A stretch of 64,000 bases of DNA from Halobacteriovorax sp. (GTDB lineage: Bacteria; Bdellovibrionota; Bacteriovoracia; Bacteriovoracales; Bacteriovoracaceae): positions 2,875 to 66,874 of the forward strand of contig JAIFLR010000067.1 in assembly GCA_020048985.1 (NCBI GenBank). Reading direction: 5' to 3'. This document shows, in pieces, positions 1-64,000 of the stretch (positions are counted from its first letter, which is position 1; each line of letters begins with the position of its first letter). The position numbers and the translations under genes were made by a program. The notes under the pieces are model-generated. The model saw nothing but the letters and a program-made list of their open reading frames with translations, ran no database searches and was not told the origin of the DNA.

Positions 1-973
1 TGCCTATTTTAAAGGGAATGACGGTGATGTTCTGATCTTTGATTTGGTATTCGAGCTTTTTTCCTTCAAATAATAACAAACCATCCATTACCTTAATGTC
101 ATTGGTATGTGCACCCGCAGTTAAACCCTGCCCGAGGGATTTAATTTTTGTGACTTTTACTCTAACGTATCTTTCACTTTCTTTTAAAAGAGTAATTCTG
201 AACTCACCCTTAACATAGACTTGAACTCCAATTCCCACTGATAAATCAATTCCAGGGGTAACTCTCATTGGAACAAATCCACTTTCTAAGCCAACTGAAA
301 CATATCCACTCGATGTATAAGAAATGAGGTCCCCGTTCTTAATTTTTTCAAGACCTTCCTTTGTCCAAGGGATCCGCCAAACGGTTGCCAATGGGTTCCA
401 AAACTTCGAAAGCCTTGGTTTCCAAGATGAATCCACATCCCACCATTTTTTCTCTTCCTGTTCATAGATTTCAGACTCTTTATTTGATTCTTTCTTAAGG
501 TCATCAACCTTGGGTAGCTCAGGATATTTAGTAGAAAACACCTGGCGGATGTGATTTACAACCAGCTTACCACCAACTCCTAAATTGAAATTTAAAGGGT
601 TTGTTACCGAGGGTATAAGTGGAATGGAAAATTCAGTCGCACTTCTTCCGAGATTGACTGCAAGCTGATCGTTAACAGTGTACGTATTCAAGATGTCCTG
701 GTTATCAAACACAGAACGCTTTACGGCGACTTGTAATTTATTGTTATTTGAGCCGAGAGTTAAAAGCGTGAAATCATCAATCTGATCAAATATAACGTTG
801 GTCAACTGAGTTCCGGATCTGTCCAGTTCTCGCGACAGATCAGTCCAGATTTTATCAGGCCACATCTGAATTTTAACTTCTTCTTTTGGTGGAACAGAAG
901 TCTGCGACCTTACAACAGAAGGTTCAAACATGACTCCAGCGACCACTAAGGCTAAAAATAGAATTCTTTTCAT
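1..973 (-). CDS. secreted hypothetical protein; start inside the window, 3' end runs off the window start (absent from supplied ORF track)
   Basis: Hand translation of the minus strand from ATG at 973 (MKRILFLALVVAGVMFEPSVV...) stays open to position 1. Signal-peptide-like N-terminus. No family recognised. Confidence 0.6.
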   Translation of the reverse strand, partial: MKRILFLALVVAGVMFEPSVVRSQTSVPPKEEVKIQMWPDKIWTDLSRELDRSGTQLTNVIFDQIDDFTLLTLGSNNNKLQVAVKRSVFDNQDILNTYTVNDQLAVNLGRSATEFSIPLIPSVTNPLNFNLGVGGKLVVNHIRQVFSTKYPELPKVDDLKKESNKESEIYEQEEKKWWDVDSSWKPRLSKFWNPLATVWRIPWTKEGLEKIKNGDLISYTSSGYVSVGLESGFVPMRVTPGIDLSVGIGVQVYVKGEFRITLLKESERYVRVKVTKIKSLGQGLTAGAHTNDIKVMDGLLLFEGKKLEYQIKDQNITVIPFKIG

Positions 974-1066
974 GACAAAGGTTTAATTTGCAAAGCGAAG
1001 GCCACATTAAGGCACCTAAATAGCTAGATTTTTGAAGGCGAAATTGTGAAAGTAAGATCAAGTGTC

Positions 1067-1091
1067 AAAAAAAAAGGCTCCCTAAGGAGCC
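1067..1091 (-). terminator. rho-independent terminator after the 63-aa gene
   Basis: Stem GGCTCC(1076-1081)/GGAGCC(1086-1091), loop CTAA. The A-run 1067-1075 on the plus strand is a U-run on the minus transcript. Confidence 0.6.
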
Positions 1092-1096
1092 TTTCA

Positions 1097-1288
1097 TTAT
1101 TCAGTCATTGGAACAATTTTTAGATAATCGTTGTGAGAAGACCGAAAGCGCTTCATTGCAATTACGACGAGGTCATCTAGAGTTATGTTGGTATTTTTCA
1201 CCATCTTCTCGAAATCCTCTGCGACTTGCGCCTCGATTTTTACTTTAATCTCTTTTAACTCACCTTGATTTTGCTTTTGAGATTTCAT
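1097..1288 (-). CDS. small hypothetical protein, possibly ribbon-helix-helix-like
   Basis: 63-aa ORF followed by a terminator. The pattern IKVKIEAQVAEDFEKM...TLDDLVVIAMKRF looks like strand-helix-helix. No family confirmed. Confidence 0.4.
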   Translation of the reverse strand: MKSQKQNQGELKEIKVKIEAQVAEDFEKMVKNTNITLDDLVVIAMKRFRSSHNDYLKIVPMTE

Positions 1289-1327
1289 AGAGCCCCCGGA
1301 TAAATTTTGAGCTATTTTACCCCTTTT

Positions 1328-1897
1328 TTAGAGGCTGTCATCACCCTTGTTCTGGCCGGCAATGATCTTTAATGCACTTTTTTTACGCAAACTGACCAGG
1401 GCCATCGTGATTTCATGATCTAGCAGCTGACAATGCTGATAGATGTCATAAGGTGAACTCCATTCCGTCAGAATTTCAAGTACTTCAAACTCCTGAGGTG
1501 TTACAGGCAGCGTATCCTCTAAAAACTCGGCATCCACCAGGATTTTTACGTTTTCTGGAGGTCTATATTTTAAAGAGTCCCTGTACTGCTTGATCACGTC
1601 AGACATTTTATTCCGCATCACCGCGTAGGGGTAATGAATCTGCCGTTCTTTATCTTCTACGACCTCGGGCTCAACAACATAGTTGAACGACTGAAGTGAA
1701 AACTCTTGAATAATCAACTGATAGAAAGCTTTTAGACCTTTAAAATTTTGAAACACAACTTGATAGATTTCACCGCTCTTAAAAAGTATGTGGCCTAGAT
1801 ACTGTCGATTGAAAGTAGACAGCACATTCACCTTTCCGGTGAACTGGACTGCAATCTGCTCCTCAATTGTCCCCAAGATTTTAAGTTCTGCATCCAT
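1328..1897 (-). CDS. hypothetical protein with DUF4388-like N-terminal domain
   Basis: 189-aa ORF. The segment GKVNVL...GHILFKSGEIYQVVFQNFKGLKAFYQLI resembles the DUF4388 (PatA-N-like) pattern from memory. Its start overlaps the stop of the upstream apbC gene by 1 nt. Confidence 0.5.
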   Translation of the reverse strand: MDAELKILGTIEEQIAVQFTGKVNVLSTFNRQYLGHILFKSGEIYQVVFQNFKGLKAFYQLIIQEFSLQSFNYVVEPEVVEDKERQIHYPYAVMRNKMSDVIKQYRDSLKYRPPENVKILVDAEFLEDTLPVTPQEFEVLEILTEWSSPYDIYQHCQLLDHEITMALVSLRKKSALKIIAGQNKGDDSL

Positions 1898-3075
1898 TAT
1901 TTATTCAATCCCAGTATTTTTGAAAAGAAACCACTCTTTACCTGTTCTGTTGTTGGTGGTTGAAAAAAATCATTTACCTTTTGTCCAACTGATTCAAAAG
2001 CTTTCCAAACAGGACGCTCACTGAACTTTTCCTGAGACATATAAGGTGTACCATTATCAGAACCAGTTCTAAGTTCAATCTCTAGGGGTATTTTCCCTAA
2101 AAATGGAATTTCTAGCTGTTCAACAGCCTTTGAAACCCCACCCTCTCCAAAAATATGATGTTCGGTACCGCAAGTAGTACAAATAAACGAACTCATATTT
2201 TCAACCATTCCAATGAGTGGAAGATTGAGTTTTTTGAACATCTCTGCACCTTTTTTTGCATCTAAAAGAGCAATGTCTTGCGGAGTAGAGATGATGATTG
2301 CGGCATCAACGTGAGCGTTTTGAATCATAGAAAGCTGAATATCCCCAGTACCAGGAGGGAGATCAATTAAAAGATAATCAACTCCAGTCCAATCTACATC
2401 AAAAAGAAATTGATTTAGAACGCCCCCTAACATGGGTCCTCTCCAAATTACCGGATCCCCTTCGTTGATAAAAAATCCAAAACTCATGAATTTTATTCCG
2501 AAAGCTTCCACGGGAATGATTTTTTTCTCTGAATTTGATCTTGGCTTTTCATCCCTCTTACCAAAAATCATGGGCAGTGACGGGCCATAAATATCTGCAT
2601 CAATGACACCAACTTTTTTACCTTGCTTGGCCAAAGTTAATGCAAGATTTGCAGTGAAGGTTGATTTCCCAACTCCACCCTTGCCTGAACCGATAGCAAT
2701 TATCTTTTCAACTCCAGGAACGGGTTTCTTTTTATCAATTGTCCCGTGGCCTGCTTTTATTTGAGCAGGCTGCGTAGCTGCAGGAGTAGGGGCACTCGCC
2801 GCAGATTGTTTATCTAGAGCTTTGAAAACGTCCTGGGATTGATTTGAGGTGGTTTTAAGCATGATGTTATCAATACCAACCAAATCACTAAGAGATTTTC
2901 CTACCTCTCCTTCGATCAATCGTTTTTCAGCAGGTGAAATGCCATCTCTGTTATATTCGGCAACTAGTTTATCACCATTCATCGCTATATGAATCCAGCG
3001 CTTCTCGGCTTCAAAAGTTTTTCCAGATGCTGGATTAATAAGTTGTCCAAGTCGCTTTTTAATTTCATCGATCAT
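1897..3075 (-). CDS. apbC: Mrp/NBP35-family Fe-S cluster carrier ATPase (ApbC)
   Basis: Deviant Walker A GSGKGGVGKST, a CTTCG (CxxC) motif, and a DUF59-like N-terminal region. Confidence 0.9.
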   Translation of the reverse strand: MIDEIKKRLGQLINPASGKTFEAEKRWIHIAMNGDKLVAEYNRDGISPAEKRLIEGEVGKSLSDLVGIDNIMLKTTSNQSQDVFKALDKQSAASAPTPAATQPAQIKAGHGTIDKKKPVPGVEKIIAIGSGKGGVGKSTFTANLALTLAKQGKKVGVIDADIYGPSLPMIFGKRDEKPRSNSEKKIIPVEAFGIKFMSFGFFINEGDPVIWRGPMLGGVLNQFLFDVDWTGVDYLLIDLPPGTGDIQLSMIQNAHVDAAIIISTPQDIALLDAKKGAEMFKKLNLPLIGMVENMSSFICTTCGTEHHIFGEGGVSKAVEQLEIPFLGKIPLEIELRTGSDNGTPYMSQEKFSERPVWKAFESVGQKVNDFFQPPTTEQVKSGFFSKILGLNK

Positions 3076-3120
3076 ATTGAGTTTCCTTTAAAAGTCTGAG
3101 TGTAATTGTTTAGTATAGAA

Positions 3121-3756
3121 ATGCCAGCAACTTCTAGCTGGTACAAATTCCAAGAACATTTTATGATGGTTTATAAAACCTTGAATAGGAATAAAGCATT
3201 GGCTTTTTATAAACGTTCCATCTTTCTAGTTAATCCAGGTTTCCAGTTAAGCTTTAGCTTGATCGTATGTTCTATTATCTTCATTTCCAGTCTGCTCTAT
3301 CCCATCATACTAATGGATTTTTTAACTGAGCTGATGAATCGCTTCCCTGCAATTCAGGAGAACATGAAGTTAGCACAGACAGATCTTATAATCTTTCTTG
3401 GTGTTATTCAGCTTATTTTCATTTCTATGGTTTTTATCATGTTCATCTTTTTGACTCACAAAATAGCTGGACCAATGCATAAATTAAAAAATCATTTAGC
3501 TAACATTAGACAAGGTGGACCCATCACCCCTTTAACATTTAGAAATGGGGATCATTTCCATGATGTAGCTGAGGAAGTTAGTTTATTTCTCGAGACACTT
3601 TCTGCGAACCAAGAGAGTGATTTTCAATACCTGGATGAGGTTGCCCTTTACATTGATAACTTGGCCCCAGTTGTCCCCGATGATAAGAAACCTGTTCTAA
3701 GTGAGATATCCCGTCGGTTACTCGATATAAAATCTCGCTATAAAGAAAACCTTTAA
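3121..3756 (+). CDS. membrane protein with two TM segments and a HAMP-like juxtamembrane helix
   Basis: The track ORF 3106..3756 starts at TTG, so I prefer ATG 3121 (3163 is also possible). Hydrophobic segments are followed by THKIAGPMHKLKNHLANIRQG. Confidence 0.55.
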   Translation: MPATSSWYKFQEHFMMVYKTLNRNKALAFYKRSIFLVNPGFQLSFSLIVCSIIFISSLLYPIILMDFLTELMNRFPAIQENMKLAQTDLIIFLGVIQLIFISMVFIMFIFLTHKIAGPMHKLKNHLANIRQGGPITPLTFRNGDHFHDVAEEVSLFLETLSANQESDFQYLDEVALYIDNLAPVVPDDKKPVLSEISRRLLDIKSRYKENL

Positions 3757-3826
3757 TCCGTGTAAAATATCTGATTTTTGGTATACTTCTTTCTAGGCTC
3801 CATGAAGGAGTCCAAGATTTGGGGCC

Positions 3827-5914
3827 ATGAAGTTCTTCTTAATTTTTTATCCACTACTCTTTTTAAATGCCTGGGCCCAAAGCCCTGCAGTCATTCAATC
3901 TCATGAGCATTTCGTTACGTCAGACACTCTCAAACTCACTCGAGCGAATCATATTATCGGGGAGCATTTAGTTAATTTAATTAAATTAGCCGAGAATGGT
4001 TACGTTAATAAGGATATTCTAAACAAGGTCATTCAAGAGAGTTCTAAGACTCCCCATTTTCAGCCATTCACGCCCTGGCTTTTGGCGATACAAAGTATAA
4101 CGAAGCTTAACAAGGCCAGCGATCTCATCAGTTTTTGCAGACAGTACACCCTCAAAAAAGAAACGCTTCCCCTCGAGAGAGTACTGGCAAGAATTGGTGG
4201 TAATTACTGTCGGGAGAGAGCACTTGAATCCATTTCAAGAGATATAGATGCTCAGAAAGTAATTACAGATGAAGCCACGCAGTTCATACAAGAAAATTTA
4301 AAGTTTTACCTGACAAAGAAAAACAAAAAGAACTTTGCTTTTTTTATTCAATCACAAACCTCGAAACCTGATATTTTAAAAAAACTCTCACAAGAAGTGA
4401 GCACTTATAGCGTAGTTCATGGAATTGTTCCGTCTCAAGAAGTTTTAAAAGATATTGTTATCAATGAACAAATTACCAAGCTCATTCAAGACAAAGGAAT
4501 GAATTTGGTACAAAACCAAAATGTCTTTTATGCTGAATTCGGAAAATTATTAGAACAGGGCTATAAAGTTCTAGAGGCAAAATCTAATGATAAGGCCAAG
4601 GAGCATTACACTTTTCTAAAGAATTATCTGGAATTAAATCAGGATCATCTACCTGTTGGTCTTTGTTTGACCCGTCTCAATGATTTTGCCAAATCTGTTT
4701 TCAGGGCGACTTTCACAGATCTTTCGCGAGATATTTTTAAATATATTGTTAAGAAAGATAATAAAGAAATCCTTGAAGACGCTCTGTTTTTCTACGTCTG
4801 GACTTATCTTTCGCAAAACGAATACAAAGAAGCACTGGCCTTAGCTAAAAATTACAATCTACTTAGTGGTAAGACAAAGATTTTTGATCCACGCCTGAAG
4901 TTCTGGATTGGTTACATTTACGAAGAATTGGATGATCACAAGGAAGCCTTAAAGTATTATGAGGATATTGTTCTTAATCATCCCTTGAGCTATTACGCCA
5001 TTATGGGAGTTAAAAAAATACAGGTTCTTAAGCCGGATTCTTCAGCAGTTAATTTCTATAGTTCAAATTCAACGAAAAAAGCTCCAGGTGTTTCTTTTGA
5101 TCCAAAACTTTTAGACCCAGATTTTCACTCGTCATTAATAAGACTTAAAGCATGGGCGACGATTGATTCACAAAGACTCATTAAGCTTGAAGTTAAACGA
5201 CTTAAACGCCATAGCATCCCAAAATTTCTTGTTAGTCTTCCCACAGAAAAACAATTAGAGGCTAGATCAGATCTACATTTGATTAATGCCAGAATTATTC
5301 TTGAATCCAAAAACTTTCTTTCAACTTTTAAATACCTTTACGAAGCGCTAGAAGCTAAAGAAGTGGTCTTTAGTCGTGCCCTGCTCGAAATACTTTATCC
5401 AAATCCATATCTTTCTGATTTGATACTCGCCCTTAAAAAAGATCAACTAGATCCAATTGTGGTCCTGGCCTTAATACGCCAGGAATCAGTCTTTAACCCT
5501 CTTGCCAGATCTCCTGTGGGTGCAAGGGGCCTGATGCAGCTTATGCCGGCGACAGCTCGTCGGTTTAGACGGTCAGTTAGAGACAAACATTTGGTGAATC
5601 CAAAGATAAACATCGATCTAGGAACTCAGTACTTTAAGGGGCTAGTGAAGCGCTACGATGGAAATTTAGTTTACGTTCTCTCAGCTTACAATGCCGGTGA
5701 AGGACGAGTAGAGCGTTGGAAGGGAAATCTTTTTGATTCAGACGTGACCATTCTTAAAAATATTGAATCGATTCCGTTTCTTGAGACTAGAAATTATGTA
5801 AAACTGATTTTTAGAAATATTTTCTTCTACAAATTGTTGCTGGATAAAACTGAGCTCACCGATCCTAGTGAGCCCAATAAAATTTTTGACGTTAAGTTAG
5901 GTTTTAAACATTGA
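3827..5914 (+). CDS. slt: soluble lytic murein transglycosylase (Slt70-like)
   Basis: Signal peptide, long helical superhelix-like N-terminal part, and C-terminal SLT motifs IRQESVFNP...GLMQLMPATA...SAYNAGEGRV. Confidence 0.85.
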   Translation: MKFFLIFYPLLFLNAWAQSPAVIQSHEHFVTSDTLKLTRANHIIGEHLVNLIKLAENGYVNKDILNKVIQESSKTPHFQPFTPWLLAIQSITKLNKASDLISFCRQYTLKKETLPLERVLARIGGNYCRERALESISRDIDAQKVITDEATQFIQENLKFYLTKKNKKNFAFFIQSQTSKPDILKKLSQEVSTYSVVHGIVPSQEVLKDIVINEQITKLIQDKGMNLVQNQNVFYAEFGKLLEQGYKVLEAKSNDKAKEHYTFLKNYLELNQDHLPVGLCLTRLNDFAKSVFRATFTDLSRDIFKYIVKKDNKEILEDALFFYVWTYLSQNEYKEALALAKNYNLLSGKTKIFDPRLKFWIGYIYEELDDHKEALKYYEDIVLNHPLSYYAIMGVKKIQVLKPDSSAVNFYSSNSTKKAPGVSFDPKLLDPDFHSSLIRLKAWATIDSQRLIKLEVKRLKRHSIPKFLVSLPTEKQLEARSDLHLINARIILESKNFLSTFKYLYEALEAKEVVFSRALLEILYPNPYLSDLILALKKDQLDPIVVLALIRQESVFNPLARSPVGARGLMQLMPATARRFRRSVRDKHLVNPKINIDLGTQYFKGLVKRYDGNLVYVLSAYNAGEGRVERWKGNLFDSDVTILKNIESIPFLETRNYVKLIFRNIFFYKLLLDKTELTDPSEPNKIFDVKLGFKH

Positions 5915-7013
5915 ATTTAAAGTGAATGACATCACCGTCTTTCACTTCGTACTCTTTTCCTTCCATTCTGAACTTCCCTGCTTCTTTAACTTTCGCTTCT
6001 GAGCCAAGGGCAAAGAGATCATTACAGTGGTAAACTTCCGCTTTAATGAACCCACGCTCAAAATCAGAGTGAATCACACCAGCGGCCTGAGGGGCCTTGG
6101 CGCCCTTGGGGAAGGTCCAAGCACGAACTTCTTTAACACCTGCAGTAAAGTAAGTGTACATGTCTAGCATGTCATAACCGGCCTTAATCATTTTAGAAAG
6201 ACCAGATTCTTCAATCCCAATATCTTTTAAAAATTCTGCTTTTTCTTCTTTTGATTCTAATGCAGCAATTTCAGACTCAATTTTTCCACAAATAGTGATG
6301 ACACTTGCTCCCTCTTTGGCAGCAATTTCACGAACTTTTTTTACATGCTCATTTTCTTTCAAAATATTGGCTTCATCGACGTTACACACGTAGAGCATTT
6401 TCTTCATTGTAATAAGGTGAATATCAGAGATGGCTTCAATTTCTTCGGCATCAAGATTTAATGATCGAGCAGGAAGACCTTCTTCAAGAGCTTTCTGAAC
6501 ACGTTCTAAGATTGGTTTAGAAATTTTTGCTTTATCTTGAACTTTTTTATCTTGAGACTTTAAAAATTTATCCAGGGTCTGGATTCTCTTCATAACTGAT
6601 TCAAGATCGGCCAGCGCCAACTCAATATTAATGACTTCAATATCTGAAGCTGGGTCAACCTTACCAGCAACGTGAATAATATCGTTATCTTCAAAACAAC
6701 GAACCACGTGACATATAGCTCCTACCTGACGAATATGCCCAAGAAATTGGTTACCAAGACCTTCACCTTTTGAAGCACCTTTAACCAGACCAGCAATATC
6801 TACGAATTCTGTAATCGCTGGAATCATTTTTTCCGGGCCAACAATTTTCCCAATTTTTTCCATACGCTCATCAGGCACATGAACTACACCAACGTTTGGT
6901 TCAATAGTGCAGAATGGATAGTTAGCTGCTTCAGCAGGAGCCGATGTGAGGGCCGAAAAGATGGTCGATTTGCCAACGTTTGGTAAGCCCACGATTCCAC
7001 AGTTCATACCCAT
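5904..7013 (-). CDS. ychF: ribosome-binding ATPase YchF
   Basis: GIVGLPNVGKSTIF P-loop and YchF-type C-terminal TGS-like end (...DGDVIHFKFNV). Confidence 0.95.
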   Translation of the reverse strand: MGMNCGIVGLPNVGKSTIFSALTSAPAEAANYPFCTIEPNVGVVHVPDERMEKIGKIVGPEKMIPAITEFVDIAGLVKGASKGEGLGNQFLGHIRQVGAICHVVRCFEDNDIIHVAGKVDPASDIEVINIELALADLESVMKRIQTLDKFLKSQDKKVQDKAKISKPILERVQKALEEGLPARSLNLDAEEIEAISDIHLITMKKMLYVCNVDEANILKENEHVKKVREIAAKEGASVITICGKIESEIAALESKEEKAEFLKDIGIEESGLSKMIKAGYDMLDMYTYFTAGVKEVRAWTFPKGAKAPQAAGVIHSDFERGFIKAEVYHCNDLFALGSEAKVKEAGKFRMEGKEYEVKDGDVIHFKFNV

Positions 7014-7022
7014 AAATATCTC

Positions 7023-7592
7023 CTAAGATAATAGATTCTTCTTATTATAAATTCCGACTTTGTTTAAACCATCTACCACACAGGAAAGCATAGGGTCATG
7101 TAATTTTTCGATTAACAGAGGCAATTGCACCTGTTCTTCCTTGCTAAATGGGCTAAGTACCCAATTCGCCACGCTCCCATGGACCGGACGGCCAATTCCA
7201 ATTCGCATACGAGCAAATTGATCAGTACCAAGGCAAGCGGCCATTGATTTCAAACCATTGTGACCAGCAAGGCCTCCACCCATTTTAAAATGGACCTGAC
7301 CAAAGGGAATATCCAATTCATCGTGAATGACGAGAATCTTAGATGGCTCTATTTTAAAAAAGGCAGCTAGTGGTTGGACCGACTCACCAGAGAGATTCAT
7401 GAAAGTTTGAGGTTTTAAACCATAAAACTTATGACCCTTGTGTGCGCCTTCTGCATAAATGCCCTTGAACTTTGATTTCCAGGTACTGGAGCGAAAGGCC
7501 GGGGACTCATCTAATAGCATCCAGCCTATGTTATGCCTGGTATTGGCATAATCGGGGCCGGGATTACCAAGTCCTACGACAAGTTGAAACAT
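7023..7592 (-). CDS. pth: peptidyl-tRNA hydrolase
   Basis: VVGLGNPGPDYANTRHNIGW and GGLAGHNGLKS motifs. Confidence 0.95.
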   Translation of the reverse strand: MFQLVVGLGNPGPDYANTRHNIGWMLLDESPAFRSSTWKSKFKGIYAEGAHKGHKFYGLKPQTFMNLSGESVQPLAAFFKIEPSKILVIHDELDIPFGQVHFKMGGGLAGHNGLKSMAACLGTDQFARMRIGIGRPVHGSVANWVLSPFSKEEQVQLPLLIEKLHDPMLSCVVDGLNKVGIYNKKNLLS

Positions 7593-7594
7593 GA

Positions 7595-8539
7595 TTAAAT
7601 GAACAGCGAACTTACCGAATCATGATTAAATGTTCGGTGTATGGCTTTTGAGAGAATATCAGCGGTCGAGACGACTTTAATTTTTGAAACTTTGCGAGCT
7701 TCATCACTTAGTGGAATGGTGTCAGTTACGATGACTTCTTCCAGTTCCTCGCAATCTAAAATGCGCTTAATTGCAGGATCGGAAAAAACAGGGTGAGTAG
7801 CTGCGGCGTATATTTTATTGGCGCCATTCTTTCTAAGTGCCTGAGCTGCCTGAACCAATGTTCCAGCAGTATCAATCATATCATCTATGATAATACAGTC
7901 TTTACCTTTCACATCTCCGATCACGTTCATAGCTTCAGCGACATTGGGGCCAGTACGGCGTTTATCAATTAATGCCAAATCTGCTTGAAGTTTTTTAGCG
8001 AAATGACGAACACGCTCGACCCCACCAGCATCAGGAGACACTGTAATGAGGTTCTCACGATTAAGATTTTTCTGGATATAGTCCAAAAGAACAGGAGAAG
8101 CGAAAATGTTATCAAACGGAATATTAAAGAATCCCTGAATTTGACCAGCATGAAGATCCATTGTCACCACACGAGAAGCACCGGCAACAGTCATCATATC
8201 GGCCACTAATTTGGCCGTGATGGGAGTTCTAGGTGCACTTTTGCGGTCCTGACGAGAATAACCATAATGCGGAACAACAGAAGTGATTGAAAGAGCAGAG
8301 GCGCGCTTGAGAGCATCAATAATGATCAAAAGTTCCATCAGATTTTCATTCACAGGAGCACAAGTAGACTGGATGACAAAAACATCAGCACCGCGGACGT
8401 TTTTTTCTATTTCGCAGTAGATTTCCCCATTTGCGAAGCGTCTAATTTGAGGATTAACGAGAGGAACGTCTAAAAATTCTGAGATTTTCTTAGAAAGAGT
8501 AGGATTCGAGGTACCAGAGACTAAGACAATTCGTCTCAC
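7595..8539 (-). CDS. prs: ribose-phosphate pyrophosphokinase
   Basis: 314 aa with PRPP synthetase motifs (YSRQDRK, DLHAGQIQGFF, IIDDMIDTAGT). Confidence 0.95.
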   Translation of the reverse strand: MRRIVLVSGTSNPTLSKKISEFLDVPLVNPQIRRFANGEIYCEIEKNVRGADVFVIQSTCAPVNENLMELLIIIDALKRASALSITSVVPHYGYSRQDRKSAPRTPITAKLVADMMTVAGASRVVTMDLHAGQIQGFFNIPFDNIFASPVLLDYIQKNLNRENLITVSPDAGGVERVRHFAKKLQADLALIDKRRTGPNVAEAMNVIGDVKGKDCIIIDDMIDTAGTLVQAAQALRKNGANKIYAAATHPVFSDPAIKRILDCEELEEVIVTDTIPLSDEARKVSKIKVVSTADILSKAIHRTFNHDSVSSLFI

Positions 8540-8563
8540 TGTAAACTCCTTAAAGAAAAAGAG

Positions 8564-8638
8564 TGGTTGGGGTGGCAGGGTTCGAACCTGCGTATGGCAG
8601 AATCAAAATCTGCTGACTTACCACTTGTCGACACCCCA
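8564..8638 (-). tRNA. tRNA-Gln (anticodon UUG)
   Basis: Hand-folded cloverleaf: TGGGGTG/CACCCCA acceptor, 3-bp D stem, GCAGA-TTTTGAT-TCTGC anticodon arm, GCAGG-TTCGAAC-CCTGC T arm, encoded CCA. The architecture parallels E. coli tRNA-Gln. Confidence 0.9.
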
Positions 8639-8663
8639 ACAAAGTTCTTTTAAACGTCCAGTG

Positions 8664-8692
8664 AATATAGATTATTCGACCCTTTTTTGCAA
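8664..8692 (-). promoter_or_regulatory. putative sigma70-type promoter for tRNA-Gln (and possibly prs-pth-ychF)
   Basis: On the minus strand, TTGCAA-N17-TATATT ends about 26 nt upstream of the tRNA 5' end. Confidence 0.45.
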
Positions 8693-8799
8693 GTCATCCA
8701 TTTTTTCTTAGCAGCTTTTTTCGGCCCCAGGGCTTTCCACATCCCGACGGATTCTATAGAGTTTCACTATATATTTTTTGTCTCTATCAGGGAGCTCCA

Positions 8800-10227
8800 G
8801 TGGTCGTTAAAAGGTTTCGTTTAATTAGTAGTCTTTTTATTTCTACTCTCAGCATCAATTCTGCTTTTGCCCTACCTATCGACTGGACCGGGGTGTTTGG
8901 TGTGGACACTCATATGTTGAGCAATACTTGTCGCACGAGTGATGATGTCGTTAAGGTCTCTACTAATAGAAATGGTACTCAGGGTATTACAGGTGACTGC
9001 GACGCCAATTTTCAAACCTATATTATGAAACTTAATCCCCAGATCATCGTCAATGATGGTGTAACTCTTAAAGGGGAACTTTCAACTGGCCATATCCGTG
9101 GTGGTATTGCCGGCGACAATTCGGCCAATAACCAAGACGAATCCGGAAATAACGCCTATTTCTTTACTACTCCGGCCCAAAACAGCGCCTTGAACGTCAA
9201 TCAGATGTACATGGAACTTTATGCTGATACTGCCTTAGTTAAAATTGGTCGCATGAGCAAACAGTATGGTCTTGGTATTGTTTATGACGCCGGTAATGAT
9301 CCTTGGGATCGTTTCTTTTCAATGTATGATGGGATTGAAGCAGAAATGAAGATTGCTAATTTCAGCCTAGTTCCTTATTACGCTAAGATTTCAAGTTTAA
9401 ATAATGACAACTCTAAAGCTGAACCATCTGGAAGTTATGATGTGCGTGAACTTGGTGTGACAGCAAAATATGATAACAAAAATAGGGACCTGGTGGTCAG
9501 TGTTCTTTACGCCAAGAGATCATCAGAAAGTAAAAACAACCTTTATAATTCAGACACAGAGGACAGTACTGCGACATCTCTTCGTGGCAAAACTTCCGTA
9601 ACAGTCATTGAGCCTTTCATTTCGAAAAAGTGGAATAAACTAAAAGTTGCTCTTGAAGCCTCGATCCAGTCGGGTGAATATGGTGATGTTTACAAAGATA
9701 ATACTGGCTCATCTAAGCTTTCAGCGAATGCCTATATCCTTGATGCGAAGTACGAACTTAATCCTAAATGGGATGTCGGATTTACTGGTGGCCAAGTCAG
9801 TGGAGATAAAGGTGATACTGGTAAATTTGAAGCGACTTATCTTCATCCGAACTACCAGATTGCTGACCTGATGTTTAAATACAACTATGCAGCCTTTACT
9901 GAGGGCGGAAGAAGTGTTTTTGATTCTTCTATCACAAATACTCGATTCTATAAATTTCACGGGCATTACAAATCTGATAAATGGACGTGGAAAGGTGCTT
10001 TAATTATGGCAACAGCGCTGGAAACAGCTGAAGCTGGAAAACGTTCTTATCACCACGAAGAAAGTTATTCATTCCAAAGTACCGAAGACCAGGACAACGA
10101 TCTAGGATTTGAGCTTGATTTTGGATTCGACTATAAGTGGAATCCAAATGTAACGATCAGTGCCTACTATGGTTATTGGAAAGTGGGAGACTACTATTCC
10201 TTCACTAACACCAGCGAAGAATTCTAA
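8800..10227 (+). CDS. outer-membrane beta-barrel (porin-like) protein, family unknown
   Basis: GTG start with GGGAG RBS, signal peptide ...SINSAFA, alternating beta-strand pattern, and C-terminal ...SEEF aromatic end. Followed by a strong terminator. Confidence 0.7.
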   Translation: MVVKRFRLISSLFISTLSINSAFALPIDWTGVFGVDTHMLSNTCRTSDDVVKVSTNRNGTQGITGDCDANFQTYIMKLNPQIIVNDGVTLKGELSTGHIRGGIAGDNSANNQDESGNNAYFFTTPAQNSALNVNQMYMELYADTALVKIGRMSKQYGLGIVYDAGNDPWDRFFSMYDGIEAEMKIANFSLVPYYAKISSLNNDNSKAEPSGSYDVRELGVTAKYDNKNRDLVVSVLYAKRSSESKNNLYNSDTEDSTATSLRGKTSVTVIEPFISKKWNKLKVALEASIQSGEYGDVYKDNTGSSKLSANAYILDAKYELNPKWDVGFTGGQVSGDKGDTGKFEATYLHPNYQIADLMFKYNYAAFTEGGRSVFDSSITNTRFYKFHGHYKSDKWTWKGALIMATALETAEAGKRSYHHEESYSFQSTEDQDNDLGFELDFGFDYKWNPNVTISAYYGYWKVGDYYSFTNTSEEF

Positions 10228-10236
10228 AACAGAAAA

Positions 10237-10261
10237 GCCCTCGCAAGAGGGCTTTTTTTTT
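10237..10261 (+). terminator. rho-independent terminator
   Basis: GCCCTC-GCAA-GAGGGC hairpin followed by a T9 run. Confidence 0.8.
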
Positions 10262-11855
10262 ACTTGAATCTAAAAACCCCTCGAGGACACTCACCAGGCA
10301 CGAGATTTTGAAACTCTTCCGTTCCTTTGAAAACTTTGACCTTATTTCTCCATTCAGCTCCCGCCTTACAAAAAACTTCGATATCAGAGCAACCTTGATT
10401 GGATGGTTCCTGGCCGAAACTTTCCTTCAAAACGGCTTCCGGTTTTGCCGTCATTGATGGGCAGGTCTGATAAGTTCGCTCCTGAATGAAGTCATCATTC
10501 AAAATGACTTCAAGTTCTGTAATCATAGATGTGTAGACGTAGTTAACAGAAGTCTTGGTTTCTTCAATTTTTACTGCTGATGGCTTTGGTGATGCTTTCT
10601 TTACAATCGAATCCATCACTTTATTTTTTTGTTTTTCAATTTCGACTTTGATCTTTTTATAATACTCCTCAGGGCTTTTTGCGACCAATGTTTTGGAGAA
10701 CTCTATAATTGGTGCCATCATGGAATAGAGTTCTTCTAGCGAGAAGTATCCCAGTTTATTAGACTCTGCCATGGCTTTAAGAAAATTGAACTTATCTTTG
10801 TCCCGGTACATTTCTAATCTTTCACTCAAGACCGCAGCAGGTAGAGTAGATTTGAGGCTCAAAAAATATTCATCTCGTTTATAGGCGGACTCCATTTCTG
10901 TCAGGGCGCCCAGACATGATGGATCCAACCGGCATAACTCTTTTTTCTCGTTATCCAGACATCCACCAAAACGTCCTTTTTTATTACAATGATAAATAAT
11001 TTCAAACTTATTTGGTGTAGCAGGATCAAGTCTAATGACACTCATCAGACTGCCAGCGTTTTTTAGCATAAGCATATCTGGAAAATTAACAGGCCTGTGG
11101 TACTCTGCCTTAGATTCACAATTAAATAGACCTAGTGACCAAGTTTCAAACTTAAAGTCGTACTGAGTGAGAGCATGTTCATCTTTAAGCTGCTGGAAAA
11201 TTATTTTTTGATCATTGATTAACAATTCATTTTTTTTAATCTTTGCCACTGATTCTTCTGGGTAGAAGAGTGATTTTTCAATTTTTGCTTTGGTGTCCAC
11301 TATTTCTTGGTCCAGGGACTGTTGCATATTTTTTTCGCGGATAATATAGTCGTGCATTTTTTCAAAATCTTCAGCGATGCTTTTCTCCATATCATTAAGA
11401 GTGAACAAAAGCGCCTTGGCTTGATTATACTTACCCGCTTTAACACTCTCGATGTAACGATTTAATCTTTTGGAATAAGCTTGATGGTACTCAAGCTCTT
11501 TGAGTTTTTTTTGATTTTTCTTATATGTTTCACGCTCATTAATAACTTCTTTTAATTCGGCCAACTCTTTTTTAATTCTTGAAGTCTCAACAAAGTAGTT
11601 AGCTAAAGAGACTTCTTTTTCACTTGTTCCCACCGCATTTAAAATCGATGAAAGAACATCAGTATCCTTTTTAAGCATTTTGGGAGTTGAATAAATTTCA
11701 AGTTCTTGCTTGAATTCCTTTATTTCGTTTTGTATTCGATCAGACTCGGAGATGAATTGATCAATGGCTTTAATTCTTTCTTCGAAAGTTAGAGTTTGAG
11801 CAATCGCGACAGAAACGAACATTAAATTCAAAAGTATAAAAATATTTTTAAACAT
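10260..11855 (-). CDS. secreted coiled-coil protein with Cys-rich C-terminal part, unknown function
   Basis: 531-aa ORF with signal peptide MFKNIFILLNLMFVSVAIAQ, a long K/E-rich heptad-like region, and multiple Cys in the last ~250 aa. Confidence 0.7.
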   Translation of the reverse strand: MFKNIFILLNLMFVSVAIAQTLTFEERIKAIDQFISESDRIQNEIKEFKQELEIYSTPKMLKKDTDVLSSILNAVGTSEKEVSLANYFVETSRIKKELAELKEVINERETYKKNQKKLKELEYHQAYSKRLNRYIESVKAGKYNQAKALLFTLNDMEKSIAEDFEKMHDYIIREKNMQQSLDQEIVDTKAKIEKSLFYPEESVAKIKKNELLINDQKIIFQQLKDEHALTQYDFKFETWSLGLFNCESKAEYHRPVNFPDMLMLKNAGSLMSVIRLDPATPNKFEIIYHCNKKGRFGGCLDNEKKELCRLDPSCLGALTEMESAYKRDEYFLSLKSTLPAAVLSERLEMYRDKDKFNFLKAMAESNKLGYFSLEELYSMMAPIIEFSKTLVAKSPEEYYKKIKVEIEKQKNKVMDSIVKKASPKPSAVKIEETKTSVNYVYTSMITELEVILNDDFIQERTYQTCPSMTAKPEAVLKESFGQEPSNQGCSDIEVFCKAGAEWRNKVKVFKGTEEFQNLVPGECPRGVFRFK

Positions 11856-11868
11856 TTTAGCTCGCTAT

Positions 11869-11892
11869 AAAAAAAGCCCTCAAAATGAGGGC
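11869..11892 (-). terminator. rho-independent terminator after the 707-aa gene
   Basis: GCCCTC(11876-81)/GAGGGC(11887-92) hairpin. The A-run 11869-75 is a U-run on the minus transcript. Confidence 0.7.
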
Positions 11893-11918
11893 TTTGGAAA
11901 TTTATTATTTGATACTAA

Positions 11919-14042
11919 TTAACGATTACCACCATACATATTATAGCCGCCATAGGCCTGGTATGGATTGTTCCAGTAACCTTGGCCTTGTTGACCTTGT
12001 TGATACTGTTGTCCTTGCTGCTGGTAAGGATTCGAGTACTGCTGCTGACCAAACATACCCTGTTGCTGATACGGGTTGTATTGTTGCTGCTGTTGTTGTT
12101 GCTGGCCATAGTATCCATACTGGCCGCCACCCATATTTCCACCAAAATTAGCACCTACATTGAACTGAGCGCCATAGTTTTGCTGACCCATAAAGTTTTG
12201 TTGCTGGTAAGGGTTGTATTGTTGTTGTTGCTGCTGCTGATAAGGATTGGTTTGTTGATTAAACATCCCTTGTTGCTGATAGGGATTTGTATAGGATTGC
12301 TGGCCATTATTGGCGTACTCCTGCTCATTTCTCTTAACAGGAACAGTGTTGTCCACCTGTGGAGTCGGCTCATTAACTTCTTCACCATTTTGTCTGGCGA
12401 CGTACTGCCGTCCTTCTTTTTCAAGTGCTGCATACTCAGTTGCTTTTTGATCAAACTCAACAGCTCTCTCGGCATCTACTTTATTAAAATGCTGTAACTG
12501 TGCCTGAAGCTCCTGAATTCTCTCCATTGAGTTCTGAATACAACGTTGAACATTTCTGAATGGGTTCTTATAACAATAGCCGCCCTGCTGAGTGCGAGCA
12601 TACTCTTCCTGGATTTCCTGACTAAAGTTTTGCGAACGCGTCTGAATATTTTGTCTCATTCTTGAAGCGAGCGCAGAATAATTCTGGGCCTGTCCAGTCG
12701 TCTGACCAGTACGTACTTCAAATTTTTCTTTCGTCGACTCTAGTTCAAGAGCATAAGCTTCTTTAAAGTTTTGCACCCGAGATTTTGCGACCTCAGGAGT
12801 AATGACAACGCCTGCATCTTTAGCTCCAAGCCTTGCGTGGGCAACAACCAGAGCGTAAATACTATGAGCTTGAGCTGCTTCAGTGAATCTTCCATCACTT
12901 TCAAGCTTTCTTACAAGAGCAGTAGAAATAAATGGCGCTTTATTGAAGGCGGAAACCTCAGCTAATACTTTTTTCATCTGCTCAATACGAACCGCCCTCT
13001 CTTCACCTTCTAAACCTTCGGCTTCAGTATAAAGAATGTTTGCGAGATCGATTTTAGGTTGAACAACATATCTTTCAAAGTCAGCGATCGTTTTTAGATC
13101 ATCTTCTGTATATTTTCCTTCAGTGATCGCTTTAGATGCTTTTTTTACGGCCTCAATGATTAGATTGTCTCTAATTGCGTTTAGATCTTCTGAATACCCT
13201 TGGTATTTTTCGATAAAATGAGCGATCTGCTCATAATCTCCGCAAGTACTGACTTTTTCTTTTTCAATTTGGATGCGTTCATTTTCTTCTTGGGCCAGGG
13301 ATTTAATCGTTAAACCCTCTGCAGAAATTTTCTCGTAATGATCACACTTGTCGATTTCAACAAAGTTTTTATCATACTTAGGTTTAACCAGTTTTGATGA
13401 AGGACCATGAGAAACGAACAACAATTCGCCACTTTCTTTATATCCATCAAACTTCTCACTCACAGCAGATGGATAGATAGCATCAGCAACGACCTTCCCC
13501 TCTTTCACAACCCCCGACTTCTCAAGGCAAGACTCAAACCCTTGCATCGTAGGAGCCATTTTAATTTTTTCAAAATCTTTAAATTGACCTTTTTCTACTT
13601 TAGCAACATCGTAACTACACAATCCATCTACGCAATCTTCTCCACTTTTAATTCTGGCTTCGATTGAATAGATTCTTTTTTCATCTACAACTCGGACATT
13701 TGGTACCCATTCAATCATAGAAGAACAGTTACCTATCATATCTCCCGACTTAACAGTTAACTTGCCATTTCTAGGGTCATGTTGAAGTTCGAGTTTTCCA
13801 TCTTTCTCTAAAATTAAAGCTGTAATATAGGCTAAAGGAAGAGAGGTCTGTACCTTTTCAGTACAAGCACCAGAAGATTTTGTTTTAACCACAGGTTCAA
13901 CTTTGACTTCAGTTGAGCTGGTCTGGGTTGAATTAGGCTTAGGAACAATCTCACTTTGATATTTTTCAAGAGTACCAAGTACGCTTTGAGCATAGCTAGG
14001 GATAGTGAGAACGGACAACATGACTACAGCAAACATTTTCAT
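11919..14042 (-). CDS. secreted protein with central coiled-coil and C-terminal Q/N/Y/G-rich prion-like low-complexity domain
   Basis: 707-aa ORF with signal peptide MKMFAVVMLSVLTIPSYAQ. The last 130 aa are Q/N/Y/G-rich with six NPYQ repeats. Confidence 0.8.
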   Translation of the reverse strand: MKMFAVVMLSVLTIPSYAQSVLGTLEKYQSEIVPKPNSTQTSSTEVKVEPVVKTKSSGACTEKVQTSLPLAYITALILEKDGKLELQHDPRNGKLTVKSGDMIGNCSSMIEWVPNVRVVDEKRIYSIEARIKSGEDCVDGLCSYDVAKVEKGQFKDFEKIKMAPTMQGFESCLEKSGVVKEGKVVADAIYPSAVSEKFDGYKESGELLFVSHGPSSKLVKPKYDKNFVEIDKCDHYEKISAEGLTIKSLAQEENERIQIEKEKVSTCGDYEQIAHFIEKYQGYSEDLNAIRDNLIIEAVKKASKAITEGKYTEDDLKTIADFERYVVQPKIDLANILYTEAEGLEGEERAVRIEQMKKVLAEVSAFNKAPFISTALVRKLESDGRFTEAAQAHSIYALVVAHARLGAKDAGVVITPEVAKSRVQNFKEAYALELESTKEKFEVRTGQTTGQAQNYSALASRMRQNIQTRSQNFSQEIQEEYARTQQGGYCYKNPFRNVQRCIQNSMERIQELQAQLQHFNKVDAERAVEFDQKATEYAALEKEGRQYVARQNGEEVNEPTPQVDNTVPVKRNEQEYANNGQQSYTNPYQQQGMFNQQTNPYQQQQQQQYNPYQQQNFMGQQNYGAQFNVGANFGGNMGGGQYGYYGQQQQQQQQYNPYQQQGMFGQQQYSNPYQQQGQQYQQGQQGQGYWNNPYQAYGGYNMYGGNR
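11922..12311 (-). repeat. CAA/CAG-rich coding low-complexity repeat (poly-Q/N tail of the 707-aa protein)
   Basis: Runs of ttgttgctgctg on the plus strand. They translate as Q7-8 runs and NPYQQQ repeats on the minus strand. Confidence 0.9.
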
Positions 14043-14105
14043 AAACGCCTCAAAGTTGAGTTAACCCAATTCCTATTCGGGTATCAACACTGAGAACTTA
14101 AGCAT

Positions 14106-16106
14106 TTAGAGCATATTGTAGGGATCGACATCGATTTTGTAGCTAACTGAACTTAGGGACTTGTAATTCATTTCGAATGTTTTCAAAAGGTTATGAAGTT
14201 GAGTCAGGTCTTTTGACTTAAGAAGAATTGACCAACTAAATTGGTTTGATTTCTTTTCAATGTGGGCCGGGCGAGGTCCTAATATCGTGACCTCGGGAAA
14301 ATTGGTCGCAATCAATGAACGGAGCATAGGCCCCACTTGTTCGCTTACATGTGGAATCAGTCTTTCCTGAAAACGAGATGAAAAATGAATCATCGCCAAA
14401 CGTTTATAAGGTGGGCATTCACAAAGTTCACGAATTTTGAGTTCCTCTTTATAAAATTGATCAAAATCGTGATTTTTTATAATCTCAAAAAGTTTATTTT
14501 CTGGATTCAGCGTTTGAATCATGACTCGGCCATCTTGAGAGTAGCGACCAGCGCGACCAGAAACTTGAGTGAGTGTCTGATAAACCCTTTCGGATGATCT
14601 AAAATCGGGAAAATTAAGCTGACTGTCAATTCCAAGGATCAAAACTAGTTTCACTTTTTCAAAGTTATGACCTTTTGAAAGCATCTGAGTTCCCACCATG
14701 AGATCAACTTTACCTTGGTGAAAATCATCTAACCTTGTCTCTAGTTGCTTGAAGGTTTTTATTTCTTCCCGGTCAAAGCGTTCAATAACTTTTTGGGGAA
14801 ATTGTTTCACCAGAACGTCTTGAATTTTTTCTGTACCAAAGCCTTTATGGGAAAGTGTCAGGCAAGAACATTTAGGGCATTGATTTGGTAGAGGCTCTTT
14901 GTATTCACAGTGATTGCAGGCCAGAATACTTTTGCGGCGATAATATCTCAAAGTCACAGAACAATTAGGACAGTTAAATTGGTGGCCACATGCACGACAC
15001 TGCATATAATTTGCAAACCCCAGTCTATTTACAAAAACCAGAACTTGCTCATTTCTTGCGAGTGCTTCACCAATGGCGGCCATTGATTTAGGTGTCAGAG
15101 GCCAGATATCGAGTTCTTTATCCACTTTTTCTCGAGCATCAATTAATTCGACTGATGGTAAAAATGCATTCCCTGCTCTTTCCCTTAATTCAAAAAGGTT
15201 GGCCTTACCGGCATCACTATGAAAAGCGGAGTAGCTTTCAATTGAAGGTGTAGCAGATCCCATCACCAGTGGGATCTTGAGTAGCTGGGCTTTTTTCGTC
15301 GCCACGTCCCGTGCATTATAAGGACATCGGTCATCTTGCTTAAAAGAAGTGTCATGTTCTTCATCGATGACAATAAGACCTAGGTTTTTAAGTGGGATAA
15401 AAACCGAACTTCGAACTCCCAAAATGAGAGTTGGTTCGCTGTTGGTTCGTGCGGTTTGCCATATCTGATATTTTTGAGAATCCGAAAGCTCTGAGTGATA
15501 TGAAAGTATCGATGCTTTTAAGTACCTGGAAAAAGTTGAAGTAAACTGGGGAGTAAGGTTAATTTCTGGTAAGAGAAATAGAACACTTTTGCCACCCTCT
15601 AAGGTCTTTTTGATCAGATCTAGATAGACCGCAGTCTTTCCACTTCCAGTCACTCCATGAACTAAGTACCTGTTAAATCCCGTTAACCCTTTTCTAATTT
15701 CTTCCGTTATATAATTTTGTTTGGTGTTGGGAATAAACTCCAGGTCTTTTCCTTCACCCTGAGTTTTTTCAAGTGCTCGAGGCCTTTTAAGTGAGTTGGG
15801 CAAACAATCAAAAATCACTTGTCCGAGACTATAGTGATAGTAGCTTGCCATCCATTCAAAAAGTTGCAATTCATTTTCATCAAGAGTTGAGTCAGGAATC
15901 AATTGGAGAATCGTTTTAATTTTGTCTTGTGGAGTATTTTTATATTCCTGGGAATGAGATTCATCGACTGATATGACACAGCCTAGAGCTTTCCTCTTGC
16001 CCAGTGGAACCTCTACAACCTGACCCCGATGAAGCTCGCCCTCATAGTGATAGAGAAGGCCGGCATTTTTAAGCGGATAATTGACGGCGACTCTGGCTAC
16101 TTTCAT
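14106..16106 (-). CDS. priA: primosomal protein N' (replication restart helicase PriA)
   Basis: GVTGSGKTAVYL Walker A, DEEHD box, and Cys4-Cys4 zinc cluster (CRACGHQFNCPNC...CNHCEY...CPKC). Confidence 0.9.
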   Translation of the reverse strand: MKVARVAVNYPLKNAGLLYHYEGELHRGQVVEVPLGKRKALGCVISVDESHSQEYKNTPQDKIKTILQLIPDSTLDENELQLFEWMASYYHYSLGQVIFDCLPNSLKRPRALEKTQGEGKDLEFIPNTKQNYITEEIRKGLTGFNRYLVHGVTGSGKTAVYLDLIKKTLEGGKSVLFLLPEINLTPQFTSTFSRYLKASILSYHSELSDSQKYQIWQTARTNSEPTLILGVRSSVFIPLKNLGLIVIDEEHDTSFKQDDRCPYNARDVATKKAQLLKIPLVMGSATPSIESYSAFHSDAGKANLFELRERAGNAFLPSVELIDAREKVDKELDIWPLTPKSMAAIGEALARNEQVLVFVNRLGFANYMQCRACGHQFNCPNCSVTLRYYRRKSILACNHCEYKEPLPNQCPKCSCLTLSHKGFGTEKIQDVLVKQFPQKVIERFDREEIKTFKQLETRLDDFHQGKVDLMVGTQMLSKGHNFEKVKLVLILGIDSQLNFPDFRSSERVYQTLTQVSGRAGRYSQDGRVMIQTLNPENKLFEIIKNHDFDQFYKEELKIRELCECPPYKRLAMIHFSSRFQERLIPHVSEQVGPMLRSLIATNFPEVTILGPRPAHIEKKSNQFSWSILLKSKDLTQLHNLLKTFEMNYKSLSSVSYKIDVDPYNML

Positions 16107-17101
16107 TAAAGAACAAATGACGGCTTAGGTTCAACAGATTCTTTCCCTTTAAGTAAGCCGTCCCATTTTTTGAGCCGGTTTATTAGCTCAGACTCTTTTT
16201 CGATATAGTGGCGAAGGTTCAGGATTTCAACTTGAAAAATCTCACCCTTATAGTCTTTTATAACTATGTACCTAGGTAGTGCATGAGTACCATTGGCGAG
16301 CCAATGCTCTTTACAAGAAATTTCATAATCACCGAGTTGAGACTTATATTTAATTCTTTGAATCTCACGGTCCTTATAGGAAACAACGGCTTCAAATGAT
16401 CCAGCACTTATGAGCCATGCCATCTCTCCATTTTCTCTGGATAGCTTCACCTGATGTTGATCAACATACAAAGGTTCATTCATCACAGCATCAACTTTTT
16501 CTCTGGCAATTGGGTCTTCAGGCTTAAGTGGATTAATCTCGGTTTTTTTCGAACTGCGGTCTTTGTTGATTGCAATCAAATACTGCTTATAACTCGCCAG
16601 GCTCGTTACTTTTTGCCGATTGATGATCTCGCTATTCAATTTTACAGGAACCGGTAATGATTTTAAATAATTAATTAAAAATGCCCCCTCATTAAAAATC
16701 ATAGAAATGAGCATTCCTTGGAATATGCCTTTTTCAGTTTCTTCGACAGAACTCTTATTTGTAAAGGACGTGAAATTGGGGAAATAGATTTTTTCCAATA
16801 ATGATGATTCACTAAAAGTTGAATTTGAGTATCGGGTTTGAGCAACCTTAAAGACATCTTTGTTTATTCGAGTGAAAAACATTTTATAGAAATCTTCGCT
16901 CTTTGATTCATTCAGCAAAGAGGTCTCACCCTTGGTAGCTTTTTTGGTACTTAAGTCGATTTTTTTTACAACAAACGTCAGGTTGACTCCGTTGGCAGTA
17001 ACATCCGGGTTTGAACCATGCCGAAACAATGACTCAACTGTTGGCACGTAAGCATAAGCACTAGTGATCATTAACAACAAAAAAACCAAGGACTTCATCA
17101 T
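16106..17101 (-). CDS. secreted hypothetical protein
   Basis: 331-aa ORF with signal peptide MMKSLVFLLLMITSAYA. It has an ATGA overlap with the galU stop and a TAATG overlap with the priA start. Confidence 0.7.
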   Translation of the reverse strand: MMKSLVFLLLMITSAYAYVPTVESLFRHGSNPDVTANGVNLTFVVKKIDLSTKKATKGETSLLNESKSEDFYKMFFTRINKDVFKVAQTRYSNSTFSESSLLEKIYFPNFTSFTNKSSVEETEKGIFQGMLISMIFNEGAFLINYLKSLPVPVKLNSEIINRQKVTSLASYKQYLIAINKDRSSKKTEINPLKPEDPIAREKVDAVMNEPLYVDQHQVKLSRENGEMAWLISAGSFEAVVSYKDREIQRIKYKSQLGDYEISCKEHWLANGTHALPRYIVIKDYKGEIFQVEILNLRHYIEKESELINRLKKWDGLLKGKESVEPKPSFVL

Positions 17102-17982
17102 AACGTTATTCCATATTTATTCATTCGGTATTTCAGCGATTCAATGAATTTTTCTTTTATCGCAGGATCTTTTAATGCGAAATCGATAGTGGCATCAAGA
17201 TAGCCGTGAATATTCCCGGTATCAAATCTTTCGCCTTCAAACTTGTAGGCAAAAACATTTTTTTTCTGACATAGAATATTTATCGCATCAGTTAATTGAT
17301 ACTCGTTTCCTGCTCCACGTGGGATTTTTTCTAAGATTCCAAAAATCTCGGGAGTTAAGATATATCTGCCCGGAGTTGCCAGATTAGTTGGGGCATCTTC
17401 AGGTTTAGGCTTTTCTACCATCCCCGTCATTCTCAAGGTTCGCTCATTAATGACTTCGCCTTTAACAATCCCATATTTTGCAGTTTCTGCTTTTGGCACT
17501 TCCATCACTCCAATGACGTTTGCCCCATCATTTTGAACAGAAACTTCCATCAATTGCTGGATCGCCGGTTTAGGATTTATGACGATATCGTCTCCAAGCA
17601 ACACTGCAAATGGTTCACCCTCAACCATATTTTTCGCCATCAAAACTGCGTGACCTAATCCCAACTGCTCTTTCTGTCTTACCGCCGTAATTTCAACCAT
17701 TGAGCCTATTTTTCTTACCAGTTCGAGTTCCTTAATTTTATTATTTCTTTCAAGATACGCTTCAAGTTCTAAATTTCTGTCAAAATAATCTTCTACTGAG
17801 AATTTCCCGGAAGAAGTTACAAAAATAATTTGCTCTATTCCTGCTTCAACAGCTTCCTGGACAATATAATGAATCATCGGAACATTGATGATCGGAATAA
17901 TTTCTTTGGCTATCTCCTTCGTTGCTGGGAGAAAGCGCGTACCTTTACCGGCAATTGGAATGATGGCTTTTTTGATTTTCAT
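17098..17982 (-). CDS. galU: UTP--glucose-1-phosphate uridylyltransferase
   Basis: KAIIPIAGKGTRFLPATKEIAKE and LGLGHAV motifs. Confidence 0.9.
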   Translation of the reverse strand: MKIKKAIIPIAGKGTRFLPATKEIAKEIIPIINVPMIHYIVQEAVEAGIEQIIFVTSSGKFSVEDYFDRNLELEAYLERNNKIKELELVRKIGSMVEITAVRQKEQLGLGHAVLMAKNMVEGEPFAVLLGDDIVINPKPAIQQLMEVSVQNDGANVIGVMEVPKAETAKYGIVKGEVINERTLRMTGMVEKPKPEDAPTNLATPGRYILTPEIFGILEKIPRGAGNEYQLTDAINILCQKKNVFAYKFEGERFDTGNIHGYLDATIDFALKDPAIKEKFIESLKYRMNKYGITL

Positions 17983-18024
17983 AAAACCCTTGTTTTAAAG
18001 ACTTTTTTTCTCTACATTTTTTGT

Positions 18025-18921
18025 ATGAAGAAAGTTTATATTTTAGCGTTGATGCTCTTAATGGGCCAGTCATCATGGGCCCAAATCCGTGAATTTCAAA
18101 CTTCTCGTCTTGTGTCGACCGCAGGTGCGGGAGTGGCCAGTGTGCTAAGCACGGAAGCGGCGATATTGAATCCTGCAACATCCACTTTTTTTGAAGGCTC
18201 AAGCTTCTCCTATCAACGATATACAACATCTTTACGCAACCAGAGCGAAGAACGTCAAACAGCCAATGATGACTTTCCAGGTCAGAATACCACTCAGGGT
18301 CTATTTATGGCCGACCATGACGGTCCAGTTAAGGGCGGCGTGGCGTATCTGAAGCAGGACGAAAATAATTATGAACGCGAACATATTATTACCCATGGCG
18401 CAGCACCCATAGGGGAATCTACGAGCATGGGACTTTCCTATCGATACCTTCAGGATATTCTTCCCAAGGGCTCTTCGAATCGCCACCAAAGCAGCCATCA
18501 ACTCACCGCTGGCCTGCTGCAAATTGTAGATGAAAAAACCGTAGTGGGTTTAGTTTTAGTAGACCCCACTCGTACCACTCCCAACGAAGAGCGCCTAATT
18601 GCTGGGCTTCAATACGCATTTGCCGACAAACTAACTCTCATTGCAGATATTGGGACCCAGTACACAGAAGATGTGAAGGATAAATACCTATGGCGTGGAG
18701 CTCTTCAGCTTCAGCTTTTTGATGATTTTTTCTTTAGGGCGGGAAAATTTTACGACAATATTCGTGGAACCAAGGGCTTTGGATGGGGTGCTGGATGGAT
18801 CGGTCCTCGACTTGGAGTGGAATTTGCACAAAGTTTATCAGATCAGTTTAGTGATAATTCTTATATTTATCACAACGAAACACTGGTAGATACTTCAATC
18901 TCGGCTATCATTAAGTTCTAA
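18025..18921 (+). CDS. outer-membrane beta-barrel protein, family unknown
   Basis: The internal ATG gives MKKVYILALMLLMGQSSWAQ as signal peptide. The protein ends ...SAIIKF. The track start 17830 would overlap galU on the opposite strand. Confidence 0.7.
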   Translation: MKKVYILALMLLMGQSSWAQIREFQTSRLVSTAGAGVASVLSTEAAILNPATSTFFEGSSFSYQRYTTSLRNQSEERQTANDDFPGQNTTQGLFMADHDGPVKGGVAYLKQDENNYEREHIITHGAAPIGESTSMGLSYRYLQDILPKGSSNRHQSSHQLTAGLLQIVDEKTVVGLVLVDPTRTTPNEERLIAGLQYAFADKLTLIADIGTQYTEDVKDKYLWRGALQLQLFDDFFFRAGKFYDNIRGTKGFGWGAGWIGPRLGVEFAQSLSDQFSDNSYIYHNETLVDTSISAIIKF

Positions 18922-18951
18922 GACATGACTTAAAATTTGATAAGCGAGCAT

Positions 18952-19680
18952 ATGGCGACATTCTCAGGTTCCGGTAAAGCAGCACGTGAAGAACGTGAAC
19001 GAATCATAAAACTCAAACACAAGTATGAGAACCGTATTACTATTGCCAAGTATGGCAAAGAATCCCTGGATGCTGGCGACTACGGCAACGCCTTAAAAAC
19101 ATTTCGTGAATATCTTTTTATCATGGCGGAAATCAAAGAAGTTAAAGACATCTATGAACTTAAAGTTCACATGTTTGATCCCAAAAGAGATCTAACCGAA
19201 ATGTTAATGATTAGTCACATTGTCTTTGAAATGGCACGCCTCTATGATGCTGTTCCAAAATTTCATCCTGATGCTCAAAGCTGTTTAAATTTATTTGTTC
19301 ATTTCACTGCTAATCAACCCTACCAAGTGGTTAATTCTGAAATGGTCAGAAAAACACTCAAAAGATCTAATTTTAAAAATCCTGATATGTTTCGCAATTC
19401 TTACCAGCAAATTTATGTTCAATCTAAGAAATGTTATATTGTTACTTTTTGTTTTGGAAATGAGCATCAGGTAACAGCTGATTGCAGGAAATTCAAGGAC
19501 TGGCTTCTTACCTTTAGCCTCGGCCAGGATCTCGTTCGCCATTATTATAACTGGTCTTCCAGGGCAGTTCCTTTCTGTGAAAAGAATCTTTTTTTACGAA
19601 AATTCACGATATCCTTTACTAAACCAGCACTACTATTGTTCTCAAAAACTCTTCTTCCAGTTATAATTAAAAAATGTTGA
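18952..19680 (+). CDS. hypothetical protein with conserved-looking Cys/YY C-terminal module
   Basis: ATG at 18952 (MATFSGSGK...). The C-terminal CYIVTFCFG...CRKFKDWLL...LVRHYYNWSS pattern is followed by a hydrophobic tail. Confidence 0.55.
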   Translation: MATFSGSGKAAREERERIIKLKHKYENRITIAKYGKESLDAGDYGNALKTFREYLFIMAEIKEVKDIYELKVHMFDPKRDLTEMLMISHIVFEMARLYDAVPKFHPDAQSCLNLFVHFTANQPYQVVNSEMVRKTLKRSNFKNPDMFRNSYQQIYVQSKKCYIVTFCFGNEHQVTADCRKFKDWLLTFSLGQDLVRHYYNWSSRAVPFCEKNLFLRKFTISFTKPALLLFSKTLLPVIIKKC

Positions 19681-20768
19681 TCCTATCTGGTTTGATTGTT
19701 AAAGAATGGTTTAAAAGCCTAATTGGCGCAGTCGTCGTCCTTTTCCTCCTTATTACAACAGCAGATTTAATTAATGGTTTTTTACAAGGTAAAGAAATTC
19801 AGCGTGTATTCCTTGAATATATTCTTAAAATGCCAGACCTTATGGGTAAAATGCTTCCCATTTGTTGTCTCGTTGCTACACTTTTCTCGCTTAACAAGTT
19901 GAAGGCACACTCAGAGCTCATATCAATTCTTGCGGCCGGATTTTCTTATCAGAAAATTTACATTCTGATTGGAACCTGCGCCTCAGTTGTGATGGCGATT
20001 CAGTTTTATAACCTGGGATTTTTAGAGCCAGCTGCCAATTCTGTTAAACGCCAAGAGATCCAAAAGAGTCGAATCTCCGAAGGGCGCTATTTGACAAGAA
20101 GCTCGATTGAGGGCGGTAAGTTTTGGTATAAGAGTCAGAACTATTTTGCTTCGTTCACCTACTTTGATCGCAAGCAGTCTCTGTTAAAAGATTTCGAAGT
20201 TTTTTATTTCAATGATGTCCATAAAAGTGAAAAGATCATTAAATCTGAGGCGGCTTTATTTAATCCAGCAGGGCATTGGACTCTTAAAAATGCCACGGAG
20301 ATCACGCTCCTCGACAGTCCCTCCTTCCCCCTTCAGATTTCTAAACCCGATCTAGTCATCCACTTGAAAGAGGTCCCTGAAGATTTTGGGGAATTTGAAG
20401 CAGACTTAACCACCCTGTCCTTCGTAAAACTCTATCAGTTTGTCTCAAGACTTTCTAAGACAGGTATTAATGTCAGTGAATACCAAATCATTCTGTTAAA
20501 TAAGGTATTCCTAAGTTTTATATGCCTTGTTTTTGGTCTTATTCCCGTCTCTTCAATTTTTAACCCCAACCGTAGATCGAGTTCATTTGGTAAGAATGTA
20601 ATACAAACCCTTCTGATTACCGTGGTTTTCTGGGTGCTTTACAGCTCATCAGTCGCTTTTGGAAAGGCGGGCGATGTATCTCCGTGGCTGGCGACCGGAA
20701 TAGTCCCATTTTGCTTCTTTAGTTTTGTGGTTTGGACCTATTTCAGGAATCGAAAACTCTCAATTTAA
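19674..20768 (+). CDS. LptF/LptG (YjgP/YjgQ) family LPS export permease
   Basis: 364 aa, multi-TM with a central periplasmic domain. The N-terminal pattern ...LPICCLVATLFSLNKLKAHSELISILAAGFS is typical of the family. Confidence 0.8.
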   Translation: MLILSGLIVKEWFKSLIGAVVVLFLLITTADLINGFLQGKEIQRVFLEYILKMPDLMGKMLPICCLVATLFSLNKLKAHSELISILAAGFSYQKIYILIGTCASVVMAIQFYNLGFLEPAANSVKRQEIQKSRISEGRYLTRSSIEGGKFWYKSQNYFASFTYFDRKQSLLKDFEVFYFNDVHKSEKIIKSEAALFNPAGHWTLKNATEITLLDSPSFPLQISKPDLVIHLKEVPEDFGEFEADLTTLSFVKLYQFVSRLSKTGINVSEYQIILLNKVFLSFICLVFGLIPVSSIFNPNRRSSSFGKNVIQTLLITVVFWVLYSSSVAFGKAGDVSPWLATGIVPFCFFSFVVWTYFRNRKLSI

Positions 20769-20798
20769 TTTCACTCACCCTTGTGCTATAAAAGCTTT

Positions 20799-21371
20799 AT
20801 GAATTTAGAAAAATATAAGCTTGAAGGTGAGCTTCTCTCAATATTCACCTATCCGGACGCTGTACTTTCACAGGTGGCCAAGCCCGTTACAGATTTTAAT
20901 AAGGATCTTAAACACTTAGTTAAGAATATGCTTTTTAGCATGTACCATGCCCCGGGGATTGGACTCGCTGCGCCTCAAATTGGCCATAGCATCCGCCTTT
21001 TTGTGCTAGACGTTGATTTTGACCGTGAAGAAGTGACAACCGCTTCCGGGAAGGAAGAATACCGCTGGTCCGGTTTCAATCCGATGGTTTTTATTAATCC
21101 CATCATCACTGGGACATCAGGGACATCCATTCACGAAGAGGGATGCCTTTCAGTGCCAGGAGTTTATGAGGATGTGAAACGGCATCAATCTGTGCACGTA
21201 AAGTTTCAGGATCTCGATGGTAACTTCCATGAACTAGAAGCGAGTGACATGTTGGCTATTTGTATCCAACACGAAAATGATCACTTGGATGGTATCGTTT
21301 TCATTGATCGCTTAAGTAACCTCAAAAAGAATTTCTATAAGAAGAAAATGATAAAAGAGAAAGTTCGATGA
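20799..21371 (+). CDS. def: peptide deformylase
   Basis: GIGLAAPQIG, EGCLSVPG and QHENDHLDG motifs. ATG 20799 is preferred over the TTG at 20781. Confidence 0.93.
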   Translation: MNLEKYKLEGELLSIFTYPDAVLSQVAKPVTDFNKDLKHLVKNMLFSMYHAPGIGLAAPQIGHSIRLFVLDVDFDREEVTTASGKEEYRWSGFNPMVFINPIITGTSGTSIHEEGCLSVPGVYEDVKRHQSVHVKFQDLDGNFHELEASDMLAICIQHENDHLDGIVFIDRLSNLKKNFYKKKMIKEKVR

Positions 21372-22306
21372 AAAAATTTAGGGTCGCGTTTTGTGGCACT
21401 CCTGATTTTGCCGTTCCTACTCTCGACTTATTGGCCAATCACCCTCATATCGACTTGCGATATATTATTTCAATGCCTGACCGCCCGGCCGGTCGAGGAA
21501 TGGAACTTAAATCTCCTGAGGTCATTGAGTACGCCAAAGCAAAAAAACTCAATTATTTCCAAACCGAAAATATTAATAAAGAACCTGGCTTTTTAGAGAA
21601 ACTAAAATCTGAAGAACTTGATTTTGTTGTGGTTCTGGCTTTTGCCCAGTTTCTCGGGACAGAAATGCTTAATATAGGAAAAATGGGATGTTTTAACATT
21701 CATACTTCCATTTTACCTAAGTATCGGGGAGCTGCTCCCATACAATATGCACTTCTAAATGGTGACACAGAAACCGGTGTCTCCATCCAGAAGATGGTAA
21801 AAAAAATGGATGCAGGTGACCTGGTTCATTTTGCAACGGTTTCTATTACACCAACTGAAAATGGTGGTCAGCTCTACACGAGATTGAAATACCAAGCCGC
21901 TCTTGCGATGAATGACCTGATTGTTAAAATTCTGAATAATCAAGTTACCTATACCGTTCAGGATGAATCTAACGTTTCTTTTGCACCAACATTAAAAAAA
22001 GAAGATGGACTGCTTAAATTTTCAACCAAAACAACGAATGAAATTTTAAACCTCATACGTGCCCTCGATCCTTGGCCTGGAACCTATTGCTTCTTAAATG
22101 GTAAGCGTTTGAAAGTTCTCTTGGCCGAAGCCTACCATTCCAAAGTAGCACCAGGAGTGGCCAAAAACGATATGGGCTCTCTTATTGTAGGCTGCCTGAA
22201 CGGAAGTTTGCGCCTCAGCGAAATCCAGCTCGAAGGAAAAAAAGCCTGCTCTGATAGAGAACTTTTAAATGGAATTAAAACTGAAATTATTATTAGCGAA
22301 CGCTAA
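21368..22306 (+). CDS. fmt: methionyl-tRNA formyltransferase
   Basis: FCGTPDFAVPTL, HTSILPKYRGAAPIQ. 4-nt overlap with def. Confidence 0.93.
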   Translation: MKKFRVAFCGTPDFAVPTLDLLANHPHIDLRYIISMPDRPAGRGMELKSPEVIEYAKAKKLNYFQTENINKEPGFLEKLKSEELDFVVVLAFAQFLGTEMLNIGKMGCFNIHTSILPKYRGAAPIQYALLNGDTETGVSIQKMVKKMDAGDLVHFATVSITPTENGGQLYTRLKYQAALAMNDLIVKILNNQVTYTVQDESNVSFAPTLKKEDGLLKFSTKTTNEILNLIRALDPWPGTYCFLNGKRLKVLLAEAYHSKVAPGVAKNDMGSLIVGCLNGSLRLSEIQLEGKKACSDRELLNGIKTEIIISER

Positions 22307-22314
22307 GGATTCCT

Positions 22315-22968
22315 ATGTCGATTATCATTTCACCAAGTTTACTTTCTGTTGATTTTCTTGATCTCAAAACTGAATTAGAGCGTTTAAATAGCGTTGATGA
22401 TCTTTGGCTTCATCTAGATGTGATGGATGGCCATTTTGTTCCCAATCTCACATTTGGAGAACCAGTTCTCAATAAAATTCAAACGATCTCTAAGCACAAA
22501 CTTGATGCTCATTTTATGGTAACCAATCCCGAATTCTACGTGGAGAGCTTTAAAAAAGTGGGTCTACATAATTTTACTTATCATTGGGAAGCAGTTTCTC
22601 AACATGAAGAACTCATTGCTAAAATTAAAATGACCTATCCGTCTGCAGGAATTTCACTTAAACCCAATACACCCATTTCTGTTCTCCCTCTTTCTATTTT
22701 AAGTAAAATTGACGTCATTCTTATTATGAGTGTGGAGCCGGGGTTCGGTGGACAAAAGTTCATGCCAGAATCAATTGATAAAATAATCGCCCTGGATCAA
22801 ATCCGTCATGAAAATAAACTTCAATTTCAAATTCAAGTCGATGGTGGGATCAGTGATGCCAATGCAGGTTATCTAATCCAGGCCGGTGCCAATAACCTGG
22901 TGGCTGGATCTTATATTTTTTCTGAACCCAATAAAGATTACGCTCAAAGAATTAATAAAATTCGCTAA
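22315..22968 (+). CDS. rpe: ribulose-phosphate 3-epimerase
   Basis: SLLSVDF...HLDVMDGHFVPNLTFG...MSVEPGFGGQKF. Confidence 0.93.
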   Translation: MSIIISPSLLSVDFLDLKTELERLNSVDDLWLHLDVMDGHFVPNLTFGEPVLNKIQTISKHKLDAHFMVTNPEFYVESFKKVGLHNFTYHWEAVSQHEELIAKIKMTYPSAGISLKPNTPISVLPLSILSKIDVILIMSVEPGFGGQKFMPESIDKIIALDQIRHENKLQFQIQVDGGISDANAGYLIQAGANNLVAGSYIFSEPNKDYAQRINKIR

Positions 22969-22979
22969 GGCCCAAAAAC

Positions 22980-24521
22980 ATGACTAAAACTTATCAACTC
23001 ACAGGCACCAATATTACCCTCGAAGATGTGGCCTTAATCGCCAACGCTCGTCCGGGAGAAGTGAAGCTTGAAATTCATCCTGACTCTTTAATAAAAATGA
23101 GAAAATCGCGCCAAGTGATTTTGGATATTGTTAAAAAAGGCAAGCCTGTTTACGGAATCAACACCGGCTTTGGCGCTTTGGCCTCAAAACAAATCGCAAA
23201 CGAAGATTTGGGTCAGCTTCAATATAATCTTATCAGATCTCATTGCACTGGAGTGGGTAAACCCTTTTCCAGAGAAGTGACTCGCGCCATTATCCTCTCG
23301 CGCGCCAATTGCCTCATCCAGGGTTTTTCAGGAGTGACTCCTGAGACCATTGAGCTCCTTTTAGAATTCATTAATCACAATATTAACCCTGTGATTCCTG
23401 AAAAAGGATCTGTCGGAGCTTCTGGCGACCTGGCCCCTTTGTCTCATATTGCTCTCGCATTAATTGGTGAAGGTGAAGTGGAGTATGAGGGAAAAATTGT
23501 TAAATCTGATTTCGCCATCCATGATGCCGGTCTTAAGCCAGCCGTTCTTGGCCCCAAAGATGGTCTTGCACTTATTAACGGAACTTCTGTCATGCTGGCC
23601 TTGGGTGCCTTGGCATTATTTGAAGCTAAAAAATTAGTAAAGCTTGCCGATATTATTTCTTGCTTAACTTTAGATGCCGTACGTGGAACCGCCACTGCCT
23701 TTGATGCAAGAATCTCTCAACTCAAGCCGCAGCCAGGTCAAGTGGATGTATCTTATAACTTACTCAAAATTATTACGGGCTCTGAAATCAATTTATCTCA
23801 TAAAGATGATGGAAAAGTTCAAGATCCCTACTCCCTTCGCTGTATTCCCCAAGTTCACGGGGCTTGCCGACAAACCCTCAGACACTCGGAAGAAGTGCTC
23901 TCAATTGAATTAAACTCTGTGACCGATAACCCACTTGTCTTCATAGAGACTGGTGACGTTGTCTCCGGAGGAAACTTTCACGGGGAAGCACTGGCCTTAA
24001 CCATGGATTACCTGGCGATGGGTCTGGCCGAAATCTGCAACATCGCCGAGCGAAGAGTTGAAAAAATGATGAACCCTCATTTTTCTGATCTTCCAGCTTT
24101 TTTAACTAAAAACTCTGGTCTCAACTCAGGCCTGATGATTGCCCATGTAACCATGGCGGCACTGGCTTCAGAAAATAAATATCTCTGTCATCCGGCTTCA
24201 GTTGACTCTATTCCGACCTCCACAGACAAAGAGGATCACGTTTCAATGGGAGTGACGTCGGGCCGAAAACTGCACGAAGTTGTCTCAAACGTTCAGCACT
24301 GTCTGGCAATTGAACTTCTCTGTAATACTCAGGGAATTGAATTTCTTCGCCCGATGAAGACCTCTCCTGCACTTGAGAAGGTTTATACTTTGGTTCGAAA
24401 ACACGTTCAACCAATTGAGGATGATCGTGTTTTCCATAAAGATATTGAAAACCTCACTCGGTTAGTAAAAACAGATGAAATAATTAAAGAAGTTGAATCC
24501 ATTACTGGAGAATTAAAATGA
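22980..24521 (+). CDS. hutH: histidine ammonia-lyase
   Basis: [14 protein letters not shown] (MIO-forming ASG triad). Confidence 0.93.
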
Positions 24522-26179
24522 GCAATATCCCTCTGCCTCCAACCGGCGATAAACTTACCTGTAAAGGCTGGCATCAAGAAGCAGCTCTTCGTTGTTTATT
24601 AAATAATCTCCATCCAGATGTTGCTGAAGACCGTGATGAATTAATTGTTTATGGTGGAAATGGACAAGCCGCGAGAAATCATAAAGCACTAAATGATTTG
24701 ATTACTTCTCTTCAAAATCTAGAAAATAATGAAACTCTGATTGTTCAGTCCGGTAAGCCGGTTGCTATTTTTCCAAGTAACCCACAAGGACCTAGGGTCC
24801 TTATTGCCAATTCAAACCTTGTTCCTAAGTGGGCGACGTGGGATCACTTCAATAAATTGAAAGATGAAGGTTTAATGATGTATGGCCAGATGACGGCCGG
24901 CTCATGGATCTATATTGGCTCCCAAGGTATCATTCAGGGCACCTATGAAACATTCATGGCAGCTGCCCGCAAGCACTACGGCGAAAACGCTACACTCAAA
25001 GGCAAGCTTGTACTGACTGCCGGCATCGGTGGCATGGGAGGAGCTCAGCCTCTCGCTGTTAAAATGGCCGATGGTGTATGTCTTTGCTGCGATGTGGACC
25101 TCACTCGTATTGAAAAGCGCCTTAAAACAAAGTACCTCGATGTCTTAGCAAAAGATTTTTCAGAGGCGCTTCATCTTGCTCAGGAAGCCAAAAAAAATAA
25201 CGAAGCCCTAACTGTTGGTGTCGTTGGTAACGCTGTTGATTTTTTTGAATTTGTTCTAGATCAAGGAGTCATTCCTGATTTAGTGACTGACCAAACTTCG
25301 GCCCATGATCCACTTAATGGATATGTTCCAGCGGGCATGACTTTAGCTGAAGCTCTTGATTTAAGAAAATCTGACCCTGCCAAATACACCGAATATTCTT
25401 ATGCCAGTATGGCCCAACACGTGCGCATCATGATTGCCTTTAAAAAGAAGGGCTCTCATGTTTTTGATTACGGAAATAATCTTCGCGCTGGCGCTGAGTT
25501 AGCAGGAGTTAAAGACGCATTTAGTTTTCCTGGATTTGTCCCCGCCTATATTAGACCTCTTTTCTGCGAGGGCTCAGGTCCTTTCCGCTGGGTCGCCCTC
25601 TCAGGTGATCCAGATGATATCAGAGTCACAGACGAAGCCCTAAAAGAACTCTTCCCTGAAAATAAATCAATGCTTAACTGGCTGGATAAAGCTCAGAAAA
25701 TGATCAAGTTCCAGGGCCTTCCTGCACGTATCTGTTGGTTAAAGTACGGGGACCGCGAAAAAGCTGCTCTTCTGTTAAATAAGCTTGTGCGCGAGAAAAA
25801 AGTGAAGGCTCCTATTGTTATTGGCCGTGATCATCTTGACTGCGGCTCAGTAGCTAGCCCGAACCGCGAAACTGAAAGCATGAAAGACGGCTCAGATGCC
25901 GTTTCAGACTGGCCACTATTGAACGCCATGATCAATATCAATAATGGCGCTAGCTGGATCTCTCTTCATCACGGTGGTGGTGTTGGTATGGGTTATTCGC
26001 AACACTCGGGCATGGTGATTGTGTGTGACGGAACTCCAGAAATGGATATCAGGCTTTCTCGTGTCCTTAATTCAGATTCTGGAATGGGGATTGTGCGACA
26101 TGCTGATGCTGGCTATGACATAGCGATAGATATCGCTAAAAAACCAGAAACCAAGATAAAGTTCCCTTCACTTACATGA
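24518..26179 (+). CDS. hutU: urocanate hydratase
   Basis: 553 aa with [10 protein letters not shown] and [13 protein letters not shown] motifs. ATGA overlap with hutH. Confidence 0.95.
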
Positions 26180-27390
26180 AAATTTATACCGACCTGAATG
26201 AGATTATCACTCTTCAGAGTGCCCACTTAAAAGATGGAAGAAAACTTAAACCAGAAGATTTAAGTACCATTAAAGATGGAGCAATCATCTTTGACGATAG
26301 CCATATCATTTGGGTAGGTAGAAAAAAAGAAATTCCTGCAGAATATAAGTCACTTCCTTCCCATTCACTCAAGGGACATATTCTGACTCCAGAAATGGTT
26401 GATTCTCATACCCATATTGTTTTCGGCGGCGATCGGTCGCAAGAATATGCTGACCGCTTAAATGGGACTCCTTACGAAGAAATAGCCAAGCGTGGCGGAG
26501 GCATTCTTTTCACCATGAAAGAGACGCAAAATTCTTCGGCTGAAGAGTTATTCCAATCTGCCAGCCATAGAATTGAATGCTTAAAGTCTTACGGTATTGG
26601 GACCATTGAAATAAAATCTGGTTACGGATTAGACTATGAAAAAGAAAAAGAAATTTCACTAGTCATAGACCGCTTGAAAAAGCGATTTTCATCCACAGTT
26701 CAGATTTTTAATACCTATCTCGCCGCTCATGATGTTCCCAGAAATTTTAAATCATCCACGGAATATCTTGAACAGGTTGTTCTGCCTCTTCTTAAAGAGC
26801 TGGCCCCTTTAAATATTATTGATGCGGTTGATATATTTCACGAAAAAAACTACTTCACTGAAGAAGATGCGACAAAGCTCTTTTTATTGGCGCAAATTTT
26901 AAACATTCCTCGCAAAATCCACGCTGACGAACTGAATACCAATGGCGGTGCGGAGCTAGCAGCTTCATTCAATGCCTTGAGTGCTGATCATTTACTCAAG
27001 ATCTCTGATAAAGGAATTGCGGCACTGGTTGATACATCCACCATCGGCACCTTGCTTCCTGGTACAGCTTTCTTTCTAGGTAAACCACTGGCACCAGCGC
27101 GAAAGATGCTCGATGCTGGAGTAAAGGTCGCCATTGCTTCTGATTACAATCCAGGCTCTTGCCACTGCGATAACCTGCTTTTGATTGCCTCAATTTCAGC
27201 GGCCCAGTTGAAACTTAACCAAGCCGAATTATGGTGTGGCATAACTCTCAATGCTGCCCACTCATTAGGCCTGTTAAATCAAGGTGTGTTAATACCTGGC
27301 ATGAAGCCTCGCTTTTCGTTATTCAAAGCAGATTCACTTTCTCAGATTACTTATAATTGGGGAAAAAACTTTGCGATTAGTCTGCCTTAA
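26176..27390 (+). CDS. hutI: imidazolonepropionase
   Basis: Amidohydrolase HTH metal motif ([10 protein letters not shown]), ...IHADEL..., SDYNPGS. ATGA overlap with hutU. Confidence 0.92.
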
Positions 27391-27946
27391 GTGCAGATTC
27401 AATAGTTGAAATGAAATTCTCATCCATAAAGTTATGAATCTTTTTGCTCACAAAGATCACTTTTCCTTTTTGGAAAACAATTGAAACAGGATATGTCGCG
27501 ACCAAAAACTGATTGGCGATTCGGCTATCAGCATCGGTAGCAGATTCAAAATTAAGTTTGTATTTGCCTTCAGTTTTTTTAACCACTTCAAGCGGGTTCT
27601 CTTCGTCGCCGTTAAGACCAATGACCTTAACCTGGCCCTTGAATTTCTCTTGAAACTTAACCAGACTCGGGAATTCCTTCAGGCAGGGTACACACCAAGA
27701 TGCCCAGAAATTAAGCAGAACGATGGGCTCTTTGACATTCTTGAGCTCAATGCTCGTATTATTAGTTGTAGTTAATTTAAGGCCTTGGAAAGCTGCCTCA
27801 TAAACTGAGTGCTTTTGTTTATCCTGATCTACTTGTTCGGCGTTAAGATGGAACGTATCCCATAGAATTTGTGTGGAAAGAAAGCCACTAAATGCCATAA
27901 TAAACAGGAGGACGGGGATATATTTTTTCATAGGTCTTTTAACCAT
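27377..27946 (-). CDS. TlpA-family periplasmic thiol:disulfide oxidoreductase
   Basis: N-terminal membrane anchor and LLNFWASWCVPC thioredoxin CxxC motif. Confidence 0.8.
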   Translation of the reverse strand: MVKRPMKKYIPVLLFIMAFSGFLSTQILWDTFHLNAEQVDQDKQKHSVYEAAFQGLKLTTTNNTSIELKNVKEPIVLLNFWASWCVPCLKEFPSLVKFQEKFKGQVKVIGLNGDEENPLEVVKKTEGKYKLNFESATDADSRIANQFLVATYPVSIVFQKGKVIFVSKKIHNFMDENFISTIESALKAD

Positions 27947-28031
27947 AATAAGGCCAAGTATAGCCCACTTTTTTTGATTTATGAAGCCATGGAATAGACT
28001 GCCTTTAATTAAGCTCGCCTGTCGTCGCTGG

Positions 28032-28211
28032 ATGAACCAGAAGGGACAGACTTTAGTGGAATTTGTTCTGCTGCTGGCCGTGGTCTCCTCTTTATCTTAT
28101 GGATTTGTTTCGATCATGAACAAAAACATAGGCGCCTATTGGGAGCACTGTGTGAATCTGGTGATTAATGACGGAAACCCTGACTTACCAAAACAAGCTA
28201 AAATAGAATAA
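28032..28211 (+). CDS. small Flp/type-IV-prepilin-like protein (orphan)
   Basis: MNQKG|QTLVEFVLLLAVVSSL shows a G at the cleavage site, E at +5 and a hydrophobic helix. The track ORF starts earlier, at 27981. Short ORF, so uncertain. Confidence 0.4.
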   Translation: MNQKGQTLVEFVLLLAVVSSLSYGFVSIMNKNIGAYWEHCVNLVINDGNPDLPKQAKIE

Positions 28212-28232
28212 TTTTTGAAACAAGGATGATTC

Positions 28233-29711
28233 ATGAACTATTTATTGGCGATTGACCAGGGAACTACTGGCACAACGTCTCTACTGATTGACGCAAAAAC
28301 CTTCAGTGTTGTAGATAAAGAAAAAGTTGATTATCGCCAAATATTTCCAAATCCATCTTGGGTGGAACATGACCTAGAAGATATTTGGACGTCAGTTAGC
28401 ACTTCAATCAATGTTCTCTTAAAAAGACAAGATATTAGCCCCAAGAAAATTTTGGCAATTGGAATAACCAATCAGCGTGAGACGACCTGCGCTTATGACA
28501 AAATGGGAAAACCTCTTCATCATGCTATCGTGTGGCAAGACCGCAGAACGGCTCAGTACTGTGACAAGCGGCGGGAAGAATACAAAGTTGTTTGTCAGAA
28601 AAAAACTGGCCTTCCACTAGACCCCTATTTTTCCGGCACAAAAATGCGCTGGTTTCTGGACAATGTCCCATCAGTCCAAGCAGCAGCCGAAAAAGATAAC
28701 CTTCTCTTATCTACTGTTGATACATTTCTTTTGTATCGCCTAACCAGCGGAAATAGCTTTGCGACCGAGGCTTCGAACGCCTCCCGCACCATGCTTATGA
28801 ATCTTGAAACATTTAATTGGGACCCTGATCTTTTAAATTTTTTTGGGATTAAAAAAAGTTTTCTTCCTGAAATTAAAGAGTCATTTACAAATTTCGGTTC
28901 AACTAGTGGATGCCCATTTCTTCCTGACGGTATTCCAGTGTTATCAATTCTTGGTGATCAGCAGGCTGCTTTATTTGGGCAGGCCTGCGTAAACGTTGGT
29001 GATATTAAATGCACTTATGGAACGGGAGCTTTTTTACTGTTAAACACCGGCGAAAAAATTATCCATTCTCAAACAGGTCTTCTCACAACAGCCGCTTATT
29101 ACCACCAAGGTAAAAAAGTTTACGCCCTTGAAGGAGCGGCTTATATTGCAGGAGCGGCTGTTCAATGGCTGCGCGATAATTTAAAAAGCATTAAGTCATC
29201 GGTAGATGTTGAAGCTCTCGCCAATGAAGTCAAAGACCTGTCCCAGATGGAACATGTGCTATTTATGCCCTTCTTTACCGGTATAGGAACACCCTACTGG
29301 AACTCAGAAGCTAAGGCGGCAATACTTGGACTGACGAGAGGAATTGATAATAGTCACATTGCCCGTGCTTGCCTTGAAGGGATTGCACTTTCAGTTAACG
29401 ACTCGGTTTCTAGTTTCAAAAAAGATTTTTCCCAGCTCAACGATATACGAGTCGATGGTGGTGCGGCTGCCAACAATCTTTTGATGCAAATGCAGGCGAA
29501 CTTCTCTCAAAAAAGTATTCTCAGACCAGAGGTAATTGATACAACTGCCTATGGCGTGGCAGTTGGGGCAATGGTCGGGAGAAAAGAAATTGAGATAAAT
29601 GATTTATCAAGTTTCTGGAAACTTCAGCATGAATTTAAGCAGGAATCTCATCCTTACTATTCAAACAAAAAAGCGCTGTGGGATTCTTCAATAAAGAATC
29701 TCTATTATTAA
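28233..29711 (+). CDS. glpK: glycerol kinase
   Basis: LAIDQGTTGTTS and ITNQRETT motifs, FGGY-family length. Confidence 0.95.
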   Translation: MNYLLAIDQGTTGTTSLLIDAKTFSVVDKEKVDYRQIFPNPSWVEHDLEDIWTSVSTSINVLLKRQDISPKKILAIGITNQRETTCAYDKMGKPLHHAIVWQDRRTAQYCDKRREEYKVVCQKKTGLPLDPYFSGTKMRWFLDNVPSVQAAAEKDNLLLSTVDTFLLYRLTSGNSFATEASNASRTMLMNLETFNWDPDLLNFFGIKKSFLPEIKESFTNFGSTSGCPFLPDGIPVLSILGDQQAALFGQACVNVGDIKCTYGTGAFLLLNTGEKIIHSQTGLLTTAAYYHQGKKVYALEGAAYIAGAAVQWLRDNLKSIKSSVDVEALANEVKDLSQMEHVLFMPFFTGIGTPYWNSEAKAAILGLTRGIDNSHIARACLEGIALSVNDSVSSFKKDFSQLNDIRVDGGAAANNLLMQMQANFSQKSILRPEVIDTTAYGVAVGAMVGRKEIEINDLSSFWKLQHEFKQESHPYYSNKKALWDSSIKNLYY

Positions 29712-29721
29712 AAGAAAGTAA

Positions 29722-31092
29722 TTACTTAAACAGCAGATTTTTAAGCTCACTGGCCTTGGTTATTCCTACCAGCTCGAGTTTATATTTCCCTTTTAGATCA
29801 TCAGCTGCTCTTTTAGACGTGATCACGCGTTTATAATTCATCTGTGCAACTTCTTTTAACCTCATCTCCATCATGGGCACCGAACGGACTTCACCCGTTA
29901 AACCAACCTCTCCTAAAAACAAAGTATCGTTAGCAATAGGAATGGCATAGTAGGAACTAAGTAGCGAAGCAATCACTGATAGATCATTTTCTCTGGTTGT
30001 AAGCTTCATGCCCCCAACGACGTTGACATAAATATCGTTATACGAAAGGGGAATACCGATATACTTATCAATGACAGCTACTAGAAGAGCGACTCGATTG
30101 GAATCTAGTCCCTGAGTTGTCCGCCGGCCGACGGCAAATTTATTTTCCACCACCAATGCCTGAATCTCTACAAATAAAGACCTGCTGCCTTCTAGAATAC
30201 AAGTGATTGATCTACCAAATGAGCCAGGAAGGGATTGCTCTAAAAAATACTGAGATGGATTCTTGATTTCTAAGAGTCCCTTCTCCTGCATCTCAAATAT
30301 GCCCACTTCGTTGGTGTTACCAAAGCGGTTTTTCATCACTCGAAGCATGCGGTATTGCCCTAACTGATCACCTTCAAAATAAATAACTGTATCAACCATG
30401 TGTTCCAAAACTTTAGGTCCGGCAATCTGCCCATCTTTAGTTACGTGGCCAATGATGAAGCAAGTAAGATCATAGGACTTAGCGTAGTTCATTAACTCGT
30501 AAGTCACTTCCCGGATCTGTGTCAGAGTCCCCGCAGCCGAATCGACATTGCTTGAATGAGTGGTTTGAATTGAATCTATGACTAGAAACTTTGGTTTTAA
30601 TTGCTTAACTTGCTCGAGAATTTTTTGCCAATTTGTTTCATTGTAAATATAAAAATTGTTGTTATTCACACCCAGGCGTTTTGAACGCCCAGCAATTTGA
30701 GATTCTGATTCTTCTCCACTCACATATAAAATTCTCTCTTTTCCATACTCTGATAAAAGTTTTCCACAAACTTCCATTAAAAGTGTCGATTTACCAATTC
30801 CAGGCTCACCACCAATGAGGGTTAGAGAACCAAGAGTTACACCACCACCCATCACCCGATCAAATTCTCCGATCTTAGTGTGATAGCGCTCAACATTTTC
30901 ATGTTCAATTTCACCAATGGTTTTAGGTTTAGTTTCTCTGCCGGCAATAGACTTGGGAGCGGCCTTACTCTCTTTGAACGTAGCCTCTTCACTAAATGAG
31001 TTCCACTGGTTGCAATCCGGACATTTTCCTAACCACTTGGCAGATTGGTATCCACATTCCTGACATGTAAAAACTGTTTTTATCTTGGCCAT
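29722..31092 (-). CDS. radA: DNA repair protein RadA/Sms
   Basis: N-terminal CxxC-x-CxxC zinc finger, GGEPGIGKSTL Walker A, KNRFG motif, Lon-like C-terminus. Confidence 0.95.
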   Translation of the reverse strand: MAKIKTVFTCQECGYQSAKWLGKCPDCNQWNSFSEEATFKESKAAPKSIAGRETKPKTIGEIEHENVERYHTKIGEFDRVMGGGVTLGSLTLIGGEPGIGKSTLLMEVCGKLLSEYGKERILYVSGEESESQIAGRSKRLGVNNNNFYIYNETNWQKILEQVKQLKPKFLVIDSIQTTHSSNVDSAAGTLTQIREVTYELMNYAKSYDLTCFIIGHVTKDGQIAGPKVLEHMVDTVIYFEGDQLGQYRMLRVMKNRFGNTNEVGIFEMQEKGLLEIKNPSQYFLEQSLPGSFGRSITCILEGSRSLFVEIQALVVENKFAVGRRTTQGLDSNRVALLVAVIDKYIGIPLSYNDIYVNVVGGMKLTTRENDLSVIASLLSSYYAIPIANDTLFLGEVGLTGEVRSVPMMEMRLKEVAQMNYKRVITSKRAADDLKGKYKLELVGITKASELKNLLFK

Positions 31093-32988
31093 TTATCCCT
31101 CAATCATCTTTAAAAGTTCATTTTCACTTATTATCGGAATGCCGAGGTCTTTGGCCTTTACAAATTTGCTGGAAGAGCTATCTGTTTCATTTGTGATAAG
31201 GTAGCTGGTGTTTTTTGAAACCGAAGTCACCATCACTCCGCCATTTCCCTTAATCAACTTCTCAAATTCCGTGCGGCCCATGCTGAGCTCGCCAGTGATA
31301 CAAAACTTATAGCCTTTTAAGGGTCCCTCTCCAGAACTGATCTCATCTGCTTTAACATGAACACCAAGCTTGAGAAGTTTATGGATCAGAGGTTCTTTTT
31401 TCTTGATAGAATCAAGGAAGCTCTGAGATGACTTCTCTGCAAAACCTTCTATGTTTTGCATTTTGTCCATTGTGAGCGAGAGTATTTTATCTAATGAGTT
31501 GTACCCTTGAGCGATAATTTTCTCGCTCTTAGTAATCGAAACTCCCTCAACCCCAATGGCAGAAATAAACTTGGCAAGAGACTGCTCTTTAGATTTTTGA
31601 ATATTGTCGTATATTTTGGTCGCTAGTTTTTCTTTTACTTTCTCAAGAGTCAAAAGATCATTCATGCCCAATTTATAAAGATCAGGGATTTCTTCCACAA
31701 GACCCTTGCTCATCATTTCATCGAGTCGTTTGTCCGAGAGGTCATCAATTCCAGATTTTTGGATATAATTCAATATCTCTTCTTTAATCTTGGTTGGACA
31801 TTTTTCATTTTCGCAATAAAGCCAGATATCCTGTACGACCAGCTTCTTTTCACAACTCGGGCACTTTGTCGGGTAGATAAATTGCCCAGGGGCTTTTTCA
31901 ACAATACCCAAAAACTTTGGAATCACTTCGCCTGAGCGAATAATTTCTATTTTATCCCCAGCTTTAAGCTCGAAGTTTTGAACGAGACCAAAGTTGTGCA
32001 AGGTAACCCTTGAGATCATAGCCCCTGACAATTCAACAGGCGCTACGATCGCCACAGGAGTCAGGGTCCCATTTCTGGAAACTCCCCACTCAATCTCATT
32101 AATGGTCGTTACTTTTGTATCACCGGCAAATTTAAAAGCAATTTTGTATTTAGGATGGTGAGAGGTTTCCCCAAGTTCCGCATGTAACTTAAGATCATTA
32201 TAGATAAAAACGAGACCATCAACGAGGTAGTCCCCTTTAACCATAAATTCTTTGGCTTCTTGTATCCGCTTCTCAATACTTTCTTTATTTGAATGAATCT
32301 CGACTTCAGGCAGATCAAATCCCAGACGTTTCAATTCATCCAGTTTATCTTTTTCTTTGGAGTATTTTTCATCACTGATGAGGTCAAATGCCTTAAAGCT
32401 TAAAAAACTAGCAAGTTGAATATTTTCTTTTCTTCCAAGGAGACCAGCGACGATATTTCTTTGAGACGAAGGCTTCTCAAGACCCATTTTCTCCATTTCT
32501 TTAGAGAGGTGGAAAAAGTTAATTTCAACACAGAAGATTTCTCCTCTTATTTCTACTTCACCTTTATTCGGGATCCACTTAGGTATATCTGAGATAAACA
32601 TGGCTTTTTTGGTAATATTTTCACCATACTGACCATCACCGCGAGTTTTGGCCATGCTAAGGTGACCATCTTTATAAATTAGTGAGCAGCTTGAGCCATC
32701 AATTTTAAAGACACTGATGACATCCTCTTTGCCAACCCACTTGAAAAGTTCTTTATCATCATAGGTTTTATCAAGGGAAAGCATCTTTTTTTGATGAGCA
32801 ACTTTGACGTTGCTATCTATTTGCATATGCCCAACAAGTTTTAATACGGGATTTTGAGGATCTAGTTTTTTGAGCTCATCTTCTAACTTATCATAAGCCT
32901 CATCTGAAACTTCAGCTTTACCGCGATAATACAGCTCTTTATGAGTGAGGATAAGTCTTTCTAATTCCTGGATTCGATTTGCTTTCAT
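31093..32988 (-). CDS. ligA: NAD-dependent DNA ligase
   Basis: KIDGSS adenylation motif, Cys4 zinc finger (CPSCEKKL...CENEKCP), HhH region, and C-terminal BRCT-like segment. Confidence 0.93.
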   Translation of the reverse strand: MKANRIQELERLILTHKELYYRGKAEVSDEAYDKLEDELKKLDPQNPVLKLVGHMQIDSNVKVAHQKKMLSLDKTYDDKELFKWVGKEDVISVFKIDGSSCSLIYKDGHLSMAKTRGDGQYGENITKKAMFISDIPKWIPNKGEVEIRGEIFCVEINFFHLSKEMEKMGLEKPSSQRNIVAGLLGRKENIQLASFLSFKAFDLISDEKYSKEKDKLDELKRLGFDLPEVEIHSNKESIEKRIQEAKEFMVKGDYLVDGLVFIYNDLKLHAELGETSHHPKYKIAFKFAGDTKVTTINEIEWGVSRNGTLTPVAIVAPVELSGAMISRVTLHNFGLVQNFELKAGDKIEIIRSGEVIPKFLGIVEKAPGQFIYPTKCPSCEKKLVVQDIWLYCENEKCPTKIKEEILNYIQKSGIDDLSDKRLDEMMSKGLVEEIPDLYKLGMNDLLTLEKVKEKLATKIYDNIQKSKEQSLAKFISAIGVEGVSITKSEKIIAQGYNSLDKILSLTMDKMQNIEGFAEKSSQSFLDSIKKKEPLIHKLLKLGVHVKADEISSGEGPLKGYKFCITGELSMGRTEFEKLIKGNGGVMVTSVSKNTSYLITNETDSSSSKFVKAKDLGIPIISENELLKMIEG

Positions 32989-33013
32989 GGTGACTCATTA
33001 TAGTCGTCACTAC

Positions 33014-34474
33014 TTAATAATTAAAGGAAGCACCGAATTTTAATTTGATATTATCGTGGTACGAAATTTCTTTATACTCACCATCAAATTTGGCCTTAGC
33101 AGCAAGGGTCTCGATTGATCCATCCAGGGTCATTCTTGGGGTATATTGGTATTTGACACCAATTTCTAAATCAAGTGCGGAAACACTTGAGGCACTACCA
33201 TAAATATCATCACTATCAGCAAAACTCGGAAACGGAAGAAAATCCGCCTGCACGATAAACCGGTATTCACGGTTGACAGGGATATTAGCAGCGACACCCA
33301 ACAGGATGCCTGAAATATTGCCTTTTCCGAAACCATCTGCAGCTGAATAATCCAAATCAAATACATAGTTGGCATATCCGCCATAAATATCAATTTGAGG
33401 CCCGTAAAAGAATCCAATTGGTAAATATTTATACCCACCAGTTAATTTAAACACACCAAATTGCGCGTTAGTTGACGACTTTTCTGGATTTCCTGATACT
33501 TCCGAAAGTTTTCCAATTGAGCGAGCGACCTCAAGGGCGGCAAAATATTGTCTTGTAATCCAGCCCTCTCCTCGAAAGTCAAAACCAAACAAATTACCAC
33601 TTACTCTTTTTGATCCAGTTGGAGTTGAGGTGTCTACACTTGAAGATGAACCAAACAGTGCCACTGTAACGATTCCAAGCTTTCCAGGTTCTTCTTCTTT
33701 CTTCTCATCAATTTTTTCATCGCTAAAGGCATCTGACTTAAATGTCTCTAGTCTTACCCAGTCGCCGGCCAAAAGTTTTTTATCTGATTTATAAACTTTG
33801 ACCATGCCTAAAGCTTGGTTGTCTGAAATATTAAAAACTTTACCTTCGGCCAAGACCTCAGTTTCCCAGTCTACGATTTTTTTAAGAAGAGGATGTTTTT
33901 TCTTAACAACTGGTCTTTTCACAATGAAACTTTGCCCAACCTGAATAGGATAACCTTTTCCGACGTCCAATGTGATTTGATCACCGAGAATTCCGTTGAT
34001 TTTTGCATCATAAGGAATCGTTTTTGAATAAGTGTCCAGCCAGTTTTTTATAGTCTGTGAAATTGTTTCAATTTCATCGGTATTGACCAGTGTTTTCTCT
34101 CCAAAATATATATCTTCTCCGTCTTCTCCGTGAACTTCTAATTGAATTTCAACGCCATTGATCTCATTAACAAGGGCAACCCTGATGATCGATCCCACTT
34201 GTAGTTTTTCTGCTACGGTTCTCAACACTTCTTTTTGTTTTAAATATTGTGGCAAATTTTCTCGGTAACGACTGAATATGTGAATCAGGCTTGAATTAGA
34301 AACGTAGGTGCACCAGTTACTCTTTTTTAATCCCTCTTCCACCTCTTCGAAGACTTTAAAGCCAATAGCTCCACCTACACTGTCAGTTACAGGAAGAAGA
34401 GTGCATCTGCGCATTGAAGACTGAGCAGATACCTGAAGGCTAAATACGAATAACAGTAGTGCTATATATTTCAT
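33014..34474 (-). CDS. secreted/outer-membrane protein with C-terminal beta-barrel-like domain, unknown function
   Basis: 486 aa with signal peptide MKYIALLLFVFSLQVSAQ. The C-terminal third is G/Y/F-rich alternating strands ending ...FGASFNY. Confidence 0.7.
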   Translation of the reverse strand: MKYIALLLFVFSLQVSAQSSMRRCTLLPVTDSVGGAIGFKVFEEVEEGLKKSNWCTYVSNSSLIHIFSRYRENLPQYLKQKEVLRTVAEKLQVGSIIRVALVNEINGVEIQLEVHGEDGEDIYFGEKTLVNTDEIETISQTIKNWLDTYSKTIPYDAKINGILGDQITLDVGKGYPIQVGQSFIVKRPVVKKKHPLLKKIVDWETEVLAEGKVFNISDNQALGMVKVYKSDKKLLAGDWVRLETFKSDAFSDEKIDEKKEEEPGKLGIVTVALFGSSSSVDTSTPTGSKRVSGNLFGFDFRGEGWITRQYFAALEVARSIGKLSEVSGNPEKSSTNAQFGVFKLTGGYKYLPIGFFYGPQIDIYGGYANYVFDLDYSAADGFGKGNISGILLGVAANIPVNREYRFIVQADFLPFPSFADSDDIYGSASSVSALDLEIGVKYQYTPRMTLDGSIETLAAKAKFDGEYKEISYHDNIKLKFGASFNY

Positions 34475-34809
34475 ATAAATTCTGGAAGTTCCGGTGGCTC
34501 AGTTGTTGTGAAATTATTCGATGGTTTGTTTTCGTAGAGATCCACCAGCATTCTCAGTCCTGAATTTTCATCACGCAATTCTCTAATCTGAGATTTATAA
34601 AGCTCAAGTTCAAGTTTTATACGAAGTAACTCTTCTTCTTCTTTGAGTTTAACCCTGTCTACACTTGCGACATAAATATAATACTTACCGTCTTCCTCTT
34701 TATGTTTGAGGATATTCGTCTTTATATGGCGTCGAATAGTTGAGATCGACACCTTTTTATAAGTTGAATAGTCAGTAATGGATAACCAAACCCCATCCGT
34801 GGTATGCAT
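34471..34809 (-). CDS. small helix-turn-helix (excisionase/MerR-like HTH) protein with coiled-coil tail
   Basis: WLSITDYSTYKKVSISTIRRHIKTNIL resembles HTH_17-type motifs. It is followed by a K/E/L heptad region. ATGA overlap with the downstream gene. Confidence 0.6.
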   Translation of the reverse strand: MHTTDGVWLSITDYSTYKKVSISTIRRHIKTNILKHKEEDGKYYIYVASVDRVKLKEEEELLRIKLELELYKSQIRELRDENSGLRMLVDLYENKPSNNFTTTEPPELPEFI

Positions 34810-34883
34810 TCATCCTCCTATGGATTAAGCTTAATGATAGATAATCCGATGAATAAGTGCAAAATCTAATATAAAGTTGAGCA

Positions 34884-36068
34884 ATGAAGTCAGTTGATTT
34901 AAATGATTTAAAAAATAAAAAAATCGCCCTCGTGCTTTCGGGTGGCGTGGTTAAGGCAGCTGCTTGGCACCTTGGAGTGACTCATGCTCTGGAAGAGTTG
35001 GGGTTTTACCTCAAGAGTAATAAAAACTCATCTCCCACTCAGACATTGAACCAAAGAAGCCTCGAAATTGGAACGTATGTTGGCTCCAGCGCTGGGGCCA
35101 TGATCTGTGTCTACCTCGCCAGCGGCTATACACCCCAGGATATTATTCAGGCCACCCTTGGAATCAAAGGCTCCAAGATCCGAGGAATAAACTACAAAGA
35201 CATGTTCACTATAAAACGGCCGGACCTTAAGGCCCCCAAAAGTGACCTCTATCATCCACTTGAGGGGTTTCCACCCTTTCTCAAAAACATGGTTAAACCC
35301 TTCATTTCTCTACCGGGTCTGTTTTCGACAGAAGGTGTGAGAAACTATTTATTAGAAAATGTTATTGAAAAAGACACATTTGAAGATTTCGTTGCCGATC
35401 TTTTTATTGTCGCAACTCAATTGGACCACTCGAGAAAAGTTATTTTTTCGAAATATAATTATCCAAACCCAAGCCATGACTCAACGTCAGTATATTATAC
35501 GGGAACCAATGTTTCCCATGCTGCTGCTGCAAGTATGAGTGTACCCCCTTTTTATTGCCCTTATCCTATCAAAAACCCCATTACCAAGGGTGTTGATTAT
35601 TATATTGATGGTGAAATCAGAGAAACTCTCTCTACTCATGTCGCTGAAGATAATGGGTGTGATGTTATTATAAGCTCTTGGACCCATACCCCTTATCATT
35701 TTCATGATGAGGTCGGGTCATTAGTAAACTACGGGCTGCAGCCAATAGCCATTCAGTCCATCTATCTTATGATCCAGAAAAAAATTATTTCAGCCAGGGC
35801 TGAAAGAGCAAAAGCTATCGACATCATGGACACGGTGAACGATTACATGAAAAGAGAAAAGTTCGGAAATACTCACCGAAGAGAACTTATGGCGATTCTT
35901 GAGAGAAAACTTAACATCAATCCAAAAGTTAAATTAATCGATATTTTTCCAGACCATCACGATTATAAATTATTTTTTGCAAATTCGTTCTCACTCAACT
36001 CAAAGGTTTCAGCTCATGCAGTTGAAGCTGGCTATAAACGAACTATGCAGATTTTGAGCCCTAGATGA
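34884..36068 (+). CDS. patatin-like phospholipase
   Basis: LVLSGGVVKAAAWHLGV oxyanion motif, GSSAG (GxSxG) nucleophile, and catalytic DG (YIDGEIRE). Confidence 0.85.
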   Translation: MKSVDLNDLKNKKIALVLSGGVVKAAAWHLGVTHALEELGFYLKSNKNSSPTQTLNQRSLEIGTYVGSSAGAMICVYLASGYTPQDIIQATLGIKGSKIRGINYKDMFTIKRPDLKAPKSDLYHPLEGFPPFLKNMVKPFISLPGLFSTEGVRNYLLENVIEKDTFEDFVADLFIVATQLDHSRKVIFSKYNYPNPSHDSTSVYYTGTNVSHAAAASMSVPPFYCPYPIKNPITKGVDYYIDGEIRETLSTHVAEDNGCDVIISSWTHTPYHFHDEVGSLVNYGLQPIAIQSIYLMIQKKIISARAERAKAIDIMDTVNDYMKREKFGNTHRRELMAILERKLNINPKVKLIDIFPDHHDYKLFFANSFSLNSKVSAHAVEAGYKRTMQILSPR

Positions 36069-37441
36069 TTTTAAAGTATCTGGGTTTTACCATTTTCTTT
36101 TTATGGTTTATCACCTCCTCTGATCCGCATTTCGGAACTGATCTTTCATGGCAAAGAGTACCTAAAGCAGACAAAGATGACGTTAGAGAGTTGGCGTGGA
36201 TGTCTACTGATTCTTTCAGATCATACTTGGAAGACGAAGATGACCGAGTTTCAGATAAATTCATTGTAACCAAGTACTACTACCCAACTGTTAACTTCTG
36301 GTTTTTGATTTATACCCAGTTTGATTCTAGTCACGTGGTTATTCATGATAAAACAAACTTGTCCCTTATTTACAAGGTACTGGATTTTTCTTCACTTCAC
36401 GCCAAAGGTCTTTCGAAAAACATACTTTATGTTCTTCAGCAGAAAATTTCTGATGAAAGAATCAGTAAAATTAAAAAAGATTTAAAATTTCTTTCTATGA
36501 ACCCATTCAGTCTGGATCAGGACTCCAAAAACATTTATCGTAATTTAAAAGATTCCGGGATTAATCTTCCTATAAAAAAACTTGAACGCCAGGCCTTTTT
36601 CAATAAACTTAGGGACAACATCAGGACCCAAACAGGCCAAAGAAATTTTATCAAAGATGGGATCATCAGGTCCCTTCCCTACAAAAACTTTCTTGGTAAA
36701 TATTTTTCAGAGCATAATCTACCCTCAGAATTGCTCGCTGTTCCCTTCCTGGAGTCCAGCTTTAACCCTAAGGCGGAATCCAAAGTTGGAGCTTTAGGTA
36801 CCTGGCAGTTCATGCCTCTTATTGCGAGCTACTATGTTCCTAAAAAATCACTCTCACCACAATTCGACTATCGATCTAACGTAGGAGTGATCTCAGTTGC
36901 TGCAGCTCTATTAATGAAAGAAAATTTTCAGTTAATGAAATCATGGGACATGGCAGTTACCGCGTATAACTCTGGCACTAAACATCTTTTAAAGACTAAA
37001 CGTGAGCTTGCCTCGGCTGATAAAAAGGTAAACCTAGAAGCAGTCATTAAACACAGTGACTCCCAGCATTTCGGCTTTGCTTCCAAGAATTTTTACAGTG
37101 AGTTTCTCGCCTTGGTCCACGCTCTGGCCTATGAAGAAGAGTTGTTCTCAAACATTCATAAAAATGACCGTTACAATGTTAATGATGACCTAATTTTTTA
37201 TCTTTTTAAATGTTCTTTGAAGCCTGATAAGACGCTTAATAAGACCCAGCTCGATGATGTCCTTTACTACAACCATCACATTACTCAACCCACCAAGACC
37301 TATCCTCGCGGCACAATAGTTACGAGTAAAGAATCTTTACCCGGTTCCAAGTTCTATAAATTAAACATTAAACAGATGGTGGAAAAGAAACCAAAAGACT
37401 GGATCAAATTTCTTGAAAATCAGAGTTGCTCAACCAAATAA
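36065..37441 (+). CDS. lytic transglycosylase domain protein (MltD/Slt-like catalytic core)
   Basis: LLAVPFLESSFNPKAESKVGALGTWQFMP and TAYNSG motifs. ATGA overlap with the patatin gene. Confidence 0.8.
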   Translation: MILKYLGFTIFFLWFITSSDPHFGTDLSWQRVPKADKDDVRELAWMSTDSFRSYLEDEDDRVSDKFIVTKYYYPTVNFWFLIYTQFDSSHVVIHDKTNLSLIYKVLDFSSLHAKGLSKNILYVLQQKISDERISKIKKDLKFLSMNPFSLDQDSKNIYRNLKDSGINLPIKKLERQAFFNKLRDNIRTQTGQRNFIKDGIIRSLPYKNFLGKYFSEHNLPSELLAVPFLESSFNPKAESKVGALGTWQFMPLIASYYVPKKSLSPQFDYRSNVGVISVAAALLMKENFQLMKSWDMAVTAYNSGTKHLLKTKRELASADKKVNLEAVIKHSDSQHFGFASKNFYSEFLALVHALAYEEELFSNIHKNDRYNVNDDLIFYLFKCSLKPDKTLNKTQLDDVLYYNHHITQPTKTYPRGTIVTSKESLPGSKFYKLNIKQMVEKKPKDWIKFLENQSCSTK

Positions 37442-39516
37442 GTATTTGGAGAACAATAAGAATTAAGGAATTGCACAGTGCCATCTTCAAACTGAATTTT
37501 GATGTTGATTTTAGCGTCAGGTGATAGTTCAGCAGTGCCTTGCCCCTCACCAATAATAATAATCTTGCGAGTTTTATCGCTAGCCGAGTCATAGAATTTC
37601 CCGTCAGTGTCAAGAACCTGGGTTGTCGTCATCAATGATTGGGCAACTGATTCAGAAGCCACTTCGAATTTTTCTATTTTCTTGTTCAGGTTTACCTGAA
37701 TGAGACAGCGGCTTCCCAGTTTTTCGCCTTCTACTTTTGAGAGTATAAATCTCATAAAATTTTCAGACGGAACAGTGACACTGTTATTATCTCTGAGCCC
37801 GACAAATACCGGCTCTGACTGATGATTAAGTTCAAGGTAGCGGCGCCCACCGAGATGAGAAGATCCAAATGGCATTTTGTACGTATGATTATTGATTTTT
37901 TTAGCCGTAGAGTTCGTAGCAAATACTTTTACTTGCTCTCCTGAAACTATCAGTGGCGAGCTTTCTTTTGACAGTAGTTCTTCTTCATAAACTCTTACTT
38001 TCTCGTTAACTACATCTTCATAAAAGTTAGCATCAAAAGTTATTTCATTTTCATGAATATGAATAATTTTAGATACAATCTCGCCATTGTTGCGGTGGTA
38101 AGAGACCATCGCATTGCCGGCCTGAACACCTACAAATAACTGGTACCTGAAATCTTCATTTTCGGTACGTTTGAAATCCCCGTTTAGCTTGATGACTTCA
38201 CCAAACCGCACATCCAACTTTGCCACATCAGTTTCGTCATCTAGCTCAACCAACAAGGCCCCAACCATGCCTTTTCTTTCATGGGGTGACATAAGGTTAT
38301 TGAAAACCTCTTCTTCTATAAGTGGAATTGAAACGCTGGCACTTTCATCTTCACTATTTCTTTCTTCAAGTATTAGCTCTGTTGTTGTCGGTATGTACCC
38401 TCTCTTTAATAGGGTCACAGCGCGAGTCATTTTAGGTTGGGCCATTTCTACTTCAAGTTTTACTTCACCTGAACCGTAGTCTTCTGACATCTCCGAAAGA
38501 TCGTCCTGATATCTCACTTCAAAACCTTCAATATTTTGACCTTTCTTCAAATCCACACTAATGGCATGGATAGAAAGACTGGCCTGATATGAGCTTGGTC
38601 CCATAAAACCGTGCTCTCGCTCAGTTTCTGGAGCGGGTGTTGGCTCAGGTTTTCTTAGTGCTTCTTGAGTCTGAATACCTTGCGGTTTCTGAGTAGTCAC
38701 TTTTGAAACCGTGGGAGCAACCTTAGTAATAGGTCCTTGAGGAGCTGGTGAGTAGTCAAAAGCCACGGTGCCGGAATTCACAACTTCTGTCTTCTTAGCA
38801 ACCATAGCTTCCGCTGAGGCCGGCTTATTCACTTGTTCTGGATAGTCAAAAAACTCTGGTTCGGCTTGCGCTGCCTCAGCAACTGCCGGCTCCTCGGTTT
38901 TCACATCCATCATATCTGCTACATCCTGAGTTTCAACTTCAGGACTAACAGCTGCTTCATTTTCATTTTTAACTTCTACTGTTTTAACTTCTTCTATTTT
39001 TTTGTCCTCAGGAGCGATTTCAAAAAACTCTGGCTCACTTTCTTCAACAGCCGCCATTGAAGTTGAAACCTCGTCTACTACTGCTTCTTTTTCGGCCACT
39101 ATTGTTTCAACAAAAGTGAAGTCCTTATACAGAGACACCAAGTTTGTGGATAGCTCAGTATTCATTTCAATTTTTTCTAATTTAATTGTTTCCTGGAACG
39201 GAAGCTCATTCTTGGCAAGAATCTTAATTTCAGGAAGTACAGCTAGGGTCTTGGCAACTACCGCTTTAACCAGCTTAGGTTTGTGCGCCACTTTCTTCTC
39301 AACTGGAATTTTGATTTCAGCGAAATGCATTTCTGGAGCGGCAATTGCCACTGCTTCAGTAGCTCTCATAGGAGCATCAGAAAGAAGGCTTAAATATGTG
39401 GTGGAAAAGCTCACTGAAACGGATTCTGGCAGGCAAAATCGCACGGCAACACTACCTACGATGAGGTAACAAACTAGCGTGAAATAAGCAAACATCCGTG
39501 TAAGCGTAAGCGACAT
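37420..39516 (-). CDS. membrane-anchored protein with acidic E/A/V/P-rich linker and large C-terminal domain, unknown function
   Basis: 698-aa ORF with N-terminal TM (FAYFTLVCYLIVGSVAV) and two EPEFF repeats in an acidic low-complexity region. No family recognised. Confidence 0.7.
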   Translation of the reverse strand: MSLTLTRMFAYFTLVCYLIVGSVAVRFCLPESVSVSFSTTYLSLLSDAPMRATEAVAIAAPEMHFAEIKIPVEKKVAHKPKLVKAVVAKTLAVLPEIKILAKNELPFQETIKLEKIEMNTELSTNLVSLYKDFTFVETIVAEKEAVVDEVSTSMAAVEESEPEFFEIAPEDKKIEEVKTVEVKNENEAAVSPEVETQDVADMMDVKTEEPAVAEAAQAEPEFFDYPEQVNKPASAEAMVAKKTEVVNSGTVAFDYSPAPQGPITKVAPTVSKVTTQKPQGIQTQEALRKPEPTPAPETEREHGFMGPSSYQASLSIHAISVDLKKGQNIEGFEVRYQDDLSEMSEDYGSGEVKLEVEMAQPKMTRAVTLLKRGYIPTTTELILEERNSEDESASVSIPLIEEEVFNNLMSPHERKGMVGALLVELDDETDVAKLDVRFGEVIKLNGDFKRTENEDFRYQLFVGVQAGNAMVSYHRNNGEIVSKIIHIHENEITFDANFYEDVVNEKVRVYEEELLSKESSPLIVSGEQVKVFATNSTAKKINNHTYKMPFGSSHLGGRRYLELNHQSEPVFVGLRDNNSVTVPSENFMRFILSKVEGEKLGSRCLIQVNLNKKIEKFEVASESVAQSLMTTTQVLDTDGKFYDSASDKTRKIIIIGEGQGTAELSPDAKINIKIQFEDGTVQFLNSYCSPNTYLVEQL

Positions 39517-39645
39517 AATTAGGTTTATTCTACGCTAAAGATGTTTTATCTCGCACTTTGATTACATGTTGCGTGCATTTTCTGCTTAATCATTTTAATA
39601 ATTTAGGAGGTTTTTGTGGATACTCATGAGTAGTCAGGACATTTT

Positions 39646-39661
39646 TGGTTCTATAGGACCA
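39646..39661. repeat. 16-bp palindrome family, site 1: TGGTTCTATAGGACCA (non-coding)
   Basis: Read directly. It abuts the U-run of the atpC terminator and lies about 130 bp upstream of the 698-aa gene start. Confidence 0.85.
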
Positions 39662-39687
39662 AAAAAAAGGCCCGCTTTTGGCGGGCC
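39661..39687 (-). terminator. rho-independent terminator of the atp operon
   Basis: GGCCCGC(39669-75)/GCGGGCC(39681-87) hairpin. The A8 run 39661-68 is a U-run on the minus transcript. Confidence 0.8.
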
Positions 39688-39693
39688 CTCAGA

Positions 39694-40107
39694 TTATTTC
39701 AAATTTGCCAGTCTAAGGCGAAGCTCAGCTCGTTCGAGCTTTCTGCGGAACTTGATGACGTCCACATCACTAAGTGAATCTTTGCCAGATAAACGATCTG
39801 AAGCCTTAGTCTTGGCTGACTTAGCTCTCTCCATATCGATATCTTCAGCTTTTTCAGAAGTGAAAGAAAGAATGGTTACAGTATCTTTTAAAACTCGGCA
39901 CAAACCAGCAGTCACTGAAAAGTGACGAAGGCCCATGGGAGTTTTAACCGTCATAAGACCTGTGCTCAACTCCGTTAAGATGTGAGTGTGGTCAGGGAGG
40001 ATGTTAATCTCTCCCCTAACAGTTGGTACAACAATGTCATTACACTCAAGATCTTTAATTACAACACCTTTAGGTGTGAATAAGTTGAGTTTAAAGGCTG
40101 ATGCCAT
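39694..40107 (-). CDS. atpC: F1 ATP synthase epsilon subunit
   Basis: 137 aa, position after atpD, typical N-terminal beta-sandwich pattern (LNLFTPKGVV...). Confidence 0.93.
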   Translation of the reverse strand: MASAFKLNLFTPKGVVIKDLECNDIVVPTVRGEINILPDHTHILTELSTGLMTVKTPMGLRHFSVTAGLCRVLKDTVTILSFTSEKAEDIDMERAKSAKTKASDRLSGKDSLSDVDVIKFRRKLERAELRLRLANLK

Positions 40108-40109
40108 AA

Positions 40110-41525
<1,416 letters not shown>

Positions 41526-41536
41526 TTAAAGGCTCC

Positions 41537-42406
41537 TTAACTGTTCAAAGACTCAGCACCAGATACAACTTCAATCAATTCAGTTGTAATACGGGCCTGT
41601 CTCAATTTATTCATTTTAAGTGATAACTTTTTAATAACTTCTTTACTGTTTTTTGAAGCATTTTCCATCGCATTCATTCGGCTTCCGTGTTCCGCTGCAA
41701 TAGCATCGAGAATACAGGTATAAACCGTAGTAAGATAAACTTCTGGTACTAAAGTATCCAAAATTTCTTCTGCACTAGGGTCATACTTAAAGTCGTATGG
41801 ATAAGTTGTTTTAATTTCTTCCTTAACTTTTTCTGAAACCTGCATAGGAAGTAATTGTCTGATCGTTGATTCAAACGCAATCGCAGAGATGAAAGAGTTA
41901 TACGCAACGTACACTTTTCCAACTTCACCATTCATAAAAAGGCTTCCAATTTCTTCTGCAATCTTTCTGACTTCTTCGTATGTAGGGTCAGCTTTTGCAA
42001 AAGTAAATGTTTTGCCAGAATTAACTTCTTTTGAAATCAGATCTCTAACTTTTTTACCAATCCATAAATACTTAAGTTCTTCATCAACATGTTCAGTAGA
42101 AAATTTCCTGACAGTCTTTGCCAAGGTAGAATTGTATCCACCGCAAAGACCTTTATCAGATGAAATCACCAGTACTACAGCTTTATTGTTATTCTTGGGT
42201 AAGAAATACTCATTCGTGTAGTCCTGAGCAAGAGCAGAAACCGTGCGAACAGTTCCCTCTAGTTCTGTTGAATATGGACGAAGACCCAAGATACGGATTT
42301 GAGCTTTATTCAACTTTGCAGCTGAAACAAGCTTCATCGCCCTTGTGATCTTAAAAGTACCTTTGGTACTTTTGATCTTTTTCTTGAGGTCTTTAATATT
42401 TGCCAT
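41537..42406 (-). CDS. atpG: F1 ATP synthase gamma subunit
   Basis: 289 aa, MANIKDLKKKIKSTK...ITRAMKLVSAAKL start and ITTELIEVVSGAE end. Confidence 0.95.
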   Translation of the reverse strand: MANIKDLKKKIKSTKGTFKITRAMKLVSAAKLNKAQIRILGLRPYSTELEGTVRTVSALAQDYTNEYFLPKNNNKAVVLVISSDKGLCGGYNSTLAKTVRKFSTEHVDEELKYLWIGKKVRDLISKEVNSGKTFTFAKADPTYEEVRKIAEEIGSLFMNGEVGKVYVAYNSFISAIAFESTIRQLLPMQVSEKVKEEIKTTYPYDFKYDPSAEEILDTLVPEVYLTTVYTCILDAIAAEHGSRMNAMENASKNSKEVIKKLSLKMNKLRQARITTELIEVVSGAESLNS

Positions 42407-42426
42407 AGTCTTTTAATCCTTAAAAA

Positions 42427-43941
42427 TTAAACCTTATAGCCGCTAACAAAAGCTTTAATCGCTTCAATTAACTTAGACTCACTTTCAGCAGAAATTTGAT
42501 TCTCAGCTTTCATAGTCTTCATAAGGTCAGCATTTCTTGAGTGTAATGAAGCCAATAGATCGGCTTCAATATTACGGATTTTGTTAACCGGAATTGAATC
42601 GAAGTAACCCTTAGTAGCTGCAAAGATACTAACTGACTGATCAATAACATCCATTGGTGAGTATTGAGCTTGTTTTAAAAGTTCAACTAGACGAGCACCA
42701 CGGTTAAGCTGACGTTGAGTCGCTTCATCAAGGTCAGAACCAAACTGTGCAAAAGCTGCAAGTTCACGGTACTGAGCTAGATCTAGACGAAGAGTACCAG
42801 CAACTTTTTTCATTGCTTTAACTTGGGCTGCACCACCAACTCGAGATACCGAAAGACCTACGTTAACCGCAGGACGGATACCAGAGTTGAATAGATCTGA
42901 TTCAAGGTAAATCTGACCATCAGTAATAGAAATAACGTTTGTAGGAATATAAGCCGCAACGTCACCCTCTTGAGTTTCGATGATTGGAAGGGCAGTTAAT
43001 GAACCCGCACCCAATGAATCGTTAACTTTACAAGCACGCTCTAATAGACGTGAGTGAATGTAGAATACGTCTCCAGGGAATGCTTCACGTCCTGGTGGAC
43101 GGCGAAGAAGGAGAGAGAGCTGACGGTAAGCTTGAGATTGTTTTGTTAAATCATCGTAAACGATAAGAGCATGCTTACCTTGGTCACGGTAGTACTCACC
43201 CATTGTACAACCAGTGTACGGAGCAAGGTACTGAAGTGGAGCCGAGTGAGAAGCAGTTGCTGAAACGATGATTGTGTACTCAAGAGCACCGGCTTCCATA
43301 AGTTTCTGGTAAACCTGACGTACTGTTGATTGTTTCTGACCAATAGCTACGTAAACACACACAACATCTTTACCTTTTTGGTTGATGATGGTGTCGATGG
43401 CCACAGCTGTTTTACCAGTCTTACGGTCACCAATGATAAGCTCACGCTGACCACGGCCAATTGGAATCATGGCATCGATTGCTTTAATACCAGTCTGCAT
43501 TGGCTCGTGAACTGATTTACGAGCAATAATTCCTGGAGCTTTAATTTCAACGTTACGGAATTCTTTAGTGTTGATTTCTCCGGCACCATCAATAGGCTCG
43601 CCGATTGCGTTAACTACGCGACCAAGAAGAGCGTTACCAACTGGAACAGAAACGATTTTTTCAGTACGTTTAACTGTTGAACCTTCTTTAATGGCTTCAT
43701 CTGATCCCAAAACCACGATTCCAACGTTGTTGGTTTCAAGGTTAAGTACCATACCTTTAACGCCACCTTCGAACTCAACAAGCTCTCCTGCGAGAACGTT
43801 TTTAAGTCCAAAAACACGTGCCACACCATCACCGATAGTGAGAACTGTTCCGATTTCATTCATCTGAAGACGAGATTCAAAATTTGCAATTCTCTCTTTG
43901 ATGATTCCTGTAATTTCCTCAGGTCTAATTGATGTACTCAT
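42427..43941 (-). CDS. atpA: F1 ATP synthase alpha subunit
   Basis: GDRKTGKT Walker A. 504 aa. Confidence 0.97.
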
Positions 43942-43968
43942 CTAAAGTCCCTTCCCTTTTTGGGTAAT

Positions 43969-44508
43969 TTATTTACTTAGAATTGATTGTTTAAATTGTT
44001 CAAGCTGATTATCTAGTGAAGCATCTAACTGTAGATCTTCAACTGTCACTTTATAACCGGCACTAATGTTATTGTTCTGTACGTAATTCAAAGTTGGCTC
44101 GCGTCCAATTTTTGCTTTAAGAAATGACACAATTTTTGCTTTAAGAGCTTCATCAACATGCTCTGTATTGCCTTCAATTGTTCCTTTGATGAAGCCTCTT
44201 CTCTCATCATCAATGACTACGATTTCTTTGATAATAAGGGGGAGAATCCCGATACGCTTTTCATCAATAAGGTATTTAATCCCTTCAGTAGAGAGCTGAG
44301 AGAGGTTTAGTTTTTTTGCGACTTCAAGAAAAATGCCTTTCTTTTCTTCTAGTGTGAACACATCAAGAAAAAGTACATTCTCAAGGTCATTGGACTTATT
44401 AATCACTTCAGTTAGCTTGATCATTTCATCAGCTATCTGGATTTTTTTATCGTCACCAAGTTCTAGAAAAGATTTTGCGTAAATTCTCGCAACAGACTGC
44501 TCTTTCAT
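43969..44508 (-). CDS. atpH: F1 ATP synthase delta (OSCP) subunit
   Basis: 179 aa, position between b and alpha, VARIYAKSFLEL start typical of delta. Confidence 0.88.
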   Translation of the reverse strand: MKEQSVARIYAKSFLELGDDKKIQIADEMIKLTEVINKSNDLENVLFLDVFTLEEKKGIFLEVAKKLNLSQLSTEGIKYLIDEKRIGILPLIIKEIVVIDDERRGFIKGTIEGNTEHVDEALKAKIVSFLKAKIGREPTLNYVQNNNISAGYKVTVEDLQLDASLDNQLEQFKQSILSK

Positions 44509-45053
44509 TATTTTAATCCTTCCAACATCTTCGAAGAAACTTTGTTTTGGTAACTTTCGTTACCTTTGATTGTTGACTTCGTTTTTTTAATAACCTGCTC
44601 TAAAAGCTCAGCATTTAGTGCATCAGTCATTTGCTTTTTATCTGCAGCTACTTTGGAATTTGCATCCACTTTCAGTTTTGCCATTTTTTCTTCAGTTTCT
44701 TTGGCCAGCTTCTTCTCATAAGCCATTACTTCAGCCTCAGTTTCCAAATTCAGATTTTTAATTTCTGAATCTAAATTGGCCATTTTGCTCTTTTGGGTTC
44801 CGAGCATTTGTTCCGCTTCTTTAGACTTATTATTTGCGCGCTCAAGAGTATTTGAAACTGTTTCAGAGAAAGAAACAAAGTGGCTCTTAAGTTTATCTTT
44901 GGTAGCGTAAATTAATACACCGAAAAGAACAGCAACGTTGAATGCTGGTGCGATGAGATCTGATAGAGATGCGTGGTGCCCTCCTTCTGAAGAACTCCAT
45001 GCCTTAGTAGCAATTCCGAGAGCAATAAAAGCGTAAGCGGTCCAAAAACGCAT
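44508..45053 (-). CDS. atpF: Fo ATP synthase b subunit
   Basis: N-terminal hydrophobic segment followed by a long charged helix. Operon position. Confidence 0.8.
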   Translation of the reverse strand: MRFWTAYAFIALGIATKAWSSSEGGHHASLSDLIAPAFNVAVLFGVLIYATKDKLKSHFVSFSETVSNTLERANNKSKEAEQMLGTQKSKMANLDSEIKNLNLETEAEVMAYEKKLAKETEEKMAKLKVDANSKVAADKKQMTDALNAELLEQVIKKTKSTIKGNESYQNKVSSKMLEGLK

Positions 45054-45061
45054 ATTTATCC

Positions 45062-45493
45062 TTATTGAATAATCTTTTGAACAAGTGACTGAGCAAGGGC
45101 ATCTGACTCAGCAAGATATTTGTCTTTATTACTAGCAACTTCTTTACCGAAATCATTTCGTGATTGATCTACGAAAGTATTAACTTCTTTTTCAGACTGC
45201 TTGTATTGTGCAGTATATTTCTGATTCAGCTCTTGTTTTTTATCAGTTGAGTTTTTTAGGGCTGCTCTGTTCGCATTATCCATCTTTGACTTGTATTCGT
45301 TCTGCATAGAGGTAACTTTTTCAAGTGTTTCATCTGCAGAGTTTTCAAGTTTTACTGTTTTTTCTTCTCTTACTTCTAAAACGTTTTGAAGTTTTCCAAG
45401 GAATAGAAAATTAGCAATGATGAACACAATTAGAATGATGGCGAATTGATAAGGTAAAGAATCGTCGACACCCAGCTGAGTGAAAATTTCCAT
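45062..45493 (-). CDS. Fo ATP synthase b' (second b-type) subunit
   Basis: 143 aa with a single N-terminal TM and a K/E-rich helix, directly upstream of atpF. Confidence 0.7.
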   Translation of the reverse strand: MEIFTQLGVDDSLPYQFAIILIVFIIANFLFLGKLQNVLEVREEKTVKLENSADETLEKVTSMQNEYKSKMDNANRAALKNSTDKKQELNQKYTAQYKQSEKEVNTFVDQSRNDFGKEVASNKDKYLAESDALAQSLVQKIIQ

Positions 45494-45531
45494 GATCAGG
45501 CCTTAAGATTGAATTTATTTTAAGCAGTAAT

Positions 45532-45560
45532 TTTTTAAGCTCAGGGGGGTATACAGTCAA
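45532..45560 (-). promoter_or_regulatory. putative sigma70-type promoter of the atp b'-b-delta-alpha-gamma-beta-epsilon operon
   Basis: On the minus strand, TTGACT-N17-TAAAAA about 38 nt upstream of the ATG, with AAGG RBS. Confidence 0.35.
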
Positions 45561-45573
45561 GGAAATTGGGGAC

Positions 45574-45909
45574 TTATTTTTTATCTTTCATCTTTGTAAT
45601 GCCGTGGAAAATGACCCCTTCTTCAACAATCAAACTTGGGGATGTAACGGTTCCCTCAAATCTTGCGGGGCGTCGTATTTCGACTCGAGACGATGCTTTG
45701 ATAGTTCCCTTCACAGAACCAGAAATGATCACAATATTGGCGTTGATATCTGCGTTAATGACGGCACCCTCAGAGATGACCAGGGTATCATTAGAAAAAA
45801 TACTACCGTTCACGTATCCAGCAATACGAACAGTTCCGCTAAATGAAAGGTTACCTTCAAATTTGCAGCCTTCTTCAATAATGGCGCAAATATCGTTCTT
45901 TTTTGCCAA
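45574..45909 (-). CDS. bactofilin (DUF583 polymer-forming cytoskeletal protein)
   Basis: 111 aa of beta-helix repeats (FEGNLSFSGTVRIAGYVNGSI...VISEGAVINADI...ISGSVKGTIKA...VEIRRPARFEGTV). Confidence 0.85.
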   Translation of the reverse strand: MAKKNDICAIIEEGCKFEGNLSFSGTVRIAGYVNGSIFSNDTLVISEGAVINADINANIVIISGSVKGTIKASSRVEIRRPARFEGTVTSPSLIVEEGVIFHGITKMKDKK

Positions 45910-45925
45910 GTCTACTCCATCAGTA

Positions 45926-46825
45926 CTATTTCATCAGATAACTGAATATATCATTGAATTCGGCTTCGTTGTTAAATTTAATAACCAGTTCACCAGCGCC
46001 GTTCTTTTTGCCCTTCACAGCAAAATGGTAGCCCGTCTTCTGTTCAAGTTTGTTGCGAAGTTGTGTGTACTGGTCAGCTATAAACTTATTAGCAGTCGCC
46101 GGCTTAATCTTTTTCTTTGAATTCTTGGCAAGTTCTTCAAGTTCTCTCACTGAAAGACCTTTCGCAATCACTTCATTGGCCAGGCGCTTAGTGAGTTCAT
46201 CATCATTTAAGCTCACTAACACTTTGGCGTGACCGAAAGAAAGAAGCTCTTTCTGGAGGGAAACAATGACGTCCTTAGGAAGTTTTAGAACACGAAGAAA
46301 GTTAGCGATAGTAGAGCGCTCTTTACCAATTTTCTTGGCCACTTCTTCCTGAGTTAATTCAAATTCATTCATTAGCTGAAAGTAGGCCAATGCCTCTTCA
46401 ACGCAGTTAAGGTCTGCCCGCTGAACGTTCTCGATGATAGACATCACCAATACTTCTTTTTTAGTCGTTCGCTTAACAATGACTGGAACTTTTGTTAGAC
46501 CAGCGAGTTTTGAAGCGCGGTAGCGTCTCTCACCGGCAATAATCTCAAAGACGCCATCTTTTTCATGAACAAGTAGTGGTTGGATAACACCATTTTCTTT
46601 GATTGATTCAGACAGCTCAAGGAGGTCTTTCTCTTTGAAGATCTTTCTTGGCTGGCCTTTATTAGCGACTATTTTATCGACATCAACCAACATTGGCTGA
46701 GTTTCAATATTCATTTTCTTTGGTTCTATAGGGGCAGTAACTGTTTCACGATCAGAGTATCCACCAGGGTTATTCCCCAATAGAGCCGCCATACCTTTGC
46801 CAAGTTGGATTGGTTTCTTTTGCAT
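45926..46825 (-). CDS. parB: chromosome partitioning protein ParB
   Basis: GVIQPLLV, IIAGERRYRAS (GERR box), and HTH LTQEEVAKKIGKERSTIANFLR. Confidence 0.93.
   Translation of the reverse strand: MQKKPIQLGKGMAALLGNNPGGYSDRETVTAPIEPKKMNIETQPMLVDVDKIVANKGQPRKIFKEKDLLELSESIKENGVIQPLLVHEKDGVFEIIAGERRYRASKLAGLTKVPVIVKRTTKKEVLVMSIIENVQRADLNCVEEALAYFQLMNEFELTQEEVAKKIGKERSTIANFLRVLKLPKDVIVSLQKELLSFGHAKVLVSLNDDELTKRLANEVIAKGLSVRELEELAKNSKKKIKPATANKFIADQYTQLRNKLEQKTGYHFAVKGKKNGAGELVIKFNNEAEFNDIFSYLMK
46721..46736. repeat. 16-bp palindrome family, site 2: TGGTTCTATAGGGGCA (inside parB 5' region, codons TAPIEPK)
   Basis: Read directly. Confidence 0.8.
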
Positions 46826-46836
46826 AACAATTACTC

Positions 46837-47682
46837 CTAAGGGTTTACTTGATAATCTTCAAATTTTGGAATTTGGTTAGTAATAGGTAACTTTGCCTGC
46901 ATCGTTTCAGGCTTTTTCTCTGACTTGAGAATAATTTCTCTCGCCAGTGATAGATACGCTTCACTTCCCTTTGAAGTAATATCATAAAGAATTATTGGCT
47001 TGCCGAAGCTGGTGCACTCAGAAAGTTTCACATTCCTTGGAATAATTGATTTGAAAATATCGTCTTTGAAATGGGCCATAAGATCGTTGGCAACCAACTT
47101 ACAAAGATTATTTCTTGAATCATACATCGTGAGCAAAATGCCTTCCAAACTCAGTTTTGGATTTAGCGAAGCTCTAATAAGTCTTACTGTATTTAAAAGC
47201 TGAGATAGACCTTCCATTGCCAGGTATTCAGTCTGCATTGGAACCAGGTAAGTGTGAGCCGCAGTGAACGCATTCACAGTCAGTAGATTCAAAGAAGGAG
47301 CGCAATCTATGATGATATAGTCATATTTGTGCTGGATCGCCTCTAAAGCCACTTTAAGTTTAGACTCACGAGCAAACATATGGACAAGCTCGAGCTCTGC
47401 ACCAACCAAGTCATTATTAGATGGGCACACATCAAGCGACGGAAGCTCAGTCTTATATATGCAGCTTTCAAAATTCTCTTCATTGATGAGGGCATGATAA
47501 ATATTGGCCTTAGTGAAGGACTCTTTATCCATACCTAAACAAGAACTGGCATTGCCCTGAGGATCAAGATCGATTAGAAGCGTTCTTTTCTCTGCCGCGG
47601 CGAGGCATGCGCTTAAGTTGACCGAAGTTGTCGTCTTTCCAACGCCACCTTTTTGGTTTGTAATCGCAATGATTTTAGCCAT
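46837..47682 (-). CDS. parA: chromosome partitioning ATPase ParA/Soj
   Basis: KIIAITNQKGGVGKTTT deviant Walker A. Confidence 0.93.
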   Translation of the reverse strand: MAKIIAITNQKGGVGKTTTSVNLSACLAAAEKRTLLIDLDPQGNASSCLGMDKESFTKANIYHALINEENFESCIYKTELPSLDVCPSNNDLVGAELELVHMFARESKLKVALEAIQHKYDYIIIDCAPSLNLLTVNAFTAAHTYLVPMQTEYLAMEGLSQLLNTVRLIRASLNPKLSLEGILLTMYDSRNNLCKLVANDLMAHFKDDIFKSIIPRNVKLSECTSFGKPIILYDITSKGSEAYLSLAREIILKSEKKPETMQAKLPITNQIPKFEDYQVNP

Positions 47683-47719
47683 TTATCCCCTCACTATCGA
47701 GTATTTTGATGTGTTAGTT

Positions 47720-48355
47720 TTAGAGAAACTCCGAGAGTTTGACAAGCGATTTAGCTGTTCCACGTGGAACATTCTGCGATAAAAATGAAACCAAGAAGCG
47801 TTGTTGAGTTCCGGGCACTTTAATTTCCTGATTTTCTAGCAACTTCCAAGTTTTTTCTAGTTTTTTCACCTGAGCAGCTTCAAGCTCAAGAAAGCTTGGT
47901 CCTTTATAAAAAAAGACATGCATTTTTTGAGTCGCATTTATCATCGGTAGAAAATCACCAATCGTGCCCACCGCTTTAAATGTTATCGTAGCCGGTTCAT
48001 CAAAAAGGAAATCTTCGAGCCTTGAATGAACAAGCGTCACATTATCTAAACCGAGCTCTTTAGCAATAAGAGTAACGGCTTCTGCTTTTTTTCTTCTTGA
48101 TTCAACACCTACGAACTTTACGCCGGGAAGAAGTTTCGCCAGTGGCAAGATCGGAAAACCTCCCCCAAAACCTACGTCAACTACTACTCCTGTTTTCTTA
48201 ACTTGGTCTTGAAACAGTTTAGATTCCTGATAGGGAAGAATCGAATCCAGGATCTGTTTATGATAAAACTCATCCTGATCCAGAATATTAGTGAGATTAA
48301 GTCCGGCCAGTTCAGTTTTGAGTATATTTAAATAACGAATCGAGAAATCTAACAT
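47720..48355 (-). CDS. rsmG: 16S rRNA m7G527 methyltransferase RsmG (GidB)
   Basis: VVDVGFGGGFPILPLA SAM motif. ATG 48355 is preferred over the TTG at 48376, which would overlap mnmG by 20 nt. Confidence 0.9.
   Translation of the reverse strand: MLDFSIRYLNILKTELAGLNLTNILDQDEFYHKQILDSILPYQESKLFQDQVKKTGVVVDVGFGGGFPILPLAKLLPGVKFVGVESRRKKAEAVTLIAKELGLDNVTLVHSRLEDFLFDEPATITFKAVGTIGDFLPMINATQKMHVFFYKGPSFLELEAAQVKKLEKTWKLLENQEIKVPGTQQRFLVSFLSQNVPRGTAKSLVKLSEFL
47756..47771. other. parS: parS centromere site, perfect palindrome TGTTCCACGTGGAACA
   Basis: Read directly. It lies in the rsmG 3' end and is translated as VPRGT. It matches the conserved parS consensus tGTTnCACGTGnAACa. Confidence 0.9.
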
Positions 48356-48356
48356 A

Positions 48357-50207
48357 TTAAAGCGCCTTGGCCGCAACGACTGCTAAAGTAGCAGGGCGAA
48401 TCCCATCAATGAGTTTTAGTTGTCCAAACGTTTCAGGTCGGATGCGAGCGATTCGCTGACGACATTCAAAAGAAATATTGGTGGAAGCGTAAATACTTTC
48501 CCAATCTATGTGCATTCCATCCATTTTCTTTAATTTTTCATACTGAGACTCTGATCTCTTGATATATCCGTCATATTTCTTGGAAATGGCCACAGTTCGC
48601 ACGAGGTCGCTTTGGATAGTCAACCCATGGTAACCTACCACTCTCTCAAGCGTAGAAATAGGATTTAACCAGGCTTGCTTCAAAATTTCAGTAACACTCA
48701 TTCTGCGATTCAATTGTTGAAGCTCTCCGACTCCAGCAAATTCACTCATCAAGGGACAATATTCTGGAATCATAGTTTCATCACAGAAATCAGTCAGCAC
48801 CTGATAACTTTCCAAGAACTTTCTCTGATAAGAATCCAGTGGAGTATTTAGTAGAAACTGGGCGCGATAAGGAAACATCCGCAAAAGGGAGTTATCCTCA
48901 CGAATGAAAAGTCTATTCTCCGAGCGTGCAGTAAATAAACGGTATGGCTCGTCTCGAGTATTGGAGGTTAAATCCTCTATCATGACCCCGATATAACTTT
49001 CGTGCCTACTCATTATCAGAGGATCAAGGCCTAAAAGGTTTAAAGCGGCATTGGCGCCAGCAATAAAGCCCTGTCCAGCCGCCTCTTCGTAGCCGGAAGT
49101 ACCATTGACCTGGCCTGCAAAGTATAGATTTGGGATCTGAATATGCTCTAGCGTGAGTTTTAAATCAGTAGTGTCTATAACATCGTATTCAACTGCGTAG
49201 CCAAAGACTTTAATCTCGGCTTTTTCTAAGCCCTCGATGGAGCGGACATACATTTCCTGCACTTCTCTAGGCAAAGAAGAGGAAATTCCCGAAGGATACA
49301 TGGTATCAAGCTCTAAACCTTCCGGCTCAATAAACACGTGGTGAATATTTTTGTCCGGATAGCGATAGGCCTTATCTTCAATGGAAGGACAATAGCGAGC
49401 ACCCACCCCTTTAATCTGCCCATTAAACATCGGGCTTTTTTCTTTGTTCGCGCGGATAATTTCCATGGTTTCAGGGTTGGTTTTAGCTAGAAAACAAGAA
49501 ACCTGTCTTGAGTATCTTTCGTAAGGGCTATGCAAGCAGTGAAAGTTTCTCACCGTCGAATCTGAAGGTTGCTCTTCGAGCTTAGAATAATCGATGGTCG
49601 CTTTATCTAATCTCGGGGGAGTTCCTGTCTTAAAACGATAAGGTCTAGTCTTAATGTCGCTAAAGAGTGTGGTTAAACCGTTAGAAGGTTCACAATCGAC
49701 TCTTCCGCCGCTGGCCTGATGAGATCCGGTATGGAGCTTTCCATTAAGGAATGTTCCTACCGTCATAATGATTTTTTTGGTTCTATAGGACCGCTCGGTG
49801 GTAATGACCTCGAAGAAACTTTCACCCGGCTTGATCTCTAAGACCTTCTCTCGAATGACTGAAATATTAGCAACCGTGGCGATGAGTTCTTCAGCTTTTT
49901 GAGAGTAAAGATCTTTATCGATCTGGACTCGACTGGATTGGACAGCGAAGCCTTTAGAGTCGTTCAGTGTACGGAATTGAATACCCGCCTTGTCTGCGAG
50001 AATCCCCATTAAACCGCCAAGAGCATCAAGCTCACGAACAACTTGTCCTTTCCCTACTCCGCCAACGGAGGGGTTGCAGGGAGCTGAACCGAGACCGATG
50101 CCTGGCATGGTAATGATTGAAACATTCAACCCAAACTGGGCTGCGATATGGGCCGCCTCTATTCCAGCGTGTCCGCCACCGACAATGATAATGTCAAAAG
50201 TTTGCAT
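48357..50207 (-). CDS. mnmG: tRNA uridine-5-carboxymethylaminomethyl modification enzyme MnmG (GidA)
   Basis: FDIIIVGGGHAGIEAA FAD motif directly after ATG 50207 (GAGGA RBS upstream). The track start 50252 is a TTG and reads through parS. Confidence 0.93.
   Translation of the reverse strand: MQTFDIIIVGGGHAGIEAAHIAAQFGLNVSIITMPGIGLGSAPCNPSVGGVGKGQVVRELDALGGLMGILADKAGIQFRTLNDSKGFAVQSSRVQIDKDLYSQKAEELIATVANISVIREKVLEIKPGESFFEVITTERSYRTKKIIMTVGTFLNGKLHTGSHQASGGRVDCEPSNGLTTLFSDIKTRPYRFKTGTPPRLDKATIDYSKLEEQPSDSTVRNFHCLHSPYERYSRQVSCFLAKTNPETMEIIRANKEKSPMFNGQIKGVGARYCPSIEDKAYRYPDKNIHHVFIEPEGLELDTMYPSGISSSLPREVQEMYVRSIEGLEKAEIKVFGYAVEYDVIDTTDLKLTLEHIQIPNLYFAGQVNGTSGYEEAAGQGFIAGANAALNLLGLDPLIMSRHESYIGVMIEDLTSNTRDEPYRLFTARSENRLFIREDNSLLRMFPYRAQFLLNTPLDSYQRKFLESYQVLTDFCDETMIPEYCPLMSEFAGVGELQQLNRRMSVTEILKQAWLNPISTLERVVGYHGLTIQSDLVRTVAISKKYDGYIKRSESQYEKLKKMDGMHIDWESIYASTNISFECRQRIARIRPETFGQLKLIDGIRPATLAVVAAKAL
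49778..49793. repeat. 16-bp palindrome family, site 3: TGGTTCTATAGGACCG (inside mnmG, codons RSYRTK)
   Basis: Read directly. Its reading frame differs from the PIE-coding copies. Confidence 0.8.
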
Positions 50208-50223
50208 TTGATCCTCATCAAAA

Positions 50224-50239
50224 TGTTCCACGTGGAACA
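50224..50239. other. parS: parS centromere site, perfect palindrome TGTTCCACGTGGAACA
   Basis: Read directly. It lies 2 nt downstream of the mnmE stop and upstream of the likely mnmG start. If translated it would read FHVEH. Confidence 0.9.
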
Positions 50240-50241
50240 TT

Positions 50242-51609
50242 CTATTTTCCAATACAGAAGTTTGAAAAAATAGAATTTAAGATTTGATCAGGGGAAACTA
50301 TACCTAGGAGTTCTGATAGTAAAGCGGCTAAGGTATTTAATTCATGGGAGATGATGGCAACATCAGTCTCGCAAGTGCTTAATTTTACGTAATTATCGAG
50401 TTCTTTACTTATCTGAGATATCAATAATTTATGTCGATCCAACAAAATAGGTTTATCTTTGGTTAGGTCTAAGTATTTTATATTTATAGACTGATTGAGA
50501 ACCTCTTCAAAGACGGCTTCTTCATGCAATAAATCAACTGCCCCTGTAGGACCAAATTGCGGGTAGCGCTCCAAAACCTGGGAGTGGGCTTCAGTAAATC
50601 CTGGAAGATCCTTATGAGTAAAAAAAACGGCATCAAAATGGAGTTTCGCTAATTCCGAAAACTCCTCACGCATCTCGAACGGATTAATTAAGAGAATAGA
50701 GAAAAAACTATGTTGCATCTTTTTCTTAGTACGCTTAATTCCCTCAGCTTCAATCAAGTCAGTCGCTTCACGGATTCCCGCAGTATCAATCAATTTATAT
50801 TTAACACCCTCAATGACAACACTCTCTGAAAGATAATCGCGGGTAGTTCCAGCAATTGCAGAAACAATAGCACGCTCCTCTCTAAGCAAGTGGTTAAAGA
50901 GGGAGCTTTTACCAGAGTTAGGAAGCCCGGCCAATACAATCTCAGGTTGAAGGAGGTTATGATCCATAGGAATTACACGTCGGTGAAGTGAATCAAACTT
51001 TTTCTTAAAATCTAAAAGGGAAGATTCGAAATAACTCTTAGCGGTCTCTTCCCCTACGTCGTCACCAAAATCGATGGATAACTCGAGTGCTGATTTATGT
51101 TTGAGAAAAAGGTCATAAAGTTCAGAATAAATTTCCTGCAAATTTCCACTAAGAAGGGAGAGACCCTGATCAAGAGCATAACCTGAATTAGCGTTAAGAA
51201 ATAAGTCGAGGCCTTCCACTTGTGAGAGAGTGAGTTTTTTATTTTTTAAGGCCCTGTATGTGAACTCACCAGGTGAGGCCAGACGACAATTGGCATTCTC
51301 AATAAAAAATTTAAGGATTCGTTCTGTGTTGAGAGTGTTTCCATGGATGGAAAGTTCAAGAATATTTTCGCCATTATAACTTTTTGGACCCTCAAAAAAT
51401 GTGAGGCAAACATCATCCAAGACTTCATCAGAAGACTTCAATTGGGTGTAATAAACTCGACGTGGTTCTATAGGACCAGAATGACTAAAAAAGGGTGAAA
51501 ACGACCCTAAGTCCCTGAAACCAGATATTCGGAGAACCGCCAAAGCTGCGTTAGCATGATTACATGTACTGCAAGCAATGATCGGCTCTTCCGAATAAAG
51601 AAACTTCAT
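50242..51609 (-). CDS. mnmE: tRNA modification GTPase MnmE (TrmE)
   Basis: GLPNSGKSSLFN G1 motif, DTAGIRE G3 motif, and C-terminal FCIGK. Confidence 0.93.
   Translation of the reverse strand: MKFLYSEEPIIACSTCNHANAALAVLRISGFRDLGSFSPFFSHSGPIEPRRVYYTQLKSSDEVLDDVCLTFFEGPKSYNGENILELSIHGNTLNTERILKFFIENANCRLASPGEFTYRALKNKKLTLSQVEGLDLFLNANSGYALDQGLSLLSGNLQEIYSELYDLFLKHKSALELSIDFGDDVGEETAKSYFESSLLDFKKKFDSLHRRVIPMDHNLLQPEIVLAGLPNSGKSSLFNHLLREERAIVSAIAGTTRDYLSESVVIEGVKYKLIDTAGIREATDLIEAEGIKRTKKKMQHSFFSILLINPFEMREEFSELAKLHFDAVFFTHKDLPGFTEAHSQVLERYPQFGPTGAVDLLHEEAVFEEVLNQSINIKYLDLTKDKPILLDRHKLLISQISKELDNYVKLSTCETDVAIISHELNTLAALLSELLGIVSPDQILNSIFSNFCIGK
50539..50554. repeat. 16-bp palindrome family, site 4 (one core mismatch): TGCCCCTGTAGGACCA (inside mnmE, codons GPTGA)
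   Basis: Read directly. Preceded by AC, like the rc of the ...GGGGCAGT copies. Confidence 0.65.
51463..51478. repeat. 16-bp palindrome family, site 5: TGGTTCTATAGGACCA (inside mnmE, codons SGPIEP)
   Basis: Read directly. The 19-nt string 51463-51481 is identical to 52884-52902. Confidence 0.85.
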
Positions 51610-53066
51610 ACCACAACAGGGTCTGAGCTTTTCTTAGCGTTGAAAACAAGAACCTGTTGAAGAATTCCAAGAACAGTTGAGACAAAAATATATAAGCTGA
51701 GTCCAGATGGGAGATCTTTCATGATGAAACCGAATATTAGCGGCATAAACATCATTACTTTTTTCTGAACAGGGTCCGAAATTGTATTTGGTGTGAGTTT
51801 CTGCTGGAGAAACATCGCTCCAGTCATTAGAACCGGAAGCACATAGTAAGGATCTTTATTAGAAAGATCTCCAATCCAAAGCATGAATGGAGCACCTACT
51901 AATTCAACCGAGTGATTCAGCACTTTATAGAAGGCAAAAAAGACTGGCATCTGAAGAATGAGCGGAAGACATCCACCGATTGGATTTGCCCCAGATTTCT
52001 TGAAAAGTTCCATGCTTTCTTTTTGCATTCTCTGAGGATCGTCTTTAAATTTCTCGCGGATCTTAGTGAGTTCCGGCTGAACTTCCTGAAGCTTCTTCAT
52101 CGATTTAATAGACTTGTACTGAAGAGGAAAAGTAATCATTCGGATGAGAAACGTGAGAAGGATAATTGAAATACCGTAGTTCGGAAACCATGTGAAAAAG
52201 TACTGAAGACCTTTCAAAATCCAGACAGCAAAAAATCCCCAGACACCAAAATCTACTGAGTTTTGAAGTTTATGCCCAAGGCTCGCCAGGTAATCATAAT
52301 CTTTTTTAACGTAAACAACGTTAAAACTCACAGCATTTTCAGACTTGTTTGAATGAATTGAAAGAATCGAATTGAGTGTGTTTTTGTAAATGAGGTTAGT
52401 CTCTTTTTCGAAATAAAGTCCGAAAAGGTGATAATTAAAATCAATACCCGCCCATTTGATCGCCTGATCTTTTGAATCCTCATCATTGATATCCAAATGA
52501 GCTAATGAATCAGTATAGATGTCAAAGAAACGCTGTTGACCGTTCTCTAGCTTTTTAGCTTCACTAGCGAATTGTAAACGATAACGAAATGGCTTTGGAG
52601 AAGTGACATTAAATGTTGCTACCCCTTTCTCATTCAGGACCGTTGTAACAGTCAATTCATGGGCAGCATCGAAGAATGTATTATCGGCTGACTGAACCAG
52701 GTTCACGCTTTCAAAACCTTTACCAAAATCGAAATCAACTTTTAGAGGTTTTTCTGAACCAACAGTTTCTTTAAACGCAAAAGCTGCCTGGGGATTAGTA
52801 AAATCATTAATATTGAGAGAATTATCAAAAGTGACTGATACTTCCCCACGATTTAGGGTGAAATTAGAAGCCGCCACCACCACTGGTTCTATAGGACCAG
52901 AAGCCGGAGTCGTATCAACTTTCCCGCCCCGCTCGGCCTGAGTCGATATCGGTGCCTCTATAGGGGCAGTTGTTGGTTTTGGTGGAGCAAAAAAGTACTG
53001 CCACCCAAATAGAATGAGGGCAGATAAAGAGATTGCTAGAAAGGCGTTTTTTTGATCAGAACCCAT
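51606..53066 (-). CDS. yidC: membrane protein insertase YidC
   Basis: 486 aa with N-terminal TM, a periplasmic domain, and the C-terminal 5-TM core (GISIILLTFLIRMITFPL...GCLPLILQMPVFFAFY). Confidence 0.92.
   Translation of the reverse strand: MGSDQKNAFLAISLSALILFGWQYFFAPPKPTTAPIEAPISTQAERGGKVDTTPASGPIEPVVVAASNFTLNRGEVSVTFDNSLNINDFTNPQAAFAFKETVGSEKPLKVDFDFGKGFESVNLVQSADNTFFDAAHELTVTTVLNEKGVATFNVTSPKPFRYRLQFASEAKKLENGQQRFFDIYTDSLAHLDINDEDSKDQAIKWAGIDFNYHLFGLYFEKETNLIYKNTLNSILSIHSNKSENAVSFNVVYVKKDYDYLASLGHKLQNSVDFGVWGFFAVWILKGLQYFFTWFPNYGISIILLTFLIRMITFPLQYKSIKSMKKLQEVQPELTKIREKFKDDPQRMQKESMELFKKSGANPIGGCLPLILQMPVFFAFYKVLNHSVELVGAPFMLWIGDLSNKDPYYVLPVLMTGAMFLQQKLTPNTISDPVQKKVMMFMPLIFGFIMKDLPSGLSLYIFVSTVLGILQQVLVFNAKKSSDPVVV
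52884..52899. repeat. 16-bp palindrome family, site 6: TGGTTCTATAGGACCA (inside yidC 5' region, codons SGPIEP)
   Basis: Read directly. Confidence 0.85.
52953..52968. repeat. 16-bp palindrome family, site 7: TGCCTCTATAGGGGCA (inside yidC 5' region, codons TAPIEA)
   Basis: Read directly. It lies 69 bp from site 6. Confidence 0.8.
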
Positions 53067-53090
53067 TTTTACTCCAATAAAGACAAGGGA

Positions 53091-53300
53091 TTAGGGCACA
53101 GGATCTACCCCTCCCGGATGATACGGATGACACTTACAAATTCGCTTGCATGAATACCACAAAGCTTTAGGGAAAGAAAACTTTCTAAAGCATTCGTGTG
53201 AATATTGAGAGCAAGAAGGATAGAAGCGGCAACGAGGTCCAAGAAGTGGGGAGATGAAATACTTATAAAAGCGAATGAAGAGAACCGCTAGCCAATTCAT
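53091..53300 (-). CDS. yidD: membrane protein insertion efficiency factor YidD
   Basis: 69 aa with [10 protein letters not shown] and HPGGVDPVP motifs. Confidence 0.9.
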
Positions 53301-53656
53301 TTCGCACTGCAGATATAGTTCGTAACCTTATTAAAAGCATGAAGAAGCTGCTCTTCACTATCCGGCGTCTTAATAATCACAAACATCATGTCCAAAGGCT
53401 TATGCCGGATTTGGGGATGGAGGCGGAACGCCTCTTTCAAAAGCCGCTTATAGCGATTACGTTCATGAGATTTGCCAATTTTGCGGGAAACACTTAGGGC
53501 GAAACGAGCCGTCAGACTTTGGATGTTAGACGGTTTATAGAAACAAACCAACGGATGAGCAAAGCCTCGTTGGCTCTGCTCACGTAGGTATTCGAAATCT
53601 TTTTTCTGGGTCAGTTTGAGAGATTTAGGTAAGCCGAATTCTACAGGAACTGACAT
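53297..53656 (-). CDS. rnpA: RNase P protein component
   Basis: 119 aa, basic, directly downstream of rpmH. RNR-like motif [23 protein letters not shown]. Confidence 0.88.
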
Positions 53657-53666
53657 CCATCACTAC

Positions 53667-53825
53667 TTACTTAACGCCGGTAGAAACAGTAAGGCTCTTA
53701 CGCCCTTTAGCACGACGACGGCCAATTACTTTCTTCCCGCCAACCGAAGACATTCTCTTAAGGAACCCGTGATCACGAAGTCTCTTAGTTTTCTTAGGTT
53801 GCCACGTTCTTTTTTGCATACTCAT
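53667..53825 (-). CDS. rpmH: 50S ribosomal protein L34 (below the ORF-track length cutoff)
   Basis: Hand translation gives [52 protein letters not shown], which matches the L34 pattern ...KRT.QP...KR...HGF..RM....G..V...RR.KGRK.L. Confidence 0.9.
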
Positions 53826-54021
53826 ATATTCTTCCTCGAAAAGGTACTTTGCTTGATTTGGGAAACAATTATCTACGGTAAAAGTGTAATGGAGTCAATA
53901 ATATTTATAAAACAAAGCGTTAGAGTAAGGTCTTGTAAGAGGCCAGTGATTGAAATTCATTTTTGGGAGTGTTACTTCATTCGAACTTTTTAAATATAAC
54001 TCAATCAAATTTGTAGGATCA

Positions 54022-55626
54022 ATGACACAAAAGTTTCCATTTGATCATTTTCTTAAGCTCGATAACCTTAACGACGTGCAGCCAGCTCTCCAAAAGACTG
54101 AAATGCCTGTTTCACCCGTTATAATAGAGCAAACCCTGAAGTCGATATCGACTTCTCAGCCAAAACTGGCCCCTGAATTTTCCTCAGAAGAATTAAAGAC
54201 TATTACTGAAGCCGTTCTTGAGCATATTAAAAGCCTGATTAATCCCAATAAGTTTCATGCTTATTTTTCAAATACCCTGACAGTTTCGGCGATTAGCCCG
54301 GACGCTGTTGAGTTCGTAGTGACCACCAGCTTTATCAAAAAAATGGTGGAGACTCATTACCAGGATACTATCAAGCAAGCGCTGGTGGAGATCCTAGGGA
54401 AAGAGTACCAGCTGGTTATTCAGGTATTGGGTTCAAATGCTTCGATGAGCTCTAACGAAGGTAACATCCTAAATTCTATTAAGCCGGAAAAGAAAACTGA
54501 TGCTCCCAAGGTAAATTCATTTTTTATTCAGGATCTAACTCATACCAAAGATGATCTTTATAAAGCTGTAGACTCCCAAGTAATTGAGCACATGTCGTCC
54601 CCTGCTCCTTCGCAAATTGATACCCAAAAAACTTTTGAGAATTTCATCATTGGGCCTTCAAATAATATTGCCCATGCTTTGGCCATGGCAGTGGCAAAAG
54701 ACCCGGGAAAAACTTATCCCGCGCTGTATGTCTACGGAAACTCAGGCTTAGGAAAGACTCATTTAGTGCATGCAATTGCTAACTGCATTCAAAACAATAA
54801 ACCAAGTTCACGTATTTCAATAACGTCTGCCAATAAATTCATGAATGAAATGATCCAGGCGATGCAAGGCCAAAAGTTCACTGAATTCAGACAAAAGTAC
54901 GTCGAGAAAACCGATGTTTTAATTATTGATGATATCCACGAATTGAAGAATAGAACGGGAACACAAGATCAGTTTTTCCATATTTTCAACGAACTCATGG
55001 AAAGAGGAAAACAACTTGTTTTTACCTCTGATAAACCGCCTAAAGAAATTGATGGGATTGAAGACAGAATCAGAACCAGACTTTCTTCTGCGCTTCCAGT
55101 TGAAGTTCAGCAGCCAGATCTTGAAACAAGAATCGCTATTTTGAAAAAGAAAGCTATCGAAAAAGATATCTATCTAAGCGATGACGTAGTTAATCTTATT
55201 GCTAAATGCGTAAAGAGCAATATTCGTGAACTAGAAGGCTGCTTGATCAAGCTCGGTGCAGTGACTTCAATCCTTAAGGTTGATATCGATCTAGAGGTGG
55301 CCAAAGAGCATTTGAACCTAAATGAAGAGCTTGAGAACCAAAAGCACATAACAATTGAGACGATCACTAAGACCGTTTGTAACTACTTCAAAATTCCTCT
55401 TGGTGACCTTCGCGGTAAGTCTAAAACCAAAGAAGTGGCCTTGCCTCGCCAAGTATCTATGTACCTCATTAATAAGCTCATAAAGCCTACTTTAAAGGAC
55501 AATGGGCAGTATTTCGGTGGTCGAGACCACTCTACTGTTCTTCATGCCATAAATACCATCCGTGATAGAATTAAGCTTGATTCACAACTGGCCCAGCAAG
55601 TACTGGATATAGAAAAACAGCTCTAG
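54022..55626 (+). CDS. dnaA: chromosomal replication initiator DnaA
   Basis: GNSGLGKTHL Walker A, IIDDIH box, and C-terminal DNA-binding helix (RQVSMYL...GGRDHSTVLHA). ATG 54022 is preferred over TTG 53950. The domain I-II region (~200 aa) is longer than in E. coli. Confidence 0.95.
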   Translation: MTQKFPFDHFLKLDNLNDVQPALQKTEMPVSPVIIEQTLKSISTSQPKLAPEFSSEELKTITEAVLEHIKSLINPNKFHAYFSNTLTVSAISPDAVEFVVTTSFIKKMVETHYQDTIKQALVEILGKEYQLVIQVLGSNASMSSNEGNILNSIKPEKKTDAPKVNSFFIQDLTHTKDDLYKAVDSQVIEHMSSPAPSQIDTQKTFENFIIGPSNNIAHALAMAVAKDPGKTYPALYVYGNSGLGKTHLVHAIANCIQNNKPSSRISITSANKFMNEMIQAMQGQKFTEFRQKYVEKTDVLIIDDIHELKNRTGTQDQFFHIFNELMERGKQLVFTSDKPPKEIDGIEDRIRTRLSSALPVEVQQPDLETRIAILKKKAIEKDIYLSDDVVNLIAKCVKSNIRELEGCLIKLGAVTSILKVDIDLEVAKEHLNLNEELENQKHITIETITKTVCNYFKIPLGDLRGKSKTKEVALPRQVSMYLINKLIKPTLKDNGQYFGGRDHSTVLHAINTIRDRIKLDSQLAQQVLDIEKQL

Positions 55627-55770
55627 TTTTCAGTTTCAACATTTTAAACAACATCAACATACGTTTATCACCACCGGATTAGTCTGGTGGTGGTGACTAG
55701 TCAGCATTTTTAGCCCCAAAAAAGTCCCTATTAACAATTAAATGTTTGGAAAATTGAACCAACACTAAAA

Positions 55771-55969
55771 CCATCCACATTGTTGAACAAAATGTGGGTA
55801 AAAAGAGAGTTAACGTTAAGTGCTTAAATAAAAAGATCGCAAAAAACACTGACTCAAGGCGCTACTAAAATATATTTAAATAAATGTGTGGATGAAAGGC
55901 GAATTACACACTGACCAAACCTAGATATACGCACGATAAAAAATAGTTAATTGAGGCAGGCGTGGATGA
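55771..55969. promoter_or_regulatory. cluster of DnaA-box-like 9-mers
   Basis: CCATCCACA (55771-79), TGTGGGTAA (55793-801), TGTGGATGA (55887-95) and CGTGGATGA (55961-69), each 1-2 mismatches from TTATCCACA/TGTGGATAA. Three share GTGGATG. Confidence 0.5.
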
Positions 55970-56040
55970 ATTGGCAGAAAAACCTACCTAAAGCCTCTGA
56001 ATTATTAAATGACCCGAAATCTGTAAACATTGTCCGCGCT

Positions 56041-56070
56041 TAATATTATAAGAATATATATAAAAACTAT
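56041..56070. other. AT-rich tract, candidate DNA unwinding element
   Basis: taatattataagaatatatataaaaactat is almost pure A/T and lies between the DnaA boxes and dnaN. Confidence 0.4.
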
Positions 56071-56089
56071 AAGAAGAAGAGAAAGGAAA

Positions 56090-56105
56090 TGGTCCTATGG
56101 GGGCA
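56090..56105. repeat. 16-bp palindrome family, site 8 (one core mismatch): TGGTCCTATGGGGGCA (non-coding, inside putative oriC)
   Basis: Read directly. 14/16 identical to the parB copy TGGTTCTATAGGGGCA. It ends 56 nt before the dnaN ATG. Confidence 0.6.
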
Positions 56106-56161
56106 CTTGATAAAACGACCTGTAGAAGTTAAAACCATAAAACCGCTTCTAAGGATTAAAA

Positions 56162-57274
56162 ATGAAACTGTCGATACAGTCAAACGTGCTACGAGATGCA
56201 ATTAATAAAGTTCTATCAGTTGTAGATAAAAAAAACTCACGCCCAATATTAACTAACTGCTTGATCAGATCTCAGGGTCAAAAATTAGAATTGATTGCAA
56301 CGGACCTAGAAGTATCAGCTAAAATAATTTTGAATGCTAAAATTGAAAAAGAAGGAAGCTTTTGCATTAATAGCAAAAACATTTCTGATATTTTGAGAGA
56401 GCTACCCAATGAGGAATTACTTTTAAATGTTGATACCAACAACCTTTTAAATTTGAATTGTAAAAGTATTAATTATTCTTTGCTCGTTACAAGTGCAGAT
56501 GAGTTTCCTCAATTAAATTTCCAAAATCAAAGCTCAGAATTTCGTCTCAAAACTAAGCAGATCTCACACATCATTAATAAAACTCAACATGCAATTTCAA
56601 CTGATGAAACGAGATTGTACCTTAATGGTATCTATCTTCAGTTAACTGATTCAAAACTTAGATCAGTCGCCATTGATGGACACCGTTTGGCACTTCTTGA
56701 TACTCACGAATTCATTGGCGAAAATAAATTTCTCGTAGATGGAGTGATCATTCCTCGTAAAGGAATAAACGAACTTAAGAAAATCGCAGATACATACCCA
56801 GAAGATGATGTTTCTATATCACTTGATGATTCTTTCATGTTTGTTAATGCACGAAATGAGTACTATCTCTCAATTCGTCTTATTGCTCGTGAATACCCTA
56901 AGTACCAGACAGTGATTCCGTCAAAAACAACAAATCGCTTTCACATTGACCGAAATGCCATTTTAAATGCTGTTAAACGCATTAAAATTCTATCTAATGA
57001 AAAAACTAACGGGATCAAGCTAAACGTTGCACCTGGCTTACTTACAATTTCTACTCAACATCCAGCTCTAGGACAAGCGAATGAAACGCTTCCTATTGCT
57101 TATGAAGGGAAAGCAACTGAAATTGGTTTTAACGCAAAATATCTCATTGAAAGCCTTTCAGTTCTAAATGAGAGTGATGTGACTTTTGAATTTAACAATG
57201 AATTGAGTCCTGTAGTGATAAAAGCAGATGATCTTCCAGACTTCCTGGGGATAATTATGCTTTTAAAACTCTAA
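56162..57274 (+). CDS. dnaN: DNA polymerase III beta sliding clamp
   Basis: 370 aa, position after dnaA, three-domain clamp length, typical N-terminus MKLSIQSNVLRDAINKV. Confidence 0.95.
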   Translation: MKLSIQSNVLRDAINKVLSVVDKKNSRPILTNCLIRSQGQKLELIATDLEVSAKIILNAKIEKEGSFCINSKNISDILRELPNEELLLNVDTNNLLNLNCKSINYSLLVTSADEFPQLNFQNQSSEFRLKTKQISHIINKTQHAISTDETRLYLNGIYLQLTDSKLRSVAIDGHRLALLDTHEFIGENKFLVDGVIIPRKGINELKKIADTYPEDDVSISLDDSFMFVNARNEYYLSIRLIAREYPKYQTVIPSKTTNRFHIDRNAILNAVKRIKILSNEKTNGIKLNVAPGLLTISTQHPALGQANETLPIAYEGKATEIGFNAKYLIESLSVLNESDVTFEFNNELSPVVIKADDLPDFLGIIMLLKL

Positions 57275-57280
57275 TAGTGG

Positions 57281-58372
57281 ATGAATTGTTGGAAAGTTAA
57301 AAAATTACAGGCCCAAAACTTCAGAAATCTTGGAAAAGACGTTTTTGAATTTTCACCTGGAATCAATTGCATCTTTGGACAGAACGGAAATGGCAAAACC
57401 AATCTATTAGAAGCCGTTCATCTTCTCACAAATAAAAAATCATTCCGTAAAAATACCGGTTATTCACAAATGATTAACATTGAGGGCGCTAGTCCAGAGT
57501 TAATCATCCAGTCAGTGTTTGAGAATGACGATGATCAAAGTTCTTATTCCATAAGAATGTCAGAGGGACTGGAAGAGCGTTATTTTAATAATGTCTTTGA
57601 AAAATCTAAAACACCTTCTACTTCTGTATTTATTAATCCATTTGATTCGTACTCATTTCATACTAGTTCAACTTTTCGCAGGCAGTGGTTTGATTCTCAT
57701 TTGTCTCTGATCGATAAAGAATTTAAACAAGTACTGGGTAGGTTTCAAAAAGCGATTAGGTTTCGAAATTCAGTGCTTGGAATGGGCGGAAAAAATACCT
57801 CATCCCAGTTACGCGCGATTGATGAACAAATTGCAGAATACTCCAGTTTATTGACTCAAAAACGATTTGAATTCTTGCAGGAACTAAATCAGCATATCAC
57901 CCCAACTTTTAGGGCCATATTTGCTGAAGAACATCGCCTTCAGCTTGATTTGGATAGCATGTTTGTTCACTGGGATGCGAAGAAGGTATTTGACTTTTAT
58001 CGTCACCAGGAAATGAACGACATAAAAGCACAAATTACGCAGGTGGGAATTCATCGTGATGACTTCATATTTAGCTTCGATGGACTCAACGCGTTTGAAT
58101 TCTGTTCTTTAGGTCAGCAAAAAATGGCCTTTCTAAGCCTTATATTTGCCTATATTGAGCTTTTTAGGTATAAATTTACCTCTTATCCTATCGTACTTAT
58201 TGACGACGTTTCTGGGGAATTGGATAGCCAGAGATGGAAAAATTTGATCCAATATTTGGAAACCAAAAAATTCCAAGTTTTGATCACCACCGCTAATGAA
58301 AGCTTTAGGGAAGAACTTGAACGTATACCGGAATCTAAGAAGTTTTTTATTAAACATGGAAAACTCATTTAA
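57281..58372 (+). CDS. recF: DNA replication/repair protein RecF
   Basis: FGQNGNGKTNLLEA Walker A, and SLGQQK ABC-signature-like motif followed by LIDDV. Confidence 0.9.
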   Translation: MNCWKVKKLQAQNFRNLGKDVFEFSPGINCIFGQNGNGKTNLLEAVHLLTNKKSFRKNTGYSQMINIEGASPELIIQSVFENDDDQSSYSIRMSEGLEERYFNNVFEKSKTPSTSVFINPFDSYSFHTSSTFRRQWFDSHLSLIDKEFKQVLGRFQKAIRFRNSVLGMGGKNTSSQLRAIDEQIAEYSSLLTQKRFEFLQELNQHITPTFRAIFAEEHRLQLDLDSMFVHWDAKKVFDFYRHQEMNDIKAQITQVGIHRDDFIFSFDGLNAFEFCSLGQQKMAFLSLIFAYIELFRYKFTSYPIVLIDDVSGELDSQRWKNLIQYLETKKFQVLITTANESFREELERIPESKKFFIKHGKLI

Positions 58373-58393
58373 ACCATGGATTGGAGCATCTGA

Positions 58394-60841
<2,448 letters not shown>

Positions 60842-60858
60842 TTTGAAGGATCAGATTT

Positions 60859-63348
60859 ATGAGTGAAGAAAACAATAATGCTAATCACAATCACGGAAAT
60901 ATAACTCCACTTCTCATTCAAGATGAGATGAAGAGCTGTTACCTCGATTACGCTATGTCAGTAATCGTTGGTCGTGCTCTTCCGGACGTTCGTGATGGTT
61001 TCAAGCCAGTTCATAGACGAGTTTTATATGCCATGCATATGCTTAATAACTACCACAACCGTCCTTATTTAAAGTCGGCGCGTGTTGTTGGTGATGTTAT
61101 CGGTAAGTATCACCCGCATGGTGACTCTGCTGTGTACGGAGCGATGGTTCGTCTCGCCCAAGAATTCTCGATGAGATACCCGATTATCGATGGTCAAGGA
61201 AACTTCGGTTCGATTGACGGAGATAGTGCCGCGGCCATGCGATATACTGAAGTTCGTATGATGAAACTCACCAATGATATGATGGGTGACATTGATAAAG
61301 AAACGGTCGATTGGCAGGATAACTATGATGGGTCACTTCAAGAGCCAACAGTTCTTCCAACAAAAATTCCAAATTTATTAATCAACGGTTCGTCTGGTAT
61401 TGCCGTAGGTATGGCAACCAACATCCCTCCTCACAACTTAAACGAAGTGATGAATGGTCTATTAGCACTCATCGATGATGAATCAATTACAGTTCATGAT
61501 TTAATTAAACACATTCCTGGCCCGGATTTTCCTACTTATGGGGCGATTCACGGTACTGCAGGAATTCAACAGGCCTACCATACTGGCCGTGGTGTAATTC
61601 AAATTCGCGCTAAAGCGGATATTGAAGTTGGAAAAAATGACCGTGAAAAAATCGTCATTACTGAAATCCCTTACCAAGTGAACAAGGCACGTTTGATTGA
61701 AAAAATTGCGGATCTCGTCCGTGAGAAAGCGATTGAAGGGATTTCAGATATTCGCGATGAATCTTCTCGTGAAGGTATCCGTGTTGTTATCGATGTTAAG
61801 CGTGGTGAATCTGCTTCTGTTCTTTTAAACCGTTTGTATAAACAGACTCAGATGCAGGTCTCTTTCGGTATCATTTTCCTTTCCATTTATAACGGTCAGC
61901 CGAAAGTTATGGATCTGAAAGAGCAGCTTCAGTGCTTCATTGAACACCGCCGCGAAATTGTTATTCGTCGTACTACATTCGAACTTAAAAAAGCTAAAGA
62001 GCGTGCCCATATTTTAGAAGGTTTAAAAATTGCCGTTGAGAATATCGACGAAATAGTTGAACTCGTTAAAAAAGCTGAAGGTCCTGCTCAGGCCAAAGAT
62101 CAGTTGATGCAGAGATTTACTCTGTCTCCGATCCAGGCCCAAGCTATATTGGATATGCGTCTCCAAAGATTGACTGGTCTTGAGCGAGATAAAATCATCG
62201 CTGATTATGAAGCGATTATGAAAGAAATCTTCCGCTTAGAAAGTATTTTGGGCTCGGAGGAAGAAATCAAAGGCATCATCCGCGGGGAATTTTCTGAAAT
62301 TAGAGAAAACTACGGCGACGTTCGTAGAACTGAAATCATTGCTCAAGCCGATGAGATTCAGATGGAAGATTTGATTAAAAACGAAGAAGTTATCGTGACC
62401 ATTACGCAGAAAGGTTACTTGAAGCGTATGGCGATGGACACTTTCCGTTCACAGAAACGTGGTGGTAAAGGCGTTAAGGGTGCAGAGTTAGATGATGATT
62501 TCTACACATCAATTTTTACTGCTGACACTCACGATACGTTGATGATTTTCACGGACAAAGGAACTGTGTTCTCGATTAAAGTTTACCAGATTCCTGAAGG
62601 TCTAAGAACAGCTAAGGGTAGAAACGTTGTAAATATCATCAACGTTCCTACTGATGAAAAAGTCCAAGAGATTATTACAGTGCCGAAAGAAGCCGAAGGT
62701 CATTACCTGATTTTTGCTACTAAGCACGGTATTGTGAAAAAATCTGAACTTTCAGAATATAAAAATATGCGCCAAAATGGTTTGAAGGCCATTAAGGTTG
62801 TGGACGGAGATGCGGTTCTTTCTGTTCGTATTACGGACGGTAAGAAAGACATTCTTCTTGCTTCTTCTGGCGGCAAATCGATCAGATTCTTTGAAGATGA
62901 TTGTCGTCCTCAAGGGCGTGTTTCTCAGGGTGTGAAAGGTATGAGCCTTGAAGATGACGAAGTCGTTATCGGCATGGAAGTTATCGATGACAAATCTGAG
63001 ATTCTAACTGTTACTTCACGTGGTTATGGTAAGCGTTCAGCAGCTGAAGAGTACCGTAAACAATCTCGTGGTGGTAAAGGTATTCTTGCAATGAAACTCA
63101 CTGAAAAAACCGGTGATATCATGTGTATTCTACCTGTTACTGATAAAGACGATCTCATGATTATTACGGATAAAGGCCAGGTAATTAGAACGAAAATTTC
63201 TGGAATCTCTCTCCTTGGCCGTAACACTCAGGGTGTGCGTCTCATCAACGTTAAACCTGATGAGAAAGTGATCGCAATTGAAAAAATTGTTGATCCAGAT
63301 GAAGAAACTCCTGAGGGGGAACCTTCTGAAACACCACCTGTTCAGTAA
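60859..63348 (+). CDS. gyrA: DNA gyrase subunit A
   Basis: [36 protein letters not shown] (QRDR), AAMRYTE active-site Tyr, and C-terminal beta-pinwheel repeats. Confidence 0.97.
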
Positions 63349-64000
63349 ACTATTTATTGTTTTGATGCTCCTGGGGTTAGGTTCATGTGACTTTACCTCA
63401 GGGCTCAATCAAGACATTCTCTCGGCCCAAGAATATGTAGATAAGCAGAACTTTGCGAAAGCAGTTGAACTCTACGAGCGTGTCCTTAAGAAAAATCCTT
63501 CGAAAATCATCAAAACCAAAATTAACTACCAGCTAGCTGAAATCTATTATCTCTATCTGGATGAACAAGTTAAGGCGCTAAAGTATTATCAATTCATCGT
63601 GGATAACGTTGATGATCCCCTTTGGCAGGTAAAATCGCTTGAGAAAATGGCCGATATTAATTTTAGTTTTTCGAAAAACTTTCCAGAAGCTATCAGGGCC
63701 TATCAGATTTTGATGAATATCAAACCGAGGCTGAAAAATTTTGATTATTATTTTCTTAGAGTTGGTGAATCGTACTTTGAAATGGGGAAATATAATAAAG
63801 CTCGAGAAATATTTAACCAGATTATTAGCCAGCCTACGAATCCCTATTATGTGGAAGCGTACAATCAGATGGGTTTGATTGAGTTTTATAATAAGAACTG
63901 GGATCAAGCGGTCGAATATTGGATGGAATACTTAAAACGAGAAAAGAGAAAAGACCAAATTGTTAAAGTAAAATTCCTTATCGCAAATGCCTACGAATCT
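63299..64000 (+). CDS. TPR-repeat lipoprotein, 3' end runs off the window (absent from ORF track); start uncertain
   Basis: Open frame to position 64000. It reads ...[16 protein letters not shown] (lipobox-like LGSC) and then TPR-like helices ([13 protein letters not shown]..., [13 protein letters not shown]..., [12 protein letters not shown]...). Candidate starts are ATG 63299 (overlaps gyrA by 50 nt), TTG 63362 and ATG 63365. Confidence 0.6.

What the first reader, a model, noticed from the sequence alone, without database searches (positions are those of the whole stretch)
11922..12311. Secreted bacterial protein ending in a 130-aa Q/N/Y/G prion-like domain with six NPYQ repeats
The last 130 residues of the 707-aa signal-peptide protein read NNGQQSYTNPYQQQGMFNQQTNPYQQQQQQQYNPYQQQNFMGQQNYGAQFNVGANFGGNMGGGQYGYYGQQQQQQQQYNPYQQQGMFGQQQYSNPYQQQGQQYQQGQQGQGYWNNPYQAYGGYNMYGGNR. 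By my hand count this is 46 Q, 17 N, 19 Y and 22 G, or 80 percent of residues. There are no charged residues except the terminal R, and no long aliphatic stretches. This composition is typical of yeast prion and FUS-like phase-separating domains and is rare in bacteria, especially on an exported protein. Possible roles are a self-assembling adhesive or amyloid-like surface matrix, or a condensate-forming extracellular or periplasmic scaffold. These are inferences. The CAA/CAG repeat DNA is also a potential slippage-prone, length-variable tract.
Basis: partly seen in the sequence, partly recalled or inferred. Interest (0 to 1): 0.75.

Follow-up and report, generated by a model that had tools for sequence, protein, structure and literature searches.

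The report
Exported predator protein with Sup35-like tail
An uncharacterised exported protein of predatory Bacteriovorax-type bacteria ends in a 130-residue, uncharged glutamine/asparagine/tyrosine/glycine tail that resembles a yeast prion domain. The tail is kept in every relative found and is under strong purifying selection, so it is a real functional element, but what it does is still unknown.

Summary
Window 11922-12311 (minus strand) encodes the last 130 residues of a 707-aa signal-peptide protein: Q46 N17 Y19 G22 (80%), six NPYQ, one charged residue.

- **Not a slippage accident.** All full-length homologues have an uncharged low-complexity tail of about 134 aa (about 150 clusters at 50% identity). 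Every named source is Bacteriovoracia.
- **Selected.** dN/dS in the tail is 0.012-0.032, against 0.026-0.046 in the folded part.
- **Structured as a pattern.** It has conserved anchor motifs, a C-terminal tyrosine-every-third-residue motif, and aromatic residues spaced more evenly than chance.
- **Disordered.** AlphaFold2 gives pLDDT of about 30 for the tail. The beta domain (pLDDT 96) and helical bundle match nothing in Pfam, NCBIfam or PDB.
- **Ordinary context.** The locus is a rigidly syntenic housekeeping region with no curli- or Fap-like genes.

My best reading, which is inference, is an envelope scaffold whose sticker-and-spacer tail gives multivalent self-association or docking. Function remains untested.

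The parts
14048..14051 (-). Shine-Dalgarno-like GAGG, 5 nt upstream of the ATG
   Evidence: Read directly from the sequence.
13989..14042 (-). Signal peptide, aa 1-18 (MKMFAVVMLSVLTIPSYA|QS); Sec/SPase I type with no lipobox cysteine
   Evidence: Sequence. The N-terminal consensus MKK..LS..T.P.YAQ is conserved in 70 homologues. No SignalP run was available.
13293..13880 (-). Beta-rich domain, aa 55-250, holding six of the nine conserved cysteines (C60, C106, C137, C142, C172, C233)
   Evidence: AF2 pLDDT 96.2 and pTM 0.90. Best Foldseek match in PDB has E=0.14 and TM<0.2. Conserved cysteines.
12390..13292 (-). Long-helix bundle, aa 251-551, ending in a 54-residue helix
   Evidence: AF2 pLDDT mostly above 90. 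Only generic helical-repeat matches with E>=0.05.
12312..12389 (-). Charged, proline-containing linker, aa 552-577, between the last helix and the tail
   Evidence: pLDDT falls from 85 to 43 here. Alignment.
11922..12311 (-). The finding: the uncharged Q/N/Y/G tail, aa 578-707, predicted disordered. Layout: three NPYQ units, a G/N/F core, two NPYQ units, then the terminal motif (which holds the sixth NPYQ)
   Evidence: pLDDT about 30; dN/dS 0.012-0.032.
12105..12194 (-). Conserved central core of the tail, aa 617-646 (NFMGQQNYGAQFNVGANFGGNMGGGQYGYYG)
   Evidence: MGQQ.Y..QFN.GANFG and YGYYGQ are conserved blocks in alignments A2 and A3.
11922..11981 (-). C-terminal motif, aa 688-707 (GYWNNPYQAYGGYNMYGGNR), with an aromatic residue every third position
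   Evidence: This is the best-conserved part of the tail; P693 is nearly invariant. Among the 114 closer relatives (216 full-length members were analysed), aromatic lag-3 is enriched 1.7x and lag-2 is 0.17x.
11873..11895 (-). Intrinsic-terminator-like hairpin plus T-run, 24 nt after the stop codon (11919-11921)
8800..10227 (+). Outer-membrane beta-barrel gene (475 aa), the conserved convergent neighbour. Listed as context and a candidate partner only
   Evidence: Sub-threshold matches to Alginate_exp and TIGR04551. Present tail-to-tail with the orthologue in essentially every locus where the contig extends far enough. The whole region is syntenic, so linkage proves nothing.

Best explanation
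The gene encodes a Sec-exported, disulfide-stabilised envelope protein specific to the predatory class Bacteriovoracia. It sits in the periplasm or on the cell surface.

The protein has two folded modules of unknown fold: a beta domain and a long-helix bundle. These carry a C-terminal, intrinsically disordered 'sticker-and-spacer' tail.

- **Stickers:** evenly spaced Tyr/Phe/Trp/Met residues.
- **Spacers:** uncharged Gln/Asn/Gly/Pro.

Together these would give many weak, reversible contacts. The protein would then self-associate into a cohesive network (condensate or gel) or bind multivalently to an envelope polymer. The conserved terminal tyrosine-every-third-residue motif would act as a docking element for peptidoglycan glycan strands or a partner such as the neighbouring outer-membrane protein.

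**Shown:** export signal, disorder, composition, family-wide conservation, purifying selection, even aromatic spacing.

**Inferred:** self-association, its material state, the compartment, and any docking partner.
For: - **Exact composition, and the only such segment in the window**.
- **Every full-length homologue keeps an uncharged low-complexity tail.** This holds across 116 clusters at 90% identity and 147 at 50%, down to profile E=1e-16. Median tail length is 134 aa. D+E+K+R make up 4% of the tail against 30% of the folded part. The median number of charged residues in the last 120 aa is 2.
- **Purifying selection.** Tail dN/dS is 0.012-0.032 (about 6 non-synonymous differences in about 320 sites), against 0.026-0.046 in the folded part. 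In a sister cluster the tail is 183/184 identical while the N-part has up to 19 changes.
- **Disorder.** AF2 pLDDT is about 30 for aa 574-707, beside folded domains above 90.
- **Even aromatic spacing.** The window protein has z=-2.4 against shuffles. The family median is z=-1.29 and 84% of 216 members are below 0. A control segment from the folded domain gives -0.18. Adjacent aromatic residues are depleted to 0.23-0.33x. This is the layout reported for phase-separating prion-like low-complexity domains (bioRxiv 10.1101/2021.01.01.425046; PMC9748015).
- **Conserved motifs separated by indel-variable Q runs**.
- **Export.** The signal peptide and nine conserved cysteines fit an oxidising extracytoplasmic compartment.
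- **Precedent.** Cell-surface CsgF phase-separates through Phe residues (PMC10133297).
Against: - No experiment or physics-based predictor was run. PLAAC, PAPA and amyloid predictors were not available.
- Conservation shows function but not which function. A passive tether with a terminal docking motif would also be conserved.
- The compartment is unknown.
- The folded domains give no functional clue, and the neighbourhood is housekeeping.
- dS is near saturation and rests on only about 65 synonymous sites in the tail, so the dN/dS ratios are rough. The low number of non-synonymous changes does not depend on dS.
- The shuffle control for aromatic spacing ignores relatedness among family members.
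Confidence: 0.4

Rival explanations
1. Flexible tether with a terminal docking motif. The tail is mainly an uncharged spacer of about 130 residues. Its only specific function is to present the conserved C-terminal motif (GYW..PYQAY..Y.MYG.R) to a partner such as an outer-membrane protein or the peptidoglycan glycan. No self-assembly is involved.
For: - The last roughly 20 residues are the best-conserved part of the tail, and P693 is nearly invariant.
- The motif has a specific period-3 aromatic pattern not seen in the rest of the tail.
- Tail length is held within a band (IQR 113-156 aa).
- An outer-membrane barrel gene is always the convergent neighbour.
Against: - A pure spacer would not need about 18% aromatic residues evenly spaced along its whole length.
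- It would not need near-total exclusion of charge across the family.
- It would not show dN/dS of 0.012-0.032 over all 130 codons.
- Internal motifs (MGQQ.Y..QFN.GANFG; G.Y.F.W/YQG) are conserved too.
- The neighbour association is uninformative because the whole region is syntenic.
Confidence: 0.25
2. Functional amyloid subunit, curli- or Fap-like. After export the tail converts to cross-beta fibres that form a surface matrix or adhesin.
For: - Q/N richness passes the 30-in-80 criterion, with 42.
- Composition is very close to Sup35 N (reference sequence from memory).
- Alternating aromatic motifs such as GY.F.YQG and GGY.F.WGG occur in most relatives.
- The protein is extracytoplasmic, like known bacterial amyloids.
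Against: - There is no regular strand-loop-strand repeat. NPYQ spacings are 13, 11, 46, 15 and 21.
- There is no Curlin or Fap Pfam match.
- No CsgG, CsgB, CsgE, CsgF or FapF-like genes lie within about 10 kb on either side.
- Prolines are interspersed throughout: 5% here and 8% in the family.
- Q exceeds N 2.7-fold, and aromatic residues are spread evenly rather than clustered. From general knowledge of prion-like domains, all of these disfavour amyloid nucleation.
- A 560-aa folded cargo is unlike amyloid subunits.
Confidence: 0.15
3. Covalent cross-linking substrate. The Tyr- and Gln-rich tail is cross-linked (dityrosine, or Gln-Lys isopeptide) into an insoluble or elastic envelope layer, as with resilin, glutenin or cornified-envelope proteins.
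For: The evidence is composition only. The tail is 15% Tyr and 35% Gln, sits in an extracytoplasmic protein, and is attached to a folded part with about 10% Lys. Extracellular low-complexity proteins are known in chitin matrices (PMC9629831).
Against: No peroxidase or transglutaminase gene is evident among the neighbours examined. There is no direct evidence of any kind.
Confidence: 0.07
4. Membrane anchor or OMP-type beta-signal. The tail forms beta-strands that insert into the outer membrane, like a trimeric autotransporter anchor, or it mimics an OMP C-terminal signal.
For: - The overall layout (signal peptide, head, helical stalk, C-terminal region) recalls trimeric autotransporters.
- Distant members end in aromatic-x-aromatic strings such as ..YNFNF or ..FTFGF.
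- 67 of 216 members end in F, W or Y.
Against: - V+L+I is about 3.6% of the family tail and 1 residue in 130 here.
- AF2 predicts no strands, with pLDDT about 30.
- There is no YadA_anchor or autotransporter Pfam match.
- The window protein, and 115 of 216 members, end in Arg. The neighbouring genuine OMP ends ...SEEF.
Confidence: 0.03
5. Non-functional low-complexity expansion, or a mis-called ORF.
For: Low-complexity Q runs can arise by replication slippage. Small Q-run length differences do exist among close relatives.
Against: - The tail is conserved across the whole family.
- dN/dS is 0.012-0.032 while synonymous sites are near saturation.
- A ribosome-binding site and a terminator flank the ORF.
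- CAA and CAG codons are mixed.
- The antisense poly-Leu ORFs (11982-12497 +) are by-products of TTG/CTG.
Confidence: 0.01

Closest known systems
Sup35 N-domain type yeast prion domains (Q/N-rich PrLDs)
   Same: - The repeats are alike: QQYNPYQQQG here, PQGGYQQYN in Sup35 (the Sup35 repeat is from my own knowledge).
- Both are predicted disordered and have almost no charge.
   Different: - This protein is exported through Sec into an ATP-free, chaperone-poor compartment, so cytoplasmic prion inheritance and Hsp104-type propagation cannot apply.
- The tail is C-terminal rather than N-terminal.
- It is attached to unrelated folds.
- There is no homology; the resemblance is compositional.
- Prion or amyloid behaviour is untested.
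Bacterial predicted prion-like proteins (Clostridium botulinum Rho, Campylobacter SSB; surveys PMC8409284, PMC6400439)
   Same: It is a bacterial protein with a Q/N-rich disordered segment. The surveys already report enrichment of such segments among cell-wall, secretion and outer-membrane proteins.
   Different: Harrison 2019 (PMC6400439) finds bacterial prion-like character to be sporadically conserved. Here it is present in every full-length family member across a whole class and is under purifying selection. The validated bacterial examples are cytoplasmic nucleic-acid-binding proteins.
CsgF surface condensate and curli (CsgA/CsgB) functional amyloid (PMC10133297)
   Same: These are extracytoplasmic, low-complexity, aromatic-dependent self-associating proteins of a Gram-negative envelope. 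CsgA and CsgB are Q/N/G/S/Y-rich.
   Different: - No curli operon genes, Curlin repeats or CsgG-type channel are present.
- The tail has irregular motif spacing and many prolines.
- It is attached to a 560-aa folded protein.
FUS / hnRNPA1-type prion-like low-complexity domains (sticker-and-spacer phase separation)
   Same: Aromatic residues are evenly spaced within polar uncharged spacers. Aromatic content is about 18%, and clustered aromatics are depleted.
   Different: - Spacers are Q/N rather than S/G (Jensen-Shannon divergence to FUS LC 0.186).
- There is no Arg-rich partner domain and no RNA-binding context.
- The protein is extracytoplasmic.
FG-nucleoporin cohesive domains and elastomeric Q/G/Y/P proteins (HMW glutenin, resilin)
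   Same: These are uncharged, aromatic-punctuated, Q/N/G-rich disordered polymers that form gels or elastic networks. Some distant family members carry dense GFG/NGF or GMG repeats (P0161, P0150).
   Different: The window protein has only two FG dipeptides. No pore or matrix context is known. This is an analogy only.

Membership tests
Q/N-rich prion-like domain (Michelitsch-Weissman / Alberti-PLAAC sense) | At least 30 Q+N in a window of 80 residues | tested here: met
   The window protein has 42 in its best 80-aa window. 88 of 116 homologues reach 30 or more.
Q/N-rich prion-like domain (Michelitsch-Weissman / Alberti-PLAAC sense) | Intrinsically disordered, with few charged and few aliphatic residues | tested here: met
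   AF2 pLDDT is about 30 for aa 574-707. The tail has 1 charged residue and 1 aliphatic residue (V) in 130.
Q/N-rich prion-like domain (Michelitsch-Weissman / Alberti-PLAAC sense) | PLAAC HMM core score or PAPA score above the published cut-offs | not testable with these tools
   Neither program nor its parameter tables were available. I did not reconstruct them from memory.
Q/N-rich prion-like domain (Michelitsch-Weissman / Alberti-PLAAC sense) | Forms self-templating amyloid that propagates heritably | not testable with these tools
   This needs C-DAG or Sup35-fusion assays and in-vitro seeding. Export makes heritable propagation unlikely (inference).
Curli / Fap functional amyloid subunits | Match to the Curlin repeat or Fap family models | tested here: not met
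   No Pfam or NCBIfam hit for the protein or for any of 70 family members.
Curli / Fap functional amyloid subunits | Regular imperfect strand-loop-strand repeats | tested here: not met
   NPYQ units lie at irregular spacings of 13, 11, 46, 15 and 21. TRF finds only two very short DNA arrays.
Curli / Fap functional amyloid subunits | Operon with a dedicated secretion channel and nucleator (CsgG/E/F/B or FapF/B) | tested here: not met
   The neighbours are PriA, an NTP-transferase, Prs, Pth, YchF, SLT, LptF/G, Def and Fmt. There is also one unclassified beta-barrel on the opposite strand.
Sticker-and-spacer phase-separating low-complexity domain (FUS/hnRNPA1-like) | Aromatic residues spread uniformly along a polar, low-charge disordered chain | tested here: met
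   The coefficient of variation of aromatic gaps is 0.49, z=-2.4 against 500 shuffles. The family median is z=-1.29, and a folded-domain control gives -0.18.
Sticker-and-spacer phase-separating low-complexity domain (FUS/hnRNPA1-like) | Demonstrated concentration-dependent demixing | not testable with these tools
   This requires purified protein.
Trimeric autotransporter / OMP beta-signal | C-terminal amphipathic beta-strands forming a membrane anchor, with a terminal aromatic residue | tested here: not met
   No strands are predicted. There is no YadA_anchor hit. The protein ends in Arg, and V+L+I is 1 in 130.
Any described protein family for the folded part | Sequence or fold similarity to Pfam, NCBIfam or PDB entries | tested here: not met
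   - Pfam and NCBIfam: nothing.
- PDB profile search: 0 hits.
- Foldseek: best E=0.054 for the full model and E=0.14 for the beta domain at pLDDT 96.

The most novel reading that the evidence does not exclude
The family could be a class-wide, selected example of protein phase separation or gelation outside the cytoplasm. A Sup35-like tail would build a cohesive, uncharged, aromatic-crosslinked phase in the ATP-free periplasm or on the surface of predatory Bacteriovoracia. Such a phase might work as a sealing or adhesive gel, or as a selective barrier at the envelope or the predator-prey interface. It would be anchored through a tyrosine-ladder motif whose period (about 9 Å if polyproline-II) would match the disaccharide repeat of peptidoglycan glycan strands.
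Probability: 0.12. Interest if true: 0.85.

Novelty: new variant of a known kind. Interest (0 to 1): 0.55.

Why it matters
Predicted prion-like domains in bacteria are usually sporadic within a family. The validated ones (Rho, SSB) are cytoplasmic.

Here a Sup35-like segment sits on an exported protein. It is kept in every member of a family spanning a bacterial class and evolves under constraint at least as strong as the folded domains. That makes it a clean natural system for two questions:

- What does such a sequence do where there is no ATP and no disaggregase?
- Does the sticker-and-spacer grammar worked out for eukaryotic condensates apply in the bacterial envelope?

It also flags a core, lineage-specific envelope protein of bacterial predators whose two confidently modelled domains have no counterpart in Pfam or PDB.

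Tried and rejected
**Searches that found nothing**
- Pfam and NCBIfam on the protein, and Pfam on 70 family members.
- PDB sequence searches with the family profile and with the tail alone: 0 hits each.
- Foldseek against PDB with the full model and with a separate high-confidence beta-domain model: no hit with E<0.05.
- PDB sequence searches for the neighbouring OMP and for the 331-aa upstream protein: no hits.

**Inconclusive**
- A profile of tails alone searched against 5.8 billion proteins returned only three C-terminal fragments of the same family. Even full-length members did not score, so the test cannot say whether other families share the tail.
- I looked for functional hints from gene context in very distant members. 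Synteny is the same everywhere, so it gives no discrimination.

**Ideas rejected**
- That the downstream 531-aa secreted protein is a paralogue: hhalign probability 0.14%.
- Trimeric-autotransporter anchor or OMP beta-signal (see rivals).
- That the tail is a triplet-repeat tract.

**Not attempted**
- PLAAC and PAPA, because I would have had to rebuild their parameter tables from memory.
Full report
**1.

The minus-strand ORF 11919..14042 encodes 707 aa. Window 11922-12311 translates to the quoted 130 residues: Q46, G22, Y19, N17 (80%), six NPYQ, one charged residue (the terminal Arg), one Val, and no Leu or Ile.

Against the composition of residues 1-577, the enrichment in Q+N has binomial P=1e-28. 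The near-absence of charge has P=3e-18. The best 80-residue window holds 42 Q+N, against the classical cut-off of 30. No other ORF in the 64-kb window has such a segment.

The N-terminus MKMFAVVMLSVLTIPSYA|QS has the layout of a Sec/SPase I signal. GAGG sits 5 nt before the ATG, and a hairpin plus T-run follows the stop by 24 nt. The Leu-rich ORFs on the plus strand (for example 11982-12497) are antisense by-products of CAA/CAG.

**2. It belongs to a compact, unannotated family of predatory bacteria.**

Searching with residues 1-577 found 116 clusters at 34-100% identity. All full-length ones are about 670-756 aa. The only names given are 'hypothetical protein' from Peredibacter starrii and Bacteriovoracaceae or Bacteriovoracia MAGs.

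An exhaustive profile search of 1.84 billion representatives found only 147 clusters. A scan of one genome per GTDB species gave 41 loci. All are labelled Bacteriovoracaceae, Halobacteriovoraceae, Bacteriovoracales, Bacteriovoracia, Peredibacter or 'Bacteriovorax stolpii', or carry generic phylum labels.

There is no Pfam or NCBIfam model for this protein or for any of 70 members.

**3. The tail is a family character, not an accident of this genome.**

Every full-length member ends in an uncharged low-complexity region, including those barely detectable by the profile. Over 216 full-length sequences:

| Measure | Tail (last 120 aa) | Folded part |
|---|---|---|
| Main composition | Q 22%, G 15%, Y 11%, N 10%, P 8%, M 7%, F 5% | not biased this way |
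| D+E+K+R | 4% | 30% |

The median number of charged residues in the tail is 2, and the median tail length is 134 aa (IQR 113-156). In the most distant members the bias shifts towards Met/Gly or Asn/Phe/Gly, but the tail stays uncharged.

In 548 kb of related loci, the orthologues are the only ORFs with such segments.

**4. It is under purifying selection at the amino-acid level.**

I compared the window gene with two relatives at 90% identity or more (L044, L045).

| Region | Non-synonymous differences | dN/dS |
|---|---|---|
| Tail | about 6 in about 320 sites | 0.012-0.032 |
| Residues 20-577 | 30-61 | 0.026-0.046 |

In both regions synonymous sites are heavily substituted. dS is near saturation and rests on about 65 sites in the tail, so the ratios are rough. 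The low non-synonymous count does not depend on that.

In a sister cluster the tail is 183/184 identical while the N-part differs at up to 19 positions.

**5. The tail has internal architecture.**

Alignments of close and distant tails show conserved anchors separated by indel-variable Q runs:
- G-Y-x-F-x-Y/W-Q-G near the start (degenerate in this protein);
- NPY(Q) units;
- M-G-Q-Q-x-Y..Q-F-N-x-G-A-N-F-G;
- Y-G-Y-Y-G-Q;
- in many lineages a second G-G-Y-x-F-x-W-G-G;
- the best-conserved element, the C-terminal Q-G-Y-W-x-x-P-Y-Q-A-Y-x-x-Y-x-M-Y-G-(G-Y)-R.

In the last 18 residues of the closer relatives, aromatic residues recur every third position: lag-3 is 1.7x expectation and lag-2 is 0.17x. 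In the rest of the tail lag-2 is mildly favoured and lag-3 is depleted.

Aromatic residues are spaced more evenly than in shuffled tails. The window protein has z=-2.4. The family median is -1.29, and 84% of members are below 0. A folded-domain control gives -0.18. Adjacent aromatic residues are strongly depleted.

Within this protein the layout is three NPYQ units, a G/N/F core, two more units, then the terminal motif, which holds the sixth NPYQ. Unit spacings are irregular: 13, 11, 46, 15 and 21.

**6. Length variability is real but modest.**

Gln codons are 25 CAA and 21 CAG, interleaved, and the longest run of one codon is four. TRF reports only a 9-bp x 2.4 and a 12-bp x 2 array.

Relatives at 90% identity or more differ by one or two Gln in the Q6 and Q8 runs. 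In a sister cluster, two proteins are identical or differ at one position across residues 1-554 (554/554 and 553/554), yet their tails carry indels totalling 12-13 aa. These comprise a 9-aa repeat-unit deletion plus 3-4 further Q/S residues.

So slippage or unequal recombination does act on the tail, but within tight limits.

**7. The rest of the protein.**

AlphaFold2 with a 70-sequence alignment gives:
- a beta-rich domain (aa about 60-250) at pLDDT above 90;
- a bundle of long helices (aa 250-551) at pLDDT above 90;
- pLDDT of about 30 for aa 574-707.

A separate model of aa 55-250 reaches pLDDT 96 and pTM 0.90. Foldseek against PDB finds nothing significant for either model: best E=0.054 for generic helical repeats, and E=0.14 with TM<0.2 for the beta domain. 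A profile search of PDB sequences finds nothing.

Nine cysteines are conserved, which fits an oxidising compartment.

**8. Genomic context.**

The order is NTP-transferase, a 331-aa protein, PriA, this gene, then a convergent 475-aa beta-barrel OMP, then Prs-Pth-YchF. This order recurs in essentially all loci, including a member at profile E=2e-16.

The neighbourhood is otherwise housekeeping: SLT, LptF/G, Def, Fmt, Rpe and the Hut enzymes. There are no curli, Fap or secretion-system genes. Because the entire region is syntenic, the constant OMP neighbour is a lead, not evidence of partnership.

In this lineage a 531-aa secreted coiled-coil protein is inserted between the gene and the OMP. It was found in the window and in six of the 48 fetched loci. 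It is unrelated to the family.

**9. Interpretation.**

The following are shown: an exported protein; a disordered Sup35-like tail; family-wide retention; exclusion of charge; even aromatic spacing; conserved motifs; strong purifying selection.

From what is established for prion-like low-complexity domains, this is the sequence grammar of multivalent, reversible self-association. In that grammar aromatic stickers sit in polar spacers, Tyr is the strongest sticker, net charge opposes demixing, and uniform spacing opposes aggregation (bioRxiv 10.1101/2021.01.01.425046; PMC9748015).

I therefore favour an envelope scaffold whose tail builds a cohesive network or binds a polymer multivalently, with the terminal Tyr-period-3 motif as a docking element (confidence 0.4). 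If that motif adopts a polyproline-II-like conformation, the tyrosines would line one face about 9 Å apart. That is close to the disaccharide repeat of beta-1,4 glycans such as peptidoglycan. This last step is pure inference.

The rivals are:
- a passive tether presenting the terminal motif (0.25);
- a curli-like amyloid (0.15), disfavoured by interspersed prolines, Q>N, irregular repeats, even aromatic spacing and the absence of accessory genes;
- a covalent cross-linking substrate (0.07);
- a membrane anchor or beta-signal (0.03), contradicted by composition, the model and the terminal Arg;
- junk (0.01).

A true heritable prion is implausible for an exported protein.

**10. Comparison with what is known.**

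By composition the tail is nearer to Sup35 N than to FUS LC: Jensen-Shannon divergence 0.054 against 0.186.

Surveys estimate prion-like domains in about 0.3% of bacterial proteins. They report enrichment in cell-wall, secretion and outer-membrane categories (PMC8409284, PMC6400439). So an exported bacterial example is not in itself unprecedented.

What is unusual is the depth and strength of conservation. Harrison found bacterial prion-like character to be sporadic within families (PMC6400439).

CsgF gives a precedent for an aromatic-dependent condensate at a Gram-negative surface (PMC10133297).

The family itself, and its two folded domains, are undescribed in the libraries searched.

**11. 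Verdict.**

The feature is real and selected. Function is unknown and all mechanistic statements are inference. I rate it a new variant of a known kind, with interest 0.55.

Noticed in passing
window 10260-11855 (-): This ORF encodes a 531-aa signal-peptide protein with a coiled-coil N-half and a Cys-rich C-half, and no family match. It sits between the tail protein and the OMP only in the window and in six of the 48 fetched loci (L005, L006, L007, L015, L044, L045), at 26-51% identity. It is therefore a fast-evolving lineage-specific insertion. It is not a paralogue of the 707-aa protein (hhalign probability 0.14%).
   Followed up: partly
window 8800-10227 (+): This ORF encodes a 475-aa outer-membrane beta-barrel with sub-threshold matches to Alginate_exp and TIGR04551. 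It is always convergent with the tail-protein gene. At 40-83% identity (60-83% in all but the most divergent locus, L042) it is better conserved than that gene. In L047 the two stop codons abut. A bidirectional terminator hairpin lies at 10231-10258.
   Followed up: partly
window 13293-13880 (-), aa 55-250: This is a beta-rich domain modelled at pLDDT 96 and pTM 0.90. Its best Foldseek match in PDB has E=0.14 and TM<0.2, so it may be an undescribed fold.
   Followed up: partly
window 11922-11981 (-), aa 688-707, and orthologues: The C-terminal motif has an aromatic residue at every third position (PYQAYGNYNMYGGYR type). This pattern is conserved across the closer family. The rest of the tail instead favours alternate-position aromatics.
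   Followed up: partly
window 11919-14042 (-), Cys at aa 60, 106, 137, 142, 172, 233, 267, 490, 501: There are nine conserved cysteines, an odd number. One may be free or may form an intermolecular disulfide. I did not check this in the model coordinates.
   Followed up: no
window 16106-17101 (-) and 17098-17982 (-): A 331-aa protein with no Pfam or PDB match is translationally coupled (overlapping stop/start) to an NTP-transferase upstream and to PriA downstream. This arrangement is conserved in all loci.
   Followed up: no
P0150, P0161, P0166, P0137 (distant family members): Tails in distant members shift to other uncharged biases: GMGGMNPMMMGG repeats, NGFNNGFG (FG-nucleoporin-like) repeats and MPQMG repeats. 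What is conserved across the family is 'uncharged, aromatic- or Met-punctuated, disordered', not Q/N richness as such.
   Followed up: partly
window 17830-18921 (+) versus 17098-17982 (-): A 363-aa TTG-start ORF overlaps the 5' end of the NTP-transferase gene by about 150 nt on the opposite strand. The true start is probably further downstream.
   Followed up: no
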